This document shows, piece by piece, positions 1 to 64,000 of a stretch of DNA of 64,000 nucleotides. The stretch is from Patescibacteria group bacterium. Lineage in GTDB: Bacteria > Patescibacteriota > Microgenomatia > Levybacterales > GWA1-39-11. The notes under the pieces are model-generated. The model had not been told where the DNA came from. It did not search any database and saw only the letters and a program-made list of their open reading frames with translations. The DNA is taken from NCBI GenBank assembly GCA_035549315.1, contig DASZRC010000003.1, positions 10,374 through 74,373 on the forward strand, in the 5' to 3' direction. The position numbers and the translations under genes were made by a program. Within the stretch, counting starts at the first letter, position 1; each line of letters starts with the position of its first letter.

Positions 1-8214: not shown

Positions 8215-9663
8215 TTAGGCGGCTATTTTTGCTCGACCTTCAGTAATTATTCTCTCCGTGATTGGAACTGCTTTACCAATGTATGTTCTTGGAGATTGTC
8301 CCATAATCTCATCTTTTAGTACATCTTTAATTGGTAGGCTATCTATTACCACTTTCCATTGGTCCCTAGATGTTATTTTAACTCCCCGAACTCTATCTTT
8401 TAGAATGTTGTATGCACCATCAACTCCTGCGACCCTAAGTCTTTGCTGAGCCCATTCGGACATTACGGCCCAATTTGAATCTAATGCCTCGCCAATTGCA
8501 TCAGTGTCAGGATAAACTGTTCTTAATCCTCTTAAAGCATTTGTGTAGGAAATTGCAGCTGTAGCATATACATTCGGGATAATATATCTTCTTAGTGCAC
8601 TATCCGAAAGATCCCTTTGAAGTCTTGATTCAGGAAGTCTATCTGCAAATATAGTAACATTACCGCTAGACAACTCTGCGTGTGCTTCACTATTTTCAAA
8701 TCTTATTGGATTTACCTTTTGTGACATTGTTGAAGAACCGATTGCACCTTTTATGACCTCCTGAGCCAACCAATCATCACTTATATATCTCCACATGTCC
8801 TGATCCATATCATGTACAACACCATTGATTCTTTGAACTATTTGAATCCTTTCAATAACATCTTCGTATGGGTTAGTCTGTGTACTAGCAGGGTTGTACT
8901 CTAAACCAAGACTTTCAACAAATTTTTGTGAGAAAGCAAGCCAGTCAACGTCTGGCTTAGTAGCTGTATGAGCAGAATGTAATCCCACTGCACCATTAAG
9001 CTTCCCCGTAAGTTTATGTTTTTTCATTTTATCTATTTCTCCTGCTACCCTACTACCAAAAACTGCAAACTCGTGTCCAAAAGTTACGGGTAAAGCGTCT
9101 TGTCCATGGGTTCTACCCATTATAGGTAATTCCTTATATTGATCTGCCTTATTAAACATGTCTTCTGCAACTCTTTTGGCAAGTGGTAAATAATTATTCT
9201 CTGTCGCTCTCTGGATATTTAATCTGAGAGCTAGATTATCAATGTCTTCTGAGGTTAGGCCAAAATGAACCATTTCTGAAAGATCTTCCAGTGAAGTTCC
9301 CGCAAATTTTTCCTTCATCCACAATATAACCGAGGCAACATCGTGATCCGTTCCTCCAGGAGACGCCTCAATCTCCTTGATTCTTTCACCATCTTTTAAT
9401 GTTAGGGATGGACCCATCCCCTCAAGTCTAACTCTCTCTTCGGGCGTCAATGTTCTTCCCGTAACTACTCCCTCATCACACAATGCAATTAAGTATCTGG
9501 CTTCAATTTCTGTACGCGTTGCCATTAAACCAAGTTCTGACGAATATTCTCTAAGCTGTTTTGTTTCTTGTGCGTACCTTCCATCAATTGGAGAAACTGC
9601 GGTCAAAGGATGAAACTCATCGAACCCTCTTTGGGAAAAACTTAATTCTCTTTCAAAAGCCAT
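8215..9663 (-). CDS. purB: Adenylosuccinate lyase
   Basis: SPIDGRY N-terminal motif, fumarate-lyase family signature region (GSSTMSQKVNP), length 482 aa. Confidence 0.8.
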   Translation of the reverse strand: MAFERELSFSQRGFDEFHPLTAVSPIDGRYAQETKQLREYSSELGLMATRTEIEARYLIALCDEGVVTGRTLTPEERVRLEGMGPSLTLKDGERIKEIEASPGGTDHDVASVILWMKEKFAGTSLEDLSEMVHFGLTSEDIDNLALRLNIQRATENNYLPLAKRVAEDMFNKADQYKELPIMGRTHGQDALPVTFGHEFAVFGSRVAGEIDKMKKHKLTGKLNGAVGLHSAHTATKPDVDWLAFSQKFVESLGLEYNPASTQTNPYEDVIERIQIVQRINGVVHDMDQDMWRYISDDWLAQEVIKGAIGSSTMSQKVNPIRFENSEAHAELSSGNVTIFADRLPESRLQRDLSDSALRRYIIPNVYATAAISYTNALRGLRTVYPDTDAIGEALDSNWAVMSEWAQQRLRVAGVDGAYNILKDRVRGVKITSRDQWKVVIDSLPIKDVLKDEIMGQSPRTYIGKAVPITERIITEGRAKIAA

Positions 9664-9710
9664 ATGAGAAGGATTATATTAAAAATGCAGGTATTTGCAA
9701 TGGGTAATGC

Positions 9711-10988
9711 TTACTTTATAAATTCGTTAATTGCTGCTTGAAGTTGATTATCTAGCCCGCTTTTTAGCTTTGCACTCTTTGAAGCATCATAAGTAACTTT
9801 GATATCTGGAGTTAAACCTTTGTGGTGAACCCATGTACCATTTGGAGTAAGCCACTTTGCAACTGAAATATGTACGCTGCCGCCACCATCGAGATCCTCT
9901 GCTTGCTGCACCGTACCTTTACCAAAAGATGTTTCTCCAAGAAGTTTTGCGCGATTATTATCTCTTAGGGCTCCTGAGACAATCTCACTTGCGGAAGCTG
10001 AACCCTTGTTGATTAAAACTATTACAGGCTCGTCTTGCAAAGTTCCGACACGTGATACATTCATTGGTTCCTGATTTCCTGTTCCATCCTCCTGAATTAC
10101 AACTGTTCCACCTTTTAGAAACTCTGACGCAATAAATACGGCGTCGCTAAGATATCCTCCCGGATTATTTCTAAGGTCCAAAACTACTCCACTCAATTTC
10201 TTTCCGGCAGCTTTTGAGTGAATTGAATTTACAACACTCTGCCATTCGTCATTGGTTTTGTCTCCAAATTGAGAAAGCCTAATATAGGCAACGGGCTTAC
10301 CGCTTGCGTCTTCGCTGCAGTTTCCATCATTACATGAGAAATTCTTGACCCATCCGGTTACACTTTTTACTACTATAGTATCGCGGTTTATTTTTACATC
10401 AAAAGGAGTTTTGCTCTTTTCATGAAGCACAGTTAGCATTACGGGTGTACCTTTTGGTCCGCGAATATTATCAACTGCTTTTGAGACATCCCAACCGGCA
10501 GTTGTCTCTCCATTTACCTTTAGAATCATATCTCCTGCTTTAATACCGGCTTTTTGAGCTGGTGAATCATCAAGCGGGGAAATGACTGTAATTATGTTAT
10601 CGGAATTAACAGAAAGCTCTGCCCCAATACCAGAGAATTCTCCGGCCATAGTGGTTTTGAAAGCGGTGTTTTGTTGAGGTGGGAAGAAGGATGTATATGG
10701 ATCATCAAGAGATGACAACATTCCGCTTATTGCCCCATACTCTATCTTTTTTGCATCAAGCTTTGATTTATCATAATAGCTTTCGTTAACTCTGGCTAAT
10801 ACGTCATAAAAAAGCTTCATGTCCAGGTTTTCTCCGGGAGGAGGATTTTTGGAAGTAACGGATAATATTGGCTTGTAGTTTTTGAGTGCAAAATTAACTT
10901 TGCTTGATCCAGCGAGGTAACCTATTACGGCAGATATTAAGACTATAAGAATTATTTGAAAACCCCTAAGGTTAATTACTTTTTTCAT
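9711..10988 (-). CDS. Carboxyl-terminal processing protease (S41, Ctp/Prc) with PDZ domain and N-terminal membrane anchor
   Basis: S41 family layout: PDZ segment (GDMILKVNGE), catalytic region (FGKGTVQ), N-terminal TM helix. Confidence 0.8.
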   Translation of the reverse strand: MKKVINLRGFQIILIVLISAVIGYLAGSSKVNFALKNYKPILSVTSKNPPPGENLDMKLFYDVLARVNESYYDKSKLDAKKIEYGAISGMLSSLDDPYTSFFPPQQNTAFKTTMAGEFSGIGAELSVNSDNIITVISPLDDSPAQKAGIKAGDMILKVNGETTAGWDVSKAVDNIRGPKGTPVMLTVLHEKSKTPFDVKINRDTIVVKSVTGWVKNFSCNDGNCSEDASGKPVAYIRLSQFGDKTNDEWQSVVNSIHSKAAGKKLSGVVLDLRNNPGGYLSDAVFIASEFLKGGTVVIQEDGTGNQEPMNVSRVGTLQDEPVIVLINKGSASASEIVSGALRDNNRAKLLGETSFGKGTVQQAEDLDGGGSVHISVAKWLTPNGTWVHHKGLTPDIKVTYDASKSAKLKSGLDNQLQAAINEFIK

Positions 10989-11039
10989 GGGAAAATCTTC
11001 AGTTTGGGCAGAAAATTTTGGGCATTTGGGGACAAATGC

Positions 11040-11291
11040 TTATTCTGGTCTAACCACAAAAGGAAGAAACGCAAGATATCTAGCTCTTTTCACTTCAGTT
11101 GTAAGTTTTCTTTGATGTTTGCTACAAATTCCTGTTCTAACACGTGAGTGAATCTTTCCACGTTCCGATGTGTACTTTGAAAGCACATCAAACTCTAAAA
11201 AGCTTGGGTTCTTTTTTTCTTTACAGAAAAAACACTCCCCTACTACTTTTTCCGGTCTTCTTTTTCTTGTTATGTTTTTTTTATCTGCCAT
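11040..11291 (-). CDS. rpsR: 30S ribosomal protein S18
   Basis: KYTSERGKIHSRVRTGICSKHQRKLTTEVKRARYLAFLPF matches the S18 core. Lies in the rpsF-ssb-rpsR operon. Confidence 0.9.
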   Translation of the reverse strand: MADKKNITRKRRPEKVVGECFFCKEKKNPSFLEFDVLSKYTSERGKIHSRVRTGICSKHQRKLTTEVKRARYLAFLPFVVRPE

Positions 11292-11355
11292 ATAATTTTA
11301 TGTTTATTTGTATTTCGCTTTTCGCAATTCGTTAATACGAACTACGATTAACTTT

Positions 11356-11853
11356 TTAGAAAGGGATGTCGTCCGGATTTACTTCTGGACTTTCTTCCTC
11401 AGTCTTTTTTGGACTTTCACTTGCCTTAGCTTTCTTAATAGGCTTAGAAGCTTCTGCTTCCATTGGTAAGTCCTCATCTACAAAATCTGCTGTCTTTTCC
11501 GCTTCTTCTCCCTGATCACGTCTGTTATCAAGAATAATCATATCATTGATTACAATTTCTGTTACAGACTTTTGTGCTCCGTCTTGTCCTGTCCAGCTTC
11601 TGTTAGCAAGTCTTCCTTCAACGTAAATCTTTCTTCCCTTTGTCAAAAGCTGTGAACAAAGTTCTGCTAACTTGTTCCAAGCAACGATTCTGTGAAATTC
11701 TGCTTCTTCCTTCTTTTCTCCCGAATCTGTAACCCAACCTCTATTTGTTGCAATTCCAAAAGTACAAACTGCAGTACCCTGCGGAGTGTATCTCAACTCT
11801 GGATCCCGCGTTAGATTACCTATTAACTCAACCTTATTTAAACTTCTTGCCAT
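11356..11853 (-). CDS. ssb: Single-stranded DNA-binding protein
   Basis: OB-fold N-terminus (VELIGNLTRDPELRYTPQG) and the acidic C-terminal tail ending DDIPF. Confidence 0.9.
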   Translation of the reverse strand: MARSLNKVELIGNLTRDPELRYTPQGTAVCTFGIATNRGWVTDSGEKKEEAEFHRIVAWNKLAELCSQLLTKGRKIYVEGRLANRSWTGQDGAQKSVTEIVINDMIILDNRRDQGEEAEKTADFVDEDLPMEAEASKPIKKAKASESPKKTEEESPEVNPDDIPF

Positions 11854-11855
11854 TT

Positions 11856-12131
11856 TTAATTAGTACGAACCAAAAGGTGACGCAAAATTTCATCTTTTAT
11901 TAAAAGCTTCTTGTTATAGTCTGAAGTTACATTGTCTGTTGCAAAATTTATTACAACATATTCCCCACTTCTCTGACTTTTAATTGGGTAAGCAAGCTTT
12001 TTTTCACCAATAGACTCTACTTTGTCCTCTTTGACATCTCCCATTATTTTCTTAACTTCGTCAAAAAGTTTGTCCTTTTGGTCTTTCTTTAAATCTGATT
12101 TTAACAACAAAACTAACTGATAATTTCTCAT
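11856..12131 (-). CDS. rpsF: 30S ribosomal protein S6 (start trimmed to MRNYQLV)
   Basis: MRNYQLVLLLKSDL is the typical S6 N-terminus. Operon context with ssb and rpsR. Confidence 0.85.
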   Translation of the reverse strand: MRNYQLVLLLKSDLKKDQKDKLFDEVKKIMGDVKEDKVESIGEKKLAYPIKSQRSGEYVVINFATDNVTSDYNKKLLIKDEILRHLLVRTN

Positions 12132-12186
12132 TGGTTCTCGTAATGATACAAAATTAAGCCTCAAATTACAATAGTTAAATGGAATT

Positions 12187-13314
12187 TTACTGCGTGGATT
12201 GAGCTAATGTTGCTTTTAGGTCAATAGACTTGTCATCCCTAAAAACCTTTATATCAACCGTTTGTCCAACCTTTTTATTATTAATTATTGCGGCAAGACT
12301 TTTTGTATCATCTATTTTTTCTCCATCAATTTGCGTAATAATATCATCCCGCTGAACTCCAGCCTTCTCTGCGGGTGAACCTTCAACTACATCTCTTACA
12401 AGTGCCCCTTCATGTAAATCATTTGCCGCAGCTTGCTCTTTGTCTATTAATACGTAAGACACTCCCAAGAAAGCCCTGTTAAACTGTCCTGTTTTGTTGA
12501 ATGAGTCCAAAGATTGCTTAACCAGGTTAATAGGAATAGCAAAGCCAATGTTTTGCCCCTGTGATGCAACGGCCGTATTAATACCAATAACTTGTCCTGC
12601 AGAATTAAGAAGAGGCCCACCGGAATTACCCGGGTTAATTGCCGCGTCTGTTTGGATTACATTATCCAATTGCTCTACAAACCCTTCCATGGGAGAACCG
12701 GCATTAATTCCACGGCCAAGACCTGAAATAACTCCTGTTGTAACGGTATTTCTAAATTCTCCAAGAGCCGTACCAATTGCTATAGCAAATTGTCCAACTT
12801 GAAGCTTGTCCGAATCCCCAAAGGCAATTGGCTTTAAGCCTTCTTTTGGCGGATTTGAAATTTTAAGTATTGCTAAATCATTTAGAGGATCGCGATAAAT
12901 GTTTCCAATACTATATTTATTGCCTTTGGAATCTACAACTACATAAGTAACCCCCTGCTCGCTCACTACGTGCTTATTGGTGACTACCAAACCATCTTTT
13001 GAAACTATAAATCCGCTTCCTATATAGTCTTCTTCTTGTTTTCCTATTGTTGGGGTTGGTTCTTGGAAGAAAAATGAAAATGGACTATTCTCTTGTGAGG
13101 CTCTATCGCTAGTTTTAACTCCAACTGTAATTACAGATGGACCAACATTTTTTACTACATCTATTACATCCGACTGCTCTTTTACAAAAGGCGAGACGGT
13201 GTTAATAGAAGGCACAGATTGTTTATTTAGGAGTGCTGGTGCGTAATTTGTAAACGCCTCCCAAATAGCAAGAATAACTGCCAAAATTACTACAAATATT
13301 ATTAATCTACGCAT
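12187..13314 (-). CDS. htrA: HtrA/DegP-family serine protease (trypsin-like S1C with C-terminal PDZ)
   Basis: Catalytic triad context (GNSGGPLLN), N-terminal TM anchor, C-terminal PDZ segment. Confidence 0.85.
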   Translation of the reverse strand: MRRLIIFVVILAVILAIWEAFTNYAPALLNKQSVPSINTVSPFVKEQSDVIDVVKNVGPSVITVGVKTSDRASQENSPFSFFFQEPTPTIGKQEEDYIGSGFIVSKDGLVVTNKHVVSEQGVTYVVVDSKGNKYSIGNIYRDPLNDLAILKISNPPKEGLKPIAFGDSDKLQVGQFAIAIGTALGEFRNTVTTGVISGLGRGINAGSPMEGFVEQLDNVIQTDAAINPGNSGGPLLNSAGQVIGINTAVASQGQNIGFAIPINLVKQSLDSFNKTGQFNRAFLGVSYVLIDKEQAAANDLHEGALVRDVVEGSPAEKAGVQRDDIITQIDGEKIDDTKSLAAIINNKKVGQTVDIKVFRDDKSIDLKATLAQSTQ

Positions 13315-13401
13315 GGAAAAATATTCTAGTACATTGTTTTATGACTGTCAAACATAATAAAAAATGTTGCGAGCTTGCGGTTGGTAAGCTAAACTTTTAT
13401 T

Positions 13402-13956
13402 ATGTCTTCAAAACCAATAGTAAGAAAAGTTGTAGAGGAAGTAGCTGAAAAACCGCTGAAAGCCGTGGCTGAGGAAGGCGGAAAACAACTAAAAGCTGCA
13501 AGCCGCGACTTTGTTCAACAGCTGTTTGGAACTACTGATTTATCTGATAGCGATGTTGTCCAAAGAAGAATGGAGGACAAAGTGGCTGCTTCCCAAAACA
13601 TTGACTACATTCATAGAGAATTGGGAATGATGTCCGGGAAAAAAACCGAAACAATAAACCAACAAAACAAACAACAGTCAAATGAACTGTTAAAACGAGA
13701 ACTACATCGTGAACAGGTGGCAGAGGTTGTAGATAACAAAAGAAAAGGACCAACCCAACAAGAAATCGACAGAAGACGCCTGGAAGATTTGGAAAATGAA
13801 AAGAAAAATATAAACCTACAAAGGAAACAGGCAATGATGGCTCCGGTTGAAGCCCCAATGGGAAGAAAAACCGGAATGCCAAAAAGAAAATCTGCTCCCC
13901 ACCGCATGCAACCTCCAAAAACTAGTGAAAACAAAGCCGGCAGCTCTAGAGAATAA
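13402..13956 (+). CDS. Hypothetical low-complexity K/E/Q-rich protein
   Basis: ORF with strongly charged, coiled-coil-like composition. No family recognised. Confidence 0.4.
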   Translation: MSSKPIVRKVVEEVAEKPLKAVAEEGGKQLKAASRDFVQQLFGTTDLSDSDVVQRRMEDKVAASQNIDYIHRELGMMSGKKTETINQQNKQQSNELLKRELHREQVAEVVDNKRKGPTQQEIDRRRLEDLENEKKNINLQRKQAMMAPVEAPMGRKTGMPKRKSAPHRMQPPKTSENKAGSSRE

Positions 13957-13970
13957 TATTAGGCACAAAT

Positions 13971-13999
13971 TTGACAAAAGATTGATCTTTTGGCATAAT
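13971..13999 (+). promoter_or_regulatory. Sigma70-like promoter TTGACA-N17-CATAAT
   Basis: TTGACA at 13971-13976, exact 17-nt spacer, CATAAT at 13994-13999. Confidence 0.5.
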
Positions 14000-14106
14000 C
14001 AAAATCGTGAAAAGCAAATCTACTTTAAACCATTGGTATCACATCGTCTCCAAGGCGGCTGTGATTTTTGTGGTCTAAAATAGCAAATTAATTTCACAAA
14101 TAGCAA

Positions 14107-14128
14107 CCGCCGAAAGGGCGGTTTTTTT
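14107..14128 (+). terminator. Intrinsic terminator (CCGCC-GAAA-GGCGG hairpin plus T7) ending 19 nt before the aminotransferase ATG
   Basis: Perfect GC-rich stem, GNRA-like loop, TTTTTTT tract. Only functional on the + strand. Confidence 0.7.
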
Positions 14129-14146
14129 GTGGCAAAAAAGATAAAT

Positions 14147-15229
14147 ATGAAAATTTCGAACAAATTTAAACAATTTATGGAATCTAATCAGCAAATGTAC
14201 TGGATGCAGGACAGAAATGATATGGAGATAGATCTCTCACTTAGCGAAAACCCGCTAGGCTGCTCTCCTATGGTTAGAGATGCTCTATCTGAATCCAATG
14301 GCATAAATCACTATCCAGATCCGACAAACTCTAAATTAAAAACTAAATTGGCTGAAGAATTTTTACTGAACAAAGCAAATATAGCCATTGGGAATGGTAT
14401 AGGCCCCATTTTTGATGCCATTTGCAGAATAATTCTCGATGAAGGTGAAAACGTGATTATTCCACAACTTACTTTCCCTCTTATTGAACAATTAGTGAGG
14501 CTTAATTCTGGTAAACCCAAATTAATTCCCATGAAGTTAGATCTGACAACAAATTTGGAAACGATAGAAAGAGGAATAGATAAGAAAACTAAAGCTGTAT
14601 GCCTATGTAATCCCAATAACCCTACCGGAGAAGTGATATCAAGCAAAAAACTTATTAATTTGGCAAAGAAAATTTCACCCCTACTTTTAATCGTGGATGA
14701 GGCCAATATAGATTTTGGAGGCAAGAGCATTATCAACAGCATAAAATCTCAAAACAATATTGTTGTGTTAAGAACTTTCTCTAAAGGCTTTGGACTAGCC
14801 GGATTAAGAATCGCATTTATGGCTGCCCAAGAAGATATAGTGGATATGGTTGAAGAAATATTGATTTCATCCGAAATGAGCTCCGTTTCTCAATTGGCAG
14901 CTTTAACTGCTTTATGTGACAGAAAATTTCTATATGCAACTAGAGAATTTGTAAAACAAGAAAGAAAGTTTTTAGTTGATGAATTAACTTCTAGAGGCTT
15001 TGAGGTTGTTCCCGGCAAAGCTCTAAATATTCTAGTGAAAGTTAACGATTTCTTTTCCTCCTCTTCTTTACTATGCACTGAGTTGGAAAAAAGAGGTGTA
15101 AAAACTGTGAATGGAAATTGCTTTCAGGGGCTAGGAGAAAATTTTTTGAGAATATCCCCTCGTACAAGAGAAATAAATTTACTATTTTTAAAAGTTCTGG
15201 ATGAATTGTTAGAAAGGAGTTCAAATTAA
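14147..15229 (+). CDS. Class I/II (HisC-family) PLP-dependent aminotransferase; start moved from GTG 14129 to ATG 14147
   Basis: LSLSENPLGCSP (the HisC N-terminal motif), NPNNPTG, and FSKGFGLAGLRIAF containing the PLP-binding Lys. Confidence 0.75.
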   Translation: MKISNKFKQFMESNQQMYWMQDRNDMEIDLSLSENPLGCSPMVRDALSESNGINHYPDPTNSKLKTKLAEEFLLNKANIAIGNGIGPIFDAICRIILDEGENVIIPQLTFPLIEQLVRLNSGKPKLIPMKLDLTTNLETIERGIDKKTKAVCLCNPNNPTGEVISSKKLINLAKKISPLLLIVDEANIDFGGKSIINSIKSQNNIVVLRTFSKGFGLAGLRIAFMAAQEDIVDMVEEILISSEMSSVSQLAALTALCDRKFLYATREFVKQERKFLVDELTSRGFEVVPGKALNILVKVNDFFSSSSLLCTELEKRGVKTVNGNCFQGLGENFLRISPRTREINLLFLKVLDELLERSSN

Positions 15230-15230
15230 A

Positions 15231-16700
15231 ATGCTTGAACAATTTCAAAATATTGAAAACAGACAGAATACTTCATTAATAAATGAGTGGATTAACACTT
15301 CTTTACCATTTATACAAAGAAGGGACCAAATGGTAAGAGATTTGCAACAAGGGTTAGTGGAAATGGACGGATCTGACATAGTTTTTACTAGCGGACTTAG
15401 GGCGCCTAAATACCTTGCAAAAACAATGATGCTATGGGCAAATGAAGGTCCGCTATTTTTAGGATCATACTGCCACCCGGAACAATTTGATCTTTATACT
15501 GCAACCGCGTCTATTAATGCATCTCTGTTTTTAAAACAGTTAGCAACAAGAGGTAGAACGGTAGATAGACACGAAATGGCTGAAAATTGGTATGAAACGG
15601 TTGCTCTTGATAGAACGCTCACTACCCCATTTAGCTATGGCGATATATTTGGTGTAAAAAATGATTTTCTTGGACTTGGGGGTGTTAAATATGGAACTGA
15701 ACCATTATCCATAGAGGATCAGCAAGATCTTCTTGAACAAACCGACTGCATGGAGATAAGCACATCTATTGTAGGGAGACTATCGACTGAAATACTTAAC
15801 GAGCAAAATACAATAGGGCTTAATAGGCCACAGAAAAAAATGCAACAAGAAGCAATAGCATCACTTGTTTCTTCTAGACTCCAAGAAATAAAAGATTTAG
15901 CTGCTTCTTCACTTGAAGGAGTTGCTGGACAAAACCCAAGAATAGACGACTTCCTAATGATATTTGAACAAAAGTTTTTTGGAAAAATTATTAAAACCCA
16001 ACCTATTCCTTTAGAACCCAGGTTATCAGATATAGTTGGGATAGAAAGCACACTCTTCTCTAATAATCGCAGGCACCTCAGTTTAATTTTTAAGACTCTG
16101 GAAATTCTAAATAACGAATTTGGCCCTCAAATATTTAAAAAACTTATTGAGTCATCTAGCGAAGGGCTGTTTTTTGGCAATCTAAACGGAAGAGAAACCG
16201 ATATTACCGTAGCCGATGATACAAAAGAGTTTATTCTAAGAGATAGAAAAACCGGAGCAATGGGGACAATATTAAGCGATGATAGCATGATAGGTTTTGT
16301 TAGGGACAATAATTTTCTCCCCTTGGCCAAATCCGAGATGCTTGCCGTTGCAAGCGGTGCTACAACTTTACATATGGGATCGGAACACGGAAATAGAGAA
16401 AAAGTTCTAGATGCTCTAGGCATAAATAAAGATCAATATTTTGAATTTAGATCATTTATGAATGGTATGAGAGTAGGTCAAGATTTGGAGCAGGGACACC
16501 CCGTAATAAAAATAGAAGGTGTAGCTAGATTTATCTCACCAATTCTCCTATATGCACTTTTGGGAAAAGACTTTCTTAGATCAAGAATTTTAGCCAAATC
16601 TGGAACACGAGATGAGTCTGACATATTCACAAATAAGGAGTTTAGAGTTTTTTGTGCAAAAGAGTTAGTAAAATTGACAACTCCCACTGATTTAATATGA
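15231..16700 (+). CDS. Hypothetical protein (489 aa), operon member with no recognisable family
   Basis: Long ORF tightly packed between the aminotransferase (2-nt gap) and the M29 peptidase (ATGA overlap). Confidence 0.55.
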   Translation: MLEQFQNIENRQNTSLINEWINTSLPFIQRRDQMVRDLQQGLVEMDGSDIVFTSGLRAPKYLAKTMMLWANEGPLFLGSYCHPEQFDLYTATASINASLFLKQLATRGRTVDRHEMAENWYETVALDRTLTTPFSYGDIFGVKNDFLGLGGVKYGTEPLSIEDQQDLLEQTDCMEISTSIVGRLSTEILNEQNTIGLNRPQKKMQQEAIASLVSSRLQEIKDLAASSLEGVAGQNPRIDDFLMIFEQKFFGKIIKTQPIPLEPRLSDIVGIESTLFSNNRRHLSLIFKTLEILNNEFGPQIFKKLIESSSEGLFFGNLNGRETDITVADDTKEFILRDRKTGAMGTILSDDSMIGFVRDNNFLPLAKSEMLAVASGATTLHMGSEHGNREKVLDALGINKDQYFEFRSFMNGMRVGQDLEQGHPVIKIEGVARFISPILLYALLGKDFLRSRILAKSGTRDESDIFTNKEFRVFCAKELVKLTTPTDLI

Positions 16701-17809
16701 ATAAAACAAAAAAAATATTAACTAATTTCCTTAAAAATATAGCAAAAATTCATTATGGGAATAGTGTTTTAATTATATCCTCTTTGGGAAAAGGGAATAA
16801 CAATGGATATGAAATCGGAAAAGCCATCTTTGAAGTTTGTGAACATATAGGGTGTAAAGTAAATTTGGTTGTTCAAACACCTCGCCTTTTCTCAAAACCC
16901 ATGGATCATATAGTCCGAAACAGCATGATGGAAAACTACGATATAGTTTTTCAGACAGATGTTGATAAATTAGGACACGATCCTATCGGTGCAGCCACAC
17001 CATATTTAATAGGAAAAAATAAATACACAAATATTCTTTATTACCGAAAAGCCAAAAAAGAAATCACTGCATATTGGTTTGACGTATCAGATATCGACAA
17101 ATGGCTAAATTCTATTGATATTGACTATGAAGAAATGGGAAAGCTGTCTATAGATCTTGAAGAAAAGCTTAAAAAAACAAAATATATTCGCGTAATTAGT
17201 GATGGAGGGAAAAATCAACTTAAATTAAAGGTAGATAGAACAAACTTTCCTCGATCTGATTATAGCCCTAAGCGGTCCATAAAAGGCGCTGGAGGCAATA
17301 TTCCATTCGGAGAGACACTTATAACTCCCGATAATTCTTTTGCAACGGGAAGTTTGGTTGTGGATGGAAGCTTCTACAATGAGCTGGAAGAAAATACCGT
17401 AATAGTAGAAACACCAATAACATTGTCATTCAGAAATGGCAAGTTATCCGAAATAAAAGGAGATAAAGAAGCAGAAACACTTACGCATATACTTAAAACA
17501 GTTAAAAAACAAACCGTTAGAATGGCGATAAAAAATAAACACATTACCAAAAACTATCTTAATAACATCTACGGGATAAATGAATTTGCTATAGGAACAA
17601 ACAAAAATGCAACCATATCCGGCGATCTAGTTATTGATGAAAAAACATATGGCACAGCACACATAGCACTTGGCAGAAGCTATGATGGTGATCCTGCTTT
17701 TTTACATTGTGATCTTATTGTAAAAAAGCCTAAAATTATTTTTGAATATTACTCAGGTAAAAGTGAAATAATCGTTAATGAAAACGTAATACTACCCACA
17801 CAAACTTGA
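16697..17809 (+). CDS. Aminopeptidase, M29 (AmpS/aminopeptidase T) family
   Basis: GGNIPFGETLITP, EFAIGTN...DEKTYGTAHIALGRSY and HCDLIV match the conserved M29 metal-binding blocks. Confidence 0.65.
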   Translation: MNKTKKILTNFLKNIAKIHYGNSVLIISSLGKGNNNGYEIGKAIFEVCEHIGCKVNLVVQTPRLFSKPMDHIVRNSMMENYDIVFQTDVDKLGHDPIGAATPYLIGKNKYTNILYYRKAKKEITAYWFDVSDIDKWLNSIDIDYEEMGKLSIDLEEKLKKTKYIRVISDGGKNQLKLKVDRTNFPRSDYSPKRSIKGAGGNIPFGETLITPDNSFATGSLVVDGSFYNELEENTVIVETPITLSFRNGKLSEIKGDKEAETLTHILKTVKKQTVRMAIKNKHITKNYLNNIYGINEFAIGTNKNATISGDLVIDEKTYGTAHIALGRSYDGDPAFLHCDLIVKKPKIIFEYYSGKSEIIVNENVILPTQT

Positions 17810-17810
17810 T

Positions 17811-18764
17811 ATGGAAATATTTGATTTACACATAGACCTTTCTTCATTTTGTCTTACATCAGGACGGGGAAGTATTGAAAATAAAAATAGATTGGGTGAT
17901 TTTTTCTTACCTGACCAAGTGGATATCCCAAGATTAAAAAAAGGTAAAGTGAAGATTCTATTGGCCAATATTTGCCCGATCCTTGCTACTCCCCAGGGTT
18001 TTGAGCTCCCTGAGAACAGTATTAATGAAACTATGCGACAAATTAATTTTTATAAAACTCTTAAAGGTATAAATTTAATAGATAATTTAAATTCTAGGCT
18101 AAAAGGCATTTCGGCCCTACTTTCAATTGAAGGGGCTTATTTTATAGAACAAAAGAAAGATCTAGCATTATTGATTGAACTTAGAAAACTTGGCGTTGTT
18201 TCTATTTCTCCAACCTGGAATATAGATAACGCCCTAGGTACGGGTGCCGGTAATCAAAATTCTAAGACAGGATTAACAAGACTTGGACAGGAGTTTATTG
18301 AAATGTGTGAGGACACTGGCATAATAATAGACGCAGTTCACTCGAGCAGGGCTACATTCAAAGATATAGCAAGCTTTTCAAAGAAACCTTTCTTTGTTTC
18401 CCATACTGCTTCTTATACTGTAAATAATCATAGGAGGAATCTAAAAGATACTGAGATTAGAAGGGTTGCGAATAGCGGTGGAATAATTGGTTTAAGTTTT
18501 ATTAAAGACTTTATTGGTGGAAACTCAATAAATCTAGTTACCAAGCACTTAAAACATCTTCTAAACGTTGCTGGGGAAGATCATGTAGCAATTGGTAGCG
18601 ACTTTGATGGAATGGGTCAGGGAGATTTAATAAGGGGCATTGAAGATATTGGTATGATGCAGGGCTTATTCGAATTTTTTAAAATGAGTGGAATTAATAA
18701 TAGAATACTTGAAAAAGTTGCATGTAAAAATGCCCAAAAGTTCTTCAGAGATTCTCTAAAATAG
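17811..18764 (+). CDS. Membrane dipeptidase, M19 family
   Basis: DLHID, DAVHSS, VSHTAS and IGSDFDG blocks typical of renal-dipeptidase-family metallohydrolases. Confidence 0.65.
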   Translation: MEIFDLHIDLSSFCLTSGRGSIENKNRLGDFFLPDQVDIPRLKKGKVKILLANICPILATPQGFELPENSINETMRQINFYKTLKGINLIDNLNSRLKGISALLSIEGAYFIEQKKDLALLIELRKLGVVSISPTWNIDNALGTGAGNQNSKTGLTRLGQEFIEMCEDTGIIIDAVHSSRATFKDIASFSKKPFFVSHTASYTVNNHRRNLKDTEIRRVANSGGIIGLSFIKDFIGGNSINLVTKHLKHLLNVAGEDHVAIGSDFDGMGQGDLIRGIEDIGMMQGLFEFFKMSGINNRILEKVACKNAQKFFRDSLK

Positions 18765-18783
18765 ATATGATATTATTAAACGT

Positions 18784-19986
18784 ATGATAGAACCAAAAAC
18801 ACTTAAGGGGTTCCGTGACTTTTTGCCACGAGAAGCTAGAAAAAGACAATATGTCATTGATACCTTGAAAAAGGTATTTGAGTCTTATGGCTTTGAACCG
18901 CTTGAAACACCAACTCTTGAACTTGATGAGATACTAACAGGAAAATACGGCGAAGAAGGCGAACAATTAATGTATAGGTTTGAGGATAAAGGCGGACGAA
19001 AAGTTGCTATGCGTTATGACCAAACCGTACCTTTAGCCCGCGTTATAGCCCAATATGAAGGCAAACTCACTCTACCCTTTAAGCGTTACCAAATATCTAA
19101 TGTTTGGCGAGGTGAAAATACACAAGCCGGTAGATATAGGGAATTTTTACAGTGCGATGCTGACATTATTGGCTCTCCAAGTAGCGTAGCTGATGCTGAA
19201 ACCCTGGCGCTAGTTCTTGATATTTACTCTACCCTAGGACTTGATGTCCAGATAAAAATAAATGATAGGGCTAACTTTGAAGGATTAGATAAAAAATATG
19301 TTTCGGCAATCGATAAGTTAGACAAGATTGGGGAAGAAGGCGTAATTTCTGAATTAATTCAAAAAGGAATGAGTGAATCAGATGCAAAAGCTGCTCTTAG
19401 TAAGCTCCAAAATACTTTCTTAACGGCTAGAATTCACAAAATATTGGCAGATTTAAAAGCTATGGGGAAAGACGTAGGAAGAGTTAATTATATTCCTACT
19501 CTGGCACGCGGTCTTGATTACTACACCGGGATGATCTTTGAAACGGTTGCCGAGGGAAGCACCGGATCAATATGTAGCGGAGGACGCTGGGATGAAATGA
19601 TTGGGGTTTTTACCGGCAAAAGATATCCTGCCGTAGGATTTGGGCTTGGTTTTGACAGAACCGTTGAGGTTCTAGAAAGAAAAAACCTTATCCCGGACCT
19701 TACGGCAAAAACACAAGTTCTTGTGACGATCTTTTCATCCGATTTGCTCCAAAAATCTCTTGAAACAGTTGCTTCCATAAGGGAAGCTGGAATTGAGGCT
19801 GAGATTTATCTTGATGAAGGTGCAAAAATGGAGAAACAGATAAAGTATGCAAATACCAAACAAATACCTTATGTTGTAATTGTAGGACCAAAAGAAGTAG
19901 AAGATAAGACAATTACAGTAAAAAATCTTGCAACTGGCGAGCAAAAAACTGTTAGCTTGGAAAATCTTCCACAGATAATTGAATAA
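18784..19986 (+). CDS. hisS: Histidyl-tRNA synthetase (compact, 400 aa)
   Basis: KGFRDFLP N-terminal motif, class II aaRS motifs, C-terminal anticodon-binding domain. Confidence 0.85.
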   Translation: MIEPKTLKGFRDFLPREARKRQYVIDTLKKVFESYGFEPLETPTLELDEILTGKYGEEGEQLMYRFEDKGGRKVAMRYDQTVPLARVIAQYEGKLTLPFKRYQISNVWRGENTQAGRYREFLQCDADIIGSPSSVADAETLALVLDIYSTLGLDVQIKINDRANFEGLDKKYVSAIDKLDKIGEEGVISELIQKGMSESDAKAALSKLQNTFLTARIHKILADLKAMGKDVGRVNYIPTLARGLDYYTGMIFETVAEGSTGSICSGGRWDEMIGVFTGKRYPAVGFGLGFDRTVEVLERKNLIPDLTAKTQVLVTIFSSDLLQKSLETVASIREAGIEAEIYLDEGAKMEKQIKYANTKQIPYVVIVGPKEVEDKTITVKNLATGEQKTVSLENLPQIIE

Positions 19987-19988
19987 AC

Positions 19989-20912
19989 ATGAAACTGTCC
20001 AAAACTCAAATGGCCGTAATTGCATTAATGGCAGCCAACACCATTTGGGGAGCCGGCCCACCCTTTTTTAAATTAGCTTTAGAAAACATAGGTCCTTTTA
20101 CTCTGGCCTTTCTTAGGTTTTTTATAGCATCAGCCATAATCTTCCCTTTTGCCAAAAAATTTCTAAGGGTTGAAAAGGCGGATATGGCAGAGGTTTTTTT
20201 AGCAGGATTTTTAGGAATAGTTGTTAATATTTCTTTTTTCTTCTTGGGTTTAAAGCTTGCCCCCAGCATTAACTCTTCTATTATTACGTCCGCAGGTCCT
20301 GTTTTTTTACTATTAGCATCTTTTGTTTTTTTGGGAGAAAGACTAAAGAAAAAATTGGTAATAGGTACATTTGTGGGTCTATTTGGAGTCATATTAATAA
20401 TATTTGAACCAATATTTTCCACTGAGCCCAATCTGGATTTTATTGGTAACCTCTTCTTCTTTATTTCAATGCTTGGGGCAATTGCACACACTATAATTGG
20501 GCGGGAACTAGTCAAAAAATATAATCCACTTGGTGTTACTTTCTGGACATTTTTTCTTGCATCTCTTTGTTTCTTACCAATGGCAGTCAGTGAAAATATT
20601 CGTCAGAGCTTCTTACTAACTATCAATTTTTCCGTTATTTTTGCCATTCTCTGGGGGGCAATCTTCAGCTCGACAATCGCATATTTTTTCCTCTTCTGGG
20701 CACTCAAATATATGCCTGCAGCCTCCACCGGAGTGTTTACCTACATGGATCCGATTGCGACTATAGTTGTTGCTTACTTCTTGCTTGGTGAAAAACCCGA
20801 CACTTTTTATCTTGTAGGATCTTTATTTATATTCCTAGGGATCTACATTGCAGAAAGACGAATCCACTACCACCCTATCCATTTACTTCGACAAGGCCAA
20901 AACCAATCCTAG
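19989..20912 (+). CDS. EamA/DMT-family transporter
   Basis: Ten predicted TM helices arranged as two EamA-like repeats. Confidence 0.7.
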   Translation: MKLSKTQMAVIALMAANTIWGAGPPFFKLALENIGPFTLAFLRFFIASAIIFPFAKKFLRVEKADMAEVFLAGFLGIVVNISFFFLGLKLAPSINSSIITSAGPVFLLLASFVFLGERLKKKLVIGTFVGLFGVILIIFEPIFSTEPNLDFIGNLFFFISMLGAIAHTIIGRELVKKYNPLGVTFWTFFLASLCFLPMAVSENIRQSFLLTINFSVIFAILWGAIFSSTIAYFFLFWALKYMPAASTGVFTYMDPIATIVVAYFLLGEKPDTFYLVGSLFIFLGIYIAERRIHYHPIHLLRQGQNQS

Positions 20913-20950
20913 CCTTGATAATCTAGCCTAGAAGAGGTATAATACTAGTA

Positions 20951-21241
20951 ATGAAAGCTTCAATTCACCCACAATATTTTGACGATGCAGTTGTTGTTTG
21001 CTCTTGCGGCGAGAAATTTACTGTGGGCTCAACAAAACAAAACATTCACGTTGAACTTTGCAGCAAATGTCACCCATTCTACACAGGACAGCAAAGATTT
21101 GTTGATACAGCTTCACGTATTGAAAGATTCAAGATGAAGCAACAATCTCAATTAGCTCCAAAAGTTAAAAAAGATAAGAAACAAGCTGATGACCAACAGC
21201 CTCAGACTCTTCGTGACATGCTTCAAGCTTTAAAACGCTAA
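20951..21241 (+). CDS. rpmE: 50S ribosomal protein L31 with K-rich C-terminal extension
   Basis: MKASIHPQY...CSCG...[10 protein letters not shown] zinc-ribbon L31 signature. Confidence 0.85.
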
Positions 21242-21280
21242 CAATTGACAATTGACTATTAACAATTGACAATTACTCCT

Positions 21281-22189
21281 ATGGAAAACAATTACATCCA
21301 AGACCAACTAGACCTACTAGATCAAAAGATTAAGGAAGCAGAAGAATTACTAACTGATGCCGAACTTGCTCCTATGGCAAAAGAGGAGATAGAAAGCCTT
21401 AAGAAGCAAAAAGAAGAGCTACAACAAGCAGCTAGTGGTAATTCTTATGAGGCTAGTGAATCCAAACCGGGAGACACCCTATCTTACAGAAATGCCATTA
21501 TTGAGCTAAAAGGAGCAGCCGGTGGAGATGAAGCAAAAATATTCTCACAAGAATTGCTCCGAATGTACCAAAGATTTGCCGAACTCCATGGTTTTCGCGT
21601 AGAACAACTAGACGAAAATACCATTAAGGTAATTGGGCGTAATGCTTTTGGATTATTTAAGTACGAAGCAGGAGTTCACCGCGTACAAAGAGTTCCTGAC
21701 ACAGAGAAGAAAGGCAGAGTTCATACCTCAACGGCTGTTGTATCTTCCCTACCCGAGCTTGAAGAAATTGATCTCCATATTAGTCCTGATGATATTGAAT
21801 TTGAGGCATACCGCGCGGGTGGACATGGAGGACAAAACGTTAATAAAGTTTCAACTGCGGTAAGACTAAAACATATTCCTTCCGGAATTGTGGTTACTTG
21901 CCAAACAGAACGCCAACAACACCAAAATCGCGAAAATGCTATGAAGATTTTGCGTGCTAAGCTTTGGGAAGCAGAACTTGAAAAAAGAGCTGACATGATG
22001 TCTGAACTTAAGTCAACCCAGGTTGGAAGAGGAACAAGAGCAGAAAAAATAAGAACATACAATTTTCCCCAAGATAGATTAACCGATCACAGAATTAATC
22101 AGTCCTACCACAATCTACCTGCAATTATGGACGGGGATTTAGAAAAGGTGCTATTAGACCTCAAAGCCGCAGAAAAAGAAACCGAGTAA
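21281..22189 (+). CDS. prfA: Peptide chain release factor 1 (compact); start set to ATG 21281 rather than TTG 21266
   Basis: GGQ motif ([11 protein letters not shown]) and a PxT-type tripeptide (PDT), which indicates RF1 rather than RF2. Confidence 0.8.
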
Positions 22190-22190
22190 T

Positions 22191-22682
22191 ATGTCATCCG
22201 AAGTAATGCTACGTGTTAAAGCAATAGATCGAGTAAATGCGCTTATGCGTAGAAGATTGGAACAACAAAGATACATTCACGATGGCGCGATATCCAGAAA
22301 TAATCAGAATTTGGCTATTGCCTCAAGACAACGAATGGATAAATATCAAATAGCAATAAATGTAATGGGTGAAACTGATGATTTAATACTAGTGAGACAT
22401 GGGAATCGTAATATGAAAATAGAAGGATCTATTGATGGACACAAAGTATCAGTTTCTACTTGGATGAGCAGCAACCATTTCCGATTTGATGGAAGCGCCG
22501 GAGAAATCACCAGAAAATTTGGAGGAACATTCGATGGGAAAGAGCTTAACGCAAAACAGGCTCACGCATTTTTTAGCAGATATTTGTACGTGCTTAAGCA
22601 TATAAACTCTAGCCTAGCTTTTGTCAAAGAGGAAGAAGAAAAACATAGAAGAATAGAAGAAAGAATAAGAAACCAATTATAA
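22191..22682 (+). CDS. Hypothetical protein (163 aa)
   Basis: ORF immediately after prfA. It has no methyltransferase motifs, so it is not prmC. Confidence 0.45.
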   Translation: MSSEVMLRVKAIDRVNALMRRRLEQQRYIHDGAISRNNQNLAIASRQRMDKYQIAINVMGETDDLILVRHGNRNMKIEGSIDGHKVSVSTWMSSNHFRFDGSAGEITRKFGGTFDGKELNAKQAHAFFSRYLYVLKHINSSLAFVKEEEEKHRRIEERIRNQL

Positions 22683-23633
22683 ATTCTGTAGGACTTCGAC
22701 TACTTGATCAAGTGTAAGATTGGAACCTTTCATATCAGGATTTTTTGTACTTCCATTAAGTAGCATTCTTTTAGAAACATGTAGATACCAAGAAGCTTCA
22801 GGATCCATTTTCTTGAGTTTTTCATAAACCGGCGTCAAGTCTACATCTACATCGGAAAACTCCCCTTCTCCATTTGCTTCCCTAATCTCACTACTTCCAC
22901 TTCTTTTCTTTGGACGGGCCTTAATTCTGACATTTTCTGTTGATGGGTCTTTTCTAACAGTGACCACATAACCCATCATTTGCCCGAGCTTTAAAACAGT
23001 ATCATTTAGGGTTTCTACAGCTAACCCCTTACCCCATTTGGTATCAAATCTTATCCCCTTATCCTTTATTTCTTTTTCTGCCCAAATCTCATTTTCTAAA
23101 TAGTGATAAATACTGTCTAGAATATCCATTCCAAAATTAAGAGTTGTGAGGTCATCTTTGGGGTATAAAAGTTTTATTCCATGAATTAAAGAAACTATAG
23201 AAAAGTCATAAACCTTAAGCGTTGGATTAGGAAAGAAAACCTCCTGGAAATGGTCGTCATCAACTGCATAATCTACAATTCTTTTTAGAGCATCTAATTT
23301 GTTTTCGTCCTTTGCTAGATGCTCATTGTGTTCTAGAACATAGTCAAAGGCACGTGAGGTTGCGCATACATTGTCATCACTAGTCTGGTGGTGATCAAGA
23401 GGCGTAAGACCTGTATCAACATGAATTATGTCTGCCTCTTCTCCATCTCCCAATTCAATTTTTTCTATTACCTCCCCTTCGCGAAGATACTTTCCTGCAA
23501 GTTTTGAGCCGGCAGGAACAAATCTATGCTCCGCGTTCTCCCAACCTTCTAAAAATCTTTTTATAAACCAGGAGGAAGCAATTGCGTCCAAATCACAGGC
23601 TTTATGAGTAACTATAATCTTCATAATATTCAA
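22677..23633 (-). CDS. DHH-family phosphoesterase (NrnA/RecJ-like)
   Basis: DHH motif I (HKACDLDAIAS) and the LDHHQT motif (DHH). Confidence 0.65.
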   Translation of the reverse strand: MNIMKIIVTHKACDLDAIASSWFIKRFLEGWENAEHRFVPAGSKLAGKYLREGEVIEKIELGDGEEADIIHVDTGLTPLDHHQTSDDNVCATSRAFDYVLEHNEHLAKDENKLDALKRIVDYAVDDDHFQEVFFPNPTLKVYDFSIVSLIHGIKLLYPKDDLTTLNFGMDILDSIYHYLENEIWAEKEIKDKGIRFDTKWGKGLAVETLNDTVLKLGQMMGYVVTVRKDPSTENVRIKARPKKRSGSSEIREANGEGEFSDVDVDLTPVYEKLKKMDPEASWYLHVSKRMLLNGSTKNPDMKGSNLTLDQVVEVLQNL

Positions 23634-23805
23634 TAATTACCAAATTCCAATTAATCAACCAAGATTCAATGTTAAATAACTAAATTATTTTGAAAATTGG
23701 TCAATTGATTTATTGGTTATTGCCTAGCAAGTATACCTGTTTTAAGCATAATTAACAACTTTGGCCGGGGTTGACAAAGTATAAAGTTTACGCGATGATT
23801 TATGT

Positions 23806-24222
23806 ATGGATCCAAAGAAACAAAACTTAACCCCGGAGTTAAAACAAGTTTATGATAGGGTCATGAATACACAAGTTAGCAAGCCAGCAACGCCTGCTGC
23901 TCCAGCAGCACCCACTACTGCACCTGCAACACCAGCGAGTACACCTACCACTCCTATGCCTGCAACACCAGCAACGCCTGCTGCTCCAGCCGCACCCGAT
24001 ACATTTCTATCCTCTGTTCCTCCCAGACCATTAACAGATGATAAAACCTTTGTTTTTACAGGGAAAAAAGTTACAACACCAGAACACAAAGACGAGCATA
24101 AACAAACCCAACCTGCAGTTGCAGGTAGCAAGAAAATATCCGGGAAGATTATAGTCCTTTTGGTAGTAGTACTCGTAATAGTTTGGGGAGTCTTCTGGGC
24201 AAAACTTTTTGGCCTTATTTAA
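23806..24222 (+). CDS. Pro/Ala/Thr-rich protein with C-terminal TM anchor
   Basis: PATPAAPAAPTTAPATP repeats encoded by DNA direct repeats, followed by a hydrophobic C-terminal helix. Confidence 0.45.
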   Translation: MDPKKQNLTPELKQVYDRVMNTQVSKPATPAAPAAPTTAPATPASTPTTPMPATPATPAAPAAPDTFLSSVPPRPLTDDKTFVFTGKKVTTPEHKDEHKQTQPAVAGSKKISGKIIVLLVVVLVIVWGVFWAKLFGLI

Positions 24223-25907
24223 CCTCTAACAGATAGACTATCTAAGAACGATTCGAATGTATCTGTTTTTGATTCACTTTCGTTTCTTTTCTTTATCTCA
24301 ACTGTCCCCTCGCCTAACTTATCCGATACAACAAGACGAGTTGGAATACCAATAAGATCTGCATCTGCAAATTTTTCTCCGGCTGAAGTGTCACGATCAT
24401 CCCAAAGCACTTCAACACCAGCTTCATCTAACTGCTCATAAACTTTTTTAGCGTAAGATACATTGCCAAGATTTATAAGATGAACTTGGTAAGGCGCAAT
24501 ACCCTCAGGCCAAATAATACCCTTTTCATCACTATGAACTTCAACAATTGCAGCCATAGTTCTTGCTAAACCTATTCCATAACAACCCATGTAATAAGGT
24601 TTTTTTGAACCATCTTCTGCTGTAAATTCTGCGCCCTTCATTCTGGATGAATAATGAAAGCCGAGTTGGAAAATGTTTCCCACCTCAATCCCCTTCTTTG
24701 CTATAAGTTTCTTCCCATCAGAAGTTTCAAAACCTTCTTTTGCAAGCTTTAAGTCATAAAACTTATCCGGTTCTGCCAAGTCTCGACCAAAATTAACATT
24801 TATCACGTGATAGTTAGTCTTATTTGACCCCATCTCAAAGTTTTTCCTTCCCTTCATGGATTCATCCATAAATACCCTAACTTCTTTTGGCAAATTAAGT
24901 ATTCCAGCGTAACCAACCTCAGCTCCGGTTACACGCTTAACAGTCTCCGGACTAGCTAATTTTAATTCATATACTTTTGCAGCATGCTTGAGCTTTATTT
25001 CATTAATGTCATATCCCCCCCGCACCGCAGCCGCAATCACGTTTCCTTTTTCATCTTCAAAAAGTATAGTTTTTGTTGTAGACTCAACGGGTATTTTAAG
25101 ATATTTAGCTAATTCTTCTACTCCAATTATTCCCTTCCCTTCAACTTCTTCCATTTGCTTAGTTTCTTCATTTTGCTCTGTCATGTCTACGGCAAAAACC
25201 GCTACATCTTCATGAGCAGCATATTTTCCGTCCTCAGTAACCAAAAACTTACTTTCTCCGGCATCAGACTCAACAACAAACTCATGGCAATATTCTCCCC
25301 CAATGTAACCGTTATCTGATTCAACTTTTAATGTAGCTAACCCTAGTCTTTCAAATATTTTTGAGTATGTTTTTGCCATCAAGTCATATTCTTTCTTAAA
25401 GTCTTCTTCTGTTGCATGAAATGAGTATGCATCTTTCATAACAAATTCACGAAGTCTCAAAAGACCTCCCCTTGCCCTCATTTCGTCACGGAATTTAATT
25501 GAAAATTGATATAGATTTATAGGTAGATCCCTATATGAAAGTTGAAATTTACGAACCAGATCAACAAGCATTTCCTCTGCAGTCCCTCCTAAAACAAACT
25601 CGAATTCATTCCTATCTTTAATACTCATTAATTCAAATCCAACTGAATTTGTTCTATTTGTTTCTTCCCAAAGATGCTTAGGATGCAAAACCGGCGCTAT
25701 TATCTCTTCTGCTCCAGCATTATCCATTTCCTCTTTTATGATCTTTTGAATTTTTTGTTGAACTTTTAATCCTAGTGGTAATAAGTAGTACCTTCCAGCA
25801 ACAGACTCACGGATAAATCCACCTTTATAAAGTAGCTTGTGAGATGATAGGGTTGCATCCTTTGGAGTATCCTTAATTGTCTTCCCAAAAAGTTTTGAAT
25901 ATTTCAT
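24219..25907 (-). CDS. proS: Prolyl-tRNA synthetase (bacterial type)
   Basis: N-terminal KLLYKGGFIR...GRYYLLPLG and class II motifs. 562 aa. Confidence 0.85.
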   Translation of the reverse strand: MKYSKLFGKTIKDTPKDATLSSHKLLYKGGFIRESVAGRYYLLPLGLKVQQKIQKIIKEEMDNAGAEEIIAPVLHPKHLWEETNRTNSVGFELMSIKDRNEFEFVLGGTAEEMLVDLVRKFQLSYRDLPINLYQFSIKFRDEMRARGGLLRLREFVMKDAYSFHATEEDFKKEYDLMAKTYSKIFERLGLATLKVESDNGYIGGEYCHEFVVESDAGESKFLVTEDGKYAAHEDVAVFAVDMTEQNEETKQMEEVEGKGIIGVEELAKYLKIPVESTTKTILFEDEKGNVIAAAVRGGYDINEIKLKHAAKVYELKLASPETVKRVTGAEVGYAGILNLPKEVRVFMDESMKGRKNFEMGSNKTNYHVINVNFGRDLAEPDKFYDLKLAKEGFETSDGKKLIAKKGIEVGNIFQLGFHYSSRMKGAEFTAEDGSKKPYYMGCYGIGLARTMAAIVEVHSDEKGIIWPEGIAPYQVHLINLGNVSYAKKVYEQLDEAGVEVLWDDRDTSAGEKFADADLIGIPTRLVVSDKLGEGTVEIKKRNESESKTDTFESFLDSLSVRG

Positions 25908-25984
25908 TTATATAACTCCCGAGGTCTTACCGAGGGGTAGAACGAGTGTATCATCAAACCCTTTGGTTGACAATACACCCGTTC

Positions 25985-26833
25985 TTAGGCAGCTTTTGCC
26001 ATATTTTCGTAAGCTTGCTCTTGCTTTCTCTCTTCTTTACTCTGTCCATCCAATATTCCATCCCCTTCTTGTGGGACGAATTGGTTTAATAAAGCAATCA
26101 TTGCTTTAACAAGTAACTCTACTACGCTTACATTTTCTTCCTCTTTTTTATCTTTAAGAAGCTCTTCTAAAAGTGCTAGAGCTTGGCGAGATAAAACTAT
26201 GGCTTGCAAGCTAACCTCTGCATTTTTTAGCATTCCCTCTTTTAAGAGCTTGTTCTGCTCTATAAGGTTGTCTATCTTAGACTTAATTTCCTCTGCTCTT
26301 AAAAGCATTGGGTCCTGCTCTTCCTTTACTTCTTTTAGATCGGTAGGCTTTCCCTCTTCCAAAGGTGTATCTTCATCTTCCGAATCTTTTACTTTATCTT
26401 CAAAGATGCTTTCATCATTGGCAAGCTTGTCATAAGTTTCATCTGTCCCTAACTCTTTTGCCATTTTGGTAAGCTTCTCGTGATCCGGAACTTGATTGAT
26501 TTCTTCTTCTTTGTAATCCGGATCCAAAGCCCTGAGGCCGCGCATCTCTTTCTCTGCTTGAGATACGGCAACTCCTCCATTTTCACCAATTTGGGCTGAA
26601 ACTGATGCGCTTTCCCTCATGCCTGTAGCCAAAGTGTGAGGTTCTTTTGAAAGGAGAGATTGTGTGCGCCCTTTCTCTATTGCTTCTGATGCTTTGATGG
26701 TGTTTGATAAATGAGAATAAACAGTGCCTGCCTCCATTCCTACACCTGCTCTTGGTGCTACACCGCTAGGAACTCCTACTGATGCGTTAATTGTTGGTCC
26801 ACCCATTGATTCTGTCATGTTAATTTGTTTCAC
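25985..26833 (-). CDS. Hypothetical acidic coiled-coil protein (282 aa)
   Basis: ORF with E/K-rich heptad-like regions, co-oriented with two small ORFs downstream. Confidence 0.45.
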   Translation of the reverse strand: MKQINMTESMGGPTINASVGVPSGVAPRAGVGMEAGTVYSHLSNTIKASEAIEKGRTQSLLSKEPHTLATGMRESASVSAQIGENGGVAVSQAEKEMRGLRALDPDYKEEEINQVPDHEKLTKMAKELGTDETYDKLANDESIFEDKVKDSEDEDTPLEEGKPTDLKEVKEEQDPMLLRAEEIKSKIDNLIEQNKLLKEGMLKNAEVSLQAIVLSRQALALLEELLKDKKEEENVSVVELLVKAMIALLNQFVPQEGDGILDGQSKEERKQEQAYENMAKAA

Positions 26834-27155
26834 CCCCCTTCGCTAAAGATTGGAAGGGTTGGCCCCCTCCTGCCTTTAGGATCACCATTATTTGATTAAT
26901 TTTTTCGTCCCTATCTTTTGCTTCATATTCGGACATTCTTTTAATAAAGATGTCCAAAATTTCCGGTCTAGTTTCCGTAAGCTTATTCATTTTCATAAAT
27001 ACTTTTTTTGCTTCCTCTTCTGCAAATATCTCTAGTATTTCTTTCGCCAAAGTTTTGGCACCATATCTAGTTGTTTTACCGTGCTCCAGATTAACAATTA
27101 CTCTTATTAGCACGTCTCTTTTGAAATCTTTTTTGAATTGATCTAGGTTTTTCAT
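26820..27155 (-). CDS. Hypothetical protein (111 aa)
   Basis: ORF overlapping its neighbour by 14 nt, which suggests translational coupling. Confidence 0.4.
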   Translation of the reverse strand: MKNLDQFKKDFKRDVLIRVIVNLEHGKTTRYGAKTLAKEILEIFAEEEAKKVFMKMNKLTETRPEILDIFIKRMSEYEAKDRDEKINQIMVILKAGGGQPFQSLAKGGETN

Positions 27156-27157
27156 AT

Positions 27158-27388
27158 TTATGCAACTGCTTCACCTATCTTCTCTTTGGTTTCGCGGCCT
27201 TGTCTTTCTGCCTGCTCTTTTCTTTCTTTTGCGGCTTCAGCTTTTAGTAACTCTATCTCTAGATTTCTTTCTTCATTCTCAGCCGAAGCCGCATCAAACT
27301 CTACTTTGGCAACCTGCATTCTTGCTTCTGACAATGTTGCTCCGTTCTCAATCTTGCTTCCTTTTATTGATTGCTCGCTTGTTTTCAT
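27158..27388 (-). CDS. Hypothetical small coiled-coil protein (76 aa)
   Basis: ORF 3 nt from the next gene; E/K/A-rich. Confidence 0.35.
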   Translation of the reverse strand: MKTSEQSIKGSKIENGATLSEARMQVAKVEFDAASAENEERNLEIELLKAEAAKERKEQAERQGRETKEKIGEAVA

Positions 27389-27496
27389 GCTTGCAGTATA
27401 AGGCTAAGCCAAGGCTGAAACTTGATATTAAAGTTACAAGAACCTAACAGATTCGTCATTTACATTCCTCACCGCAGGCAGAAAAAGAGGTAGTAT

Positions 27497-28390
27497 CTAG
27501 AGGCTTGAGGCTAAAAGCTTTGCTATTGAAATTATTTCCAGTTTTTTAAATTTCTTATTTGGAGGAACCGGAATACTATCTGTTACAAAAACTCCTTTTG
27601 CTTTTGATGTTTCCAAAAGCGCCGGAGCATTATCCGAAAATACTGCATGTGTTGCCATAACGTACATATTTTTAGCCCCCTGATCCTGAAGAGCCTTAAG
27701 TCCCTTTATGATAGTTCCGCCGCTTGAAATCATGTCATCAACTATAAAGCATGTTTCTTTTATCTCTCCTTGTACTTTTGCAGCTTCAACGCTTCCGGTC
27801 TCAAGATCTCTATTTTTTTCAATTGTTGCGTAGGGAGCCCCATTTAATAGCTTGGATAGTATTTCTATTCTTCTTATTCCTCCCATATCGGGAGTTACAA
27901 GCGTATAAGAGCCTTCCCGCAAATTCATTGCTTTAATTTTGTCAGCAAATACGGATAGCGCGGATAAATTAACTACGGGAACATGGAATAGTTCAGGAAT
28001 TCTAATTGAATGGGGATCTACCAAAACGGCTTTTGCAAGACCTGCATTTTCTAGCATAGAAATAACAACTTCCAGGGGAACCCCCTCACCGGTTCTAAAC
28101 ATATGGTCTGCCCTCATGTATCCTAGATAAGGGATAATTCCTGTTACAAGCCCTGCTCCATTTCTTTTTAGAACATCAATAAGAAAACAGGTCTCCATAA
28201 CTGAGGAGTCAACAGGGTTAATGTGGGATTTAAGAACTATAACCTCTTGATCAACAACTTCTTTGAGGATTCTAACACGCATCTCTCCATCGGGAAAAAT
28301 ATGCTTATCCGGATAGATAAGTTCTACGTTTAATTCTTTTGAAAGTTTTTCAGATAACTCAGGATTATTTAGGTCCCCAACTAATATCAT
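27497..28390 (-). CDS. prs: Ribose-phosphate pyrophosphokinase
   Basis: PRPP synthetase layout with the PRPP-binding loop (VDDMISSGGT). Confidence 0.85.
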   Translation of the reverse strand: MILVGDLNNPELSEKLSKELNVELIYPDKHIFPDGEMRVRILKEVVDQEVIVLKSHINPVDSSVMETCFLIDVLKRNGAGLVTGIIPYLGYMRADHMFRTGEGVPLEVVISMLENAGLAKAVLVDPHSIRIPELFHVPVVNLSALSVFADKIKAMNLREGSYTLVTPDMGGIRRIEILSKLLNGAPYATIEKNRDLETGSVEAAKVQGEIKETCFIVDDMISSGGTIIKGLKALQDQGAKNMYVMATHAVFSDNAPALLETSKAKGVFVTDSIPVPPNKKFKKLEIISIAKLLASSL

Positions 28391-28665
28391 TTTCCTCCAA
28401 ACATTCCGCCTAAGCCGCCCATTTCTTGCATTTTCTGAGCTGCTCTTTTTTGAGCTTTTTCAATTGCATCATTTAAACAATCTCTAAGATCTGAATACTC
28501 TTCTCCGTTTATCTTGACTGAATGAATTTTCATATCAGCAGACAATTCGACTTTTGCTCTTCCTTTTTCTTCTGTAATTAGAATTTGTTTTAATGCATTT
28601 TGAAGCTGCATTGCTTGTTTTCTAAGTTCGTTTACTTCACCAAGTCCTTTTAATGGATTAAACAT
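28387..28665 (-). CDS. ybaB: Nucleoid-associated protein YbaB/EbfC
   Basis: Size and sequence (MFNPLKGLG...LQNAL...) match the family; it sits directly downstream of dnaX. Confidence 0.8.
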   Translation of the reverse strand: MFNPLKGLGEVNELRKQAMQLQNALKQILITEEKGRAKVELSADMKIHSVKINGEEYSDLRDCLNDAIEKAQKRAAQKMQEMGGLGGMFGGK

Positions 28666-28701
28666 AAAATCACCCCTTTCTTATAAATATTATACATTAT
28701 T

Positions 28702-30159
28702 TCAAACTATGTCTACAGTGACCTGAATCTCTTCTTTAAGAATTTCCGATGCTCTTTTATTTAATAATGCTGCCATTTTTGGTTCATTTAGCTTGTCTTT
28801 ATGAAATTTATATTTTGTTACAAACCTAACTTTGCCTTCTTCAATTCCAACTAATTGGCAGCCTCTTAATATTCCGATCACAGAATGGTTGTCTTGCTTA
28901 AGGACAGAAATAAATGCTGCCATAAAATTATCTGTTTTTATATTTGAATGGAACATATCTTTGTGTTTATCATTGCTTCCAGAAACAGATCCAATTGGAG
29001 ATTTAGCCTCTTCATGTTTTGGTACGTCAATTTTTACTTCTGCTTTAATCTCTACCCGTTCTTCCGGCACTAAATTTTTATTTTCCGGTTTATGTTCGGC
29101 TTGTCCTTCCTGAATTATTACCTGCTTACTGTTGTTGGTAGAATCTATACTCCATTCAATGGCTACCAACTCCAATGGAATCTGGGGCAAAACTGATAAT
29201 TTAATGTCTTTATAGCTTTGGTTTACCAAATTAAGTAAAGTTTTGAGATCCAAGACAGAAAGATTAAATTTATTTTCTCCTCCAATAATTAGACTATGAA
29301 TTGCCTGGGCAAGTTTTTCTGTAACCACCTTGAAATCTGATCCTTGCGAGGCCATTTCATCTATGATTCGTAGGCTTGCTTTTGCGTCTTTTTTTGCAAG
29401 AGACTCGATTAGATTTTGAACATTATTGTCTGTGCTTTGGGTTTTGTATGATTTTTCTAATATATCTTTTGTTATTTTGCCTCCATTAGCGGCTAAATTT
29501 AGCTCCTCTAAGTTTTTTGCTGCGTCCCTAAAAGCTCCATCTGATAATTCTGCTAAAGCGCTTAAGACTCCATCCTCTACTTCCAGTTTTTCTCCCTTAA
29601 CAATTCTATCCAGGGATCTAACTATCTCTTCTGTTGTTGGCTTTTGAAAAGTAACATGAAATGCTCTAGAAACAATTGTTGGAGGAACCTTTTCAATCTC
29701 TGTAGTACAAAGAATAAAAACAGCATGACTTGGGGGCTCTTCGAGAGTTTTTAGAAGCGCGTTAAACGCATCATTTGTTAGCATGTGAACCTCGTCAATT
29801 ATGTAAACCTTTTTTCGTAAGGCAATTGGAGCATATTTTATTTTGTCACGAAGATCACGAATCTCATCTATTCCTCTATTTGAGGCTGCATCTATCTCTA
29901 TTACATCAAGATTTGATCCATTGGTTATGGTTTTACAGACATCACATTCATTGCAGGGCTCAAACCCCTTTTTGTTTTCGCAGTTGATTGCTTTTGCAAG
30001 AATTCTTGCAGATGAAGTTTTTCCTAAACCTTTTGGACCTGTAAATAAAAATGCGTGAGGAAGCTCTTTTGCTTTGAGAATTGCCTCAAGCCGAGTTCTA
30101 ACATCCGGCAAATCTAATTCTGAAATATTTTGGGGTCTGTACTTACGATAATAAACCAT
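28702..30159 (-). CDS. dnaX: DNA polymerase III subunit gamma/tau
   Basis: YRPQ...FTGPKGLGKTS Walker A, zinc module CNECDVC, SRA/sensor motifs. Confidence 0.9.
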   Translation of the reverse strand: MVYYRKYRPQNISELDLPDVRTRLEAILKAKELPHAFLFTGPKGLGKTSSARILAKAINCENKKGFEPCNECDVCKTITNGSNLDVIEIDAASNRGIDEIRDLRDKIKYAPIALRKKVYIIDEVHMLTNDAFNALLKTLEEPPSHAVFILCTTEIEKVPPTIVSRAFHVTFQKPTTEEIVRSLDRIVKGEKLEVEDGVLSALAELSDGAFRDAAKNLEELNLAANGGKITKDILEKSYKTQSTDNNVQNLIESLAKKDAKASLRIIDEMASQGSDFKVVTEKLAQAIHSLIIGGENKFNLSVLDLKTLLNLVNQSYKDIKLSVLPQIPLELVAIEWSIDSTNNSKQVIIQEGQAEHKPENKNLVPEERVEIKAEVKIDVPKHEEAKSPIGSVSGSNDKHKDMFHSNIKTDNFMAAFISVLKQDNHSVIGILRGCQLVGIEEGKVRFVTKYKFHKDKLNEPKMAALLNKRASEILKEEIQVTVDIV

Positions 30160-30222
30160 AGTTTGGATCTTAGATATTGGATATTAGATCTTAGATAATT
30201 GAGCTTAGAAAGTCAACTTAAA

Positions 30223-30639
30223 CTACTTGTGGTGAATACCTAATAAATGCGTGACACCATGTTCAACAAGCTCTGAAACCCAGTCATCAATTAGCTTATT
30301 GTATTTTGAAGCTTCTTCTACAACTACAGGATAAGAAATTATAACGTCCCCTAAATATAATTTATCACCGGGCATAGGCATTTTTTCGCCTTCGCCTTGC
30401 GGAAAAGATAAAACGTTTGTTGGCTTATCAATATCTCTATATTTTTTATTAAGAGACCTCATCTTGCGGTTACCCACAATAGCAACAGAAACCTCTGTAG
30501 GCACAATAACTTTATGCTTAGCCAAAGTATCGGCAACCGACTGCTTTATTCTCTTTCTGTTGACTCTGAATCTACTCTCTATATAGATAGGAACGGTTAC
30601 ATTCATTTGTGGACTATTTTCCTGCGTTAATTCTTGCAA
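30223..30639 (-). CDS. ybeY: rRNA maturation endoribonuclease YbeY
   Basis: HGVTHLLGIHH metal-binding histidine motif at the C-terminus. Confidence 0.8.
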   Translation of the reverse strand: MQELTQENSPQMNVTVPIYIESRFRVNRKRIKQSVADTLAKHKVIVPTEVSVAIVGNRKMRSLNKKYRDIDKPTNVLSFPQGEGEKMPMPGDKLYLGDVIISYPVVVEEASKYNKLIDDWVSELVEHGVTHLLGIHHK

Positions 30640-30802
30640 ACTTTCTGCTTAATTGCTTGCGGAATTTACGTGCCAAAGATGGCTTGAGATGGAACTCGCG
30701 CCTCTTCATTTCCATAGGAATACCTTCATCCATTACTTTTCTTGTAAACTTTCTTATCATTGCGTCTGGTGAATCACCAGCGGTTTTTTTAACATAAACC
30801 AT
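30614..30802 (-). CDS. rpsU: 30S ribosomal protein S21 (start trimmed to MVYVKK)
   Basis: RREFHLKPSLARKFRKQ...RKFAR basic tail typical of S21. Overlaps the ybeY start. Confidence 0.7.
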   Translation of the reverse strand: MVYVKKTAGDSPDAMIRKFTRKVMDEGIPMEMKRREFHLKPSLARKFRKQLSRKFARINAGK

Positions 30803-30953
30803 AAATAAAAACACCCCCTTAAATTTAATTATCAAACTCAAACTCCAAACAAAAAATAAATTAACTATTTAATTTTCAAATGTTGATCTTAATATTATAC
30901 TCCAAGATACTTTTAAATTAAAGCGCTCGTGAAGCGGAACCTTAAAAAACTAT

Positions 30954-31304
30954 TTATTCTCCGCGTCCTACCGGCCCCCTGAGGTGAAAATGAAGATGAT
31001 TTACGTCTTGTGCGCCTCCGCCATTAACCGAAATTCTATATCCTTTACCCATAAGCTCTTTTTTATCTATAAGTTTTTTGATTGCATTGGCAATTGCCAT
31101 ATGGGTCTTATCATCCACATGGAAAAAATCTTCTATATGTTTTTTAGGAATTACGAGTAAATGAACCGGAGACAAAGGATGAATATCTGCAAAAGCAACT
31201 ACTTCATCATCTTCATAATCAAATTCTTTTGGGATGTCTCCTCTAACAATTTTACAGAATATACAGTCTTCCACATTGATATTATACACTACCAGTCCAA
31301 GCAT
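30954..31304 (-). CDS. HIT-family (histidine triad) nucleotide hydrolase; start trimmed
   Basis: N-terminal CIFCKI and the triad HLHFHL near the C-terminus. Confidence 0.75.
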   Translation of the reverse strand: MLGLVVYNINVEDCIFCKIVRGDIPKEFDYEDDEVVAFADIHPLSPVHLLVIPKKHIEDFFHVDDKTHMAIANAIKKLIDKKELMGKGYRISVNGGGAQDVNHLHFHLRGPVGRGE

Positions 31305-31335
31305 GCAGAAAACATAATATTGTATAATTTTAGTT

Positions 31336-32550
31336 GTGGATAGTCCTGAAAAGAACGCACCAGATGAAGGTGTCACTCAAATAGCTTCTTATCCGAGCAT
31401 TCGTATTGTTTCACCAGCTACTAGTATAGATGCATCTTGGAGAAACTATGAGAGCTCTAAGTATTTTGACGAGCTTTATAAAAAAGACCGAGGAAATACA
31501 ATTTATGTATTTTATTCAGATGGGCTATCAAACGAGGATCAACTTGATGCTTTAAAAAAAGGTGAATTTGATTTGTCCGATCTGGTCTTTCATCAAATGA
31601 AAACTAATTATTTTGGAGATAAATTGATTCAACGCCCATACGACAACACAAAAATGGCTGAAATAATTGAGCGTCATGCCATTGAGCCAAATTTCGACTA
31701 TCCCCAAAGGTCGACTAGAACCGACCAAAATGAAAATGTGCTTTTTGCTTTTAAAATTTTGCAGGGTAAGGTTGTATGTGAAGGAAATAAGATAACAACA
31801 ATTGATCAACTCAGTGCAATTTGTCGTGATAACAAAATACCAATAAACTACATCACACTAATTGAGGGTTTTGATGGACTCCTCTCTAAAGTAAATATTT
31901 TACGATTCACCCAGGAAGGAGTAATCCACAATAATGAAATTCCCTCGATATATGAGAGGGCTGCAAGTTTTATGACAGAATTGGCACTTCATGCCACTGG
32001 AGAAAATCCGAGTAAAAGAGCCGAAATAGTTTTACCTTACCCCGTCGGCGGAATATTCGAAGATACTCAATTACCGGATTTGTACTTTCTTCCTTTCATA
32101 ACATACTCTTTTCTTGAGTACATGGTTAGGCTACCGGAATATATAAAAGAAGGGGGACAAATAGGATTAGATTCTCTAATCCGGGCAGTTAATCAACTTG
32201 GAGATTTGAATAAAGCAACCATAACACGCGATCTCCAACATCTAGCTGGTACTACCGAAGAATTACCCTTTGATCAGTTGGTGAAAATGGCTAAAGCTAA
32301 CAACCCCGAAGCTATTCAAGGAATAAATGAAGTTAATAATTCTATAAATGAAATAGCACCTTTACTAGGAAGAGTGATAAGTCATTACAAAAATAATCCT
32401 TTCTTAATTAATAAATTTCTTCCGAAACATGAAGGGTCTGGTTCAGTTATTACTTATCCGCAATGGAGACATGAACTATTAGAGACAGGGGCCCGAGCCC
32501 CGCGAAAACCTATGAGTTTTAGATACAAATATGATTTGACAAAGAAATAA
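31336..32550 (+). CDS. Hypothetical protein (404 aa)
   Basis: Long ORF with no recognised motif. Confidence 0.45.
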   Translation: MDSPEKNAPDEGVTQIASYPSIRIVSPATSIDASWRNYESSKYFDELYKKDRGNTIYVFYSDGLSNEDQLDALKKGEFDLSDLVFHQMKTNYFGDKLIQRPYDNTKMAEIIERHAIEPNFDYPQRSTRTDQNENVLFAFKILQGKVVCEGNKITTIDQLSAICRDNKIPINYITLIEGFDGLLSKVNILRFTQEGVIHNNEIPSIYERAASFMTELALHATGENPSKRAEIVLPYPVGGIFEDTQLPDLYFLPFITYSFLEYMVRLPEYIKEGGQIGLDSLIRAVNQLGDLNKATITRDLQHLAGTTEELPFDQLVKMAKANNPEAIQGINEVNNSINEIAPLLGRVISHYKNNPFLINKFLPKHEGSGSVITYPQWRHELLETGARAPRKPMSFRYKYDLTKK

Positions 32551-32563
32551 TTTCCCCAATACT

Positions 32564-32920
32564 CTATACTGCTAAATTTCTTGCAATTACGGAAAGAAGG
32601 GTATCTATTTCAAAAGGTTTTGGCACAAAATCATCAGCCCCTGCTTCATAGACACTTGTTGTTGCGTTGGGATGAGCAGATAGCATAATTATTGGAATAT
32701 TGCTGGTCTTATCATTTTTTTTGAGCTTTCTGGCAATTACCCTACCGTCTTCACCAGACAAAAGAACGTCTAATAAAATAAGGTCCGGTAAATTCTTTTC
32801 TATGCTCCGCAAAAAATCTCCATTTGCAGAGGTTTGGACCTCATAATCATTGTCCTCTAGAATTAATTTCACAACTTCAAGAATTGCTGAATCATCATCT
32901 ACCACAAGTATTTTTTTCAT
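32564..32920 (-). CDS. Single-domain response regulator (CheY-like receiver)
   Basis: ILVVDDD...DLILLDV...MLSAHP receiver-domain signature. Confidence 0.8.
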   Translation of the reverse strand: MKKILVVDDDSAILEVVKLILEDNDYEVQTSANGDFLRSIEKNLPDLILLDVLLSGEDGRVIARKLKKNDKTSNIPIIMLSAHPNATTSVYEAGADDFVPKPFEIDTLLSVIARNLAV

Positions 32921-32922
32921 TA

Positions 32923-34962
32923 TTAATTTGCCGGCAACTTGAAATGAAAAGTTGAGCCTTCCCCTTTTTTACTATCTACCCAAAGTTTACCATGATGCCT
33001 CATAACTATCTCCCGCGATAAATACAAACCAATTCCTAACCCTGGAAATGTTTTTCCTTTTATATCTTTAACCCTATAAAATCTTTCAAATATTTTGTCC
33101 ATTTCATCTTTGCTTATTCCTATTCCATAATCTTTTACATCAACCCTAACACTCCCATCTAAGTCGTTTAGAATTACTTCCACCTTGTCACTGTTTGGTG
33201 AATATTTAGCCGCATTATTAATTAAATTTATGAGAACTTGGGATATTCTCTCCCTATCCCCTATAATCTTTTTTCTAACTCCATTTCTAAGAATTATTCT
33301 ATGCTTTTCTACACTGCGAAGGTCACTAACAACTTCCTTAACTAATTCACCAATATCAAACTCTTCAAGCCTATATTCTATTTTGCCTGATTGAATCTTT
33401 GATATATCAAGAAGATCCTCAATAAGCTCTGTAAGTTTGTCTAATTGTTTATCTATTCTATCCAAGAAGCTATAACTCTTGTCATAACCTTTATGGTCTT
33501 TTTTAAGTAAATGCACAAATCCCTTGATACTTGTTATTGGTGTTTTTAATTCATGGCTTGCAATACCTATAAAATCATCTTTCCTTCTCTCAAGCTCCTG
33601 CCTTTGGGTAATATCATGGGTTACACTTACAGATCCCGTAACATTTCCTAACTCATCCATAATTGGACTACCTTTAACAATTGCCCATTTCTCCTCCCCT
33701 GTCTTTTTATTGACAGATTTAATAACTTTTTCAACTTTTCTCTTAGCATAAATTGCTTTTCTTCCCGGTAGTTCTCTTACAGAAATTGGTTGGCCGTCTT
33801 CCCCAAACACCTTGAAAATATTTTTCCACTTTATTGGTTTTTTAAGCATTCCACCCACTGTTTCATACCCAGAAGCTTTTGAAATTGATGTATTGGCGTA
33901 AACAACTTTGGCGTTTTCGTCAAAAACTGTAATTCCATCATCAACAGTTTCTAGAATAGTTCTTAGCTTTCTTTCTGAGGATCGTAGGTCATTCTCAATC
34001 TTTATCCTGTTGGCAATTTCTGCTTTTGCTTCTTTATAAAGCCTTGCATTATCAATTGCTTGGCCGGCCATTCTACCCAGTTCTTCTATAAAAGCGAGGT
34101 CACTTTTATCATATAAATCTTTTTCATCTGTTGATACAAGTGTGATTACTCCCATAACTTTCTTCCCAGATATCAAAGGGACAATTAATAGTGATTTTAG
34201 TTGAAGTTCTAAAATTAGATCCCTATCCTCTTTGTTCTTTACAGTTTTTTTTACCATCTCATCTGTAATGAGAGGATAAATTTCTGATTTTCCGCTTTTT
34301 ATTACTCTATAAGTAGCATTTTGTGGATCATTTGGTTCTCTTTTAATTTTCTTTTGTAGTTTTTCTGCCCATTTAACTTTTTTTGGGTCAATGTGGGCTA
34401 TGGTTAGCTGAACCGGCACACCATTTTCATCAACTATATGTATAGAACTCCAATCCGCAAGATATGGAACAAGTAATCTTGCCAATTTTTTGAGGGCCAA
34501 ATCATATTTAAGTGTAGAAAACATGATCTTTTGAGCTTTGGCCAAGAATTGTTCTTTTTCTCTTTGTTTTTTCTTCTCTGTATTATCACGATCAAAAACA
34601 GTTATTCCAACTACTCTACCGCTTTGGTTAATAAGCGGGGAAATTTTGGCTAAAATATTGACCTCTTCTCCATTTTTTTTGACTCTTACAGTCTCGTAAT
34701 CCTCTATCCTTATACCTTTTGTTACAAGTCTTTTTATTCTCCCAAGCTCATATTTATTTTTTTTGGGAACAAGAAGTGAAAATGGTTTTCCAACCATTTC
34801 ATCAGAAGTATATTGGAATAATTCTTCCGCGCTTTTATTCCAAGAAATAATTATGTCATTGAGGTCTCTTGCAATAATTGCACTATCTGCGGATTCAACG
34901 AGGTTTTTATAGTGAAGCAACTCTTCAAGATATTTTTCTTTTGATATTGCTTTATTATCCAT
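32923..34962 (-). CDS. Sensor histidine kinase with PAS and GAF domains
   Basis: H-box (HELKTPITSI), HATPase_c N/G boxes (NLINNAAKY, GLGIGL), PAS- and GAF-like N-terminal modules. Confidence 0.8.
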   Translation of the reverse strand: MDNKAISKEKYLEELLHYKNLVESADSAIIARDLNDIIISWNKSAEELFQYTSDEMVGKPFSLLVPKKNKYELGRIKRLVTKGIRIEDYETVRVKKNGEEVNILAKISPLINQSGRVVGITVFDRDNTEKKKQREKEQFLAKAQKIMFSTLKYDLALKKLARLLVPYLADWSSIHIVDENGVPVQLTIAHIDPKKVKWAEKLQKKIKREPNDPQNATYRVIKSGKSEIYPLITDEMVKKTVKNKEDRDLILELQLKSLLIVPLISGKKVMGVITLVSTDEKDLYDKSDLAFIEELGRMAGQAIDNARLYKEAKAEIANRIKIENDLRSSERKLRTILETVDDGITVFDENAKVVYANTSISKASGYETVGGMLKKPIKWKNIFKVFGEDGQPISVRELPGRKAIYAKRKVEKVIKSVNKKTGEEKWAIVKGSPIMDELGNVTGSVSVTHDITQRQELERRKDDFIGIASHELKTPITSIKGFVHLLKKDHKGYDKSYSFLDRIDKQLDKLTELIEDLLDISKIQSGKIEYRLEEFDIGELVKEVVSDLRSVEKHRIILRNGVRKKIIGDRERISQVLINLINNAAKYSPNSDKVEVILNDLDGSVRVDVKDYGIGISKDEMDKIFERFYRVKDIKGKTFPGLGIGLYLSREIVMRHHGKLWVDSKKGEGSTFHFKLPAN

Positions 34963-35048
34963 AAGAACACATTCTGCCTGCAGACTAAAGACTAGTTAAG
35001 TATTTTTAAAAAAGGGGGAGGTTAAGGTAATGTAAGAAGGATGTAAGA

Positions 35049-36149
35049 CTATCTGCCAATTTTGAATTCTACAACGTCACCATCTGCCATTATATAGTCG
35101 CGGCCTTCCATGCGGGCTTTACCATTTGCACGTGCGTTTTTCCAACCGCCAAGCTCCACAAAGAGAGGATATGAAACAACCTCTGCCTTGATAAAGTTTT
35201 TAACAAAATCTGTGTGAATCTCCCCTGCTGCAACCGGCGCACTACTTCCTACATTAATGGTCCAAGCCTTTACTTCTTTTGCGCCAGTAGTAAGGAAGGA
35301 AATTAAGCCAAGTTTTTCATATGCTTTTTGAATAAGACGCTCAAGTCCGGACTTTTCTACACCAAGCGCTTCAAGATATTCAGCTTGTTCTTCACCATTT
35401 AACTCTGCCAATTCTGCCTCAACTTTGGCACAAATTACTACAAATTTGGATTCCGGAAGACCCAAAAGCTCTGAATATTGCTTAACTACTTGGTTAATTT
35501 TCTCCTCAGAATAATCCGACTCTGAAACATTGAGAACTATTATTTCATCTTTGCTGCTAAGTAAATTTAGGTCTTTTATTGCGTCTAATTCTTCATCAAT
35601 TAGGCTTGCATCCCAAACGCTTTTACCCTCATTAAACGCCTTTTTAAGTTTTTCAACGGCTGCTCCTTTTGTTTTCTCAAGCCTTAGGGTTTTTTCATTT
35701 ATATTTTGAAGTGTTTGCATGTCAGAAAGAATTAATTCATAGCGAATTGTTTCATAATCTGACTTGGGGTCTACTGCTCCTTCTTTTATAACGTCTTTGT
35801 CTTCAAAAACTCTTACAACGTGGGCAATAATTTTTACTTCGCGGATATGGGATAAGAATTTATTACCAAGACCCGCCCCTTCACTGGCTCCTTTAACAAG
35901 CCCTGCAATATCAACAAATTCTACAGTGGCAGGCTTAATGGGTGGAAGGTTCGCCATTTGCTCTTCACTTTTTGTTATCTCTGCAAGCTTTTCTAAACGT
36001 TCGTCTGGAACCGGAACTATTCCAACATTTGGCTCAATTGTGGCAAAAGGATAATTTGCAGCCAAAGCCTGCTGCTTTTTAAGCAACGCATTAAATAATG
36101 TAGATTTCCCAACATTCGGCAACCCAACAATCCCAACTGACAAGTTCAT
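35049..36149 (-). CDS. ychF: Ribosome-binding ATPase YchF (Obg family)
   Basis: G1 motif (GIVGLPNVGKSTLFNAL), YPFATIEPN, C-terminal TGS domain. Confidence 0.85.
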   Translation of the reverse strand: MNLSVGIVGLPNVGKSTLFNALLKKQQALAANYPFATIEPNVGIVPVPDERLEKLAEITKSEEQMANLPPIKPATVEFVDIAGLVKGASEGAGLGNKFLSHIREVKIIAHVVRVFEDKDVIKEGAVDPKSDYETIRYELILSDMQTLQNINEKTLRLEKTKGAAVEKLKKAFNEGKSVWDASLIDEELDAIKDLNLLSSKDEIIVLNVSESDYSEEKINQVVKQYSELLGLPESKFVVICAKVEAELAELNGEEQAEYLEALGVEKSGLERLIQKAYEKLGLISFLTTGAKEVKAWTINVGSSAPVAAGEIHTDFVKNFIKAEVVSYPLFVELGGWKNARANGKARMEGRDYIMADGDVVEFKIGR

Positions 36150-36208
36150 AGAAGCTAATTATAACAAAATTATGCTTGTAGTTTTGCAGATCTAATTAAA
36201 TCTATAAT

Positions 36209-36667
36209 CTAGGGTCGAGGATTTTTTTGTTTTATTCGCAAAAATCTTAATTCATTATACGATCCTTCCAAATTATAATAGCTATATTCTAGCACCTCTT
36301 CAAGCGGCATTGTTGTGACCGGCTCTCCAGCGTCTAATCGATGGATAACCGTTTTTCTATCGTTAGGATGAATAATTCCAGAATGAATATATAAACCATG
36401 CTCACCCAAACCAAAATGGCGATAAATCGCAAATGCTTGAGCTTCTTGCGGAGCTTCTTTCACCGGTACAGTTGATGTTTTTACAATCTCAAAATATTTT
36501 CGAAGAGGTCTACTCCTAGCAGAAGCATTTACATAATTCTCATCAATCATATTTCTAAGCCCAAGGAGATAAAATGTTAAACTATGGCAATTTAATTCTG
36601 GATCTACAATCTGACTTGCTGAGCTTAGTCTTTCTTCAAAATCAGGATGGTACATTTCTAATGACAT
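36209..36667 (-). CDS. Hypothetical protein (152 aa)
   Basis: ORF only. Confidence 0.4.
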   Translation of the reverse strand: MSLEMYHPDFEERLSSASQIVDPELNCHSLTFYLLGLRNMIDENYVNASARSRPLRKYFEIVKTSTVPVKEAPQEAQAFAIYRHFGLGEHGLYIHSGIIHPNDRKTVIHRLDAGEPVTTMPLEEVLEYSYYNLEGSYNELRFLRIKQKNPRP

Positions 36668-36698
36668 TTTGCGATTATATCAAACCCTTAGCGAGAGT

Positions 36699-37340
36699 TT
36701 ATTTAAACATTGAGGAGTGGTCGAGGATTATTCCACGAGCTAGTGTGTCTGCAAATTTTCCTGCTTGGTCAAAACCTTTTTTAAGAAGGTTACTCTTGTC
36801 TGTTGCATTTCCGGCTGCTACCGCATCAACTATTGCAAGCGTTCCGTTAACATGGTCGTTCATAAGTGATGTAATCGTTGAAGCTTTTAGGTTTTTGCTC
36901 GCAAGAGTTGTACCAAGATCTTTTGATATTTTTTGGAGGTTGGTCTTTGCACTATTCATTTTTGTTGTGTCATTGTCCTTTTTTGCTAAGGTGTAGTTCT
37001 TGTATTCAGTCATGTGCTGAGTCCAGAGCTTAACAAATTTGTTCTTCTTATCACTTCCATATACACTTTGAACAAGAGCTGCAATTTTCATTTCATTGGC
37101 ATCCATTAATTGCTCTAACCTTGTTGTATCATTGCCCTCATAAAGCGCAGTTAAAGTGACTCCACCCAATACCGTATGTTCGTGAAGTAACGCATTAAGA
37201 TTAACCCTAAGATTTGTTGCTTTAGAATTGAATGCGGCATCTATTCCCGGATTTGTTGCGGCTTGAGTACTGGGTGTAATAGCCAATACCCCTATTACAA
37301 GTGCAGCAAAAGAAACTAAAACTAAAATTCTATTTTTCAT
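36699..37340 (-). CDS. Secreted hypothetical protein with signal peptide
   Basis: MKNRILVLVSFAALVIGVLAITPSTQA signal peptide. Confidence 0.5.
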   Translation of the reverse strand: MKNRILVLVSFAALVIGVLAITPSTQAATNPGIDAAFNSKATNLRVNLNALLHEHTVLGGVTLTALYEGNDTTRLEQLMDANEMKIAALVQSVYGSDKKNKFVKLWTQHMTEYKNYTLAKKDNDTTKMNSAKTNLQKISKDLGTTLASKNLKASTITSLMNDHVNGTLAIVDAVAAGNATDKSNLLKKGFDQAGKFADTLARGIILDHSSMFK

Positions 37341-37447
37341 AAATATTAATATAGCCTTGCCGTGTAAAAGGACAACTGCAAAAACTGTAAGATAAACATA
37401 AGAAACATTAAGAATTAGTCGAGGATTATTTTAGATTTGCTAGACTA

Positions 37448-38794
37448 TTAATTAACCTTTACAAATTGTGTTTGAGACCACTCACCAGGCATGCAGTTAT
37501 TCATTCCGGATACTTTGAAGTACCAAGTTGTCGGAAATAAATAATTAATTGTATAAGGAATAACTCCGCCTGAGAAACCATAATTAAATGTTGTTGCAAA
37601 TTGGTTAGCATCGGGCGTAAATCCGTAAGAAATTGTATAGGCCGTATTTTGTCCGCTAACCGGTGCAAAATACAAAGTTGCATTGCTAACACCCGGCTTT
37701 ATTTGGAAAAGGTTAGGTGAACTCTGTGGAGCTGCCGCCGTACAAGATGTTGGCTGGTTAGGTGCTGAAGAAGCGGATCCATTAGAGTTAGTAGTTGGTG
37801 TTGGCGAACTATCGCTAATATAAAGACGGCCCCCATACGCTCCCGCAAGCAAGATTAGCCCATTACTACTCATACTAAGAGGTACCCATTCTTCATCTGC
37901 GGAACCAGCAGGCTGAGTTTCCGACCACGTGTCTCCTCCGTTGGTCGAAATATACAAACGACCAAAACCCTCTCCTACCAATATTGTCTGTCCATCGCTA
38001 CTTATACTTGACGCCGCCCAACTCTTATCTGTATTTCCAACAGGTTGAGTTTCTGACCATGTGTCTCCTCCGTTGGTCGAAATATACAAACGTGTATCAT
38101 CTCCTGCTAGGATTACTTGCCCATTACTACTCACACTTACTGTCTGCCAATTCTCATCTGCATTTCCAGCAGGTTGGGCCTCTGCCCAGGCGCCTCCACC
38201 ATTGGTTGTAATATACAAGCGTCCACCACTTACTCCCGCAACAATAACTTGTCCATTCCCGCTCATGTCAGCAGGAAGCCAATCTTTGTTTGTATTTCCT
38301 GCGGGACGTGTCTCAGACCATGTATCTCCGCCATTGGTTGTTAGATACAATCGCCCGCTACTTACTCCGGCCAATATTGTCTGCCCATCACTACTCATTC
38401 CACTTGGGTACCAAAAATTCTTATCTACGTCACCAGCAGGCTGAGTTTCCGACCATGTGTCTCCTCCGTTTTTGGAAATATAAAGACGTGCATCATCAGC
38501 AACCAAAATGACTTGTCCGTTGCTACTCATTCTAGCCATTTCCCAGTCTTGATCTGTATCGCCGGCAGGTTGGGTCTCAGTCCATGTATCCCCTGCATTT
38601 TTAGAAATATACAAGCGATCAGAGTTTCCGGCAATAACAGTCTGCCCATCAGAACTCATGGCGCTCCCTTCCCAATTGAAATCATCATTGCCAGCTGGCT
38701 GAGTTTCTTGCCAAGTAACAGCTGCATATGAATGCAAACTGAGGGAGAAAAATAAAATAATAGCTAAAAATGAGGATAGTAATACCTTTTTCAC
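37448..38794 (-). CDS. Secreted BNR/Asp-box beta-propeller protein with C-terminal FN3-like module (array member 1)
   Basis: Signal peptide; six repeats of I(S/T)xNGGDTWSETQPAG (BNR S-x-D-x-G-x-T-W). C-terminal module shared with the next three genes; it ends right after the module. Confidence 0.7.
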   Translation of the reverse strand: MKKVLLSSFLAIILFFSLSLHSYAAVTWQETQPAGNDDFNWEGSAMSSDGQTVIAGNSDRLYISKNAGDTWTETQPAGDTDQDWEMARMSSNGQVILVADDARLYISKNGGDTWSETQPAGDVDKNFWYPSGMSSDGQTILAGVSSGRLYLTTNGGDTWSETRPAGNTNKDWLPADMSGNGQVIVAGVSGGRLYITTNGGGAWAEAQPAGNADENWQTVSVSSNGQVILAGDDTRLYISTNGGDTWSETQPVGNTDKSWAASSISSDGQTILVGEGFGRLYISTNGGDTWSETQPAGSADEEWVPLSMSSNGLILLAGAYGGRLYISDSSPTPTTNSNGSASSAPNQPTSCTAAAPQSSPNLFQIKPGVSNATLYFAPVSGQNTAYTISYGFTPDANQFATTFNYGFSGGVIPYTINYLFPTTWYFKVSGMNNCMPGEWSQTQFVKVN

Positions 38795-38907
38795 TACATA
38801 TTAGTAAGCCATATTCCGAGGGATAAATCAAGAGTTTTGACCTTAAAAAACAATACAACTAATTAACTCTTACAAATTGTGTTTGAGACCACTCACCGGG
38901 CATACAG

Positions 38908-40491
38908 CTACCAACAAACGAATAGGAAACAGGATTTTTGAGGAGCAGGCTTTGGTTTTGTGACGTTTTTAGACTGTTGAGTCAAAATTTTTGTAGGAGC
39001 AATTGGCGTTGGCTTAGCAATTGGTAATTTTGAAGTATTTGCTCCTAAAACCGTTGTTTGTTTTGGAATTACACTCAAAATTTGAGAAATAATATTTTTG
39101 TAATATACTCCCCCATTTGTTTTGACTTGCATCGTGTTGCTCCAAGTGCCTATTCCACAATTGTTCTGGGCAAAAACCTTAAAGTAAACGTTAGAATTAG
39201 CTGGTAAATCGTTTATTGCATATGTTAAAACTCCGGTTGATGAACCTTGGTTTGTAAATACATTAAATTGATTGGCGTTGGAATTAAATCCATAGGATAT
39301 TAAATAGTTCTGGGAGTTTCCAACAGGAGAGAAGAAAAGTGTTGCTGCATTTTTAGTGGTATTTATCTGGAATAAATTAGGTGCGCCATTTGGTGTGGTT
39401 GAGCAGGTTGGCGTATTGTTTGAGTTGTTGCTCGAGCTTGAACCTCCTCCACCAGAAGTAGGAGTTGGAGTTGGCAAAAGATCTAAACCCAAATATAATC
39501 TATTGTCATAAGCTCCCGCGAGTAAGACCTGAGTATCAGATGACATACTGCCCAATCTCCAAGTTTTAGCTACATCACCACCGGGCTCCATCAAGTCCCA
39601 ACTAGAGCCCTGATTTGTTGAGAGGTACAAGTTATTTACTCCTCCAACAAAAAGGGTCTGTCCGTCTGAGGATACAGCACTAATATACCAGATATTATCA
39701 ACGTCTCCTGCAGGCTGCTCCTCTGTCCAATGATCACCTTCGTCTATTGAGAGATAAATTCTACTGTTTGAATCCACCAAGATCACATTACCATCATGTG
39801 AGGTACTTAAGCCAAACCACTGTTCATCTGTATCCCCCGCCGGCTGGATCTCCGTCCAAGAGTCCCCTGTATTTTTTGATATGTAAACTCTGGAATTAGC
39901 GACCACCATAACCTGACCATCTGATGACATGCTCGAACTAACCCAGCTTGAGTCAACATTTCCTACGGGCTGAACTTCAGTCCAATTATTTCCTCTGTCT
40001 ATAGATTTATACAATCTGCCACCGTTTATTCCAGCAAGCATAATTTGACCATCTGATGACATACTTGATAGACTCCAATTGAAATTACCAAGATCTATTT
40101 GTGTCCAATCATTTCCATAATTAGTAGACAAATATAGGCCTCCACCGTAAACACCTGCCAAAATTATTTGGCCATCTGATGACATACTTGTGGTATACCA
40201 AATTCGCTCACCTAGTCCACTTGGATCAATAGATGTCCAATTACTACCCCTGTCTGATGATAAATACAAACCGCCATACTGCTCACCTACTATAATTCTT
40301 TGTCCATCCGAAGACATTGCAGATGGGGTCCACCCATAATCCGCATTTCCCCCGGGTTGTATCTCAGACCAGCTTACTGCAGCAAATACTTTTATTGGAG
40401 TCGCAAAATAAAAAAACACTAAGAGCATTAGTAGCAGAATAAAAGAAGGTAATTTTTTGGGCATAACTAAATTTAGAATGTTCAGGATCAA
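38908..40491 (-). CDS. Secreted BNR beta-propeller protein with shared C-terminal module and Cys-containing C-terminal tail (array member 2)
   Basis: Repeats SSDRGSNW, SIDRGNNW, SKNTGDSW, SIDEGDHW. C-terminal module CSTTPNGAPNLFQINTTKN...FAQNNCGIGTWSNTMQVKTNG, K/P-rich linker, final KSCFLFVCW. Confidence 0.7.
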   Translation of the reverse strand: MILNILNLVMPKKLPSFILLLMLLVFFYFATPIKVFAAVSWSEIQPGGNADYGWTPSAMSSDGQRIIVGEQYGGLYLSSDRGSNWTSIDPSGLGERIWYTTSMSSDGQIILAGVYGGGLYLSTNYGNDWTQIDLGNFNWSLSSMSSDGQIMLAGINGGRLYKSIDRGNNWTEVQPVGNVDSSWVSSSMSSDGQVMVVANSRVYISKNTGDSWTEIQPAGDTDEQWFGLSTSHDGNVILVDSNSRIYLSIDEGDHWTEEQPAGDVDNIWYISAVSSDGQTLFVGGVNNLYLSTNQGSSWDLMEPGGDVAKTWRLGSMSSDTQVLLAGAYDNRLYLGLDLLPTPTPTSGGGGSSSSNNSNNTPTCSTTPNGAPNLFQINTTKNAATLFFSPVGNSQNYLISYGFNSNANQFNVFTNQGSSTGVLTYAINDLPANSNVYFKVFAQNNCGIGTWSNTMQVKTNGGVYYKNIISQILSVIPKQTTVLGANTSKLPIAKPTPIAPTKILTQQSKNVTKPKPAPQKSCFLFVCW

Positions 40492-40501
40492 ATTGCAACA
40501 T

Positions 40502-42373
40502 TTAGCAGCCTACTTTGAGGGTTTGGCCTACATTCAATTTGTTTGATGATAAATTGTTTTCTTGCATAATTGATTTATACTTTGCTCCGTTTCCTAATTT
40601 CAAGCTTGCTATTCCCCAAAGCGAATCACCCGCTTGCACAGTATAGTTTTCACATCTTGTTTTGGCCCCTAAAACCTTGCTAGTTTTTGCTCCAAGAACT
40701 GTTGTTTGTTTTGGTAACAAACTTAAAATCTGCGAGATAATATTCTTGTAATACACTCCTCCATTTGTTTTTGCCTGCATAGTATTGCTCCATGCGCCTT
40801 GACTACAGTTGTTTTGAGCAAAAACTTTAAAGTAAATTGTAGCATTAGATGGAAGGCTTCCAACTGTAAAACTTAAAACTCCTGTTGATGAGCCTTGGTT
40901 TGTCATAACATTAAACTGGTTGGCAGACGAATCGAAACCATACGAAATCTGATAATTTTGTGTGTTTCCAACCGGTGAGAAATATATAGTAGCCGAATCC
41001 TTTTTAGTATTTATCTGGAAAAGATTTGGTGATCCATTTGGTGTGGTTGAGCAGGTTGGAGTTATTCCTTGGTTCGGCGGCAAAGACACAGAACTGTTTG
41101 AATTAGAACCGGGAGAAGAAGTTGGAGTAGGATTTACCACATCCACAACACATCCCGTAGACTGAATTCCATTAGAAGTTGCAAATACATAATATTCACC
41201 GGTAGACGAATATGTAACAGTAGCTATTGAATTACCCGACCCGCTTGTATTCACCGAATCGCTACCACCTGCTAACCATGTGTAAGTTCCATCCCCTCCG
41301 CTTGCTGTAATTGTTGCATCCACAGACCCACCCGACAAAACAACGCTAGATGAAGATGGAGAGCAGGTAGGCTGAGATGGCGTAGGAGTCGGCGTTAAAG
41401 TTGGTGTAGGTGTTGGTGATGGAGTTGGGTTAGTAAATTTTTGCACATTATTTTTTGTAACATCACTAACAAATAAATTATTTGCGGAATCAAAAGCAAT
41501 ACCCTGCGGATTTTGAAATTGTCCGTCGCCTGACCCGCCAGATCCAATTTGCGCGATAAAACCTCCATCGCTATCAAATTCCTCAACTCGCTGATTTCCT
41601 GAATCGGTCACATATATATGCCCAAAAGAATCCATTGCAATATAATTTGGAGAGTTAAATTGTCCGTCCCCAGATCCTGAACCTCCCCATTTTTTAATAA
41701 ATGTTCCATCATAGGCAAACTTCTGAATTCTGTTGTTTCCATTATCAACTACGTAAACATTGTCTGCCCCATCCAAAGCTAGTGCCGTAGGACCATTAAT
41801 AAATTGCCCGTCACCCGATCCGTAAGATCCCCATTCCCTCACCTCACTAAAATCTGTCGCTGAAAATTCATACACCTTCTGTTCTTCAACGTCTGCTGCA
41901 TAAATATTTCCATGTGAGTCAAATGCTATACCGCCATATGCATTGAAATTTGATGCAACACCCTCAAGGTTTGAACCGTCTTGATCAAAACGGAAAATTT
42001 CTCCAAAATACCCGCCGGCTGATAAAAACATATAAGCGGAGACGTAAATCTTCCCATCAGAACCCAGCTTTACATCCACCGGAAGAACCTGACTAAAACT
42101 ATCACCCCACATCTCGAGCAGCTTCCATTGCTGATGGTACAATCCGATTGAATTAAACTCTTCAATTCGTTGATTATGTTCATCTGCCACATAAATATTA
42201 CCCGAACTGTCTATGGTCATACCCAAAGGAATATTTAAAAATCCCACAGCACTTCCTGATGAGGCAAATTTACTATCATATTGATAAGCTGCAAATACAG
42301 GAACGCTGCTTCTCACTATGAAAACAGTTACAAGACAAAAAACTAAAAATAGCGATAATATTTTTCTCATCAA
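40502..42373 (-). CDS. Secreted NHL-repeat beta-propeller protein with shared C-terminal module and C-terminal LysM domain (array member 3)
   Basis: NHL repeats (e.g. GSGDGQFNSPNYIAMD...IYVTDSGNQRVEEF), the same CSTTPNGSPNLFQINTKK... module, then YTVQAGDSLWGIA...GQTLKV (LysM). Confidence 0.7.
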   Translation of the reverse strand: MMRKILSLFLVFCLVTVFIVRSSVPVFAAYQYDSKFASSGSAVGFLNIPLGMTIDSSGNIYVADEHNQRIEEFNSIGLYHQQWKLLEMWGDSFSQVLPVDVKLGSDGKIYVSAYMFLSAGGYFGEIFRFDQDGSNLEGVASNFNAYGGIAFDSHGNIYAADVEEQKVYEFSATDFSEVREWGSYGSGDGQFINGPTALALDGADNVYVVDNGNNRIQKFAYDGTFIKKWGGSGSGDGQFNSPNYIAMDSFGHIYVTDSGNQRVEEFDSDGGFIAQIGSGGSGDGQFQNPQGIAFDSANNLFVSDVTKNNVQKFTNPTPSPTPTPTLTPTPTPSQPTCSPSSSSVVLSGGSVDATITASGGDGTYTWLAGGSDSVNTSGSGNSIATVTYSSTGEYYVFATSNGIQSTGCVVDVVNPTPTSSPGSNSNSSVSLPPNQGITPTCSTTPNGSPNLFQINTKKDSATIYFSPVGNTQNYQISYGFDSSANQFNVMTNQGSSTGVLSFTVGSLPSNATIYFKVFAQNNCSQGAWSNTMQAKTNGGVYYKNIISQILSLLPKQTTVLGAKTSKVLGAKTRCENYTVQAGDSLWGIASLKLGNGAKYKSIMQENNLSSNKLNVGQTLKVGC

Positions 42374-42388
42374 TTCAAAAAAGATTTA

Positions 42389-44008
42389 TTAAAGACAAAC
42401 AAAAAGAATGCAAGATTTTTTGGTTTGGATACCCAATACTTTTGATTTGGGTTTTACCACCGGTATTTTCTTTATGATTGGTTTTGCAACGTGGGTTTTA
42501 ATAATCTTTTTTGTTGAAGTAACTTTTGAAACTGGAGTTGAGGATGTTTTTGCTCCAAGAACTGTTGTCTTTTGCGGAATAATACTTAAGATTTGGGAAA
42601 CAAAGTTTTTATAATATATTTCTCCATTTGTTTTGACTTGCATTGTGTTGCTCCATGCGCCTATTCCACAATTGTTTTGTGCAAAGACTTTAAAGTAAAC
42701 ATTAGAATTAGTTGGCAAATTGTTTATTGTATATGTTAAAACTCCGGTTGATGAACCTTGATTTGTAAGCGCGTTAAATTGGCTAGCATCAGAATTAAAC
42801 CCATATGAAATTTGATAGTTCTGTGCACTTCCCACAGGAGAAAAATATGTAGTTGCCGAATTTTTAGTGGTATTTATTTGAAACAAATTTGGTGATCCAC
42901 TTGGAGTTGTTGAACACGTCTGTGTTGTCCCTTTGTTTGGTGGTAAGGATTCCGGCCCTTTGGAATTTGAACTTGGAACAGATGTAGGAGTTGGTGTTGG
43001 GGTGGGATTTGGCGATTGCCAATATAAAACTGGGTAGCTTGATCCGTTATTAACGGTGCTCCAAGTATTTACAAAATCCCAAGACGTCAAAGGCGGATTG
43101 GTTATAGTGTAGAAATAAGAAATATTGTTGGTTATGCGGTTGCAGCCGGTGTTTCCACTTGTATAACAAGACATAAAACCACCCGACACATCATTCCAAT
43201 ATCCATTACTAACTGTTCCGGAACTCATAAGACCAACCATTCCGGCAACAAATGAAACACTCACATATGTCATAGTGGTAAAAGAATTTGATGTTGAAGC
43301 ACTAGAAACAAATCTGCCGGCTATTCCGCCAACATTCTGCCCATGCGTGATACTACCGGTTGAATAACTATTTGTAATGCTTCCGCCACTCATGGTTCCT
43401 GCAATTCCACCGGTATTATTTTGGTTCAAAGTAGAATTCACAATGTTGCCGGAATAATAACTATTACTAACAACGGCAGATGTACCCTGACCAAGCAATC
43501 CCCCCATGACAGGGGCAATAAAATTTGCAGCACTTCCATCCATACTTGCCTTACTATATGAGTTTGTAATACTTCCGCCCGATACAACCGCCGCAAAACT
43601 TCCCATTTTTGAAGTATCACCTTGCTGGGTAAGACTTCCGCTCTCATAACCAATATTTGTAATTAGCCCTCCTGTTCCCAAAGTTTGAAATATTGCTACT
43701 CCGTTTTCATTACTGTTAATTGTGAGATTAGTAATTTTATGGCCTCCACCATCTAGCGTACCGGTGAAAAAATTACTGGTTGTATCTCCTATTGGAGCAA
43801 AGCTAAACCCATTACAATCCACATCGTTCATCATAAGGTAATTGGCGGTAAGGTTGTTGGAAATTTCATGAAGCTGTGAACAAGTCGTAATTTGGTATGG
43901 GTCGCCGCTTGTTCCATTGCCGCTCCCTGAAAATGCAAAGGCTTTTGAAGGTAAAACAAAAATTAAAATTAGGATAATTCCAACAAAGAAAAAACGCAAA
44001 AAGCGCAT
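42389..44008 (-). CDS. Secreted GLUG-motif beta-helix-like protein with shared C-terminal module and Cys-containing tail (array member 4)
   Basis: GSGNGTSGDPYQITTCSQL start and G-rich GGIAG/GGSITNSY repeats (GLUG-like), the shared module, K/P linker, final KSCILFVCL. Confidence 0.65.
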   Translation of the reverse strand: MRFLRFFFVGIILILIFVLPSKAFAFSGSGNGTSGDPYQITTCSQLHEISNNLTANYLMMNDVDCNGFSFAPIGDTTSNFFTGTLDGGGHKITNLTINSNENGVAIFQTLGTGGLITNIGYESGSLTQQGDTSKMGSFAAVVSGGSITNSYSKASMDGSAANFIAPVMGGLLGQGTSAVVSNSYYSGNIVNSTLNQNNTGGIAGTMSGGSITNSYSTGSITHGQNVGGIAGRFVSSASTSNSFTTMTYVSVSFVAGMVGLMSSGTVSNGYWNDVSGGFMSCYTSGNTGCNRITNNISYFYTITNPPLTSWDFVNTWSTVNNGSSYPVLYWQSPNPTPTPTPTSVPSSNSKGPESLPPNKGTTQTCSTTPSGSPNLFQINTTKNSATTYFSPVGSAQNYQISYGFNSDASQFNALTNQGSSTGVLTYTINNLPTNSNVYFKVFAQNNCGIGAWSNTMQVKTNGEIYYKNFVSQILSIIPQKTTVLGAKTSSTPVSKVTSTKKIIKTHVAKPIIKKIPVVKPKSKVLGIQTKKSCILFVCL

Positions 44009-44089
44009 ATAAATTTATATTACTTAGATTGAACTAATAACACAAGAAAGAACTAATGTTTATAATAGCGAACTTTCTAAATAGAGTGA

Positions 44090-44218
44090 TTATTTCTTAT
44101 GCTTGAAGTATTCTATTTGCTGTAATCGTTTTTTGGCTTCACCTTCCGTTTTGTAAGTACCCATGTTGCGCCCTTTTTCTGACATAACTCGGTACCCTTC
44201 TTTTACTTTTCTGATCAT
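44090..44218 (-). CDS. Unannotated small ORF (42 aa) MIRKVKEGYRVMSEKGRNMGTYKTEGEAKKRLQQIEYFKHKK
   Basis: Below the ORF-track size cutoff. ATG start, basic conserved-looking composition, lies in a 270-bp otherwise empty gap. Confidence 0.35.
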   Translation of the reverse strand: MIRKVKEGYRVMSEKGRNMGTYKTEGEAKKRLQQIEYFKHKK

Positions 44219-44281
44219 AAATTTAATTTACCGTTTATAAGTAAATTGTACTTGAAGAAAATGTAAGACTTCAAAAAGAAA

Positions 44282-44548
44282 TTAATTCTTTTTACCGGTC
44301 TGCTTGTTTCCTTCTGTCATTGTTATGAGTTTTCCAAACTCTGCCAAAAATTTCTTGGCATGTTCCCTACTCATTCCAATTCTTGAAACAATTCTAACTT
44401 GATTTGTCTGCCCTAGTCTTTGAAAAACATCCAAAACTACTCCGTCTTCATTTGTAGTCATACTAATGTTATCCGTGTAGTAAATTGGCGTGGTGTCAAG
44501 ATTTATATTTACTTGAATTTCTTGTGGATTATTGTTCTTATCATTCAT
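44282..44548 (-). CDS. Small hypothetical protein, DUF3467-like (88 aa)
   Basis: Pattern IQVNINLDTTPIYYTDNISMTTNEDGVVLDVF...MSREHAKKFL resembles DUF3467. Recalled from memory, unverified. Confidence 0.4.
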   Translation of the reverse strand: MNDKNNNPQEIQVNINLDTTPIYYTDNISMTTNEDGVVLDVFQRLGQTNQVRIVSRIGMSREHAKKFLAEFGKLITMTEGNKQTGKKN

Positions 44549-44664
44549 CTAAAATCACCTCCCTAGATTCGTCTTCCTATAATACCACTATTACAATTCA
44601 AATTTAAATGCATTTGCATGAGGATTACCAATATTTACTTGCATATTGGGTTTATAATATAAGT

Positions 44665-45243
44665 ATGGGAAGAGTCACTCTGTTTATAATAGTAATCATA
44701 TTATTAATTGGAGGAGGAATTTATTTTCTAAGACAATCTCCTAAACCTATTACTCCTGCTATTTCCCCCACCCCAACTATTACAGCTACCAATACGCCTG
44801 CAGAAAACTCTTTCTGTAATCCATCTGATCTTGTGGGAAATATTGTTTTTAATGGCGCTGCCGGAAGCATATATGGCAACCTAACGCTTAAGAATGTTTC
44901 TAACAAAACGTGCACAATTGATGGGAGCAATTTTGTTACAGCAAGTTTTTCCGCGCAAAATATTAGTGTAGTCCAACAAGGCCAAGCCGGTCCGGACACT
45001 ATTGCCCTTACTCCAAATCAAACTGCTTACTCTCAGATTAGATATCAAAATGGGCCACAATGTAGCAGTCCTATAAAAACAACTCCTGTTATTTTTTCTT
45101 ATCAAATTTCTTCACTTGGAACAGTTGACTTCCTAGGTCAGAATGGCAGTAAATCGCAAAACATTACAACCTGTACAAAGCTCAGCGAATCAACAACCGT
45201 ATGGGTTTGGAATGTTTCCAAAAGCCCAATAACTCCTCAATAA
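44665..45243 (+). CDS. Membrane-anchored secreted protein, DUF4232-like; start trimmed to MGRVTLF
   Basis: TM anchor, PT linker, Cys-containing beta domain (CNPSDLVG...GAAGSIYGNLTLKNVSNKTCTIDG). Confidence 0.45.
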   Translation: MGRVTLFIIVIILLIGGGIYFLRQSPKPITPAISPTPTITATNTPAENSFCNPSDLVGNIVFNGAAGSIYGNLTLKNVSNKTCTIDGSNFVTASFSAQNISVVQQGQAGPDTIALTPNQTAYSQIRYQNGPQCSSPIKTTPVIFSYQISSLGTVDFLGQNGSKSQNITTCTKLSESTTVWVWNVSKSPITPQ

Positions 45244-45282
45244 TAGCTTTACAAGAAACAATCTTACCGCTACAATTACTAG

Positions 45283-46527
45283 ATGTATAAAGCAATTTTT
45301 GCAAATAAACCTTTTCTTTTTATCCTCATAACCGCGTTTCTATCAATACTAGGAATTGGCCTAATAATCCCGGTTTTACCGTTTATTGTGGGACAGTACG
45401 TACCATCCGGTAACCAAGATACTATTGCTTGGTATGTTGGGCTGCTTACTTCCCTATATGCTTTTTGTCAGTTCTTTGCAGCACCAGTTCTTGGAGCATT
45501 AAGCGATAGATTTGGAAGACGCCCTATTTTGTTACTTTGTCTTGCAGGTTCTGCAATTGGTTATATTATATTTGGAATTGGCGGAAGTCTTGGTATTCTC
45601 TTCTTAGCAAGAATTGTTGATGGTATTACGGGTGGAGATATAAGTACTGCTTTTGCATATGTGGCAGATGTTACCAAACCTCAGGATAGGGGGAAATATT
45701 TTGGGATAATTGGCGCAACTGTTGGCTTTGGTTTTATTCTTGGACCTTCAATTGGTGGAATAGTAGCCCACATTTCACTCTCTGCTCCGCTCTTTTTGGC
45801 TGCCGGTCTTACCCTGCTAAACATGGCCTATGGTTATTTTGTGTTGCCGGAAAGTCTTGCTAAAAACAACAGGACTACTGATTTTTCACTGCACCATCTT
45901 AACCCATTTACGCACTTAAACTACATATTTAAAAATAATCTTTTAAAACAACTTATGATAGTTGGCGCGTTTTACTTTTTTGCCTTCTCCCAAATGGGAG
46001 GAATTCTGTCTGTATTCTACAAAGATACATTCAATTGGAGTCCCGGAAACATAGGCTTTCTATTCCTTATCCTAGGAAGCGGAGATATGTTTACACAAGG
46101 TTATTTATCCGGTAAGTTACTTCCTAGATTTGGAGCAATAAAATTAGCTCTTGCTGGATTTTTTGTAACAGCTTTTGCATTTGCAATAAATTCTGTTTTA
46201 CCTGTGTTTCCTATCGCGTTCTTTGTATACATTTATATTGTGATTTATGCGCTTGGAAGCGGACTTTTTGAACCGGCTTTTGGAGGTTTGGTATCAGGTG
46301 CTGCGAGCCCTCAGGAACAAGGACGCGTACAAGGAGCAAGCCAATCTGTGCAGTCTATAGCAAGAATTCTGGGACCAATAACAGGTGCATTCTTATATGG
46401 ATATGGCCACAGCCTACCTTGGATAAGCTGCGTTATTTTATCTATTGTGGGAGCAATAATCTTGATGCAAAAACAAAAAGAAATTACAAAACACCTTCAC
46501 AAAATGGAATGGCATGAACACGCTTAA
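45283..46527 (+). CDS. MFS transporter (TCR/Tet-like drug:H+ antiporter family)
   Basis: 12 TM helices; motif A GALSDRFGRRPILL after TM2. Confidence 0.8.
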   Translation: MYKAIFANKPFLFILITAFLSILGIGLIIPVLPFIVGQYVPSGNQDTIAWYVGLLTSLYAFCQFFAAPVLGALSDRFGRRPILLLCLAGSAIGYIIFGIGGSLGILFLARIVDGITGGDISTAFAYVADVTKPQDRGKYFGIIGATVGFGFILGPSIGGIVAHISLSAPLFLAAGLTLLNMAYGYFVLPESLAKNNRTTDFSLHHLNPFTHLNYIFKNNLLKQLMIVGAFYFFAFSQMGGILSVFYKDTFNWSPGNIGFLFLILGSGDMFTQGYLSGKLLPRFGAIKLALAGFFVTAFAFAINSVLPVFPIAFFVYIYIVIYALGSGLFEPAFGGLVSGAASPQEQGRVQGASQSVQSIARILGPITGAFLYGYGHSLPWISCVILSIVGAIILMQKQKEITKHLHKMEWHEHA

Positions 46528-46714
46528 CTTGTAGAGGTTTAGTTTTGTATGGAAGCAGAATCTATGAAGTTAAGAGTTAAGTCCGCAAACTTATCAATAA
46601 TATGATCGTACAGTTTGTATAACTTGATGGACAGGATTTTCATATAAAAGTATATTACACCCCTAGTCTTAAAATTTGCTTAAGGTTTTTGTATGAGAAA
46701 GGTAAAGGCTTTTA

Positions 46715-47347
46715 TTAACAAGAAGCAGCAGGAATATTGATGATAACGGTTGTAAATCCTAATGCTTTTAATAAGGCAGTCAATTGATTTCTTCCGTTTT
46801 TTGCAGCCTCATCAAGAATATTTTCTTGACAAGCAGCAGCTTGGATAGAAGTTTGTGCAGCTTCGCGGGCTTTTGATTCCAAGTCCTTATCGCCCTTGGT
46901 CAATATTCCCGTTGATCTGTCATAAACTCTGGTTTGCCCTTCATCCAATGTTGTGAATAGCACCTCAGGAGCCGGTAAGTCTAGCGTTATTGACTCACCA
47001 TTTATATGGACTGAGCTGCCGGTAAGTTTTGATAGATCAAAACCGGCAATAACTTGCCCGTGAGCTATAAGAAGAAGCTTATCTCCAAAAAGTAACTGCG
47101 AAAACACATTTCCACTGTTTCCAGCATCAATAATTTTTTCTATTGTAAAAGACACAGTCTCATAACGATTAAGCGCCTGGAGCTGCTTAACAACTGCTGT
47201 TCTATTGGTATTAATAAAATACTTATTTCCACCAAAAACTCTAAAGAACAGGAGAACAATCGCAATTATTCCTACTGCTGCTAAAGCCAAAATTGTTATT
47301 CTTAAATACCTATCTATAGCTAACTTCTTGGTTAAACTTGAAAACAT
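46715..47347 (-). CDS. Membrane-anchored DUF4230-like protein
   Basis: N-terminal TM helix; size and pattern typical of DUF4230. Unverified. Confidence 0.4.
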   Translation of the reverse strand: MFSSLTKKLAIDRYLRITILALAAVGIIAIVLLFFRVFGGNKYFINTNRTAVVKQLQALNRYETVSFTIEKIIDAGNSGNVFSQLLFGDKLLLIAHGQVIAGFDLSKLTGSSVHINGESITLDLPAPEVLFTTLDEGQTRVYDRSTGILTKGDKDLESKAREAAQTSIQAAACQENILDEAAKNGRNQLTALLKALGFTTVIINIPAASC

Positions 47348-47368
47348 AGACTTATTATATCAGATGCT

Positions 47369-48088
47369 TTAATTTGGGGATTCTCCGTAGATAGTAACAG
47401 TGGTCCCTGGGTTTTCAGCAGTTGCATAGGTAGTATTCCCCTGAGTTGCAGGATCTGCCCAGTTATAAATCTTCTCCGCATCCTCCGGCCTCATATTTAC
47501 ACAACCATGGCTCATGGGGTATCCAAAATTATTGTGCCAGTATGCTCCATGAATACTAAATCCGTCTCCTTTTGGAACCTTGTCGTTGTAGAAAAACATG
47601 GTGTACGGAACATTTGGAAGATCATAATAATCTGCTCCGCTTCCACCACTCATCCTGGTATAGAGTAACTTTATCCAAATCTTGAAATCTCCTGTGGGAG
47701 TTGGGTGCCACTTGCCGGTTGCTACCGGGAACTCATAAACCAAATCTCCGCCTTGGTAGGCATAAAGTTTTTGATTTGTAAGGTCAACATATATATGTTT
47801 TTTCTCGCTTGTTTCTCCCAAAACCTGGGTCTTCTGAGGAATACTTGCTATATACTGTGGCTCGTCTACTTTTTGGCCATTAAAAATGGCTTCTTGATTT
47901 GGTTCATAGTTACCGGATAAGTCCTTTATACAGCTTATTGAGTTGGCGCAAAATGGCTTATTAAAAGGTGTTAGATTAAGAAAATAGCCCAAGCCAAAAA
48001 ACAAAACAACACATGTTAAAACAAGCAAAAAGCCGTTCTTTCTAACTATAAAAAATCCCCTCTTTTTTGCCTTCTTTTTCTTGGCCAT
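47369..48088 (-). CDS. L,D-transpeptidase (YkuD fold) with N-terminal membrane anchor
   Basis: Catalytic motif HGAYWHNNFGYPMSHGCVNM (His...SHGC). Confidence 0.75.
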   Translation of the reverse strand: MAKKKKAKKRGFFIVRKNGFLLVLTCVVLFFGLGYFLNLTPFNKPFCANSISCIKDLSGNYEPNQEAIFNGQKVDEPQYIASIPQKTQVLGETSEKKHIYVDLTNQKLYAYQGGDLVYEFPVATGKWHPTPTGDFKIWIKLLYTRMSGGSGADYYDLPNVPYTMFFYNDKVPKGDGFSIHGAYWHNNFGYPMSHGCVNMRPEDAEKIYNWADPATQGNTTYATAENPGTTVTIYGESPN

Positions 48089-48172
48089 ATATCAATATTA
48101 GGAGATTGGGAAGCAAATGTAAATATGTGCTATTTTGAGGCTAAAAGACATGACTTTTGTGCCCAAAACTAC

Positions 48173-48201
48173 TTGACTTTTGTCCTATAGTATGCTATAA
48201 T
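48173..48201 (+). promoter_or_regulatory. Consensus sigma70 promoter TTGACT-N17-TATAAT
   Basis: TTGACT 48173-48178, 17-nt spacer, TATAAT 48196-48201, 38 nt upstream of the VanW ATG. Confidence 0.55.
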
Positions 48202-48239
48202 TCAGACTATGTATAGATCCTGAAAGCGGATCTTTTTTT

Positions 48240-48914
48240 ATGTTTAATATTTTCTTTACATATATCATTGCTCTATTCGTTTTGATGAAGGGTAACCACC
48301 CCGTGGTAGACCCTGGCCATATTTTGGCGCAAAGAGAATTTTCACTAACCGATAGGTACAACAACAAATTTGTTAATGATGTTTTTAAAGATAATATTCT
48401 TTTAACCATTAACTATCTAACCGGTGTGGAAAAGCCGACTACCAAGGTTAACTGGACCAACGTTAATAAACCATTTACATACAAAATGGTCTTAAAACCT
48501 GGAGAGACCTTTGCCTTCCACGATGATGTATTGCCACAATATGAAGGAAAGGTTACAAAAACTTCTAACGCACATTTTAACGCCCAAGAAGGTTTTAAAT
48601 CTGATGGATATTTGTTTGGAGACGGAGTTTGTCATCTTGCCTCACTCCTCTATTGGACTGCAAAGGATGCAGGACTTAATACCCTTGCACCAACAAGACA
48701 TGATTTTGCAAAAATTCCAGATGTTCCGGAACAATTTGGTGTGTCAATTTATGATACTCCCGGTAAAAATAATGGCGACGAACAACAAAACTTGTATATT
48801 ACAAATAACAAGCCGGCAACTGTGGCTTTTGAGTTTAACTATGATGGTCATGACCTTAAAATTAAGGCTGTCGAAGAAAAAGAAGACAAGCTTACCTACT
48901 TGCCAAACGAATAA
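48240..48914 (+). CDS. VanW-family protein
   Basis: GDGVCHLASLLYWTAKDAGL matches the VanW core G(G)GVCQxSTTLYNAxxxAGL. Confidence 0.6.
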   Translation: MFNIFFTYIIALFVLMKGNHPVVDPGHILAQREFSLTDRYNNKFVNDVFKDNILLTINYLTGVEKPTTKVNWTNVNKPFTYKMVLKPGETFAFHDDVLPQYEGKVTKTSNAHFNAQEGFKSDGYLFGDGVCHLASLLYWTAKDAGLNTLAPTRHDFAKIPDVPEQFGVSIYDTPGKNNGDEQQNLYITNNKPATVAFEFNYDGHDLKIKAVEEKEDKLTYLPNE

Positions 48915-49545
48915 CTGCCTGGCTTGGAACCTCGAACCAATATGATGGCCCACGCGTTCCATCTGTAAGGTTACTAAACACATGAAGTAAAGTATTTGAA
49001 TCCCATCCAGTAACTTCTCCCAAATTATTTCCTGTTTGCTTTGCATCAAATGCAGGAACTACATCAATAAAGTTATTACCATTCGCAAAAGCTTGCCCGT
49101 CTGCATTAAATACCCAATAAGCTATAGCTGCCCCTCCTGTTTTTCTTACAAAAACATATTTATTATTTGGTGACCATGAATTAAGCGGCAAATCTATAGA
49201 TTGGTCTTTTGGAAGAGAAATGGTTAATATTTGGGATTTATTTACACACTGCACTTCACAAGTATAAAGGGAGTAAGAATTAACACTTTCTTCCAACGTT
49301 TTATCCATAACAAGTTCCATTTTTCCATCAGGCGAATGGACGTTGGAGGTTTCTACTTTGGGTAAAGTTTTTGATTCTGCTGTTTGAACTACTGCAATAT
49401 TATTTGCACTTCCGCTTTTAAGAGAATTAGACATTTCCTTTGTTTTCTGTGTATTTTTAATGTAGGAGAAAGAAAAAACAGAGGAAAAACCAATACCAAC
49501 TAAAACAAATATTATTAGAAAAACTCTTCTATAGGAAATGCCCAT
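48892..49545 (-). CDS. Secreted hypothetical protein with TM/signal anchor
   Basis: N-terminal hydrophobic helix (IIFVLVGIGFSSVFSF). Confidence 0.45.
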   Translation of the reverse strand: MGISYRRVFLIIFVLVGIGFSSVFSFSYIKNTQKTKEMSNSLKSGSANNIAVVQTAESKTLPKVETSNVHSPDGKMELVMDKTLEESVNSYSLYTCEVQCVNKSQILTISLPKDQSIDLPLNSWSPNNKYVFVRKTGGAAIAYWVFNADGQAFANGNNFIDVVPAFDAKQTGNNLGEVTGWDSNTLLHVFSNLTDGTRGPSYWFEVPSQAVIRLASR

Positions 49546-49585
49546 ATATTTATGTTAAAGATTACTTAGCAACAAATCAAGAATC

Positions 49586-50269
49586 TTAAAATCCAAATGC
49601 CTTGCTGATAAGAATTACGCCTAGGATTAGGAAAAGAATAAACATAATTGTTGCGTTATTATTAACCAACCACTCTTTTAAGGACGTTAATGGTTTTTTA
49701 AGACTTTTGCCAAAGATTAGAAAACCTAACGTTGGAATTGTAATAGTACATGAGGCTAGTACTAAATAAACAATTAACACACTTAATCCCTTGTTACCCG
49801 CATCAGATATAGCTGCCCCAACCGTAATTCCCATGGGCGTATTTTTTACATTCAGCGTTGCGAGCAAAAACCCAAATACCAAGGCTTTACCTGGAGAAAA
49901 CTTCTCTACCGCATTCATCCATTTTGGTACTCTTGGAGCCTGCCCTTTTTTCTGCCTGTTCTTGAACTGCATAAAGGCCAAGAATAATAAAAGCAATCCC
50001 AAAACTACATCTATAACTGTTTTTACCGAATATCCGGTAGCATGTCTTACCTCTTGGTCTGATAGCCCTATTACATAAAGGGCCAACCACACCAAAGCAG
50101 CAAGACCAATTATCCAACCAACAGTAAACGCGACACTATTTATCTTTGCCTTTTTGGAAAGGAGCATTAAAATAAGTGCTGCAACAGGCATAGGAGAAAG
50201 TGCAACAGCCGTTGCGTAAGGAAGGATATCTGCAATATGTTTTTCCATTAGGATATAGGCGTAAACCAA
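49586..50269 (-). CDS. Integral membrane protein (GAP/Sap-like, about 6 TM)
   Basis: Hydrophobicity pattern only. Confidence 0.4.
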   Translation of the reverse strand: MVYAYILMEKHIADILPYATAVALSPMPVAALILMLLSKKAKINSVAFTVGWIIGLAALVWLALYVIGLSDQEVRHATGYSVKTVIDVVLGLLLLFLAFMQFKNRQKKGQAPRVPKWMNAVEKFSPGKALVFGFLLATLNVKNTPMGITVGAAISDAGNKGLSVLIVYLVLASCTITIPTLGFLIFGKSLKKPLTSLKEWLVNNNATIMFILFLILGVILISKAFGF

Positions 50270-51255
50270 TCGGAGTTTGAAGTATCAAGTCGCCTTATCT
50301 GGCTACCTGTAAAATCCAGGTCCGAAAGCTTAACGCCATAAACTTTAAAATTATCATAGCCACGATAGTAATAAATTTTTTGGGTTAAATCGGAAATGGT
50401 TGACCAAGAGGTGTAGTCATAGACTGTCTGCCCTTCCCTTGTTTCTCTTGCAAAACCGCGAGGCAAATCAAAATTGTTTAGTATATGGAATGCATTCTTT
50501 GTTGCCTCTTCCACATTCTCTGCCTTTACAATAGATTGAGTAAGAGCAACTGCCCTAACAAATCTTGATGGAGGTGTTGCGTCTCCAGGAAGCCCTAACA
50601 TTCCAGATCCCTGACCTATTGGCATAATATCATCACCATCAAGCTTAAGATCCGGCACATTGTTTGCAGAAAGGTTTACATAATTTCTTAGATTTATCAG
50701 GTGCCAATCAAAGTATGGAGAGTTTGTTACAACTCCAACGGGATTATCATGAATATTAAGTTTCCCATCAATGTATTCAAACAATGCGCTTTTGCCATTT
50801 GCATCATTCACTACAAAATGAAGTGGGGCTACCGATTTAATTTGAGGAACAAACATAGGCCAAACAAATACTCTTGATATTGCTTGCTTTGCCTCTTCAA
50901 CATTCTCACACTCTGAAAGTAAATATCCGGCGACATCTAATGGTGAGATAGAATTACCCTCTTCTCCTATTGGCACATCCTGATATTTAGCAAACCCCGG
51001 TAAATAAAGGTCCCCAACATAAAGTCCCTTTTCATTCATTCCATCTGACACCATTGGCATACCCAATGCATCCATACCTACAAACCCATATTTTGAAGAC
51101 CAAGAAAATCCAGGCTTATTATTTGCACCCATTCCTTGAAATTTAAATTCCCTTGGAAAAATAGAGATCTTACTTTGAAGGTCTATACCAAATTCCATGG
51201 TACGCCCTACTACAACCGATTTGTCTTTTGCTTTAACTAAAAAACATGTACACAT
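50248..51255 (-). CDS. Ntn-hydrolase of the choloylglycine hydrolase / penicillin V acylase (linear amide C-N hydrolase) family
   Basis: Begins MCTCFLVK, the hallmark N-terminal nucleophile Cys2 of this family. 335 aa. Confidence 0.65.
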   Translation of the reverse strand: MCTCFLVKAKDKSVVVGRTMEFGIDLQSKISIFPREFKFQGMGANNKPGFSWSSKYGFVGMDALGMPMVSDGMNEKGLYVGDLYLPGFAKYQDVPIGEEGNSISPLDVAGYLLSECENVEEAKQAISRVFVWPMFVPQIKSVAPLHFVVNDANGKSALFEYIDGKLNIHDNPVGVVTNSPYFDWHLINLRNYVNLSANNVPDLKLDGDDIMPIGQGSGMLGLPGDATPPSRFVRAVALTQSIVKAENVEEATKNAFHILNNFDLPRGFARETREGQTVYDYTSWSTISDLTQKIYYYRGYDNFKVYGVKLSDLDFTGSQIRRLDTSNSDWFTPIS

Positions 51256-51257
51256 AT

Positions 51258-52277
51258 TTATTTAACCTCAACCGTAACTTGAGGCACATGGATATGTAAT
51301 TTTCTTAATACTTTATTTATATGGGACTGAACTTTATCTAATTTTACAAATGCATAAAGAACAAAGGATATAATTGCAATTACCATGTAGATTACCCCAA
51401 TTTGTTTTACTTGACTGAGTAAATAACCAACCGCATCTATTACTAACCTATTTTGTGCCAAGGTAATTGGGTCTGAGGAGTTTGGCAATGCAAAAGCAAA
51501 TAACGTACCACGGGCAAGAAAAAGAAGAATAATTAACCCACCGCTTATACCAAACCCTATCCACAATGTTTTAAGTAAATCCTTGATTCTGTGGATGTTA
51601 TTTCCAATAGCAAATATCAGCGCTAAAATCATAACTATCCATGAGATTGTTACTATCTTGTGGCTATATTTAAGTGCTGTCCTAAGCTTAATTATTATTC
51701 CCAAAATACTATTGGGATGTTTTTCAAGATTTACAATTGTTAGATGAGCAGGAATAGAATCAATTAGAAATCCCGCGTTTACTAATAGAATTTTTGGTAA
51801 GCCAAAACCGGACAAAGTTTCCCTCGCTTGGTTTTTATATTTAGCGGTTGCAATCACCACATTGTTATCAATTATGGAAGTTGGGGCTTGTGCAAATTTA
51901 ACCGAAAGGTTAAGTGCCGGCTTAGCAACTTTTTCTACAGTTTGTGGTGTTACAACAAAATCAAGCAGCTTATTAGCAAGACCGGAAAGTATAATGCTGT
52001 TGTTAATTGTCTTGGGGTACCTACTCTCAATTTCCAGCCTTACAATATCACTTACATTGTTGTAGACATTGGCATTTTCTAGAAAACCAAGCATACTTGG
52101 GACATCTTTGAAATTTTTATTAACAACAGAGAAAAATCCAATACAAAGAGATGCAATAGATACAAGAAATATAATAACTATATTTAGAATTCCAAATTTA
52201 TTCATGAAAATTAAGCCTACATTAAATGTAAGGATTATAAAAAATTTATGCAAGGACCTAAAAATACCTACTTGCAA
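51258..52277 (-). CDS. Hypothetical integral membrane protein
   Basis: Multiple TM helices; 3 nt from the amidase gene. Confidence 0.45.
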   Translation of the reverse strand: MQVGIFRSLHKFFIILTFNVGLIFMNKFGILNIVIIFLVSIASLCIGFFSVVNKNFKDVPSMLGFLENANVYNNVSDIVRLEIESRYPKTINNSIILSGLANKLLDFVVTPQTVEKVAKPALNLSVKFAQAPTSIIDNNVVIATAKYKNQARETLSGFGLPKILLVNAGFLIDSIPAHLTIVNLEKHPNSILGIIIKLRTALKYSHKIVTISWIVMILALIFAIGNNIHRIKDLLKTLWIGFGISGGLIILLFLARGTLFAFALPNSSDPITLAQNRLVIDAVGYLLSQVKQIGVIYMVIAIISFVLYAFVKLDKVQSHINKVLRKLHIHVPQVTVEVK

Positions 52278-52306
52278 AGTTTTTTAAAACTTTCTACATT
52301 TAATAT

Positions 52307-52717
52307 ATGGCAAAGAAAAACCCTGAAGGAAATCCACTGTTGGTAGTATTGGCCGTAACAAGCCTTGTTGCATCCGGAGTAATACTTGCTATGTACTTTA
52401 GAATGGCTATGTCAATTAAACATATTCAGTCACAATACCAAGCTTCACAGATGGCACAAACAAATATTACAAACGCTACTTATAAATGTGATGATGCAAA
52501 AACCATTAACTCTGTTTTCTTTGACGACAAAGCAGAAGTAACTTTAAGTGATGGAAGAACACTCCTTCTTATACAGGGGATTTCTGCAGATGGGGTAAGA
52601 TATACAAACAGTGATGAATCAATAACTTTTTGGACCAAAGGAAACACAGCATTTGTAGAAGAAGGTCCAACTAATGCTACAACTTACCAGAACTGCGTAG
52701 AGACAAAAAATACCTAA
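52307..52717 (+). CDS. MliC-family (membrane-bound lysozyme inhibitor of C-type lysozyme) protein
   Basis: TM anchor, then YKCDDAKTINSVFFDD...SADGVRYTNSDESITFWTKGNTAFV, which resembles the MliC/PliC core (SASGAKY...W.KG.EA). Confidence 0.55.
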   Translation: MAKKNPEGNPLLVVLAVTSLVASGVILAMYFRMAMSIKHIQSQYQASQMAQTNITNATYKCDDAKTINSVFFDDKAEVTLSDGRTLLLIQGISADGVRYTNSDESITFWTKGNTAFVEEGPTNATTYQNCVETKNT

Positions 52718-52783
52718 TTCCCTCTTTCAAAAACAAACGCCCGAGTTTTTACCCCGAGCGCTTGAGATATTATTTAACTTTAA

Positions 52784-53374
52784 CTAGGTTCCAGGTGTTG
52801 GTGTTGGACTTAAAAAGTTCCCACCGTGTCTGTCAAACCTTCTAATCTTCCCCGGCATTCTCATTCCAAATCCCGGCAAAACGTATTTTGGATCTATACC
52901 CTGCCCGCTTGCCCATGACTTTATTTCATTTTGTTCGTCTGTAAACTTTTGTTTACGTTGGTCTTGGGTTAGGTTTCTAAAGTTGGCCGGATTATATTTT
53001 GTCTGTAATACTCCAAGCTCAGTTATTATTGCCTGCTTTTGAGCATCGGTTATCTTGCCTGCTTTAACTAATGCAGTGAGTCTATTGTCTTCTCTTTTCT
53101 GCATGTTATCTGCAATTTTTTGTTTATTTTTTTCTTTATAATCCCCTACAGCAGCTTTCACTTGTGTCTGATCTAGACCAAATTTTTGAGAGATGAACTG
53201 CATTAATCCAGAGAATATTCCTCCACTTTGCGATGCAGAAGTACTACTATCTGCAGCATAAGCATGGCTAGTGTTTGAGAGAACCGACATTAGAAGTATT
53301 GGAATTACCAGGACCGGCATTATGCTTCTTTTGGATAAATTCATACTGCACCTCCTTTCTTCCATATGTTGCAA
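52784..53374 (-). CDS. Secreted hypothetical protein
   Basis: Signal peptide (VLVIPILLMSVLSNTSHAYA). Confidence 0.45.
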   Translation of the reverse strand: MQHMEERRCSMNLSKRSIMPVLVIPILLMSVLSNTSHAYAADSSTSASQSGGIFSGLMQFISQKFGLDQTQVKAAVGDYKEKNKQKIADNMQKREDNRLTALVKAGKITDAQKQAIITELGVLQTKYNPANFRNLTQDQRKQKFTDEQNEIKSWASGQGIDPKYVLPGFGMRMPGKIRRFDRHGGNFLSPTPTPGT

Positions 53375-53412
53375 TATGATAGTAGGTTAAACTGAAAAAA
53401 CGCTTAAGAGAA

Positions 53413-54090
53413 CTAGTAAGAGATTTTTGGCCGCGGCGGCTTTGAAACAACTGGGGAGTTCATAATAAATACAAGATCCGGTAATTTAGGTCGAACCGAA
53501 GACTCGGCATAAGCAAGGTAGACCGATGGAATAATGGTTGAAATGGGTCTAATGATAGGAAATCCCGATTTTGAATCGGTAGGATTTAACCAAATTTTAT
53601 CGTAATTCTCTTTCATAACAAGGCTGGCACCCACTATAGTTCTTGTCTGTTGATCAATCTGTGGCAAAAGTCCGCTATACTCCTCCGGCAATCTTGGTAT
53701 TGCATCCTCTAACGAGTGCGGCACTGGATCCGGAGATACAATGGCGTCAAGCGGCGGAAGACTGACAACGTGTTGGCCTTCCGGAGCCCTTAGTGTAAAA
53801 TCTATCATTTGGTCAAAAGCAGATTCCGCTTGTCTCTGCTGAAGACTGGCGCTTATTGCGGGAAATGCCAATGCAATATTTGACCCCTCTATATGAACAA
53901 ATTCCGGATCGGCAACATCTACTCCCGCATATATTGCATAGTTCAATCTCTTATAAGCTTCTACTGACTCTCTTGTAACATGCAACCAAAAATTATTGGT
54001 GGTTATATTTCTAGCATCCAATATTGCATTTACGCGATTATCGGCAGCTTCTTTTACAAATGGATTTGGTATTCTGCCTTCTATATTCAT
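53413..54090 (-). CDS. Hypothetical protein (225 aa), locally GC-richer
   Basis: ORF with visibly higher G+C than its surroundings. Confidence 0.45.
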   Translation of the reverse strand: MNIEGRIPNPFVKEAADNRVNAILDARNITTNNFWLHVTRESVEAYKRLNYAIYAGVDVADPEFVHIEGSNIALAFPAISASLQQRQAESAFDQMIDFTLRAPEGQHVVSLPPLDAIVSPDPVPHSLEDAIPRLPEEYSGLLPQIDQQTRTIVGASLVMKENYDKIWLNPTDSKSGFPIIRPISTIIPSVYLAYAESSVRPKLPDLVFIMNSPVVSKPPRPKISY

Positions 54091-54122
54091 GAAAATGAAT
54101 TATAGCAATTAGATAGATCAAT

Positions 54123-54638
54123 TCAAGAGGATACTAACTCAGCACCAGTAGGAATAACTTCTGTGTTATTATCAATCGCTCTAGTTACACCACTTATATC
54201 TGGAGTTTTACCCCACCAAAAATTTGTACCTACAGGATTATAAACATATGAGTAATCTAACTTAGTATGGATTTTAGACAAATCGTTTGGAGAAACTCTT
54301 TCCTCATGCCATATTCCATTTTGATCGTTGGTAAATCTCCTTATTTCTTTTCCAACAGCAAGAACACTGCTTTGGTCTTTCTCTGCGCCACTTGTGTTGC
54401 GATGAATATCAATAAAAATCAATCTATAATCTGGGAGATTTACAATTGCCATGTATTCACCCTCTTGATTATAAGTAGAATATAGATATGAGAATCTGGG
54501 TGGTCTCTTCTCGCTTCTTGCCTCAGCCAGTTTATTGTCTAATAATTTTTTAAATTTTTGAGTTTTAGAAACTAACTCTTTCTGTTCTTTATCAAGATCT
54601 CTGAGATCGGACCTACCAACGGCTTCTAGCCTAATCAT
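54123..54638 (-). CDS. Hypothetical protein (171 aa)
   Basis: ORF co-oriented with the preceding gene and with bcp. Confidence 0.45.
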   Translation of the reverse strand: MIRLEAVGRSDLRDLDKEQKELVSKTQKFKKLLDNKLAEARSEKRPPRFSYLYSTYNQEGEYMAIVNLPDYRLIFIDIHRNTSGAEKDQSSVLAVGKEIRRFTNDQNGIWHEERVSPNDLSKIHTKLDYSYVYNPVGTNFWWGKTPDISGVTRAIDNNTEVIPTGAELVSS

Positions 54639-54647
54639 AGGTTTGAA

Positions 54648-55097
54648 TTATACCAAAGAAGCAAGGTCTTGGAGGATTTGAGAGGGATTGGTGAGAGGAT
54701 TTACTTTTTCATAGCTTTTTACAATCTCGCCTTTTGGATTAACTATATAAGTATTTCTTAATGTTCCATCAAACTCCCTACCCATAAATTTCTTTCTTCC
54801 CCATGCTCCATATGCTTCAATTACTTTGTGTTCTGGGTCTGCAAGCAACGTAAAGTTTAATTTATATTTTGTTTCAAATTTTTTGTGGGAACGTACCGTA
54901 TCTTTTGATATACCAACAACTTCTACTCCAAGCTTTTTAAATTCACTGCTTGAATCACGAAAACTGCATGCTTCTTTTGTGCAACCGGGCGTATCATCCC
55001 TTGGATAAAAATAAACAATTAACCATTTGTTTAAGTAATCTGAGAGCTTGTGTATCTCTCCATTTTGGTCCGGCAGTTCAAAGCTTGGTGCTTTCAT
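54648..55097 (-). CDS. bcp: Peroxiredoxin Bcp (thiol peroxidase, AhpC/TSA family)
   Basis: YFYPRDDTPGCTKEAC peroxidatic-Cys motif. Confidence 0.85.
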   Translation of the reverse strand: MKAPSFELPDQNGEIHKLSDYLNKWLIVYFYPRDDTPGCTKEACSFRDSSSEFKKLGVEVVGISKDTVRSHKKFETKYKLNFTLLADPEHKVIEAYGAWGRKKFMGREFDGTLRNTYIVNPKGEIVKSYEKVNPLTNPSQILQDLASLV

Positions 55098-55098
55098 A

Positions 55099-55563
55099 TT
55101 ATTGTATTGAACTTATTGATATTACACCAACAGTATCATATTTTGTACCTGGAATTACTTCTAATGTACCGTGGATCGTGACATTTGATCCATTGGGCTT
55201 TGAAGTTAGATTTGCATAATTGCTACTTGTGTCGCGAAGCGCATAATATTTACCGGTTTTAGTTTTAAGTCCATATGCACATTCCAAAGTTTGTGGACCC
55301 TTTTTATCCTTATGTGGCAAACATACAATCTCCCCCTTAACAATTACATCTTGCGGGGCTGGACTTGTAAAGGTCTTACCATTTGGAACTTGGCACGTGG
55401 GAGGGGTTGAACCCGACACAGGATATCCGGCGGCAACACATTCTGCAAAACTATTAACACTTATTGGTATTGGTTTTGTCTTATCATGGAAAATCCATCC
55501 TATGAATCCGGCAATAATAAGGAGGGCCAGTAGCTGAAGCCAAGGGTGTTTGAGTAATTGCAC
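55099..55563 (-). CDS. Secreted hypothetical Cys-containing protein
   Basis: TM/signal anchor plus Cys-rich domain. Confidence 0.45.
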   Translation of the reverse strand: MQLLKHPWLQLLALLIIAGFIGWIFHDKTKPIPISVNSFAECVAAGYPVSGSTPPTCQVPNGKTFTSPAPQDVIVKGEIVCLPHKDKKGPQTLECAYGLKTKTGKYYALRDTSSNYANLTSKPNGSNVTIHGTLEVIPGTKYDTVGVISISSIQ

Positions 55564-56388
55564 TTGTTCAATTATAGCATCTGGTTAGTTTTATCTGATA
55601 TATTTTTATTAGTGAAGAAACATTTACCTCTTCTTGTTATTATCGTTTGTATTATTGCTGCTTTTATTTGGAGGTCATATGCCATAAGGACCCAAGAAAT
55701 AAAAAATTTTAATAGCCAAAATTTTTTGAATGGTCTTGAAAAGGTTCTTAATATCAACTCCCCCATTCAAGAATATCCCTACTCTGATTGGATAACTTCA
55801 AATGGCAACTTGGAGCCTCTTAATGGCAAACTGTTTTGGATTGGCAGCTTTAGCCTTAATGACAAAAAACTAGCAAAGGAAATTCAAGATCATTTGGAAA
55901 TTGTAACCCAAACATTTTTAACTAAATACCAAACAACAATTAACCAATATTTTGTTGAGAATGGCTTTAACAAAAATATTATTAACTCAACAGTTATAAA
56001 AGGGCGCGATGTACCAATAGTCATGAGAACTGGCTATGAGCTTGGAGATATAAAATGTGTTGTTAATTTGTATCCCACAACGGATGCTTTTGGAAGCGTA
56101 TTTTGTGGGAAGATTGACCAAAATCAACAAAGCCTCCAAAAACAATTTATAAATGTATTCAAATATGAAAAGCGCCCGGACAATCTTTATTCATTTAGAG
56201 TGGATAAAATTGAGGGAAACTTTGCAACCGGAACAGCAACGGATGACGTACTTGGATATCAATGGATTGCAAAAAAAGAAAATGGAGTTTGGAAAGTAAT
56301 ATTTAAATCCAATGAATTAGGACAATGCCAGGAAATGGAAAGGCTTGGAATACCAAAAAGCATATACGGAGATTGCTACACCCCTTGA
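55558..56388 (+). CDS. Membrane-anchored hypothetical protein
   Basis: ORF with N-terminal TM helices. Confidence 0.45.
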   Translation: MHLFNYSIWLVLSDIFLLVKKHLPLLVIIVCIIAAFIWRSYAIRTQEIKNFNSQNFLNGLEKVLNINSPIQEYPYSDWITSNGNLEPLNGKLFWIGSFSLNDKKLAKEIQDHLEIVTQTFLTKYQTTINQYFVENGFNKNIINSTVIKGRDVPIVMRTGYELGDIKCVVNLYPTTDAFGSVFCGKIDQNQQSLQKQFINVFKYEKRPDNLYSFRVDKIEGNFATGTATDDVLGYQWIAKKENGVWKVIFKSNELGQCQEMERLGIPKSIYGDCYTP

Positions 56389-56426
56389 CAAGTAAATTTG
56401 CTTAACCAATACTTAAATATATCCTT

Positions 56427-56942
56427 GTGAAAAATTCTAAGATTCTTTCAATTCTAATTTTAGGCGCCATATTAATAGGAGTGGGATGGGTTTTCCTATA
56501 TAAGTATCAAGCAAAAAATGGGATAGAACCAAATAACTCTTCCTCTTCAATGAGCCCTATCTTTTATGATCTAAAGGTCTGGCTTCCGGATACTTCATGG
56601 AGCGTTCCAACCAAAACCAGTGAACAAACAATGTATGGAGACCTAAAAGGCGAACAGTCAACGGCCCAAATTACCACAAAACAAGCATCGGTCAATCCCT
56701 TTGAAAATGTTAAGGCAATGAATGATCTTGGATATCAACAAGACCTAAATCTTGCGGCTGGCGGCCCGGGATCTTCTGTTTGGGGTTATAAAAAAACTGA
56801 AGGAAATATGATGCAAATTGTAACCTTCTCATATAATACAGCTCCATCCTACAACAACCCAAATGAGCCTCTACAATTCAACTGTCCTTGTAAAACAACT
56901 CTAAAAGTTTTTGTCAGCGATCCCTTCAATGAAAAACAATAA
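56427..56942 (+). CDS. Membrane-anchored hypothetical protein
   Basis: N-terminal TM anchor. Confidence 0.45.
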   Translation: MKNSKILSILILGAILIGVGWVFLYKYQAKNGIEPNNSSSSMSPIFYDLKVWLPDTSWSVPTKTSEQTMYGDLKGEQSTAQITTKQASVNPFENVKAMNDLGYQQDLNLAAGGPGSSVWGYKKTEGNMMQIVTFSYNTAPSYNNPNEPLQFNCPCKTTLKVFVSDPFNEKQ

Positions 56943-57597
56943 GCTCCACCTTGGAAGAATTACAGAAATTGAGTTAAGGCTTATTTTTGGACTCATCGCA
57001 ATCTCATTGCTAAATATAATAATTTACAAAAGCTTGTCTGTGGGACAACCGTATGGACTAATTCTTTTAAATGATGTAGGTGTTTACCTATACGCAATCC
57101 TGATAGTTCTTACAATGATTTTTACCATCATTAGAGATAGAAGGCTTTTGTCTTACTCCTTTTATACTTTACTTGCATTAATGACAATTAACATTGTTCT
57201 TAATCTGTTTGATCTGATTGTTAATCACAGAATTAGCGATAACGGGCAAGCTATAGTCCTTGACGCAACTCTTATTTGGTTTTCAAGCCTTGGTGTCTTT
57301 GGCTTCTGGTATTGGATAGTTGACCGCGGCGGACCAATTAACAGAGCTATTGAAAGCAAAGATACAAGATATGATCTTCTCTTTCCCCAATATCAAACCG
57401 TTATTCCCGGCTGGGAAAAATGGAAACCGGAATTTTGGGACTATGTAGTTTTTTCTTTCTTTACAAGTACAGGATTTTCTCCGGCAGATACTCTACCCTT
57501 ATCCTTAAGAGTAAAAATTCTTATGATGATTGAAGCAACTATATCACTAGTCATAATAGGAATGGTCATAAGCCGTGCCCTTAGCTTGATACAGTGA
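56911..57597 (+). CDS. Integral membrane protein (DUF1345-like)
   Basis: Four to five TM helices with a TSTGFSP segment. Confidence 0.4.
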   Translation: MSAIPSMKNNKLHLGRITEIELRLIFGLIAISLLNIIIYKSLSVGQPYGLILLNDVGVYLYAILIVLTMIFTIIRDRRLLSYSFYTLLALMTINIVLNLFDLIVNHRISDNGQAIVLDATLIWFSSLGVFGFWYWIVDRGGPINRAIESKDTRYDLLFPQYQTVIPGWEKWKPEFWDYVVFSFFTSTGFSPADTLPLSLRVKILMMIEATISLVIIGMVISRALSLIQ

Positions 57598-57614
57598 TTT
57601 GTTAATGGTTAAAA

Positions 57615-58052
57615 ATGAAAAAGATAATTGAAATAGCTTTGCCGATATTAATAATTCTTATCTTAGGACGTGTTTTTATATTGGGGATAGATAAAAATAA
57701 ACAAAATTTAAATTCCCACACTGCTCCCACTTCTGCTCCTAGTCTTGCCAATCCTGCTTCTGTGAACTGTGCAAAGCAAGGCGGAACAACTGTTATTATG
57801 ACTATGGGAAATGGCGGGCAGTATGGATTGTGTCAATTTGAAGATAATATGAATTGCGAGGAATGGGCAATGATGAGAGGCCAGTGTCCTGTTGGAGGAA
57901 TTAAAACAACGGGATATGATACTATCCAGCAAAAATATTGTGCTTGGATTGGTGGAAAAACTTTTGCAGTTGCTAATGCTAAATGTACTCTTCCAAACGG
58001 AACCGTCTGCTCTGATGATGCCCTTTATAATGGGACCTGCCCAACAAATTAG
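57615..58052 (+). CDS. DUF333 (putative hemolysin-like) domain protein, two tandem copies
   Basis: NPASVNCAKQGG...GLCQFEDNMNCEEWAMMRGQCP and a second CAWIGG...CTLPNGTVCSDDALYNGTCP repeat. Confidence 0.55.
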   Translation: MKKIIEIALPILIILILGRVFILGIDKNKQNLNSHTAPTSAPSLANPASVNCAKQGGTTVIMTMGNGGQYGLCQFEDNMNCEEWAMMRGQCPVGGIKTTGYDTIQQKYCAWIGGKTFAVANAKCTLPNGTVCSDDALYNGTCPTN

Positions 58053-58057
58053 AATAA

Positions 58058-58471
58058 TTATTTCTTGAGGAGATAGAAAAGTTTACCGTAAGATATAAGA
58101 GCAATAAGAAATGCTATACCCATTATGAACGAGGCGGTTTCCGCTGCCGAATCTTTAAGACTAATCGTCGCAATTCCTGCTATAAAAGCAATAACCACAC
58201 ATAGAAAGGCTGCAATACCTACTCTTTTAATGAATATATTTTTTTCTTTTAATGAAACAATCAAAACAACAACAGACAGAACAACCAATACCAAACCTAC
58301 AACTCCGTGAGCGGCAAATGCAAGCTTTGCAAAATATGGAGCTTGATGCGTAGCAGTCTCTTCTTCCGGAGGAATACCAAAATGGCTGATTGTCATACCT
58401 AAAATATATTGCACAACTAAAGCGACCAAAACACCCCTTACTTTTTTCTGTGCCGGAGTTATATCTTTCAT
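58058..58471 (-). CDS. Small integral membrane protein (4 TM)
   Basis: Hydrophobicity only. Confidence 0.4.
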   Translation of the reverse strand: MKDITPAQKKVRGVLVALVVQYILGMTISHFGIPPEEETATHQAPYFAKLAFAAHGVVGLVLVVLSVVVLIVSLKEKNIFIKRVGIAAFLCVVIAFIAGIATISLKDSAAETASFIMGIAFLIALISYGKLFYLLKK

Positions 58472-58486
58472 AAAAAAATTATATCA

Positions 58487-59521
58487 CTATTTTAAATATT
58501 TATTAAAGAAGCTGACTGTATTTTCCATTGCCGGAACAAAGCTTGGTCCACTTATATTGTGCCCTCCGCTGGGATATTCATGTAATTCATGAGGAACTTT
58601 TGTTTTATCAAGAAGCTTATTAAGATCCCTACTATAACCAATATTCACGACATCATCATCTACCGCATGATTTAATTCTATTGCTCCTTTTAAATCATTG
58701 AGAAAATTAGTTGCCGCAACTTCTTTCCAAAACTCATTTGAGCTATCAAAAGAACCAAATCTTTTTATTATTTGGTTTCTAGAATTTTGCCTTTGTGTAA
58801 CATCTGCCGGAGGATGGTAACTTTGATCATTAAGACCATATTTCTGAAGATCAGCATATGTATAACCCGCCCCTGCCCAAATAACTGCTGCCGGAATTTC
58901 CGGCTTTACCGCCAAAGATCTAAGCACTACATTTCCGGCCATACTATGCCCCCAAAGCCCAACTTTGTTCTTGTTGACAAAATCCGCATTTTGGAGAGCC
59001 GATCTAGCATTGAGAGTATCTATTACGTAATCAGAAGAATAATATGATCCACCCGGTTTTCCTTCCGACTCACCATTACCTCTTAGGTCGATTTTAAACA
59101 CCACATATCCATTCCTCGCTAAATAATCCACGTAATCAACATATCTTTCTGTTGTCACATATAGAGATGGTGGTATATATCCATGAACAAAAACTATCCC
59201 GGGCCAGCCGCCTTTTGGAGTGTCACCATTTGGTATGGTAAGCAATCCATTTATTTTAAATCCGTCCGAATTGTAACTAGTTAGATAAGATTTGTAATTT
59301 AAACCATTTGCATAAAAATTAAGCTCGCCAAGCTTACTTGAATAATTTTTGGCTCTAAGATAAGGTATTGTCAAATTTTGAAAAGGAAATGGCGTAGGCG
59401 ACACTTTTTGATTTACCAAACTAGTATCTCGGCGATTGTTTTTGGAATGGCTTACAAAGAAATAAATTAAACCCGATATAACCACTACAATAAATATGAT
59501 CGCTAATGTATTTTTGTTCAT
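58487..59521 (-). CDS. Alpha/beta hydrolase (S9/dienelactone-hydrolase-like) with TM anchor
   Basis: Nucleophile elbow GHSMAG, plus catalytic Asp/His in the C-terminal part. Confidence 0.65.
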   Translation of the reverse strand: MNKNTLAIIFIVVVISGLIYFFVSHSKNNRRDTSLVNQKVSPTPFPFQNLTIPYLRAKNYSSKLGELNFYANGLNYKSYLTSYNSDGFKINGLLTIPNGDTPKGGWPGIVFVHGYIPPSLYVTTERYVDYVDYLARNGYVVFKIDLRGNGESEGKPGGSYYSSDYVIDTLNARSALQNADFVNKNKVGLWGHSMAGNVVLRSLAVKPEIPAAVIWAGAGYTYADLQKYGLNDQSYHPPADVTQRQNSRNQIIKRFGSFDSSNEFWKEVAATNFLNDLKGAIELNHAVDDDVVNIGYSRDLNKLLDKTKVPHELHEYPSGGHNISGPSFVPAMENTVSFFNKYLK

Positions 59522-59542
59522 AAAGTCAAAATAGAATAATAA

Positions 59543-60229
59543 CTAGGAGTCTGAAACTTTTTCAACTACGCTGGGTCTTTTAAACTTAAACATCTTATCT
59601 ACCATTATTAGTCCTATTATGACGAACACCCAGGAAAATTGTGCGATCAACGGATGTATAAAGGCAAGCGGAACAGCAATGGCAAAAACAACAGGAGGAA
59701 CAAGAAAAGTAAGGCTATAATATCTAATATGTCTTGGGCTTAAATTTTTATCTATTAGCTCTTTTTTCTCACATGCATAAAGCCATATACTGGCGAGCAA
59801 TAAACCAACAACCGCAAGACTTGCAGAATAAAAGGCAACAACAACAGGAACAGTATTATGGTCACCATACAAATCAACAGGAAATGGAAGAAATGAAAGA
59901 GAAATTAAAAAAACTATATTTATCCAAACTATATTCTTATCAAACTTTCTTATCAATCCAAAAATTGCATGGTGGTTTAGCCAGTAAAATCCTATTATTA
60001 AAAAGCTGATTATATTAGCAAGATATTGCGGCCAAAGAGAAATTAATGCACCGGGCAGCGCAATATTTACATCCCCTACTACTGCCGGCAGATCAATTTT
60101 TAATACAAGAAGAGTTGCAGCAAATGCAAAAACGCCATCGGAAAAGTTTGTTACCCTATTCTGATCTACCAAATCAATAATTGCTTCTACCGCTTCCTTC
60201 TTTTCTTCTTTATTTTTCTTTTTATCCAT
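59543..60229 (-). CDS. TMEM175/DUF1211-family potassium channel homologue
   Basis: RVTNFSDGVFAFAATLLVLKI matches the TM1 signature RxxxFSDGVFAIAxTLLVL; 6 TM; 228 aa. Confidence 0.65.
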   Translation of the reverse strand: MDKKKNKEEKKEAVEAIIDLVDQNRVTNFSDGVFAFAATLLVLKIDLPAVVGDVNIALPGALISLWPQYLANIISFLIIGFYWLNHHAIFGLIRKFDKNIVWINIVFLISLSFLPFPVDLYGDHNTVPVVVAFYSASLAVVGLLLASIWLYACEKKELIDKNLSPRHIRYYSLTFLVPPVVFAIAVPLAFIHPLIAQFSWVFVIIGLIMVDKMFKFKRPSVVEKVSDS

Positions 60230-60294
60230 ACATTAAGCCTACAATAAAAATCGCTAACCTAGCAAGTAGCAACAAAAAACTTTATAATATTTTT

Positions 60295-61821
60295 ATGAAT
60301 AGCCCCATTTTGCTTCTAGATAATTTCCTCAACTCTATAACTATGTACCGCCTAATCCTTTATGGATTAATATGCATGATTGCCTTTTCAATCTTTGCCG
60401 GATTTACAAAACTTATTCCATATGGCGGAGTTCAGCTTGTAATTTCTTTGTTTGTTCTTATTGTTTCTTGTTTTATATTTAATTTTATTTTTGAAAAAAT
60501 TCTTAAAGCAACCGTAAATCAAGAATCTTATCTAATAACGGCTTTAATTCTATATTTTGTTATGCTCCCAGCTGTAGATAAACAAGCAATAATTGCATTG
60601 ATACTGGCAAGTCTAGCCGCCATTGCCTCAAAATTTATATTTGCATATAAGAAGAAACATATTTTTAATCCGGCAGCAATTGCTGCCGTAATCATTAGCC
60701 TATCCGGACTTGGATATGCAATTTGGTGGGTAGGAAGTTTCATTATGCTACCCATTACATTGATCGTTGGTCTACTTGTTGTTAGAAAAATAAGAAGATT
60801 TAAACTATTTTTCGCCTTTTTAATTACCACTCTAATAACCATGGTTTTGTTTGGTTTTATAAATAACAGAAACCCTATAGAGGTTATAAAGGTTGCTATC
60901 CTCTCCTATCCTGTCATTTTCTTTGGAACAATCATGCTAACAGAACCCTCTACTACACCACCAACAAAAAAGCTTCAGGCTATATATGGAATATTAGTAG
61001 GTATAATTTTTGGTTCCCAATTCCGTATTGGACCAATTAGTCCTACACCGGAAATTGCATTAATAATTGGAAATATCTATTCCTATGCAGTATCTTCAAA
61101 ACAAAAGCTTTTCCTACAGTTTGAAAGCCAAGCCCAAATTGCAAAGGACACCTATGAATTTGTTTTTGGGGGAAAGAACAACTTTGCTTTTACAGCCGGG
61201 CAGTATTTGGAATGGACATTACCAAATGTAAAAATAAATTCAAGGGGAAACAGAAGATTTTTTACAATAGCATCTTCTCCAACCGAAGATAAAATAAAGT
61301 TGGGCCTTAAAATTTCACAAGACTCTAGCGACTTTAAGAAAAAGCTGCTTGGACTTAAACCCGGAGACCAAATAATAGGTAACCAATTATCCGGTGATTT
61401 TAGCCTTCCAAAAGATCAGAATAAAAAATTGGTATTTATAGCAGGTGGAATTGGCATCACGCCATTTAGAAGTATTATTGAATATATGCTGGATAAAAAG
61501 GATAGACGAGATATTACCCTGTTTTATTCAAACAAAACATCTGACGAAATTGCATACAAAAATATTCTTGAAAGAGCAAATAAAGAACTTGGTATTAAGA
61601 CCATTTTTCTTCTAAATGATGGCCAAACAATGCCAAGCGGTGTTGATTTTGAAATTGGGAGACTAAACGCTGATATGCTTAAAAAATATGTAGCCGATTG
61701 CACTAATAGAACTTTTTATGTCTCTGGTCCCGAAGGAATGGTTAATGCGTACAAAAGTTTATTAAAATCTATGGGTATTAAGAATAGCTGTATAATCACA
61801 GATTACTTCCCCGGTTTTTAA
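60295..61821 (+). CDS. Fusion protein: RnfD/NqrB-like polytopic membrane domain plus C-terminal FNR-like FAD/NAD(P)H oxidoreductase domain
   Basis: Membrane domain contains KHIFNPAA. C-terminus has RRFFTIASSP (the FAD RxYS motif) and FIAGGIGITPF (NAD(P)H binding). Start moved to the ATG at 60295, after a TATAAT box. Confidence 0.55.
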   Translation: MNSPILLLDNFLNSITMYRLILYGLICMIAFSIFAGFTKLIPYGGVQLVISLFVLIVSCFIFNFIFEKILKATVNQESYLITALILYFVMLPAVDKQAIIALILASLAAIASKFIFAYKKKHIFNPAAIAAVIISLSGLGYAIWWVGSFIMLPITLIVGLLVVRKIRRFKLFFAFLITTLITMVLFGFINNRNPIEVIKVAILSYPVIFFGTIMLTEPSTTPPTKKLQAIYGILVGIIFGSQFRIGPISPTPEIALIIGNIYSYAVSSKQKLFLQFESQAQIAKDTYEFVFGGKNNFAFTAGQYLEWTLPNVKINSRGNRRFFTIASSPTEDKIKLGLKISQDSSDFKKKLLGLKPGDQIIGNQLSGDFSLPKDQNKKLVFIAGGIGITPFRSIIEYMLDKKDRRDITLFYSNKTSDEIAYKNILERANKELGIKTIFLLNDGQTMPSGVDFEIGRLNADMLKKYVADCTNRTFYVSGPEGMVNAYKSLLKSMGIKNSCIITDYFPGF

Positions 61822-61844
61822 GATACATTTGGTAAAATACACCA

Positions 61845-62720
61845 ATGCAGCCAACTAGCTTCTCCTATCAATCCATGGGCACATCTTGGGAAATAACAAT
61901 TTGGGATAAAATTGATGACACAAAGTTGAAAAAAATTAAAAAACAAATAACTTCCGGATCAAGAGATTTTGATAAAACTTTTTCTCGCTTCAAACCCAAT
62001 TCTTTTATAACAAAAGTGTCCAAAAAGAAAGGAAAGATCAAAGTACCAAAAGATTTTGTAAAAATGCTTGAACTTTATTTTGATCTTTACGACTTATCAG
62101 AAAAGAAAGTTAACCCACTCATAGGACAAGCTCTATCTGACATGGGTTATGATTCTAATTATTCATTGAGGCCAAAAGAGAAAATAAGTAAAGTTCCGGA
62201 TTTAAAAAAAATGGTTTCCATAATTGATGATGAAAATGTATTTACAACTATCCCACTACTCTTTGATTTCGGCGCACTTGGAAAAGGATATTTTGTAGAC
62301 AGAATAAAGGATATTTTAGAAGAAAATAATATAGAAAGATTTCTTGTTAATGGTAGCGGAGATATATATTACAAGGGTCCACCCAATTCTCTTAGGGCTG
62401 GCCTGGAACATCCTATGGATGATACAAAAGTGATTGGGGTTATTAATATGGGAAATGGTGCAATGTGTGCATCTTCCGGAAACAGGAGAAAATGGAGAAA
62501 TTATCATCACATAATAAACCCAATAACACTTGCTCCCGCAAACGAAATAATTGCCACTTGGGTTATGGCTGATAACGCTGCACTTTCAGATGCGCTGGCT
62601 ACTTGTTTATTCTTTGTTTCTCCCAAAAATTTTGAAAATAAATTTAAGTTTGAATATTTAATTCTAAATAAAGAAATGAGGGTAAAAAAATCTGAAGGGT
62701 TTGCTGCGGAATTGTTCTAA
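61845..62720 (+). CDS. apbE: FAD:protein FMN transferase (ApbE family)
   Basis: SMGTSWEITIWD, GALGKGYFVD, NGSGDIYYKG and SSGNRRKW blocks match ApbE. Confidence 0.7.
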   Translation: MQPTSFSYQSMGTSWEITIWDKIDDTKLKKIKKQITSGSRDFDKTFSRFKPNSFITKVSKKKGKIKVPKDFVKMLELYFDLYDLSEKKVNPLIGQALSDMGYDSNYSLRPKEKISKVPDLKKMVSIIDDENVFTTIPLLFDFGALGKGYFVDRIKDILEENNIERFLVNGSGDIYYKGPPNSLRAGLEHPMDDTKVIGVINMGNGAMCASSGNRRKWRNYHHIINPITLAPANEIIATWVMADNAALSDALATCLFFVSPKNFENKFKFEYLILNKEMRVKKSEGFAAELF

Positions 62721-63184
62721 GCCCTTGCCTGTGCTTTTATTTGTTTCAAAGCGTCCATAAATCCTTTTGGAGTAAGGGAGGAACCATTAACAACGTCCAT
62801 GCTTATTTCATCAATTGGCTTTCCAACAACTAAATCTTTGTAGCCATCTTTAAAATTATTTTGCATAAACTTTGTAGTTGGGGCCGCATCTGACGAACCC
62901 ACAAAATTTACATCTGTAACCTTTCCGTCCTTTATAGTTAGCGTTACATTAACTGCCTCAATGCGATCCGGATTTTGGTAATGACCGGTTGCTTTGTATG
63001 TTCCGTCTTTATAGCTGGCTGCTGCGGAGGGGGAAGCCTCACTAGGCATTGGGGTGGAAGTTGGAGTCATTGTTTCAGACTTCTTATCTGTTGATTGACC
63101 CTTAATAGCAAATTCCCATATGGCAAATACTATGATTATAACAACGAGGGCGATGACAATTACCTTTATGCTTTTGGAATTCAC
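62717..63184 (-). CDS. Membrane-anchored FMN-binding-domain protein (NqrC/RnfG-like); probable GTG start at 63184, and the ORF could extend to 63247
   Basis: YKDGTYKATG...TLTIKDGKVTDVNF...DVVNGSSLT resembles FMN_bind domains, including the flavinylation-site region. Confidence 0.55.
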   Translation of the reverse strand: MNSKSIKVIVIALVVIIIVFAIWEFAIKGQSTDKKSETMTPTSTPMPSEASPSAAASYKDGTYKATGHYQNPDRIEAVNVTLTIKDGKVTDVNFVGSSDAAPTTKFMQNNFKDGYKDLVVGKPIDEISMDVVNGSSLTPKGFMDALKQIKAQARA

Positions 63185-63245
63185 AATAGTTAATAAGATA
63201 CAACAATTAAAAAATCTTTGCAACCCCAAAAGGGCCTCAAATAGC

Positions 63246-63278
63246 ATGAGAACTCTTTCTTTTAAAAAGAGTTCTCAT
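63246..63278. terminator. 13-bp perfect inverted repeat ATGAGAACTCTTT-N7-AAAGAGTTCTCAT
   Basis: Exact palindrome seen directly in the sequence, between convergently arranged minus-strand genes. Confidence 0.4.
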
Positions 63279-63299
63279 TAAACTTATTAAGAATCAGAT

Positions 63300-63494
63300 T
63301 TATTTCTTCTTCTTTCCTGTAAGTTTTAAGTAAGCTACGATCACTGCAACTATTCCAACAACTATTTCAATTACATTTGCTAGAGAAAGTCCAAGGCTAG
63401 TTACCAAAAGGTTGTTGCCGGTAAGACCGTCATAACCCCAAAGTAAACCTCCTACGATAAGTACCCAGATTAAATATGGTTTGTATTCACGCAT
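63300..63494 (-). CDS. Small membrane protein (64 aa, 2 TM)
   Basis: Hydrophobic ORF. Confidence 0.4.
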   Translation of the reverse strand: MREYKPYLIWVLIVGGLLWGYDGLTGNNLLVTSLGLSLANVIEIVVGIVAVIVAYLKLTGKKKK

Positions 63495-63614
63495 GTAATA
63501 TCACCACCTTTTTATAGCTATAATTTGAGAGACGTCATCTAAAACTTAAGCTATATATCAGTTTATGCACTTTGCCAAATGCTTGTCAAGTTTGTGAAAA
63601 GTGGTTATCTGTGG

Positions 63615-64000
63615 TTATTTGTTTTTTCCCCGCATCCAATCTACGGCTTTCAAAATTGGAGCATAAACGTCATCTTCAATTTCAATTTTTAATTCAGACA
63701 ACTCTTCTTCTGTAGGATTTCTGTCTTGGAATTTTACAAATGGAATATCTGTAATCACGGCTATTGGTGTTTGCTCTGCACCCTCCCCCATTACTAATCC
63801 CGCAGCATTTGCCAACCCATCCGCAACGGCAATCTTTGTCATTTTAAGCTTTCTTCCAAAAATATCCGGGGTTCCAATCATGTCATTTATTGCAGCAAAT
63901 CCGCTATGCGCAATAAAAATTACTCCCACTCCCCATCTTAACGGGGATGTTTTACTATCCGTTATAAGTACTCCCAAATTTTTTATGCCAAATTTTTTTG
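63615..64000 (-). CDS. CofE-like (F420-0:gamma-glutamyl ligase family) protein, C-terminal part; the gene continues past the window end
   Basis: GVGVIFIAHSGFAAIND...KIAVADGLANAAGLVMGEGAEQTPIAVI matches the CofE/FbiB ligase core. Confidence 0.45.
   Translation of the reverse strand, partial: KKFGIKNLGVLITDSKTSPLRWGVGVIFIAHSGFAAINDMIGTPDIFGRKLKMTKIAVADGLANAAGLVMGEGAEQTPIAVITDIPFVKFQDRNPTEEELSELKIEIEDDVYAPILKAVDWMRGKNK

What the first reader, a model, noticed from the sequence alone, without database searches (positions are those of the whole stretch)
13971..14146. Promoter, roughly 120-nt structured leader and perfect intrinsic terminator immediately upstream of the aminotransferase operon
A TTGACA-N17-CATAAT promoter (13971-13999) is followed about 100 nt later by two hairpin-plus-U-tract elements. 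The first is ATCACA-N16-TGTGAT-TTTTTG at 14038-14070. The second is a textbook terminator, CCGCC-GAAA-GGCGG-T7, at 14107-14128. The operon ATG follows only 19 nt later. This is the layout of a transcription-attenuation leader or riboswitch controlling the downstream four-gene operon, or of a stand-alone small RNA. I could not match it to T-box, SRP or 6S RNA by eye.
Basis: seen in the sequence. Interest (0 to 1): 0.5.

Follow-up and report, generated by a model that had tools for sequence, protein, structure and literature searches.

The report
Leader-peptide attenuator before aminotransferase operon
The promoter, hairpin and terminator are real and most likely form a classical ribosome-sensing transcription attenuator, with a tiny upstream reading frame carrying histidine, tryptophan and tyrosine codons, that controls an aminotransferase, peptidase and histidyl-tRNA synthetase operon in an uncultured ultra-small (Patescibacteria) bacterium.

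Summary
An 11/12 sigma-70 promoter with an extended -10 lies at 13971-13999. A hairpin plus U-run follows at 14038-14069. The strongest intrinsic terminator in the 64-kb window lies at 14105-14128, 18 nt before ATG 14147.

It starts 7 nt after the -10 hexamer, so it looks leaderless, and it carries His-Trp-Tyr-His codons at 14031-14042.

The same layout precedes orthologous HisC-family aminotransferase genes (40-74% identity) in nine other loci, about eight independent Microgenomates lineages:
- a -10 hexamer, then 7-11 nt, then ATG/GTG;
- a 14-25 codon ORF with a W-[H/Y]-[H/Y/Q] block (invariant TTGGYATYA);
- a hairpin, a U-run and a stop codon;
- a terminator.

The hairpin's 3' arm is complementary to the terminator's 5' arm in all ten, with compensatory changes in three segments at once. 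This gives a 1:2 / 2:3 / 3:4 switch.

No Rfam family matches, and I found no report of such attenuators in this phylum.

Best reading, confidence about 0.75: a ribosome-mediated transcription attenuator of a six-gene operon. It is a new member of a textbook kind and has not been tested experimentally.

The parts
13971..13976 (+). -35 hexamer TTGACA
   Evidence: TTGACA is conserved at the same place in L004, L006, L099, L101 and L102.
13991..13999 (+). Extended -10 (TG-g-CATAAT), 17-nt spacer from the -35
   Evidence: 11/12 matches plus TG, the best site in 15 kb. All ten orthologous leaders have a -10 hexamer 7-11 nt before the leader start codon.
14007..14078 (+). Leader ORF, GTG to TAA, 23 codons (VKSKSTLNHWYHIVSKAAVIFVV*). 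The start codon lies 7 nt after the -10 hexamer, so the mRNA is inferred to be leaderless or nearly so.
   Evidence: An in-frame ATG/GTG 5-11 nt after the -10, open as far as the TGG, is seen in 10/10 leaders against 1.4-4.9% of shuffles. The closest relative, L004, has ATG at the aligned position.
14031..14042 (+). Regulatory codon block CAT-TGG-TAT-CAC (His-Trp-Tyr-His). It contains the invariant motif TTGGTATCA (14033-14041).
   Evidence: TTGGYATYA is invariant in 10/10 leaders. H+W+Y make up 42 of 223 leader residues against a 5.8% background.
14038..14049 (+). Region 1 (AUCACAUCGUCU), the 5' arm of the first hairpin. It overlaps the Tyr and His codons.
14053..14069 (+). Region 2 (AGGCGG-C-UGUGAU, 14053-14065) plus the U-run (14065-14069). 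It is the 3' arm of the first hairpin (a pause or anti-antiterminator hairpin). GGCGG at 14054-14058 is also complementary to the terminator's 5' arm.
14054..14111 (+). Alternative antiterminator structure (region 2 with region 3), -17.7 kcal/mol. Pairings: 14054-58 with 14107-11, 14060-62 with 14103-05, and 14067-73 with 14094-100.
   Evidence: It forms in all ten leaders when region 1 is masked and region 4 is absent. Own versus permuted partners give -10.0 versus -7.75 kcal/mol, reached by 0.06% of permutations.
14105..14128 (+). Intrinsic terminator (region 3 14105-14111, loop GAAAG, region 4 14117-14123, T7 14122-14128)
   Evidence: RNAalifold on ten leaders recovers it, with compensatory changes at 4 of 7 pairs.
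14129..14146 (+). Short A-rich spacer (GTGGCAAAAAAGATAAAT) before the structural gene, with no Shine-Dalgarno sequence. A similar RTGG-N-A6-TATG is present in L006, L090 and L096.
14147..15229 (+). First regulated gene, a HisC-family class I/II aminotransferase. ATG 14147 is the conserved start. The deposited annotation starts 10 codons later.
   Evidence: Pfam PF00155, E = 8e-47. NCBIfam hisC scores 226 bits, below the 276.55 cut-off. P0001 is 350 aa. The start is conserved in L004 and L006.
15231..20912 (+). Rest of the operon, with gaps of 20 nt or less: an unknown 489-aa protein, an M29-like peptidase, an M19 dipeptidase, histidyl-tRNA synthetase (18784-19986) and an EamA-family transporter (19989-20912).
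   Evidence: hisS equivalog 390 bits, above the 286.75 cut-off. The aminotransferase, HisRS and EamA genes lie together (intervening genes allowed) in L004, L006, L099 and L101.

Best explanation
The element is a ribosome-mediated (leader-peptide) transcription attenuator.

Proposed sequence of events:
1. Transcription starts about 6-8 nt after CATAAT, so the RNA begins at or next to GTG 14007. Ribosomes load on it as on a leaderless mRNA.
2. RNA polymerase transcribes the first hairpin (region 1 14038-49 with region 2 14053-65) and its U-run, and probably pauses there.
3. If His-, Trp- and Tyr-tRNAs are charged, the ribosome runs through CAT-TGG-TAT-CAC to the stop codon at 14076-78. Region 2 then stays engaged or re-pairs with region 1. 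The terminator (14105-28) forms and transcription ends 18 nt before the aminotransferase ATG.
4. If one of those tRNAs is scarce, the ribosome stalls on the codon block and covers region 1. GGCGG of region 2 is then free to pair with CCGCC of the terminator's 5' arm as soon as it emerges. The terminator cannot form.
5. Polymerase reads into the six-gene operon: a HisC-like aminotransferase, two peptidases, an unknown protein, HisRS and an EamA transporter.

Shown here:
- the sequence elements themselves;
- their conservation and strict linkage to the gene;
- the open reading frame and its start position;
- the mutually exclusive, co-varying pairings.

Inferred, not shown:
- the transcription start site;
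- translation of the ORF and stalling on the codon block;
- which amino acid or acids matter;
- the physiological role, which I take to be amino-acid scavenging in an auxotroph.
For: Conservation and linkage
- Ten leaders come from about eight independent lineages (aminotransferase identity 40-74%) and share the full layout.
- In L094, L101 and L102 the upstream gene is on the opposite strand, so the terminator cannot belong to an upstream gene.
- The motif followed by a terminator occurs nowhere else in the window or in the other 102 fetched loci.

Reading frame
- An in-frame ATG/GTG lies 5-11 nt after the -10 hexamer, with the frame open to the TGG, in 10/10 leaders. Shuffled sequences give 1.4-4.9% each, and the product over eight lineages is 1e-13.
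- The window and L004 differ at the start codon by GTG versus ATG, and at the stop by TAA versus TAG. Both the start and the stop are therefore kept.

Codon block
- Every peptide has a W-[H/Y]-[H/Y/Q] block.
- H, W and Y have low frequencies in the window's ORFs (1.5, 1.0 and 3.3%) but make up 42 of 223 leader residues, P = 1.5e-11.

Alternative pairings
- With a ribosome mask on the block and region 4 absent, region 2 pairs with region 3 in 10/10 leaders. Region 2 nucleotides are shared with the 1:2 hairpin in 10/10.
- Region 2 co-varies with region 3. Own partners average -10.0 kcal/mol against -7.75 +/- 0.69 for permuted partners, and 0.06% of permutations reach the observed value.
- At position 3 of the terminator arm, region 3 is G, C, A or U. 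Region 4 is always the complement, and region 2 is the complement wherever that position is paired (9 of 10 leaders).
- The terminator has compensatory changes at 4 of 7 pairs.

Leaderless start is plausible in this genome
- At least ten window genes have a TATAAT-like hexamer 6-9 nt before their ATG, and Shine-Dalgarno motifs are rare.

Functional fit
- The regulated genes are a HisC-family aminotransferase and HisRS.

Precedents
- Classical attenuators have been predicted before aminoacyl-tRNA synthetase genes trpS and leuS in Streptomyces (PMC1262725).
- Leaderless sensory short ORFs are described in mycobacteria (bioRxiv 10.1101/834739).
Against: - There are no transcript, ribosome or reporter data.
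- The regulatory block is short and mixed (1-2 His, 1 Trp, 0-3 Tyr), unlike the seven-His run of enterobacterial hisL.
- The leader ORFs were located through the conserved motif, so the codon enrichment partly restates that motif.
- The T before TGG is invariant although it is a third codon position of varying amino acids. The first Y-A-T codon always ends in T. Both hint at an extra RNA-level constraint that the peptide model does not explain.
- In L006 the ORF stops early, inside the hairpin loop (14 codons).
- The window's start codon is GTG, which is weaker than ATG for leaderless initiation.
- One ortholog, L092, lacks the element.
- At equilibrium the terminator fold wins, so the switch must be kinetic, as it is in trp.
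- The ten sequences are few, and some are close pairs (window with L004, L094 with L010).
Confidence: 0.75

Rival explanations
1. The element is a transcription attenuator with the same terminator/antiterminator switch, but it is set by a factor that binds the RNA rather than by a translating ribosome. The factor could be a protein, an uncharged tRNA or a small ligand recognising the invariant UUGGYAUYA. On this reading the short ORF is incidental.
For: UUGGYAUYA is invariant at the nucleotide level. That includes a third-codon-position U before UGG in 10/10 leaders, and U at the third position of the next codon. UGG-N resembles the tRNA-acceptor-binding motif of T-boxes (my own knowledge, a lead only). 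A T-box-like sequence exists in a related genome (L096).
Against: - The 25-30 nt between the promoter and the motif are not conserved in sequence or fold but always keep a start codon and an open frame.
- There is no Rfam T-box or riboswitch hit in any of the ten leaders.
- There is no Stem I-like or multi-helix aptamer.
- The leader is only about 120 nt.
- The variable positions in the motif switch His and Tyr codons (C/U at codon position 1), which fits a codon reading.
Confidence: 0.12
2. The element is a stand-alone small RNA of about 122 nt (14007-14128), with its own promoter and terminator, that acts in trans. Its position before the aminotransferase would be incidental, or the terminated leader would double as an sRNA.
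For: There is a strong promoter and a strong terminator. The fold is very stable, z = -4.9. Terminated trp attenuator RNAs are known to act in trans in Sinorhizobium (PMC7968998 abstract).
Against: - The element lies directly before the orthologous aminotransferase gene in all ten loci, although the upstream neighbours differ.
- Its 3' end lies 11-24 nt before the gene start in eight of the ten.
- There is no separate promoter between the terminator and the ATG.
- No Rfam sRNA family reaches threshold. AaHKsRNA82 scores 34.7 against 51.4 bits and matches essentially the terminator.
- A trans role would add to attenuation rather than replace it.
Confidence: 0.05
3. The parts are unrelated. On this reading the terminator ends the upstream gene (13402-13956), the promoter match is either chance or a promoter whose transcripts mostly stop at that terminator, and the first hairpin is chance.
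For: The upstream gene is on the same strand and has no other terminator. Promoter-like matches are common in AT-rich DNA: 48 found against 39.5 expected.
Against: - The full layout recurs where the upstream gene is on the opposite strand (L094, L101, L102).
- The promoter is the best match in 15 kb and is conserved.
- The hairpin and terminator arms co-vary.
Confidence: 0.02

Closest known systems
Enterobacterial his and trp operon attenuators (hisL, trpL; Rfam His_leader RF00514, Trp_leader RF00513)
   Same: Both have a promoter-proximal short ORF with a cluster of codons for the sensed amino acid. Both have a 1:2 pause or anti-antiterminator hairpin, a 2:3 antiterminator and a 3:4 intrinsic terminator just before the first structural gene. 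In both, the decision between folds is kinetic.
   Different: - No sequence or covariance-model similarity: Trp_leader scores 14.8 bits against 41, and His_leader gives no hit.
- The ORF appears leaderless rather than Shine-Dalgarno-led.
- The block mixes 1-2 His, 1 Trp and 0-3 Tyr codons instead of 7 His or 2 Trp.
- The regulated genes are a lone HisC-like aminotransferase, peptidases, HisRS and a transporter, not a biosynthetic pathway.
- The host is a Patescibacteria (Microgenomates) lineage.
Leader-peptide attenuators of aminoacyl-tRNA synthetase genes: E. coli pheM-pheST (my own knowledge) and predicted trpS and leuS attenuators in Streptomyces (PMC1262725)
   Same: Classical attenuation is used to raise a tRNA synthetase when its amino acid or charged tRNA is scarce. 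Here HisRS lies in or next to the regulated operon in the window, L004, L006, L099 and L101.
   Different: HisRS is a distal gene here (fifth in the window) and is absent from the operon in several lineages. The constant regulated gene is the aminotransferase.
Leaderless polycysteine short-ORF attenuators of mycobacteria ('ribulon', Canestrari et al., bioRxiv 10.1101/834739)
   Same: A leaderless sensory short ORF is the first cistron. Ribosome stalling on codons for one amino acid remodels the downstream RNA structure and switches on the operon genes.
   Different: The mycobacterial elements act on translation by unmasking a ribosome-binding site. This element has a canonical intrinsic terminator, and so it should act on transcription. 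The codons also differ: Cys there, His/Trp/Tyr here.
T-box riboswitches
   Same: They are the usual way Gram-positive bacteria control aminoacyl-tRNA synthetase and amino-acid genes through a terminator/antiterminator choice that reports tRNA charging.
   Different: There is no Stem I, no specifier loop and no T-box sequence. No Rfam hit was found. The leader is half the size, and a conserved ORF is present.

Membership tests
Classical ribosome-mediated (leader-peptide) transcription attenuator | Short ORF with its own start signal immediately downstream of the promoter | tested here: met
   GTG 14007 lies 7 nt after the -10 hexamer. An in-frame ATG/GTG 5-11 nt after the -10, with an open frame, is seen in 10/10 leaders against 1.4-4.9% of shuffles. 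The leaderless layout is common in this genome.
Classical ribosome-mediated (leader-peptide) transcription attenuator | Cluster of codons for the sensed amino acid(s) inside the ORF, placed so that a stalled ribosome covers region 1 | tested here: met
   His-Trp-Tyr-His codons lie at 14031-14042 and overlap region 1 (14038-49). A W-[H/Y]-[H/Y/Q] block is present in 10/10 leaders, and H/W/Y enrichment gives P = 1.5e-11. Caveat: the block is short and mixed, and the ORFs were found through the motif.
Classical ribosome-mediated (leader-peptide) transcription attenuator | Intrinsic terminator between the leader ORF and the first structural gene | tested here: met
   The terminator lies at 14105-14128, -11.8 kcal/mol, with T7, 18 nt before the ATG. 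It is conserved, with compensatory changes at 4 of 7 pairs.
Classical ribosome-mediated (leader-peptide) transcription attenuator | Mutually exclusive 1:2, 2:3 and 3:4 pairings | tested here: met
   Constrained folds give the 2:3 pairing in 10/10 leaders. Region 2 is shared with 1:2 and region 3 with 3:4. The own-versus-permuted test is reached by 0.06% of permutations, and covariation across the three segments is seen. All of this is in silico.
Classical ribosome-mediated (leader-peptide) transcription attenuator | Regulated genes concern the sensed amino acid | tested here: inconclusive
   A HisC-family aminotransferase (below the NCBIfam equivalog cut-off) and HisRS fit His. The link to Trp and Tyr rests on the known aromatic side-activity of some HisC enzymes (my own knowledge), which was not tested.
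Classical ribosome-mediated (leader-peptide) transcription attenuator | Leader translation and amino-acid-dependent read-through demonstrated | not testable with these tools
   No transcriptome, Term-seq, ribosome profiling or reporter data are available here.
Rfam His_leader / Trp_leader / Thr_leader families | Covariance-model score at or above the gathering threshold | tested here: not met
   Trp_leader scores 14.8 bits (threshold 41) and Thr_leader 15.3 (threshold 55). His_leader is not listed. Nothing reaches the gathering score in the window or in nine related loci.
T-box riboswitch | Stem I with specifier loop, and a T-box antiterminator bulge; Rfam RF00230 match | tested here: not met
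   There is no hit even at E <= 10 in 13900-14250, nor at the gathering score in related loci. The 5' 30 nt are unstructured and variable.
Metabolite-binding riboswitch | Conserved, structured aptamer upstream of the expression platform | tested here: not met
   Only a 9-nt motif and the switch helices are conserved. RNAalifold finds no conserved helix other than the terminator, and there is no Rfam match. A very small novel aptamer cannot be formally excluded.
Mycobacterial leaderless sensory sORF attenuators | Leaderless sORF whose stalling unmasks the downstream ribosome-binding site (translational control) | tested here: not met
   The leaderless sORF layout is met by inference. The output element here is an intrinsic terminator, and no Shine-Dalgarno sequence is present to mask.

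The most novel reading that the evidence does not exclude
This is a previously undescribed attenuator family, widespread in Microgenomates. To my knowledge it would be the first ribosome-mediated attenuator reported in the Candidate Phyla Radiation. A leaderless leader peptide would read His-, Trp- and Tyr-tRNA charging together and switch on an amino-acid-scavenging module: a broad HisC-like aminotransferase, peptidases, HisRS and an EamA transporter. That would give these auxotrophic, uncultured ultra-small bacteria a direct starvation sensor. The invariant U-UGG-YAU context may add a second layer at the RNA or decoding level.
Probability: 0.5. Interest if true: 0.6.

Novelty: new member of a known kind. 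Interest (0 to 1): 0.5.

Why it matters
- Patescibacteria have tiny genomes, few recognisable regulators and almost no amino-acid biosynthesis. How they sense nutrient supply is largely unknown.
- A conserved leader-peptide attenuator would show that they use coupled transcription and translation as a sensor.
- It would show that leaderless initiation can serve that purpose.
- It would show that the response to His/Trp/Tyr shortage is to raise an aminotransferase, peptidases, HisRS and a transporter. That points to the physiological role of the puzzling lone 'hisC' genes in these genomes.
- Practically, it gives a searchable RNA and peptide motif for annotation. It also corrects gene starts: one deposited start lies inside the terminator loop.

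Tried and rejected
- Rfam at gathering threshold on the window, and at E <= 10 on 13900-14250, gave only sub-threshold hits driven by the terminator: AaHKsRNA82 34.7 against 51.4 bits, and Thr and Trp leaders at about 15 bits. Nine related loci gave nothing at the leaders.
- The genome-contig scan with the aminotransferase returned only a distant Thermotogota HisC.
- The exact-protein look-ups with my own start choices failed, because the deposited start differs.
- The metagenome scan used very general HisC peptides. Of the 80 loci, mostly with 25-35% identity, only L010 carries the leader. A terminator and short-ORF scan of the others found nothing similar.
- One ortholog, L092 (P0035), has no leader. 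There the gene overlaps an upstream HTH gene.
- Plain MAFFT with RNAalifold aligns only the terminator. The 1:2 and 2:3 helices therefore had to be tested by per-sequence constrained folding and permutation.
- An equilibrium fold with region 1 masked still keeps the terminator. The antiterminator appears only when region 4 is withheld, as expected for a kinetic switch.
- SRP, 6S and T-box identities are rejected. TnaC-like ligand-dependent stalling was considered but is unlikely, because the distance from Trp to the stop codon varies from 5 to 14 residues.
- Literature searches for leader-peptide attenuation in Patescibacteria or the CPR returned nothing.

Full report
**1. What is there**

The window comes from a Patescibacteria (Microgenomates-like) metagenome-assembled genome. 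The aminotransferase protein is 100% identical to a GCA_964585445.1 entry, and locus L002 from that assembly is identical to the window over the aligned 251-bp leader segment.

The sequence in 13971-14147 reads as follows:
- TTGACA (13971-76), a 17-nt spacer, then TG-g-CATAAT (13991-99).
- Seven nt later, GTG (14007).
- A hairpin, AUCACAUCGUCU / AGGCGG-C-UGUGAU (14038-49 / 14053-65), followed by U5.
- TAA (14076-78).
- A terminator, AACCGCC-GAAAG-GGCGGUU plus U7 (14105-28).
- Eighteen nt later, ATG 14147.

Three small corrections apply:
- The terminator loop is 5 nt, not 4.
- The first U-run is one U shorter than written.
- The promoter has an extended -10 as well.

The promoter is the best sigma-70 match in 15 kb. 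My hairpin-plus-T-run scan lists few canonical terminators in the whole 64 kb, and this is the strongest. The 14005-14130 RNA folds with z = -4.9.

Downstream lie six tightly packed genes, not four:
- a HisC-family aminotransferase;
- an unknown 489-aa protein;
- an M29-like peptidase;
- an M19 dipeptidase;
- histidyl-tRNA synthetase;
- an EamA transporter.

**2. No known RNA family**

Rfam finds nothing at gathering thresholds in the window. Around the element it finds only sub-threshold, terminator-driven hits. Nine related loci give nothing at their leaders either.

**3. Comparative evidence**

Orthologous aminotransferase genes were traced through protein hits to their contigs. One metagenome locus, L010, was added.

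Ten leaders, from about eight independent lineages with 40-74% protein identity, share one architecture. Named lineages include Daviesbacteria and other Microgenomates. The shared features are:
- a -10 hexamer, TATAAT in six of the ten;
- 7-11 nt, then ATG/GTG;
- an ORF of 14-25 codons;
- the invariant DNA motif TTGGYATYA, which encodes Trp followed by His/Tyr and then His/Tyr/Gln;
- a hairpin, a U-rich run and a stop codon;
- a terminator 70-91 nt after the start of the motif;
- the gene start, usually 11-24 nt after the terminator.

The leader peptides are:

| Locus | Peptide |
|---|---|
| window | VKSKSTLNHWYHIVSKAAVIFVV |
| L004 | MNRKSFLNHWYHNASKAAVILVV |
| L090 | MIKINSVENNWHHTSLSGGVLFVV |
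| L099 | MKNIRSTENHWYHFKTRKVGGIVV |
| L101 | MKLNTVSYWHQYFAFTGGIFGA |
| L102 | MLRINAIQSVWYHSLQLRESVVAVV |
| L096 | MSTRTTNAYYWHYTSLREAGSFVAK |
| L006 | MTNLSFSVWHHQPQ |
| L094 | MSLKNNAHYHTWYYAQKGGVCF |
| L010 | MLVVNAYHHAWYYALKGGVCF |

Upstream neighbours differ between loci. In L094, L101 and L102 they lie on the opposite strand, so the terminator is not the end of an upstream gene. The combination of motif and terminator occurs nowhere else in the window or in the other 102 fetched loci. One ortholog, L092, lacks it.

**4. Is the ORF real?**

- Between the -10 and the Trp codon the sequence is not conserved. Yet every leader keeps an in-frame ATG/GTG 5-11 nt after the -10, with no stop before TGG. 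Dinucleotide shuffles give this in 1.4-4.9% of cases per sequence, and the product over eight lineages is about 1e-13.
- Between the window and L004, the start (GTG/ATG) and the stop (TAA/TAG) both change but remain a start and a stop.
- A start codon 7-11 nt after the -10 implies a leaderless or nearly leaderless mRNA.
- This looks normal for the genome. At least ten other window genes have a TATAAT-like hexamer 6-9 nt before their ATG, and Shine-Dalgarno motifs are rare.
- H, W and Y have low frequencies in the window's ORFs (1.5, 1.0 and 3.3%), yet they make up 42 of 223 leader residues, P = 1.5e-11. The caveat is that the ORFs were located through the motif.

**5. The switch**

Window energies:

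| Structure | Free energy (kcal/mol) |
|---|---|
| Hairpin 1:2 | -11.2 |
| Terminator 3:4 | -11.8 |
| Alternative 2:3 structure | -17.7 |

The 2:3 structure pairs 14054-58 with 14107-11, 14060-62 with 14103-05, and 14067-73 with 14094-100.

- In all ten leaders, masking the stretch that a ribosome stalled on the Trp/His/Tyr block would cover, and withholding region 4, makes region 2 pair with the terminator's 5' arm. The same region 2 nucleotides are otherwise paired with region 1.
- With region 4 present, the terminator wins at equilibrium. The choice must therefore be kinetic, as in trp.
- Region 2 co-varies with region 3. Own partners average -10.0 kcal/mol against -7.75 +/- 0.69 for permuted partners, and 0.06% of permutations reach the observed value.
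- At the most variable terminator position, region 3 is G, C, A or U. Region 4 is always the complement, and region 2 is the complement wherever that position is paired (9 of 10 leaders).
- RNAalifold on a plain MAFFT alignment independently recovers the terminator, with compensatory changes at 4 of 7 pairs.

**6. Mechanism proposed**

This is classical attenuation.
1. Polymerase pauses at the 1:2 hairpin and its U-run, and a ribosome that loaded at the 5'-terminal GTG catches up.
2. With charged tRNAs, the ribosome reaches the stop codon, and 1:2 and 3:4 form. Transcription ends at about 14128.
3. With scarce His-, Trp- or Tyr-tRNA, the ribosome stalls over region 1, 2:3 forms and the operon is transcribed.

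The last codon of the block is His in six leaders and Tyr in four. A ribosome stalled with that codon in its A site would cover all of region 1. Both amino acids, and perhaps the invariant Trp, could therefore count.

The operon content suggests an amino-acid-scavenging response in an auxotroph. This physiological reading is inference.

**7. Rivals**

- A factor-binding attenuator, using a protein, tRNA or ligand that recognises UUGGYAUYA, is kept at about 0.12. The U before UGG is invariant although it is a third codon position, and the peptide model does not explain that.
- A trans-acting sRNA (about 0.05) would at most be an added role.
- Unrelated promoter and terminator (about 0.02) is contradicted by the comparative data.

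**8. Relation to known systems**

- It works like the enterobacterial trp and his attenuators, but it is not a member of any Rfam leader family.
- Attenuators before tRNA synthetase genes have precedents (PMC1262725).
- Leaderless sensory short ORFs are known in mycobacteria, but those act on translation (bioRxiv 10.1101/834739).
- Full-text searches found no report of leader-peptide attenuation in Patescibacteria or the CPR. That library covers only open-access papers.

**9. Verdict**

This is a real, conserved cis-regulatory leader. It is most likely a ribosome-mediated transcription attenuator with a leaderless His/Trp/Tyr leader peptide.

It is a new member of a textbook kind, found in a phylum where regulation is poorly known. 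I give it moderate interest (0.5). Experimental confirmation is entirely lacking.

Noticed in passing
window 48174-48242 (+): A second promoter, tiny ORF, terminator and gene layout. TTGACT-N17-TATAAT is followed 7 nt later by ATG TAT AGA TCC TGA (MYRS*). The hairpin AGATCC-TGAAAGC-GGATCT plus T7 overlaps that ORF and ends directly at ATG 48240 of a VanW-like gene. It may be another leaderless-ORF-dependent attenuator.
   Followed up: partly
window, whole (for example starts at 1108-, 6741-, 9663-, 13314-, 36149-, 36667-, 47347-, 54090-, 54638-, 58471-): Many genes have a TATAAT-like hexamer 6-9 nt upstream of their ATG, and Shine-Dalgarno motifs are rare. Leaderless mRNAs appear to be the norm for promoter-proximal genes in this genome.
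   Followed up: partly
window, whole: Canonical intrinsic terminators are rare in a crude scan of the 64-kb window. The clear ones are 14105-14128 (+), 48215-48241 (+) and 52762-52728 (-).
   Followed up: no
window 14147 vs 14177; L090 3501 vs ~3538: Deposited gene starts look wrong. The window's aminotransferase is annotated 10 codons too short; ATG 14147 is the conserved start. The Daviesbacteria ortholog (P0010) is annotated from an ATG that lies inside the terminator loop.
   Followed up: yes
L096 5250-5450: A promoter-like site is followed by a T-box-like sequence (GGGTGGAACCACG) and a terminator (GTCCC...GGACGGG-T7), before a class II tRNA synthetase-like gene with an HGTP_anticodon domain. 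It does not reach the Rfam gathering score.
   Followed up: no
L090 5520-5890: A long structured non-coding region of about 370 nt lies before an LDcluster4-family gene in a Daviesbacteria genome. It has its own promoter (TTGACA...TATACT) and two terminator-like hairpins. Further downstream is a HisG-HisRS gene pair.
   Followed up: no
L010 6452-6576 (-): A SAM-I/IV riboswitch (53 bits, above the gathering score) lies in the related metagenome contig Ga0233437_1000010.
   Followed up: no
window 14033 and aligned positions in nine loci: The T preceding the leader's TGG codon is invariant although it is the third position of codons for His, Asn, Val, Tyr, Thr or Ala. The following YAT codon always ends in T. 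This nucleotide-level constraint is not explained by the leader-peptide model.
   Followed up: partly
window 19989-20912 (+): The last operon gene, an EamA-family transporter, has weak sub-threshold similarity to the aromatic amino acid exporter YddG (65.7 bits against a 300-bit cut-off). The aminotransferase, HisRS and EamA genes lie together in L004, L006, L099 and L101.
   Followed up: no

What the first reader, a model, noticed from the sequence alone, without database searches (positions are those of the whole stretch)
14147..18764. Four-gene operon coupling a HisC-family aminotransferase to a 489-aa orphan protein and two peptidases (M29, M19)
The genes are packed with 2-nt gaps or 4-nt overlaps, which implies translational coupling. 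An aminotransferase followed by an aminopeptidase and a dipeptidase suggests a pathway that releases and transaminates amino acids from peptides, or edits a peptide-like small molecule. The 489-aa middle gene has no motif I can recognise. In a genome expected to lack His biosynthesis, a HisC-like enzyme is itself unexpected.
Basis: partly seen in the sequence, partly recalled or inferred. Interest (0 to 1): 0.5.

Follow-up and report, generated by a model that had tools for sequence, protein, structure and literature searches.

The report
Starvation-switched amino-acid scavenging operon, new enzyme
In a tiny-genome (Patescibacteria) bacterium, a classical ribosome-sensing RNA switch that detects a shortage of histidine and aromatic amino acids appears to control an operon of peptide-cutting enzymes, a transaminase, histidyl-tRNA synthetase and a previously unrecognised enzyme family shaped like a tRNA synthetase.

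Summary
The four tightly packed genes are real, but the unit is larger. It runs promoter, leader peptide, terminator (13971-14128), HisC-family aminotransferase, 489-aa orphan, M29-like protein, M19 dipeptidase, HisRS, DMT transporter (to 20912).

Across 13 lineages the conserved partner is the M19 dipeptidase (10 of 13). A PepT-like M20 or an AstE/AspA-type hydrolase replaces it once each. The aminotransferase and M29 genes are accessory.

Upstream lies a leader ORF that starts at about the transcription start, with a Trp/Tyr/His/Phe codon cluster and mutually exclusive antiterminator and terminator hairpins. This design recurs across the family. In other metagenomes it precedes trpEG, DAHP synthase, chorismate mutase-pheS, amino-acid racemases and HisRS.

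Best reading: an attenuator-controlled amino-acid scavenging operon. The reaction of the BshC-like enzyme remains inferred only.

The parts
13971..13999 (+). Sigma-70-type promoter (TTGACA, 17 nt, CATAAT, with TG extension)
   Evidence: 11 of 12 consensus matches. Identical in the sister MAG. The -10 box ends 7 nt before the leader ORF start.
14007..14078 (+). Leader-peptide ORF with little or no 5' UTR: (V/M)KSKSTLNHWYHIVSKAAVIFVV*
   Evidence: The ORF is conserved in frame in L001 (MNRKSFLNHWYHNASKAAVILVV*) and close relatives occur in L054 and L055. Only 0.9% of small ORFs in the window carry a W-containing run of at least four W/Y/F/H residues.
14031..14042 (+). Regulatory codons CAT TGG TAT CAC (His-Trp-Tyr-His)
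   Evidence: An equivalent aromatic/His run is present in 10 further family leaders.
14038..14065 (+). Hairpin 1:2. Region 1 (14038-14049) overlaps the regulatory codons. Region 2 (14053-14065) contains GGCGG.
   Evidence: MFE fold with z = -3.9. The consensus fold of four HWYH leaders keeps this hairpin.
14053..14063 (+). Antiterminator segment (region 2), complementary to the terminator's 5' arm (CAACCGCC, 14103-14111)
   Evidence: Duplex energy -13.3 kcal/mol, reached by 3 of 300 shuffles. Against real sequence windows from the same loci, the combined p over 12 leaders is about 9e-11. Region 2 co-varies with the terminator arm among loci.
14105..14128 (+). Intrinsic terminator AACCGCC-GAAAG-GGCGGTT followed by T7 (regions 3:4)
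   Evidence: The tail TTTTTTTGTGG occurs only here in the 64-kb window.
14147..15229 (+). HisC-family class I/II aminotransferase (360 aa); probably an aromatic/histidine transaminase
   Evidence: PF00155 at 160 bits. TIGR01141 hisC at 226 bits, below the 276.55 cutoff. Best PDB hits are HisC 8bj1 (117 bits) and putative Phe aminotransferase 4r2n (112 bits). dN/dS is 0.08 against L001.
15231..16700 (+). 489-aa orphan: new BshC-like protein family with a class-I aaRS fold
16697..17809 (+). M29-fold metalloprotein (370 aa); probable aminopeptidase
   Evidence: Own Pfam score is 22.9 bits, below the gathering score of 27. Homologues carry PF02073. The family profile hits NicX 2.5e-14, AmpS 1e-9, PepS 2e-8 and AmpT 6e-5. 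Invariant columns are E206, E296, E315, H322, H337, D339.
17811..18764 (+). M19 (renal-type) dipeptidase, 317 aa; the conserved partner of the orphan
   Evidence: PF01244 at 212 bits. PDB relatives are 3fdg, Sco3058, DPEP1 and GliJ. The motifs IEGA, DAVHS, VSHT and GSDFDG align with 3fdg, and an N-terminal HID is present.
18784..19986 (+). Histidyl-tRNA synthetase, 19 nt after M19
   Evidence: tRNA-synt_His at 142 bits plus HGTP_anticodon. No terminator lies between M19 and HisRS. 90% identical to the L001 protein.
19989..20912 (+). EamA/DMT transporter, 2 nt after HisRS
   Evidence: Best NCBIfam models are the 2A78 carboxylate/amino acid/amine transporter (70 bits) and the aromatic amino acid exporter YddG (66 bits), both below cutoff.

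Best explanation
The locus is an amino-acid-starvation-inducible scavenging operon controlled by a ribosome-mediated transcription attenuator.

Proposed mechanism:
1. Transcription starts at a strong promoter.
2. The first codons of the transcript encode a 23-residue leader peptide containing His-Trp-Tyr-His.
3. If the matching charged tRNAs are plentiful, the ribosome runs to the stop codon and covers region 2. The GC-rich terminator forms and transcription stops 18 nt before the aminotransferase gene.
4. If they are scarce, the ribosome stalls on the HWYH codons and melts hairpin 1:2. Region 2 (GGCGG) then pairs with the terminator's 5' arm (CCGCC).
5. RNA polymerase reads through into the aminotransferase, the BshC-like protein, the M29-like protein, the M19 dipeptidase, HisRS and a DMT transporter.

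The products raise the supply and use of histidine and aromatic amino acids in an organism that presumably cannot make them. The peptidases release them from peptides, the HisC-type transaminase makes them from the keto acids, and HisRS charges them.

The evolutionarily conserved core is the pair 'BshC-like protein + M19 dipeptidase'. I infer that the BshC-like protein is an enzyme that binds a nucleotide (ATP) and an amino-acid or dipeptide substrate at the remodelled HIGH/KMSKS site, and that it acts on the same amide-linked substrate pool as the dipeptidase. It would be a ligase or activating enzyme of the MshC/BshC type.

Shown: the gene content, the fold, the conserved pairing, and the leader/terminator/antiterminator anatomy with its recurrence.
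Inferred: actual read-through control, the direction of metabolic flux, and the orphan's reaction.
For: Attenuator:
- The promoter, leader ORF and terminator are all present.
- Leader folds have z-scores of -3.9 and -4.6.
- The same layout occurs upstream of the orphan cluster in 10 further loci, with leader peptides such as FYWHFH, NFWFYTF, YWHYFY and VWHHY.
- Region 2 to region 3 complementarity is -13 to -21 kcal/mol, reached by 0-4 of 300 shuffles. The combined p is about 9e-11 against real sequence from the same loci. The region-2 sequence co-varies with the terminator arm.
- The -10 box ends 6-12 nt before the leader start in nearly all cases, so there is little or no 5' UTR.
- The leader DNA is 89% identical to L001 and its pS is 0.21, while synonymous sites of the flanking genes are saturated at pS 0.69-0.84.
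- Positive controls: leaders of the same design precede trpE-trpG, two DAHP synthase types, chorismate mutase-pheS, Asp/Glu-type racemases, and a His-racemase-like gene followed by HisRS.
- The leader content tracks the downstream synthetase: TrpRS in L002 and L007, PheRS in L003, HisRS in the window and L055, and an RRRR leader with ArgRS and an arginase-like gene in L009.

Orphan:
- The AF2 model is confident and the fold searches point to BshC.
- The conserved motifs S-x-x-H-P-E-E after beta-1 and H-M-G-S-E-x-G-x-R after the last Rossmann strand are the best-conserved positions of the family.
- It is under purifying selection.

Pairing:
- M19 follows directly, or one gene away, in 10 of 13 lineages.
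- It is replaced by a PepT-like M20 in L007 and by an AstE/AspA-type hydrolase in L009.
Against: - No experiment exists. Attenuation is inferred from sequence alone.
- In the window the leader starts with GTG, which is a poor start codon for an mRNA with no 5' UTR. L001 has ATG.
- Individual loci are only marginally significant for the antiterminator under the strict control: window 0.04, L002 0.11, L007 0.25.
- The fusion-protein locus L010 and the loci L014 and L016 lack a clear aromatic leader.
- The orphan lacks the canonical HIGH and KMSKS residues, including the second lysine used for adenylate formation, so ATP-dependent ligation is not assured.
- Its closest structural relative, BshC, has itself never been reconstituted in vitro (PMC5790435).
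- Why a ligase-type enzyme should be induced by amino-acid shortage is not obvious.
- Profile-profile similarity to BshC is insignificant (probability 2.6%).
- Only 64 kb of the genome was seen, so auxotrophy is assumed from the phylum rather than shown.
Confidence: 0.6

Rival explanations
1. The BshC-like protein is not a catalyst. It is an amino-acid-binding regulatory or specificity subunit of the dipeptidase, in the way the HisRS paralogue HisZ regulates HisG. It would tune peptide hydrolysis to the amino-acid pool.
For: The canonical catalytic residues are degenerate: HPEE instead of HIGH, HMGSE instead of KMSKS. The orphan and M19 genes overlap or abut in many loci, which suggests a stoichiometric complex. 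The operon responds to amino-acid shortage. The HisZ precedent is established knowledge cited from memory.
Against: The most conserved positions of the family are exactly the two nucleotide-site motifs plus charged residues (H82, H381, S384, E385, R389, D418), which looks like an active site. In the window an M29-like gene separates the two genes. In L014/L015 the orphan stands alone.
Confidence: 0.15
2. The module makes a small aminoacyl-amine or N-acyl dipeptide-like metabolite by the mycothiol/bacillithiol logic: a metal-dependent deacylase frees an amine, a class-I aaRS-like ligase adds an amino acid, and a GNAT acetylates it. The product could be, for example, a low-molecular-weight thiol or osmolyte of CPR bacteria.
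For: The closest folds are BshC and MshC. In L009 an AstE/AspA-type zinc hydrolase gene overlaps the start of a GNAT::orphan fusion gene. Together these reproduce the three activities of MshB, MshC and MshD.
Against: No glycosyltransferase or other scaffold-making gene appears in any of the 13 neighbourhoods. The cluster is controlled by aromatic/His (or Arg) leader peptides and embedded in aaRS operons, which fits supply rather than consumption of amino acids. The family does not match the BshC models.
Confidence: 0.1
3. The short upstream ORF is a RiPP-type precursor peptide. The orphan, M29 and M19 proteins would be its tailoring enzyme and proteases, and the DMT protein its exporter.
For: A conserved short ORF with an aromatic core lies directly upstream of enzymes, peptidases and a transporter.
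Against: Only the aromatic run and the RNA pairing are conserved; the rest of the peptide is not. The stop-codon position relative to region 2, and the co-variation of region 2 with the terminator, fit attenuation. Leaders of the same design control trpEG, DAHP synthase and chorismate mutase-pheS, which are not RiPP genes. An Arg-rich variant goes with ArgRS.
Confidence: 0.05
4. The adjacency is fortuitous: unrelated housekeeping genes packed together in a very compact genome.
For: CPR genomes are dense, and many neighbours are translation genes.
Against: Orphan and M19 are adjacent down to 21-26% identity between orphans, including the most distant member found. The hydrolase partner has been replaced by non-orthologous hydrolases. 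The shared leader recurs across loci.
Confidence: 0.02

Closest known systems
BshC (bacillithiol synthase, 'cysteine-adding enzyme'; PDB 4wbd; Pfam PF10079)
   Different: 11-12% identity. No hit to the BshC Pfam or NCBIfam models for any of 26 members. hhalign probability is 2.6%. No bshA or bshB is nearby. The partner is a dipeptidase. The cluster is under an amino-acid attenuator. So far the family is found only in Patescibacteria-like contigs. BshC's own reaction is unresolved.
MshC, CysRS and class-I LysRS (class-I aminoacyl-tRNA synthetase catalytic domains)
   Different: The motifs read HPEE and HMGSExGxR. No anticodon-binding domain is recognisable. There is no sequence similarity to the window's own CysRS. 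The protein is acidic (pI 5.2).
Leader-peptide transcription attenuators of enterobacterial trp, pheA, his and pheST operons (Rfam Trp_leader, Phe_leader, His_leader)
   Same: A short ORF with regulatory codons, mutually exclusive 1:2, 2:3 and 3:4 pairings, and an intrinsic terminator just before the first gene. The controlled genes concern the same amino acids. As with pheST, they include tRNA synthetases (established knowledge, from memory).
   Different: Rfam recognises none of the leaders: no gathering-level hit, with Trp_leader at 14.8 bits and Phe_leader at 13.3 bits. The leader ORF starts at about the transcription start, with no Shine-Dalgarno. It has a single Trp codon within a mixed W/Y/H/F run rather than tandem identical codons. 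In the window it controls scavenging genes rather than biosynthesis. I found no paper describing such attenuators in Patescibacteria.
Cysteine-responsive short ORFs without a 5' UTR that attenuate operons in mycobacteria (recalled from memory; not checked in the library)
   Same: Small ORFs translated from the 5' end of the transcript, whose codon content couples downstream operon expression to the supply of one amino acid.
   Different: Different phylum and a different amino acid. Here an explicit terminator/antiterminator pair is visible.
Bacterial M19 dipeptidases (Sco3058, Rhodobacter 3fdg) and human DPEP1
   Same: Gene 4 is a full-length M19 protein in which the motifs IEGA, DAVHS, VSHT and GSDFDG align with 3fdg and an N-terminal HID is present. 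I read these as the metal-binding and catalytic motifs of the family; that assignment is from memory.
   Different: About 85 bits to the nearest solved structure. It is obligately paired with the BshC-like protein. Substrate unknown.

Membership tests
BshC family (PF10079 / NCBIfam BshC model) | Significant match to the family's sequence models | tested here: not met
   No Pfam or NCBIfam hit for any of the 26 members, even at E<=10. hhalign against a 15-sequence BshC alignment gives probability 2.6%.
BshC family (PF10079 / NCBIfam BshC model) | BshC-type three-dimensional fold | tested here: met
BshC family (PF10079 / NCBIfam BshC model) | Genomic co-occurrence with bshA and bshB; required for bacillithiol synthesis | not testable with these tools
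   No glycosyltransferase or LmbE-type deacetylase appears in any of the 13 neighbourhoods. Whole genomes were not available.
Class-I aminoacyl-tRNA synthetase | HIGH signature after the first Rossmann strand | tested here: not met
   The position holds S-x-x-H-P-E-[EQ]. Only the first His (H82) is invariant.
Class-I aminoacyl-tRNA synthetase | KMSKS signature after the last Rossmann strand | tested here: not met
   The position holds H-M-G-S-E-x-G-x-R. G383 and S384 are invariant in the 26-member alignment and nearly invariant once the two most distant members are added. Neither lysine is present.
Class-I aminoacyl-tRNA synthetase | Rossmann-type catalytic fold | tested here: met
Class-I aminoacyl-tRNA synthetase | Anticodon-binding domain and tRNA aminoacylation | tested here: inconclusive
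   No anticodon-domain Pfam hit. The C-terminal roughly 90 residues are helical. Activity cannot be tested here.
Ribosome-mediated (leader-peptide) transcription attenuator | Short translated ORF enriched in codons of the regulating amino acids | tested here: met
   HWYH in the window, and W/Y/F/H runs in 10 further family leaders. The background frequency is 0.9% of small ORFs. The ORF is preserved in frame between the window and L001.
Ribosome-mediated (leader-peptide) transcription attenuator | Intrinsic terminator directly upstream of the first structural gene | tested here: met
   A 7-bp GC-rich stem plus T7 at 14105-14128, 18 nt before the ATG. Equivalent terminators occur in all family leaders.
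Ribosome-mediated (leader-peptide) transcription attenuator | Mutually exclusive antiterminator overlapping the terminator's 5' arm and placed just after the regulatory codons | tested here: met
   Duplex energies and controls are (combined p about 9e-11). Region 2 starts 7-14 nt after the aromatic run in every locus. It co-varies with the terminator arm sequence among loci.
Ribosome-mediated (leader-peptide) transcription attenuator | Controlled genes concern the sensed amino acids | tested here: met
   HisRS, TrpRS, PheRS, trpEG, DAHP synthase, chorismate mutase and His-racemase-like genes lie behind leaders of this design.
Ribosome-mediated (leader-peptide) transcription attenuator | Read-through increases when the cognate tRNA is uncharged | not testable with these tools
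   Needs reporter or in-vitro transcription-translation assays.
Rfam leader families (Trp_leader, Phe_leader, His_leader) | Score at or above the gathering threshold | tested here: not met
   Trp_leader 14.8 bits against a threshold of 41; Phe_leader 13.3 against 55. No gathering-level hit in 12 sources.
Histidinol-phosphate aminotransferase HisC (TIGR01141 equivalog) | Score above the equivalog cutoff | tested here: not met
   226.3 bits against a cutoff of 276.55. The PDB scores for HisC and a putative Phe aminotransferase are nearly equal. No other his gene is in the window.
Peptidase M19 | Full-length Pfam match and the family's conserved metal-site motifs | tested here: met
   212 bits over profile positions 8-318 of 319. 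IEGA, DAVHS, VSHT and GSDFDG align with 3fdg. An N-terminal HID is present. Which residues bind metal is taken from memory.
Peptidase M29 | Pfam match above the gathering score; peptidase-type conserved acidic and histidine positions | tested here: inconclusive
   Own score is 22.9, below 27. Homologues carry PF02073. The family profile hits AmpS, PepS and AmpT, but its best hit is the M29-fold dioxygenase NicX. Invariant E296, E315, H322, H337 and D339 fit the peptidase pattern as I recall it.

The most novel reading that the evidence does not exclude
The BshC-like protein and its dipeptidase together carry out a previously undescribed, nucleotide-dependent amino-acid salvage reaction that CPR bacteria switch on when a specific tRNA goes uncharged. 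Candidate reactions include activation or ring-opening of cyclic or D-residue-containing dipeptides, or transfer of an aminoacyl group from a conjugate. Working this reaction out could also reveal the long-missing chemistry of BshC itself. In parallel, these loci would be the first documented leader-peptide attenuators in Patescibacteria, of a type with no 5' UTR.
Probability: 0.3. Interest if true: 0.85.

Novelty: new variant of a known kind. Interest (0 to 1): 0.7.

Why it matters
1. It assigns a fold, conserved site motifs, an obligatory partner and a physiological trigger to a protein family that has no annotation in any library. The family's only structural relative, BshC, catalyses a reaction that has resisted reconstitution for more than a decade. 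A second, differently wired branch of that fold gives a new handle on the problem.

2. It indicates that ultra-small, host-dependent CPR bacteria, usually described as having few regulators, use classical ribosome-coupled attenuation. The targets are not biosynthesis genes but peptide scavenging, transamination, racemisation and tRNA charging. This makes their amino-acid economy directly testable.

3. The attenuator's codon content (His/Trp/Tyr/Phe, or Arg) predicts the amino acid each operon serves. That offers a way to annotate transporters, racemases and unknown genes in uncultured lineages.

Tried and rejected
- Sequence searches of the orphan (Pfam, NCBIfam, PADLOC, PDB sequences as single sequence and as profile) found nothing.
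- hhalign against the window's own CysRS found nothing. hhalign against BshC, as a single sequence and as a 15-sequence profile, was insignificant.
- The first AF2 model from 6 sequences was mediocre (pLDDT 73) and was replaced by a 26-sequence model.
- The AFDB50 fold library was unavailable, so annotated AlphaFold relatives could not be examined.
- The BshC structure paper could not be read.
- The search for related loci with the 26-sequence alignment failed for lack of a conserved block. With the 6-sequence alignment it added only one new genome, a Daviesbacteria MAG.
- A riboswitch or T-box in the leader was considered and rejected: no Rfam hit, and the conserved small ORF with alternative hairpins explains the conservation.
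- An anti-phage defence role was rejected (no PADLOC hit).
- A histidine-biosynthesis remnant was rejected for the 64 kb examined: no other his genes.
- The metagenome pattern scan returned many chance matches and one recurrent human-gut element that is not a leader. None of the genuine leaders found there had the orphan directly downstream.
- The cluster look-up gave no organism names.
- N-terminal fusion partners: P0021 carries only a weak GNAT match (22 bits; PDB 3ec4 at E 0.03). The 490-residue extension of P0019 matches nothing.

Full report
**1. Observation**

The window is from a Patescibacteria (CPR) MAG. The orphan protein is 100% identical to a 'MAG TPA Patescibacteria group bacterium' hypothetical protein.

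The junctions are a 1-nt spacer, a 4-nt ATGA overlap and a 1-nt spacer.

HisRS follows after 19 nt and an EamA/DMT transporter 2 nt after that. There is no convincing terminator until the next promoter at 20915.

The aminotransferase is HisC-family but falls below the hisC equivalog cutoff (226 against 276.55 bits). Its PDB scores for HisC and for a putative Phe aminotransferase are nearly equal.

Gene 4 is a full-length M19 dipeptidase. The motifs IEGA, DAVHS, VSHT and GSDFDG align with the solved M19 structure 3fdg, and an N-terminal HID is present.

Gene 3 is below Pfam's M29 threshold on its own. Its homologues carry PF02073. A family profile hits AmpS, PepS and AmpT, and best of all the M29-fold dioxygenase NicX. 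The family keeps invariant E/E/H/H/D positions. I call it a probable M29-type aminopeptidase with some reserve.

No other his gene is present in the 64 kb.

**2. The orphan is a new family with a BshC-like class-I aaRS fold**

Nothing matches it in Pfam, NCBIfam, PADLOC or PDB sequences, either as a single sequence or as a profile.

The family is very rare: 6 clusters in the 5.8-billion-protein index and about 30 representatives in an exhaustive profile search of 1.84 billion.

With 26 family members as the alignment, AlphaFold gives pLDDT 92.4 and pTM 0.91.

| Search | Hit | Score |
|---|---|---|
| Foldseek vs PDB | BshC (only significant hit) | probability 1.00, ~447 columns |

At the sequence level the relationship is not detectable. 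hhalign against a BshC alignment gives probability 2.6%. The single aligned stretch is co-linear with the PLAKxE...AGG...GSE motifs.

The family's most conserved positions fall where class-I enzymes carry their signatures, when mapped on the model's secondary structure:
- S-x-x-H82-P-E-E directly after strand 76-81, the HIGH position.
- H381-M-G-S-E-x-G-x-R389 directly after strand 380-382, the KMSKS position.
- N-x-Y-[DE]-T after strand 116-120.

The gene is under strong purifying selection (dN/dS about 0.10 against the sister MAG). I therefore treat it as a nucleotide-site enzyme of the BshC/MshC kind but not as a member of the BshC family.

BshC's own reaction has never been reconstituted (PMC5790435).

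**3. What is conserved around it**

I examined 13 independent lineages.

| Partner arrangement | Lineages |
|---|---|
| M19 dipeptidase directly after the orphan, or one gene away | 10: window/L001, L002, L003, L004, L005, L008, L010, L011, L012/13, L016 |
| PepT-like M20 peptidase instead | 1: Daviesbacteria L007 |
| AstE/AspA-type zinc hydrolase gene overlapping the start of a GNAT::orphan fusion gene | 1: L009 |
| Orphan alone | 1: L014/L015 |

The pairing holds for the most distant family member found (L016).

Non-orthologous replacement of the hydrolase argues for a functional link between the orphan and a metallo-amidohydrolase.

The aminotransferase and the M29-like gene are lineage-specific additions. 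An aminotransferase was, however, recruited a second time from a different subfamily in L003.

A tRNA synthetase gene lies within three genes downstream in five lineages:
- HisRS in the window
- TrpRS in L002 and L007
- PheRS-alpha in L003
- ArgRS in L009

**4. The leader: a ribosome-mediated attenuator**

Between the upstream gene and the aminotransferase lies a near-consensus promoter (13971-13999). A strong terminator follows about 100 nt later (14105-14128).

This intergenic DNA is 89% identical to the sister MAG, although synonymous sites of the flanking genes are saturated. pS is 0.21 in the leader against 0.69-0.84 in the genes.

The region encodes a 23-codon ORF, (V)KSKSTLNHWYHIVSKAAVIFVV*, preserved in frame in L001.

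The same layout precedes the orphan cluster in L002, L003, L004, L005, L007, L008, L011 and L012/13. It consists of a promoter, a short ORF with a Trp/Tyr/His/Phe run, a hairpin, a GC-rich terminator and a T7 run 11-36 nt before the first gene. In L012/13 it occurs twice in tandem.

A W-containing run of at least four W/Y/F/H residues occurs in only 0.9% of small ORFs in the window. The terminator tail TTTTTTTGTGG is unique in the 64 kb.

In every leader, a segment 7-14 nt after the aromatic run (region 2) does two things:
- It pairs back onto the run's 3' flank (region 1).
- Alternatively, it is complementary to the terminator's 5' arm (region 3).

The duplex energies are -13 to -21 kcal/mol, reached by 0-4 of 300 shuffles. 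Under a stricter control with real sequence windows from the same loci, the combined p is about 9e-11.

The region-2 sequence changes together with the terminator arm from locus to locus: GGCGG, GAGGAGG, GCGGAGG, GGAGGG, GGCGGG.

Folds are much more stable than shuffles (z = -3.9 and -4.6). The consensus fold of four HWYH leaders keeps both hairpins.

The -10 box ends 6-12 nt before the leader's start codon in nearly all cases and there is no Shine-Dalgarno. The leader peptides therefore start at or within a few nucleotides of the transcript's 5' end.

Rfam recognises none of them. I found no paper on such attenuators in this phylum.

**5. Positive controls and regulon**

A metagenome-wide scan for 'TGG + two aromatic/His codons ... 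terminator tail' returned many chance hits. It also returned a set of genuine short-ORF-plus-terminator units. Their downstream genes are:
- trpE-trpG (L025, L030)
- DAHP synthases of two types (L094; L040 and L062)
- chorismate mutase followed by pheS (L044)
- Asp/Glu-family racemases (L034, L049, L093, L054)
- in L055, behind an almost identical ...THWYHV... leader, a protein whose only hits are histidine-racemase models, followed by HisRS

In L009 the leader is MKQFITIEDRRRRAS*. It goes with an arginase-family gene and ArgRS.

Leader codon content thus tracks the amino acid served by the operon. This is the behaviour expected of attenuators, and it places the orphan-M19 module in an amino-acid supply regulon.

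**6. Mechanism proposed, and its limits**

Shown:
- the anatomy of the locus
- the fold of the orphan
- the conserved pairing with a hydrolase
- the recurrence of the leader and its co-variation with the terminator
- the identity of the co-regulated genes

Inferred:
- that stalling at the HWYH codons causes read-through
- that the operon raises the His/aromatic amino-acid supply, through peptide hydrolysis by M29 and M19, transamination of keto acids by the HisC-type enzyme, charging by HisRS, and transport by the DMT protein
- that the BshC-like protein is catalytic

The reaction of the BshC-like protein is the weakest link. It lacks the canonical HIGH and KMSKS residues. A ligase induced by shortage is counter-intuitive. 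Its best structural relative is itself mechanistically unsolved.

Alternatives considered:
- a HisZ-like amino-acid-sensing subunit of the dipeptidase
- a mycothiol-like deacylase-ligase-GNAT pathway, suggested by L009
- a RiPP cluster

The last two fit the attenuator evidence poorly.

**7. Verdict**

What is really there is:
1. a new, rare BshC-like class-I aaRS-fold family obligately paired with a dipeptidase; and
2. a family of leader-peptide attenuators with little or no 5' UTR, not previously described in the literature I could search, that ties this pair to His/aromatic (or Arg) limitation in CPR bacteria.

Both are variants of known kinds rather than categorically new. Together they turn an unannotated gene into an experimentally approachable problem.

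Noticed in passing
L012:5712-5989 (also L013:4871-5148): Two leader-plus-terminator units lie in tandem upstream of the orphan-M19 pair: MNLVYRNNHFLFYHYLLS* and MKKMLVYKKFFPLMAFHFYSFILEGLPYYCRI*. Each has its own antiterminator complementarity. This may be a double attenuator that senses Phe/Tyr/His but has no Trp codon.
   Followed up: partly
L009:4717-4815: An Arg-type version of the leader (MKQFITIEDRRRRAS*, with GGAGGG/CCTCC/GGAGG alternative pairing) lies upstream of an AstE/AspA-like hydrolase, a GNAT::orphan fusion, an arginase-family protein, a metallo-beta-lactamase-fold protein and ArgRS.
   Followed up: partly
L055 (minus strand), leader at about 912-1032, then a 218-aa gene and HisRS: A near-identical HWYH leader controls a protein whose only NCBIfam hits are histidine racemases (HisR and CntK, E 2e-13, below cutoff), followed by HisRS. 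This suggests D-His salvage in related CPR bacteria.
   Followed up: partly
L025 and L030, first gene after the leader; L044 first gene (144 aa): Proteins of 270-297 aa and 144 aa with no Pfam match sit directly between aromatic leaders and trpE-trpG or chorismate mutase-pheS. They are candidates for new aromatic-pathway genes.
   Followed up: no
window 13402-13956 (+): A 184-aa Lys/Glu/Gln-rich ORF with no family match lies directly upstream of the operon promoter. It is conserved in position in the sister MAG (187 aa, L001:6170-6733).
   Followed up: no
window 18298-18325 (+): A promoter-like site (TTGAAA, 16 nt, CATAAT with TG; 10 of 12 matches) lies inside the M19 gene. It could give HisRS and the transporter constitutive expression independent of the attenuator.
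   Followed up: no
window 16697-17809 and alignment A6: The best solved-structure match of the M29-like family profile is not a peptidase. It is the Fe(II) ring-cleaving 2,5-dihydroxypyridine dioxygenase NicX (E 2.5e-14, against 1e-9 for AmpS). The family keeps invariant E/H/H/D positions that look peptidase-type.
   Followed up: partly
L008:1709-1900: The M19 gene that follows the orphan here begins MRVFDLHIGASD. The N-terminal H-x-D motif therefore reads H-I-G, a possible variant of what I take to be a metal-binding site. The contig is cut after 64 residues.
   Followed up: no
L004:6116-6221: A SAM-I/IV riboswitch (54.6 bits, gathering score 41.1) lies upstream of a cut ORF on the same CPR-like contig that carries orphan-M19.
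   Followed up: no
P0010 (orphan family) and P0039 (M29-like family): Both list a longest contig of 24,620 bp from Logan. They probably lie on the same contig, which would be a second lineage combining the orphan with the M29-like gene.
   Followed up: no
L021, L026, L028, L048, L053, L063, L065-L070, L073, L082, L086, L089, L091 (human-gut contigs): The leader search pattern hit one recurrent 108-nt element in many gut metagenome contigs, lying in a 49-codon ORF (LSGYQWKR...LWFHGQYECLSP) with only a weak hairpin. It does not look like an attenuator and was set aside as a chance match within a conserved sequence.
   Followed up: no
window 11040-13314 (-) and L001:3854-6102: The conserved block S6-SSB-S18 plus an HtrA-type serine protease with a PDZ domain lies divergently upstream of the operon in both MAGs. 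This is ordinary synteny.
   Followed up: no

Follow-up and report, generated by a model that had tools for sequence, protein, structure and literature searches.

Patescibacteria and the Thaumarchaeota of sea and land occur in abundance but for the most part have not been cultured, and the attachment of proteins to their unusual envelopes is little understood. The locus analysed here, four co-oriented genes on the minus strand (37448-44008) of a 64,000-nt stretch of Patescibacteria DNA (the window), encodes predicted Sec-exported surface proteins with differing heads, and raises the question of how such proteins are held at the cell and what is done by the cysteine-containing tail with which two of them end. 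It is possible, though we regard it as doubtful, that this tail is a new sorting or anchoring signal common to Patescibacteria and ammonia-oxidising Thaumarchaeota, either processed or attached by an enzyme or inserting itself by means of a disulfide-closed Trp ring.

The genes, referred to as m1 to m4 (Table 1), are separated by gaps of 15, 10 and 113 nt, counted from m4 towards m1. Judged from the sequence, the true start of m2 is likely to be the ATG at 40464; for m3 the ATG at 42370 was taken as the likely true start because the deposited protein P0003 begins there. The GenBank entries of m3 and m4 are HVZ66737.1 and HVZ66738.1, respectively, the latter under the name 'fibronectin type III domain-containing protein'.

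Table 1. Features of the four-gene array, with positions in the window
Feature	Position (nt)	Strand	Description or basis
m1	37448..38794	-	448 aa; signal peptide, BNR/sortilin-type propeller, divergent FN3-like module
FN3-like module of m1	37451..37747	-	aa 350-448
Relic of m1-type gene end	38860..38910	-	51 nt from m2 stop codon onward
m2	38908..40491	-	527 aa; signal peptide, BNR/sortilin-type propeller, FN3-like module, junction, K/P spacer, tail KSCFLFVCW
C-terminal tail of m2, K-S-C-F-L-F-V-C-W, then TAG stop	38911..38937	-	sequence
K/P-rich spacer of m2	38938..39030	-	31 aa; net charge +7 in 40 residues before tail
Junction of m2	39031..39105	-	sequence
FN3-like module of m2	39115..39408	-	aa 362-459; structure predicted for this copy
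m3	40502..42373	-	623 aa; signal peptide, NHL beta-propeller, weak Ig-like segment, FN3-like module, junction, LysM
LysM of m3, between Cys574 and terminal Cys623	40505..40654	-	Pfam LysM
Junction of m3	40679..40753	-	sequence
FN3-like module of m3	40763..41056	-	aa 440-537
Weak Ig-like segment of m3	41165-41380	-	aa 332-403
m4	42389..44008	-	539 aa; signal peptide, GLUG-type G-rich head, PT hinge, FN3-like module, junction, polybasic spacer, tail KSCILFVCL
C-terminal tail of m4, K-S-C-I-L-F-V-C-L, then TAA stop	42392..42418	-	sequence
Polybasic spacer of m4	42419..42541	-	41 aa; net charge +12 in 40 residues before tail
Junction of m4, YYKNFVSQILSIIPQKTTVLGAKTS	42542..42616	-	sequence
FN3-like module of m4	42626..42919	-	aa 364-461; Cys365, Cys447

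The open reading frames and Pfam domains agree with an earlier sequence-only reading of the locus, in which four co-oriented genes with signal peptides and different heads had been described. In the heads of m1 and m2, Sortilin-Vps10/BNR scored 57.6 and 55.3 bits, respectively (gathering cutoff 33), and BNR 41.5 bits (cutoff 27); four NHL repeats were found in m3 (105.7 bits, cutoff 20), and one GLUG repeat at a marginal score in m4 (20.7 bits, cutoff 20.5). As read from the sequence, all four N-termini resemble Sec signal peptides whose cleavage sites are of the A-x-A type; the four predicted ends are ..SYA/A, ..VFA/A, ..VFA/A and ..AFA/F (slash, cleavage). Processing as bacterial lipoproteins (Lgt/Lsp) was rejected for all four, which have neither the lipobox L-[AS]-[GA]-C nor a Cys at +1. 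Cys counts in the mature proteins are even, and the residues lie in local pairs, a pairing read from the sequences.

A module of 98-99 aa with two invariant Cys is shared by all four proteins; its identity is 75-83% within m2, m3 and m4, and 49-57% between these and m1. The fold was predicted for the m2 copy only, to which the m4 copy is 83% identical. AlphaFold2 gave a beta sandwich with pLDDT above 90 across residues 10-100, and the best PDB matches found by Foldseek were all FN3 domains (DSCAML1, titin and DCC; E about 1e-4, target TM-score up to 0.83), in line with the FN3/Ig fold with a Cys pair anticipated in the sequence-only reading. The Pfam fn3 model (PF00041) scored 17.1-20.1 bits (17.1 in m4), below its gathering cutoff of 25. 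By its predicted fold, the module is thus a divergent FN3 domain, a seven-strand beta sandwich. From the N- to the C-terminus, the common plan of the proteins is a variable head, a PT-rich hinge, a family-specific FN3 domain with one Cys pair, a short amphipathic junction and an interchangeable anchor.

The module family comprises 2365 representatives, and the endings of the best 150 of them are diverse: 37 end with C-x4-C-x-COOH, 37 with LysM, about 37 at the module or junction, about 14 with amphipathic tails (hydrophobic moment mostly 0.5-0.7) and nine with TM helices. Among the ends listed for these 150, LysM and the Cys tail never occur together on one C-terminus. The spacer from the second Cys of the module to the Cys tail has a narrow length distribution, with a median of 80 residues (IQR 76-84); the value for amphipathic tails, 72.5, comes close to this, and that for LysM, 55.5, is shorter. 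In m3 the LysM domain (PF01476, residues 577-621) scored 41.6 bits against a gathering cutoff of 20.9 (E = 1.2e-10), and its Cys bracket and ..KVGC ending recur in 37 of the 150 best representatives; m3 would bind peptidoglycan via this Cys-bracketed domain. The stop codon of m1 directly follows the module, leaving no anchor, and a syntenic homologue of 456 aa in L001 ends in the same way. The alignments and the LysM and Cys-tail endings bear out the idea of a common C-terminal module on which the anchors can be swapped, and the endings of the 150 representatives suggest a single C-terminal slot that may be filled by a Cys tail, LysM, an amphipathic tail, a TM helix or nothing.

The junction YYKN[IF][IV]SQILS..P..TTVLGA.TS is present in m2 to m4, and its family-wide consensus is YYKNFLSRILSIFPKQTTVLG; in the AlphaFold2 model of m2 it forms a short strand followed by a helix (108-113). 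m2 itself is a mosaic, the head being closest to that of m1 (45% identity) and the module to that of m4 (83%). Moreover, in a local alignment the relic from the m2 stop codon onward is identical at 46 of 51 positions to the last 51 nt of m1, which encode ..CMPGEWSQTQFV[KR]VN and the stop. This relic behind the m2 stop codon documents a cassette swap directly; the anchors were swapped through recombination, with the relic as the scar of one exchange. Such a preserved scar shows the shuffling of heads and anchors inside a single gene array.

A six-frame scan of the window found the tail motif at the end of two real genes only, m2 and m4; an additional match, at 36966, is a non-gene fragment. Between the two tails there are synonymous codon differences. 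Elsewhere the commoner form of the motif is KKxCFLWWCW at the extreme C-terminus (consensus K-K-x-C-[FIL]-[LF]-[WF]-[WVIF]-C-[WLF]-COOH), of which the window tails are weak-consensus variants; a homologue, P0001, ends with KKSCVLFICL. The tail is therefore not missing from homologues, as the sequence-only reading had allowed it might be, but present and more strongly conserved there. Both Cys occur in 36 of 36 tails, always with exactly one residue after the second. DNA scans with the pattern CF[LF]WWCW-stop yielded about 95 non-redundant canonical tails in 33 synonymous codon combinations, 71 with a Lys at -2 from the first Cys. They are followed by TAA (71), TAG (18) or TGA (6); all three stop codons are in use, and therefore stop-codon recoding is not an issue.

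The tail is tied neither to the shared module nor to bacteria. It was also found on module-less proteins (FG-GAP-like, M14-like, zincin-motif and cupredoxin-like proteins and a 110-aa helical protein), and its carriers include, besides Patescibacteria, several Nitrosopumilaceae-type families. Across one family in which identity has fallen to 43%, all archaeal sequences inspected keep the tail unaltered. The tail-bearing proteins range from 110 to more than 1600 residues, and a hydrophobic, signal-like N-terminus was seen in 53 of the 61 ORFs that are complete. These patterns indicate that the tail is under protein-level selection and portable between proteins.

Searches of Pfam and NCBIfam and string searches of the literature gave no match or description for the tail. 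Neither the tail peptides (NCBIfam, E up to 10) nor the full-length window proteins (E up to 1) matched a family or a CTERM sorting model, respectively, which agrees with the earlier view of a real, conserved C-terminal tail outside the known CTERM families. Several known signals were considered and rejected. The LPXTG sortase signal was set aside since LPXTG is absent from the last 60 residues of every window ORF, the tail has no TM helix and NCBIfam gave no match; PEP-CTERM, PGF-CTERM, GlyGly-CTERM and MYXO-CTERM were likewise unmatched in NCBIfam, and only four hydrophobic residues lie between the two Cys. A CaaX prenylation box is at odds with Cys at -7 and -2 in 36/36 tails and with the signal peptides. 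CFI-box-CTERM (NF041770, a 69-position model) matched neither the tail peptides, the window proteins nor L154.

The reading preferred here, tentatively and at somewhat less than an even chance, is that a disulfide-stapled aromatic loop and the adjacent lysines act as a peripheral membrane anchor, a mechanism that we infer. After export, the two Cys of the tail would form a disulfide closing a six-residue aromatic ring, and this ring and the neighbouring lysines would partition into the outer-leaflet interface of the cell's own cytoplasmic membrane. With the C-terminus held there, the roughly 80-residue spacer would cross the wall and the head would be displayed. No dedicated enzyme would be needed, and the tail would take the place that an amphipathic helix, a TM helix or LysM has at the end of related proteins. 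Extracellular disulfide formation in the tail-bearing organisms is assumed.

Several observations speak for this membrane-anchor reading, among them the frequent Lys at -2, the narrow range of spacer lengths, the paired cysteines of the mature proteins and the lack of a recurrent gene beside the tail loci. The summed Wimley-White interfacial free energy of CFLWWCW is -7.7 kcal/mol, and no heptapeptide among about 105,000 in 150 family proteins is more favourable. The spacer is more basic where the tail is weaker (Spearman rho 0.54, p = 6e-4, n = 36, uncorrected for relatedness, three of the five most basic cases being close relatives of the window proteins), and the window tails, at -3 to -5 kcal/mol and with net charges between +7 and +12, belong to the weak and basic extreme. 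In the AlphaFold2 model of m2 the tail is a tight hairpin with the two Cys facing each other (pLDDT about 73). On the other hand, the model of an archaeal protein has no hairpin, the tail extending a helix at pLDDT 44-56, and the m4 tail (about -3 kcal/mol) would alone anchor weakly. An exact heptapeptide at a fixed distance from the C-terminus in both Bacteria and Archaea also seems to exceed what a purely physicochemical anchor requires, and fits protein recognition better.

The strongest rival, somewhat unlikely in our estimate, is that a dedicated enzyme of cleavage, lipidation or covalent envelope linkage, common to Patescibacteria and Nitrosopumilaceae, recognises the tail as its signal. 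The near-invariance of the tail, with both Cys and the single last residue kept in 36/36, speaks for it, as do the occurrence of the same heptapeptide on unrelated passengers in two domains of life and the constancy of the archaeal tails while the remaining protein drifts to 43% identity; LPXTG, PEP-CTERM and PGF-CTERM signals behave as portable tags in the same manner. However, the signals known for sortase, exosortase, archaeosortase and rhombosortase all have a TM helix and a basic cluster, whereas this tail has neither a TM helix nor a basic cluster after the motif, offers just the four hydrophobic residues between its Cys and matches no NCBIfam or Pfam model. No neighbour gene family recurs across 123 tail loci, with about 4-7 kb inspected around each. 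An ICMT-family gene adjoins the L001 homologue, but the window has no such gene and the family does not recur at those loci. A pure recognition tag would also not be expected to show spacer charge compensating for tail hydrophobicity. With neither a partner enzyme nor a recurrent neighbour at the 123 loci, the lipidation or cleavage site that the sequence-only reading had proposed is not established.

It is less probable, and on the whole unlikely, that the tail, without inserting into lipid, serves for docking or cross-linking through an aromatic knob or exchangeable disulfide, or drives oligomerisation; candidate partners would be an S-layer, a pilus, a wall polymer or a paralogue's FN3 module. 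The high sequence specificity of the tail would suit such a role, and AlphaFold2 is moderately confident on the m2 tail despite the disordered spacer before it. Furthermore, m1, which has no anchor, and roughly one family member in four keep the conserved FN3 module, and these proteins may therefore rely on protein-protein contacts. However, no partner was found, and we know of no protein common to archaeal and patescibacterial envelopes. The amphipathic and TM helices in the same slot point instead to a membrane, and the polybasic compensation speaks more for an anionic surface than for a specific pocket in a protein.

Very unlikely is a tail that inserts into a host-cell membrane as the attacking end of an episymbiont adhesin instead of an anchor. 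The source is a member of the Patescibacteria, whose cultured members are episymbionts, and small disulfide-cyclised cationic and aromatic peptides are known to be membrane-active. Nevertheless, LysM or TM helices occupy the same position in relatives, and the C-terminal end is therefore fixed to the producer cell; moreover, many proteins of the host-less Nitrosopumilaceae bear the same tail. Because these archaea are free-living ammonia oxidisers, the Cys-tail anchor itself is argued to be unrelated to any host. The role as host adhesins or lectins that the sequence-only reading had proposed for the four proteins is not established. Finally, that the tails are truncation or frameshift ends or chance similarities, as just two short copies in the window might suggest, has a negligible probability and is refuted by the 37 of the 150 best family representatives that end with the tail, by the two Cys kept in 36/36 tails, and by the synonymous variation and the use of all three stop codons among about 95 non-redundant canonical tails.

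If the proposed signal is real, it would be the first of its kind without a transmembrane segment, and if self-inserting, it would represent a new anchor class that functions on both bacterial and archaeal tetraether membranes. A seven-residue C-terminal tag would give a simple rule for predicting the surface proteome of both groups, including the proteins that an episymbiont displays to its host. For protein display, the Cys tail would also be a candidate for a minimal anchoring tag.

Among known systems, the tail resembles the LPXTG, PEP-CTERM, PGF-CTERM, PEFG-CTERM, GlyGly-CTERM and MYXO-CTERM signals in its shortness, its portability and its position at the very end of Sec-exported, unrelated passengers, often after a P/T-rich spacer and in several paralogues per genome. 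Those signals, however, combine a motif, a full TM helix and a basic cluster with a cognate enzyme (sortase for LPXTG, exosortase for PEP-CTERM, archaeosortase for PGF/PEFG-CTERM and rhombosortase for GlyGly-CTERM), whereas the Cys tail has seven residues and its lysines stand before, not after, the hydrophobic part. CFI-box-CTERM, found on secreted proteins of Thaumarchaeota, is likewise hydrophobic, C-terminal and headed by a Cys, and some of the contigs that encode tail proteins also encode neighbouring proteins that match it; its opening C[FL]IATATYGS is followed by some 60 further residues, with a TM helix and RFRK last, and it has no similarity to CFLWWCW. As in the T9SS CTD (Por_Secre_tail), a family-specific beta sandwich forms the last folded domain behind very different heads, but the window module has an FN3 fold followed by separate anchors, full-length window proteins had no match to this domain in NCBIfam (E up to 1), and to our knowledge Patescibacteria have neither an outer membrane nor T9SS.

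Parallels to a membrane anchor can be found in other systems. The C-terminus of K-Ras4B (KKKKKKSKTKCVIM) consists of a polybasic stretch and a CaaX box, and, like other switches that combine electrostatic and hydrophobic binding, shares with the tail a lysine run directly upstream of a Cys-containing hydrophobic end and a trade-off between charge and hydrophobicity; CaaX proteins are cytosolic, with Cys at -4 and with prenylation, proteolysis and ICMT methylation, whereas the tail is exported, with Cys at -7 and -2. Disulfide-cyclised membrane-active peptides, such as bactenecin and the C-terminal 'Rana box' of frog peptides, and also cyclo-RRWWRF, offer a similar membrane-interface chemistry: like bactenecin and the Rana box, the tail would be a small one-disulfide ring, rich in Trp and Phe with basic flanks, although peptides of the bactenecin type are free and act on target cells and the tail is a covalent part of its protein. 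E. coli PBP5 and PBP6 are exported enzymes with C-terminal amphipathic-helix membrane anchors. The Cys tail differs from these in being too short for an amphipathic helix and in depending on two invariant cysteines; like them, it is proposed to be an enzyme-independent peripheral anchor at the extreme C-terminus, on the outer leaflet of the cytoplasmic membrane, and amphipathic tails of the PBP5/PBP6 type occur in relatives of the module family, in the same slot and behind spacers of similar length.

The four genes of the array (m1 to m4) encode exported surface proteins that share a C-terminal module and differ in what follows it. Each protein carries a C-terminal segment of 98-99 aa with two invariant cysteines and the pattern TC[ST]TTP.G.PNLFQI ... 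NNC..G.WS ... K[TV]N, with identities of 75-83% among m2, m3 and m4 and of 49-57% between m1 and these. In m2-m4, the module is directly followed by the junction YYKN[IF][IV]SQILS..P..TTVLGA.TS, after which the three proteins diverge: m2 continues through a K/P-rich spacer of 31 aa to its tail KSCFLFVCW, m4 through a polybasic spacer of 41 aa to its tail KSCILFVCL, and m3 with a LysM domain (41.6 bits; Pfam cutoff 20.9) that lies between Cys574 and Cys623, its last residue. In m1, the stop codon directly follows the module. The array with a shared module and swappable ends, as described in the sequence-only reading, was borne out as written by ORFs, alignments and a tail scan. The coding sequences of the m2 and m4 tails differ at synonymous codon positions, and the tails are therefore conserved at the protein level. 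In a six-frame scan, m2 and m4 were the only real genes in the window with this ending, the one further match being a non-gene fragment.

Coordinates of the array, its parts and neighbouring genes (window positions unless another locus is named)
Feature	Position	Strand	Description
m4	42389-44008	minus	539 aa; first in transcription order; head: single borderline GLUG repeat (Pfam, 20.7 vs 20.5 bits)
m3	40502-42373	minus	623 aa; second; head: NHL propeller (Pfam NHL, 105.7 bits), then weak Ig-like segment
m2	38908-40491	minus	527 aa; third; head: Sortilin-Vps10/BNR propeller (Pfam, 55.3 bits, cutoff 33)
m1	37448-38794	minus	448 aa; fourth; head: Sortilin-Vps10/BNR propeller (Pfam, 57.6 bits, cutoff 33)
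Likely true start of m3	42370		ATG
Likely true start of m2	40464		ATG
LysM of m3	40505-40654
Tandem duplication in m3	40655-40705		VLGAKTS-KVLGAKTR
Second K[VI]LG motif in m4	42419-42450		8 residues before first tail Cys
Relic after m2	38860-38910	minus	51 nt, starting at m2 stop codon
Non-gene tail match	36966		six-frame scan
Envelope-related genes	44608-45243, 46715-47347, 47369-48088, 48240-48914		just upstream of array
YchF/Obg-type GTPase gene	35049-36149; L001 7242-8342; L004 557-1750
ICMT/PEMT-family gene	L001 1820-2383		directly downstream of m1-like gene

The intergenic gaps are 15, 10 and 113 nt in transcription order. The likely start of m3 is where the deposited protein P0003 begins, and that of m2 was read from the sequence. 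GenBank entries HVZ66738.1 and HVZ66737.1, both from a 'Patescibacteria group bacterium' MAG (82-kb contig), are identical to m4 and m3, respectively. As read from the sequences, all four proteins begin with a hydrophobic signal peptide that has an A-x-A-type cleavage site and no lipobox cysteine. A putative role as adhesins or lectins is plausible for their heads. Surface proteins that combine propeller heads with FN3 and LysM are nothing unusual. A promoter and terminator scan of the array did not perform better than on shuffled sequence, plasmid records gave no match to the window, and Rfam found only two distant tRNAs. The upstream genes encode a DUF4232 protein with a PT-rich linker, a DUF4230 protein, a YkuD L,D-transpeptidase and a VanW-like protein, and this neighbourhood seems to serve the cell envelope and peptidoglycan. 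Tail-bearing genes have the GTPase gene within 1-5 kb both in the window's lineage (the window and L001, a Patescibacteria contig syntenic with the array) and at a Nitrosopumilaceae small-protein locus (L004), which is probably a coincidence of housekeeping genes. Besides the tandem duplication in m3, the second K[VI]LG motif of m4 recurs at the same distance from the tail in two homologues (P0001 and P0004); thus, a VLG..T..C context precedes both LysM and tail in this subfamily.

A trace of exchange between array members was found after m2. The 51-nt relic is identical at 46/51 positions to the last 51 nt of m1 and still encodes ..CMPGEWSQTQFVRVN followed by a stop codon, in another frame. 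The head nearest to that of m2 is the m1 head (45% identity), and the nearest module is that of m4 (83%). We infer that in an m1-type gene most of the module gave way to an m4-type cassette running from the module through junction, spacer and tail to the stop codon; the relic is the scar of this replacement. In L001, the order is kept, with a tail gene followed by an anchor-less m1-like gene. The membrane methyltransferase gene of the ICMT/PEMT family in this contig was considered as a CaaX-like processing partner and rejected, because the window lacks it and its family does not recur near other tail loci.

The Pfam fn3 model scored 17-20 bits against the module, below the threshold of 25. AlphaFold2 modelling of the last 168 residues of m2, based on a 35-sequence alignment, gave a mean pLDDT of 83, with a beta sandwich above 90 over residues 10-100, a short strand and a helix (108-113) at the junction, and low confidence for the spacer thereafter. 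In a Foldseek comparison with the PDB, the top matches of the module were exclusively FN3 domains (DSCAML1, titin Fn3-56 and DCC FN; E about 1e-4, target TM-score up to 0.83). On this predicted structure the module is a divergent FN3 domain, in agreement with the FN3/Ig fold anticipated by the sequence-only reading.

By searching 1.84 billion representative proteins with a profile of module, junction and tail, 2365 family members were identified with an E-value limit of 1e-3 and 1070 with a limit of 1e-10; a word-indexed search with the m4 C-terminus returned one homologue only, which made the exhaustive profile search necessary. Among the top hits, the heads, read from sequences rather than from domain-library calls, are diverse (propellers, putative LamG-like lectin domains, beta-helices and hydrolases), and in almost all cases no folded domain comes after the module. 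Among the best 150 of the 2365 representatives, 37 end in a C-x4-C-x-COOH tail after a P/T/K spacer, 37 in a Cys-bracketed LysM, about 37 at the module or junction, about 14 in a short amphipathic tail such as SFFQKIIDFIQNVFK or GFWSWLKSLFGM (hydrophobic moment mostly 0.5-0.7), and nine in a TM helix followed by KRRKK. None of these 150 C-termini combines LysM with the Cys tail, and therefore the family has one C-terminal slot that accepts alternative envelope anchors. In the m3-type endings, the protein usually terminates at the second cysteine (..KVGC), suggestive of a LysM clamped by a disulfide. The amphipathic tails, which follow a P/T spacer and include the types SFFQKIIDFIxxxFK and GFWxWxKSLFG (homologues P0037, P0048, P0051, P0104, P0107, P0124 and others), are probably in-plane membrane anchors.

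The Cys tail itself is strongly conserved. In 36 tails chosen solely via the module (numbered from -1 as the last residue), cysteine is invariant at -7 and -2 (36/36 each), and the other preferred residues are K at -10 (23/36) and -9 (30/36), F at -6 (29/36), L at -5 (32/36), W or F at -4 (19/36 and 15/36), and W at -3 (25/36) and -1 (26/36). The consensus is KKxCFLWWCW, of which the m2 and m4 tails are weak variants. The tail is not an ordinary element: tail peptides matched nothing in Pfam and NCBIfam at E up to 10, a 40-column tail alignment used as query returned 89 unscored candidates, the window proteins at full length matched no CTERM sorting model of NCBIfam (E up to 1), full-text literature searches with the motif strings found no paper, and neither a narrow nor a wider search found anything relevant on a Patescibacteria C-terminal sorting signal.

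The same ending can be followed well beyond the FN3 family. One genome per GTDB species was scanned with the DNA pattern C-F-[LF]-W-W-C-W-stop, yielding 60 loci; about 25 were discarded as chance matches (short ORFs, or TGG for the stop codon), and about 33 end long ORFs, nearly always with a spacer and lysine before the tail. The FN3 module is present in 21 of the latter, in records titled Shapiro-, Woese-, Gottesman-, Collier- and Parcubacteria. Other records (L002, L008, L016, L025, L026, L035, L049, L050 and L061; GC 0.32-0.46), titled 'uncultured Pseudomonadales' or 'Gammaproteobacteria' (TPA_asm), contain Patescibacteria-type genes with module and tail; their labels may be wrong, because of the low GC and neighbouring genes in common with Patescibacteria-titled loci (L026 and L035). 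Tails on proteins without the module include FG-GAP-like repeat proteins (L018 and L036), an M14-peptidase-like protein (L039) and a BNR protein with a different C-terminal domain (L054). At five Nitrosopumilaceae/Thaumarchaeota loci (L004, L009, L038, L045 and L060), small proteins consist of a signal peptide, a helical region of ~85 aa and the ending ..KFCFLWWCW. This archaeal family comprises 29 clusters in a 5.8-billion-protein collection (P0152-P0180) diverging to 43% identity, and every sequence inspected (23/29 clusters) ends in FCFLWWC[WF]. The Nitrosopumilaceae protein is a conserved exported protein of about 110 mature residues, predicted by AlphaFold2 to form a helical hairpin (pLDDT >90 at residues 41-110) and without a Pfam match. 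Two further cases are ambiguous: in L057 (Hyphomonadaceae MAG, GC 0.57), a TadE-like protein that has long acidic repeats and an internal CNFWNC ends in CFLWWCW and may be a proteobacterial instance or a chance match, and in L011 and L103 (Woesebacteria GW2011_GWB1_39_10), a 35-codon ORF ending in ..GQNHCFLWWCW with no in-frame upstream passenger may be a frameshifted or decayed tail gene.

In metagenome contigs, the same pattern gave at least 97 true-stop matches, of which at least about 60 close long or end-truncated ORFs after removal of duplicates; about 35 of the 120 matches listed were discarded as chance on the same grounds as in the genomes. The matches listed add several module-less families on low-GC contigs, which are probably thaumarchaeal because they encode plastocyanin/amicyanin-like proteins, CFI-box-CTERM proteins and an AglJ-like glycosyltransferase. 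These families, named by motifs read from the sequence where Pfam was silent, include one with an HExxHxxGxxH zincin motif and Big_3_5, TTR-like, TSP3 and TPR domains, a second with the zincin motif, a cupredoxin-like protein, and a hydrolase-like protein followed by fn3 (Pfam 2e-7) with the tail straight after the FN3. Two probably thaumarchaeal contigs (L083 and L138) carry clusters of secreted proteins whose signal peptides (MKPIVIIAIAFVLL..) are nearly identical and which show three endings side by side, namely CFLWWCW, CFI-box-CTERM (NF041770) and a recurring ..F[ML]VENNIIQIP type. Both scans together provide at least about 95 non-redundant canonical tails, which are encoded by 33 synonymous combinations of codons and end at all three types of stop codon, and among the matches listed, 53/61 complete tail ORFs have a hydrophobic signal-like N-terminus. 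An artefact is excluded. As the tail occurs on exported proteins that lack the module, it is an independent C-terminal element and not a property of this FN3 family alone.

Several features bear on how the tail acts. Summed Wimley-White interfacial free energies amount to -7.7 kcal/mol for CFLWWCW, and none of about 105,000 heptapeptides in the best 150 family proteins was more favourable; the m2 and m4 tails reach -5.1 and -3.0 kcal/mol. Spacers are more basic where tails are weaker (Spearman rho 0.54, p = 6e-4, n = 36, uncorrected for kinship), the net charge of the 40 residues before the tail being +7 to +12 in the five weakest (four of them +10 to +12) and -1 to +5 before canonical tails. 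Additive hydrophobic and electrostatic contributions are typical of peripheral membrane binding. Between the second cysteine of the module and the anchor there are, in the median, 80 residues in proteins with the Cys tail (IQR 76-84, n = 56), 72.5 in those with amphipathic tails and 55.5 in those with LysM; the longer spacer fits a Cys tail seated deeper, at the membrane, than the wall-binding LysM. Mature window proteins have even numbers of cysteines in local pairs, consistent with disulfides. AlphaFold2 predicted a tight hairpin with the two cysteines facing for the m2 tail (pLDDT about 73) and a low-confidence helix extension for the tail of an archaeal protein (pLDDT 44-56); the two predictions thus disagree on the tail conformation. 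Our tentative reading is a peripheral anchor in the cell's own membrane: the two cysteines of the tail would form a disulfide and close an aromatic loop, the loop and the adjacent lysines would hold the C-terminus peripherally in that membrane, and the spacer would cross the wall.

The main rival explanation, that the tail is a recognition signal for a sorting or processing enzyme not yet known, is favoured by a sequence that hardly varies, a constant distance to the C-terminus and an occurrence in two domains of life. It is nevertheless considered unlikely, since the tail comes without a TM segment, spacer charge compensates weak tails, and no linked gene was found: when all ORFs were clustered in 30 and then 123 tail loci, no neighbour family recurred across independent passenger contexts. 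No sortase or Dsb-like motif was detected within the 64-kb window, which says little, as the window covers only a minor part of the genome. A docking or cross-linking element is less probable still, and insertion of the tail into a host membrane is very improbable.

Whether or not the tail acts as a membrane anchor, it could, albeit with rather low probability, belong to a sorting or anchoring system of a categorically new kind. CFI-box-CTERM, which likewise starts with 'CF', was rejected as the identity of the tail, being a distinct element of about 70 aa with a TM helix. In its construction, the tail differs from every known C-terminal sorting signal.

Follow-up and report, generated by a model that had tools for sequence, protein, structure and literature searches.

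Four tandem genes (members 1 to 4, m1 to m4) lie upstream of ychF on the minus strand of the 64-kb stretch of patescibacterial DNA analysed here (the window), and directly after the stop codon of m2 the DNA encodes, in another frame, what looks like the end of m1. Does this short piece record the moment at which m2 exchanged its C-terminus, or is it what remains of another gene? A preliminary description of the locus favoured the former, proposing that a Cys-tail cassette had been inserted into, or recombined onto, a gene that previously ended like m1, so that anchor swapping was captured in action. Our comparisons within the window and with related genomes suggest instead that the piece (hereafter the relic) is probably what is left of the upstream gene in a tandem pair of m1-type genes, an ordinary scar of deletion or rearrangement.

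The alternative C-terminus after the m2 TAG was confirmed by alignment. The last 51 nt of m1 (nt 1296–1346 of the gene, 37499–37449, minus strand) matched positions 38910–38860 at 46 of 51 nucleotides (90.2%) with no gaps (blastn, E = 8e-14), and the shared string earlier placed at 37459–37500 and 38862–38905 proved right to within a few bases. One base past the m2 TAG, the +1 frame reads TGT ATG CCC GGT GAG TGG TCT CAA ACA CAA TTT GTA AGA GTT AAT TAG. The encoded peptide, CMPGEWSQTQFVRVN, is identical to the end of m1, ...NNCMPGEWSQTQFVKVN (37495–37448, minus strand), at 14 of 15 residues, and the two stops align. The longest exact run shared by the two copies is 28 nt, and the sequence is not of low complexity; a 34-nt core pattern, searched with at most three mismatches, occurred at exactly two sites in the window compared with none in 100 shuffles. 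The homology begins at the m2 stop codon (TAGC, aligned with TAAC in m1) and finishes at the relic stop. The 100 nt preceding the relic bore no likeness to the sequence just upstream of the m1 copy (shuffle p = 0.80), nor did the 64 nt past the relic stop to the downstream flank of m1 (shuffle p = 0.42). The positions of all features are collected in Table 1.

Table 1. Positions in the window of the relic, the array genes and the sequence modules discussed in the text.
Feature	Position	Strand	Remarks
Relic: putative last 15 codons and stop, CMPGEWSQTQFVRVN plus TAG, of a probably lost m1-type gene (BNR propeller and FN3a)	38859..38906	-	46/51 nt, E = 8e-14
Junction: m2 stop TAG (38910-38908) and one C	38907..38910	-	Aligns with TAAC of m1, 37499-37496
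64-nt spacer, relic stop to m1 GTG start	38795..38858	-	Presumably what originally separated the lost gene from m1
m1: signal peptide, BNR/Sortilin-type beta-propeller, FN3a; ends ...NNCMPGEWSQTQFVKVN TAA	37448..38794	-	
3' end of m1, the intact instance of the ~51-nt repeat	37448..37499	-	
m2: signal peptide, BNR propeller, FN3c, linker, K/P/T-rich spacer, ...QKSCFLFVCW tail	38908..40491	-	
m2 own FN3 last strand, NNCGIGTWSNTMQVKTN	39115..39165	-	Kept in all six Cys-tail orthologues
TVLGANTSK: 3' boundary of the FN3c and linker module common to m2, m3 and m4	39028..39054	-	Anchors diverge downstream
m3: NHL propeller, Ig-like domain, FN3c, linker, LysM anchor	40502..42373	-	
m4: GLUG-type N-terminal region, FN3c, linker, ...KKSCILFVCL tail	42389..44008	-	
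ychF, conserved synteny anchor	35049..36149	-	

The relic is a fragment, with neither a start codon nor an upstream coding continuation. The +1 frame upstream of it encodes SLLLKNPVSYSFVGS, which is unlike FN3a, the domain that closes m1, a protein without a C-terminal anchor. No other m1-like or 5' m1-type fragments occur elsewhere in the window, and no further relics were found past the m3 and m4 stops or elsewhere in it. All five differences between the relic and m1 are transitions: TGC>TGT and CCT>CCC are synonymous, AAG>AGA exchanges K for R, and TAA>TAG retains the stop. When five random substitutions were simulated, the frame was left open, the stop kept and at most one residue changed in 0.8% of trials with mixed substitutions and in 2.7% with transitions only. 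The substitution pattern is thus coding-like in a test built on five changes (p about 0.01–0.03), indicating that the parent gene still had a coding function during most of its divergence from m1; its truncation or loss seems comparatively recent.

Which gene was the parent? If m2 itself had once ended like m1, a donor module closing in the Cys tail (FN3c, linker and tail, or only the tail) pasted in 15 codons before its stop would have stranded the old end, a history that we consider unlikely. In its favour, the relic abuts the m2 stop without a spacer, and FN3c modules are common to genes whose N-terminal domains are unrelated (m2, m3 and m4; 76–81% nucleotide identity). The structure of m2 points the other way. 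It carries its own FN3 last strand, NNCGIGTWSNTMQVKTN, in frame and homologous to the relic peptide, and its FN3 domain is therefore complete. There is one such domain, of the FN3c type; a partial m1-type FN3 is absent upstream of the tail, where no FN3a residue occurs. The 3' end of m2 reads AAA TCC TGT TTC CTA TTC GTT TGT TGG TAG, and because the Cys-tail orthologues in L002, L003, L005 and L008 likewise finish TGG TAG, the TAG at 38910–38908 (minus strand) belongs to m2. Its alignment with the TAAC of m1 makes a breakpoint microhomology of 2–3 nt possible. The start of m2 is ambiguous (TTG at 40491, ATG at 40461, or ATG at 40428, the call in the public assembly), and its linker is GGVYYKNIISQILSVIPKQTTVLGANTSK (GGVYYKN...TTVLGANTSK).

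From end to end, m2 is colinear with six Cys-tail proteins of other genomes (56–61% identity) without gaps at domain boundaries, and the architecture shared with these orthologues includes the KKSC[FI]LF[VIF]CW end. Three of the four orthologues whose context was examined sit at the same position by ychF, the exception being P0006 in L008. In 21 of 24 windows of 40 residues, m2 was nearer to the FN3c group than to the m1 type, and in the other three the two tied or differed by no more than 0.03. Its identity was about 44% to m1 and 37–38% to L004up, an m1-type gene described below, the latter being the lowest of all. In a neighbour-joining tree of the propellers, m2 was separate from m1 and L004up and fell inside the FN3c clade (72.5% bootstrap), with its position there unsettled. 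Apart from the terminal segment, blastn found no long DNA match between m2 and m1, and no m1-like mosaic segment was present in m2. Since m2 is of the FN3c type across most of its length, propeller included, the pasted cassette would need to have been the entire gene.

The boundary of the shared module lies elsewhere as well. The DNA similarity of m2 to m4 (81%) and m3 (76%) stops at nt 1458–1460 of m2, directly after VLGA[KN]TS (VLGAKTS) and 40 codons before the m2 stop, and not at the relic. The modules of m2 and m4 differ at 19% of nucleotides under selection, more than the 10% between the relic and m1, which is the wrong order if m4 had been the donor when the relic was formed. No composition shift marking m4–m2 as foreign DNA was evident. 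Given that m2 is complete, is of the FN3c and Cys-tail type throughout and has its module boundary elsewhere, the relic is best assigned to a different, lost gene. The earlier proposal was thus right that the relic derives from a gene ending like m1 and that it abuts the m2 stop. That gene was not m2, and the junction does not document anchor swapping in action.

Anchors do vary among homologues, a further point in favour of tail exchange as such. Among 120 homologues of m1, 22 carried LysM, 16 a T9SS-like end and eight a Cys tail; the remaining 74 formed a catch-all class with none of the three anchors, including proteins that end straight after FN3. In L008, an m1-type gene (geneA, 3226–4764) has a Cys tail that follows a complete FN3 directly. 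This tail is the rare ...CFLFFCW variant of the neighbouring gene P0006, with 31 nt identical at the end, and elsewhere the two genes share little DNA similarity, with a few short matches of 70–80%. A tail transfer between these neighbouring genes is likely on such a pattern, and L008 is a much stronger candidate for such an event than the junction of m2 and the relic. The geneA case implies that tail transfers probably occur in the family.

A counterpart of the missing gene was found in L004. Five related genomes have a BNR-FN3 gene directly upstream of ychF or one gene removed from it: a Cys-tail gene in L002, L003 and L005, an m1-type gene in L006, and two tandem m1-type genes in L004. L004 is the closest available genome, with a YchF 77.6% identical to that of the window compared with 67–69% in the others. 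Past the Cys-tail genes of L002, L003 and L005 no relics were seen, the orthologues in L003 and L005 being followed after 19–20 nt by ychF; L004 keeps an intact m1-type pair. Its upstream gene L004up (L004 6619–7977) is intact and lies directly upstream of L004dn, the m1 orthologue, and ychF. L004up ends ...GCMPGEWSEVKSVRIL TAG and is followed by a 65-nt spacer and the GTG-started L004dn, which ends ...GCMPGEWSGVKSVRIL TAA. The window has the matching layout of the relic (TAG), 64 nt and the GTG-started m1 (TAA), and the relic is accordingly best read as a remnant of the upstream member of such a pair. The two spacers are of the same length class, and their sequence similarity was not significant (p = 0.72).

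The best database match of m1 was P0001 (= L004dn) at 50% identity. As m1 is nearer to L004dn (49.9%) than to L004up (42.6%), the two genomes would have parted after the duplication, and the window lineage should once have held the upstream copy. The last 51 nt of L004up and L004dn were identical at 46 positions (90%), the same as for the relic and m1. DNA identity between L004up and L004dn was ~50% in the propeller, rose through 65, 78 and 84% across the last 300 nt and ended at unrelated flanks; at the amino-acid level, the pair shared 83% in the 3' modules compared with about 38% in the 5' parts. This far greater likeness of the FN3 and 3' portions than of the propellers is consistent with gene conversion. 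Downstream of the relic, the gene order of the window is that of L004 (ychF, HIT, S21, ybeY, dnaX), and upstream there is no match. With the synteny ending at the relic, a simple deletion would look the same as a rearrangement or insertion. For the intact ancestral state we rely on a fairly distant relative, and the species is represented by one genome.

The remnant reading can be cast as a sequence of events. The ancestor common with L004 would have held a tandem pair of m1-type genes upstream of ychF, and in the window lineage a third gene for a BNR-propeller/FN3 surface protein of the m1 type (m1') would formerly have stood between m2 and m1. The 3' ends of m1' and m1 are assumed to have undergone gene conversion, as in the L004 pair. 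On the simplest account, one illegitimate recombination would then have joined the base past the m2 stop to codon -16 of m1'. The event would have been either a local loss of about 1.4 kb or one margin of a larger rearrangement or insertion by which m4-m3-m2 came to lie alongside. m1 would have stayed intact, preceded by its original 64-nt spacer and the 3' stub. From these comparisons we infer that m1' existed here and was removed by a single deletion or rearrangement, and that the stub is probably non-functional. In this model, the position of the breakpoint exactly at the m2 stop is a coincidence left unexplained, although the array has intergenic spacers of only 18–40 nt.

In three independent cases, two neighbouring genes resemble each other over the terminal ~50 nt: the relic and m1 (90%), L004up and L004dn (90%), and L008 geneA and P0006 (88%). 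Conceivably, this segment is maintained as homology for recurrent exchange, deletion and duplication of 3' modules or anchors among adjacent surface-protein genes of these small genomes, a proposal to which we give little credence.

Slightly less credible still is the view that the relic is an ectopic copy of 51 nt of m1, made by duplication, template switching or a conversion patch, or that it is an assembly chimera of strain variants. The repeat is short, its partner lies 1.4 kb away, no 5' remnant is present, and the sequence comes from one assembly only. No second assembly of the junction was found, exact-protein look-ups returning only contig CAZPDH010000020.1. In a metagenome scan, the 28-nt core and a degenerate Cys-tail coding pattern each gave 0 matches; a scan of genome contigs for close relatives gave four loci, all distant, and a word-index search with the 69-aa linker and tail gave a single match, labelled Patescibacteria. 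The junction is known from a single metagenome-assembled contig. Against a copying or assembly origin, the relic has five private differences from m1, which a read path that was collapsed or duplicated would not have, and the end of m2 and the relic have no common k-mer able to cause a false join. Moreover, the differences look coding-constrained, which is unexpected for a non-coding ectopic copy, and from L004, where the layout is intact, a gene end is expected at just the place of the relic.

Finally, a functional element (a +1-frameshift C-terminus at TGG-TAG-C, a regulatory RNA or m1 promoter, or a handle of homology for recombination) is extremely unlikely: the relic frame is open and lies +1 relative to m2, tandem paralogues in two other genomes are also ~90% identical over the terminal 51 nt, and direct repeats flank m1, but UGG-U does not allow tRNA-Trp to re-pair in the +1 frame, there is no slippery site, the product would carry a solitary FN3 beta-strand behind the tail, the orthologues in L002, L003 and L005 have no counterpart, and within the relic and the 64-nt spacer we found no promoter or terminator match and no significantly stable RNA fold (z = -0.74). 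Programmed +1 frameshifting or read-through was rejected on the lack of re-pairing at UGG UAG C and of conservation of the extension. Two tRNAs were the only Rfam matches in the whole window.

Objects of this kind are known: the relic is a gene remnant within an array of tandem paralogues, the 3' modules of which undergo concerted evolution. It shows in-register 3' homology, the rest of the gene is absent, and an intact counterpart stands at the matching position in a relative, L004. Like other remnants in such arrays, it is short, lacks a promoter, derives from a 3' end and has high nucleotide identity to a functional neighbouring paralogue. It differs in being unusually short (15 codons) and in being fused exactly to the stop of another member, and for this reason mimics a swapped C-terminus at first sight. 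Silent partial cassettes, such as Neisseria pilS and Borrelia vls, serve antigenic variation by gene conversion. The relic resembles them in being an incomplete surface-protein gene that lacks a promoter and lies beside an expressed paralogue, with 28 nt of exact identity, enough to recombine. Unlike those cassettes, it is a single copy of 15 codons with one conservative change in a conserved strand and offers no reservoir of variation. We rejected a role as silent-cassette donor, which nothing supports.

The family also resembles systems of modular surface anchors (LysM, LPXTG/sortase, T9SS and Cys signals) in that homologous propeller-FN3 bodies have differing C-terminal ends, but the relic is neither an anchor nor an anchor junction. 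Cys-containing tripartite C-terminal signals include MYXO-, JDVT-, Synerg- and CGP-CTERM (Haft 2023, doi 10.1101/2023.06.07.544157). These known signals have a signature motif, a transmembrane helix and an Arg cluster, which the KKSC[FI]LF[VIF]CW tail lacks. The m2 tail has six residues after its first Cys, its basic residues precede the Cys and do not follow it, and it was not classed as a tripartite sorting signal of the MYXO-CTERM kind or its relatives. No Pfam or NCBIfam model matched the Cys tail.

Taken alone, the relic is of little consequence, a dated scar of the apparently recent loss of a member from the array. It serves as a marker and as a caution, in that it shows a fast turnover of the locus upstream of ychF in these uncultured, probably Patescibacteria-type bacteria. 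The array consists of two type-a genes in L004, of one type-c Cys-tail gene in L002, L003 and L005, and of four genes and a stub in the genome of the window; in L008, a type-a gene with an added Cys tail lies beside a type-c FN3c Cys-tail gene on a short contig in which no ychF was found downstream. The similarity of gene ends here reflects the loss of a paralogue together with concerted evolution. If the terminal homology were indeed maintained, the relic would be one product of recurrent, surface-diversifying recombination and not a one-off scar. The more interesting leads on the surface attachment of proteins in this family are the module boundary at VLGAKT and the uncharacterised KKSCFLFxCW tail.

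The Cys tail of the array protein m2 (BNR propeller, FN3c, linker) ends in the motif K-K-S-C-[FI]-L-F-[VIF]-C-W followed directly by a stop codon, and this extreme C-terminal motif was conserved in m2, in m4 (GLUG region, FN3c, linker), and on the related contigs L002, L003, L005, and L008. It was carried by 8 of 120 BNR homologues, as well as by m2, m4 (as the variant ...CILFVCL), and the first gene of a tandem pair on L008 (geneA). The motif is preceded by a spacer rich in K, P, S, and T, and in each of the five DNA sequences examined the coding sequence closed with TGG TAG. Searches against Pfam and NCBIfam models returned no match to the motif. The Cys tail differs from known Cys-containing sorting signals, since its length does not suffice for a transmembrane helix and no basic cluster follows it. 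The motif may be an uncharacterised surface-anchor signal.

Features of the array and of related contigs (positions in the window unless a contig is named)
Feature	Location	Strand	Remark
Two small genes	36209-37340	minus	between m1 and ychF
51-nt direct repeat copies	37449-37499 and 38860-38910		28 nt exact
Cys-tail motif, m2	38911-38940	minus	extreme C-terminus
VLGAKT motif, m2	39028-39054	minus	end of FN3c-plus-linker module
Ambiguous m2 start	40428-40491	minus	
VLGAKT motif, m3	40655-40700 region	minus	end of FN3c-plus-linker module
Cys-tail motif, m4	42392-42421	minus	extreme C-terminus
VLGAKT motif, m4	42420-42560 region	minus	end of FN3c-plus-linker module
geneA	L008 3226-4764		first of tandem; m1-type FN3, Cys tail directly after complete domain
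P0006	L008 4816-6390		second of tandem; FN3c Cys-tail gene
Tandem m1-type pair	L004 6619-7977 and 8043-9386		

The FN3c-plus-linker module common to m2, m3 (NHL propeller, LysM), and m4 terminates at a VLGAKT motif. A second copy of the form KVLGxxT was found immediately N-terminal to the anchor's first Cys, both in LysM-type proteins (KVLGAKTRC...LysM) and in m4 (KVLGIQTKKSC...tail). The site looks like the true junction for anchor exchange, or possibly a processing site where that exchange takes place.

Both genes of the L008 tandem pair end in the rare variant ...CFLFFCW. Over the final 51 nt they were 88% identical, including an exact run of 31 nt, and outside that stretch their DNA showed little similarity; a transfer or conversion of the tail between these neighbours is probable. 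In the L004 pair of m1-type genes (BNR propeller plus the other FN3 subtype), the FN3 domains shared 83% amino-acid identity while the propellers shared about 38%, and the FN3 part also showed raised codon identity at conserved residues. These values indicate concerted evolution confined to the 3' module. For the related genomes, gene content, a low G+C content, and the single homologue that carries a name ('Patescibacteria group bacterium') point to Patescibacteria/CPR.

Where m2 begins is ambiguous. In the public assembly it starts from an ATG at 40428 (506 aa), a choice that cuts off the basic n-region of its signal peptide; an alternative ATG at 40461 (MPKKLPSF..., 517 aa) agrees better with the orthologues, and the longest ORF begins at a TTG at 40491.

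The small genes downstream of m1, which has no C-terminal anchor, encode a 213-aa product that has a signal peptide and a 152-aa product, neither with a recorded Pfam match. Only in the window genome do they occupy the interval between m1 and ychF; in the five relatives that have ychF at this locus, the BNR gene adjoins ychF or is separated from it by one gene.

The whole m1 gene is bracketed by the two 51-nt direct repeats. If they recombined, m1 would be lost and nothing but a stub would remain after m2.
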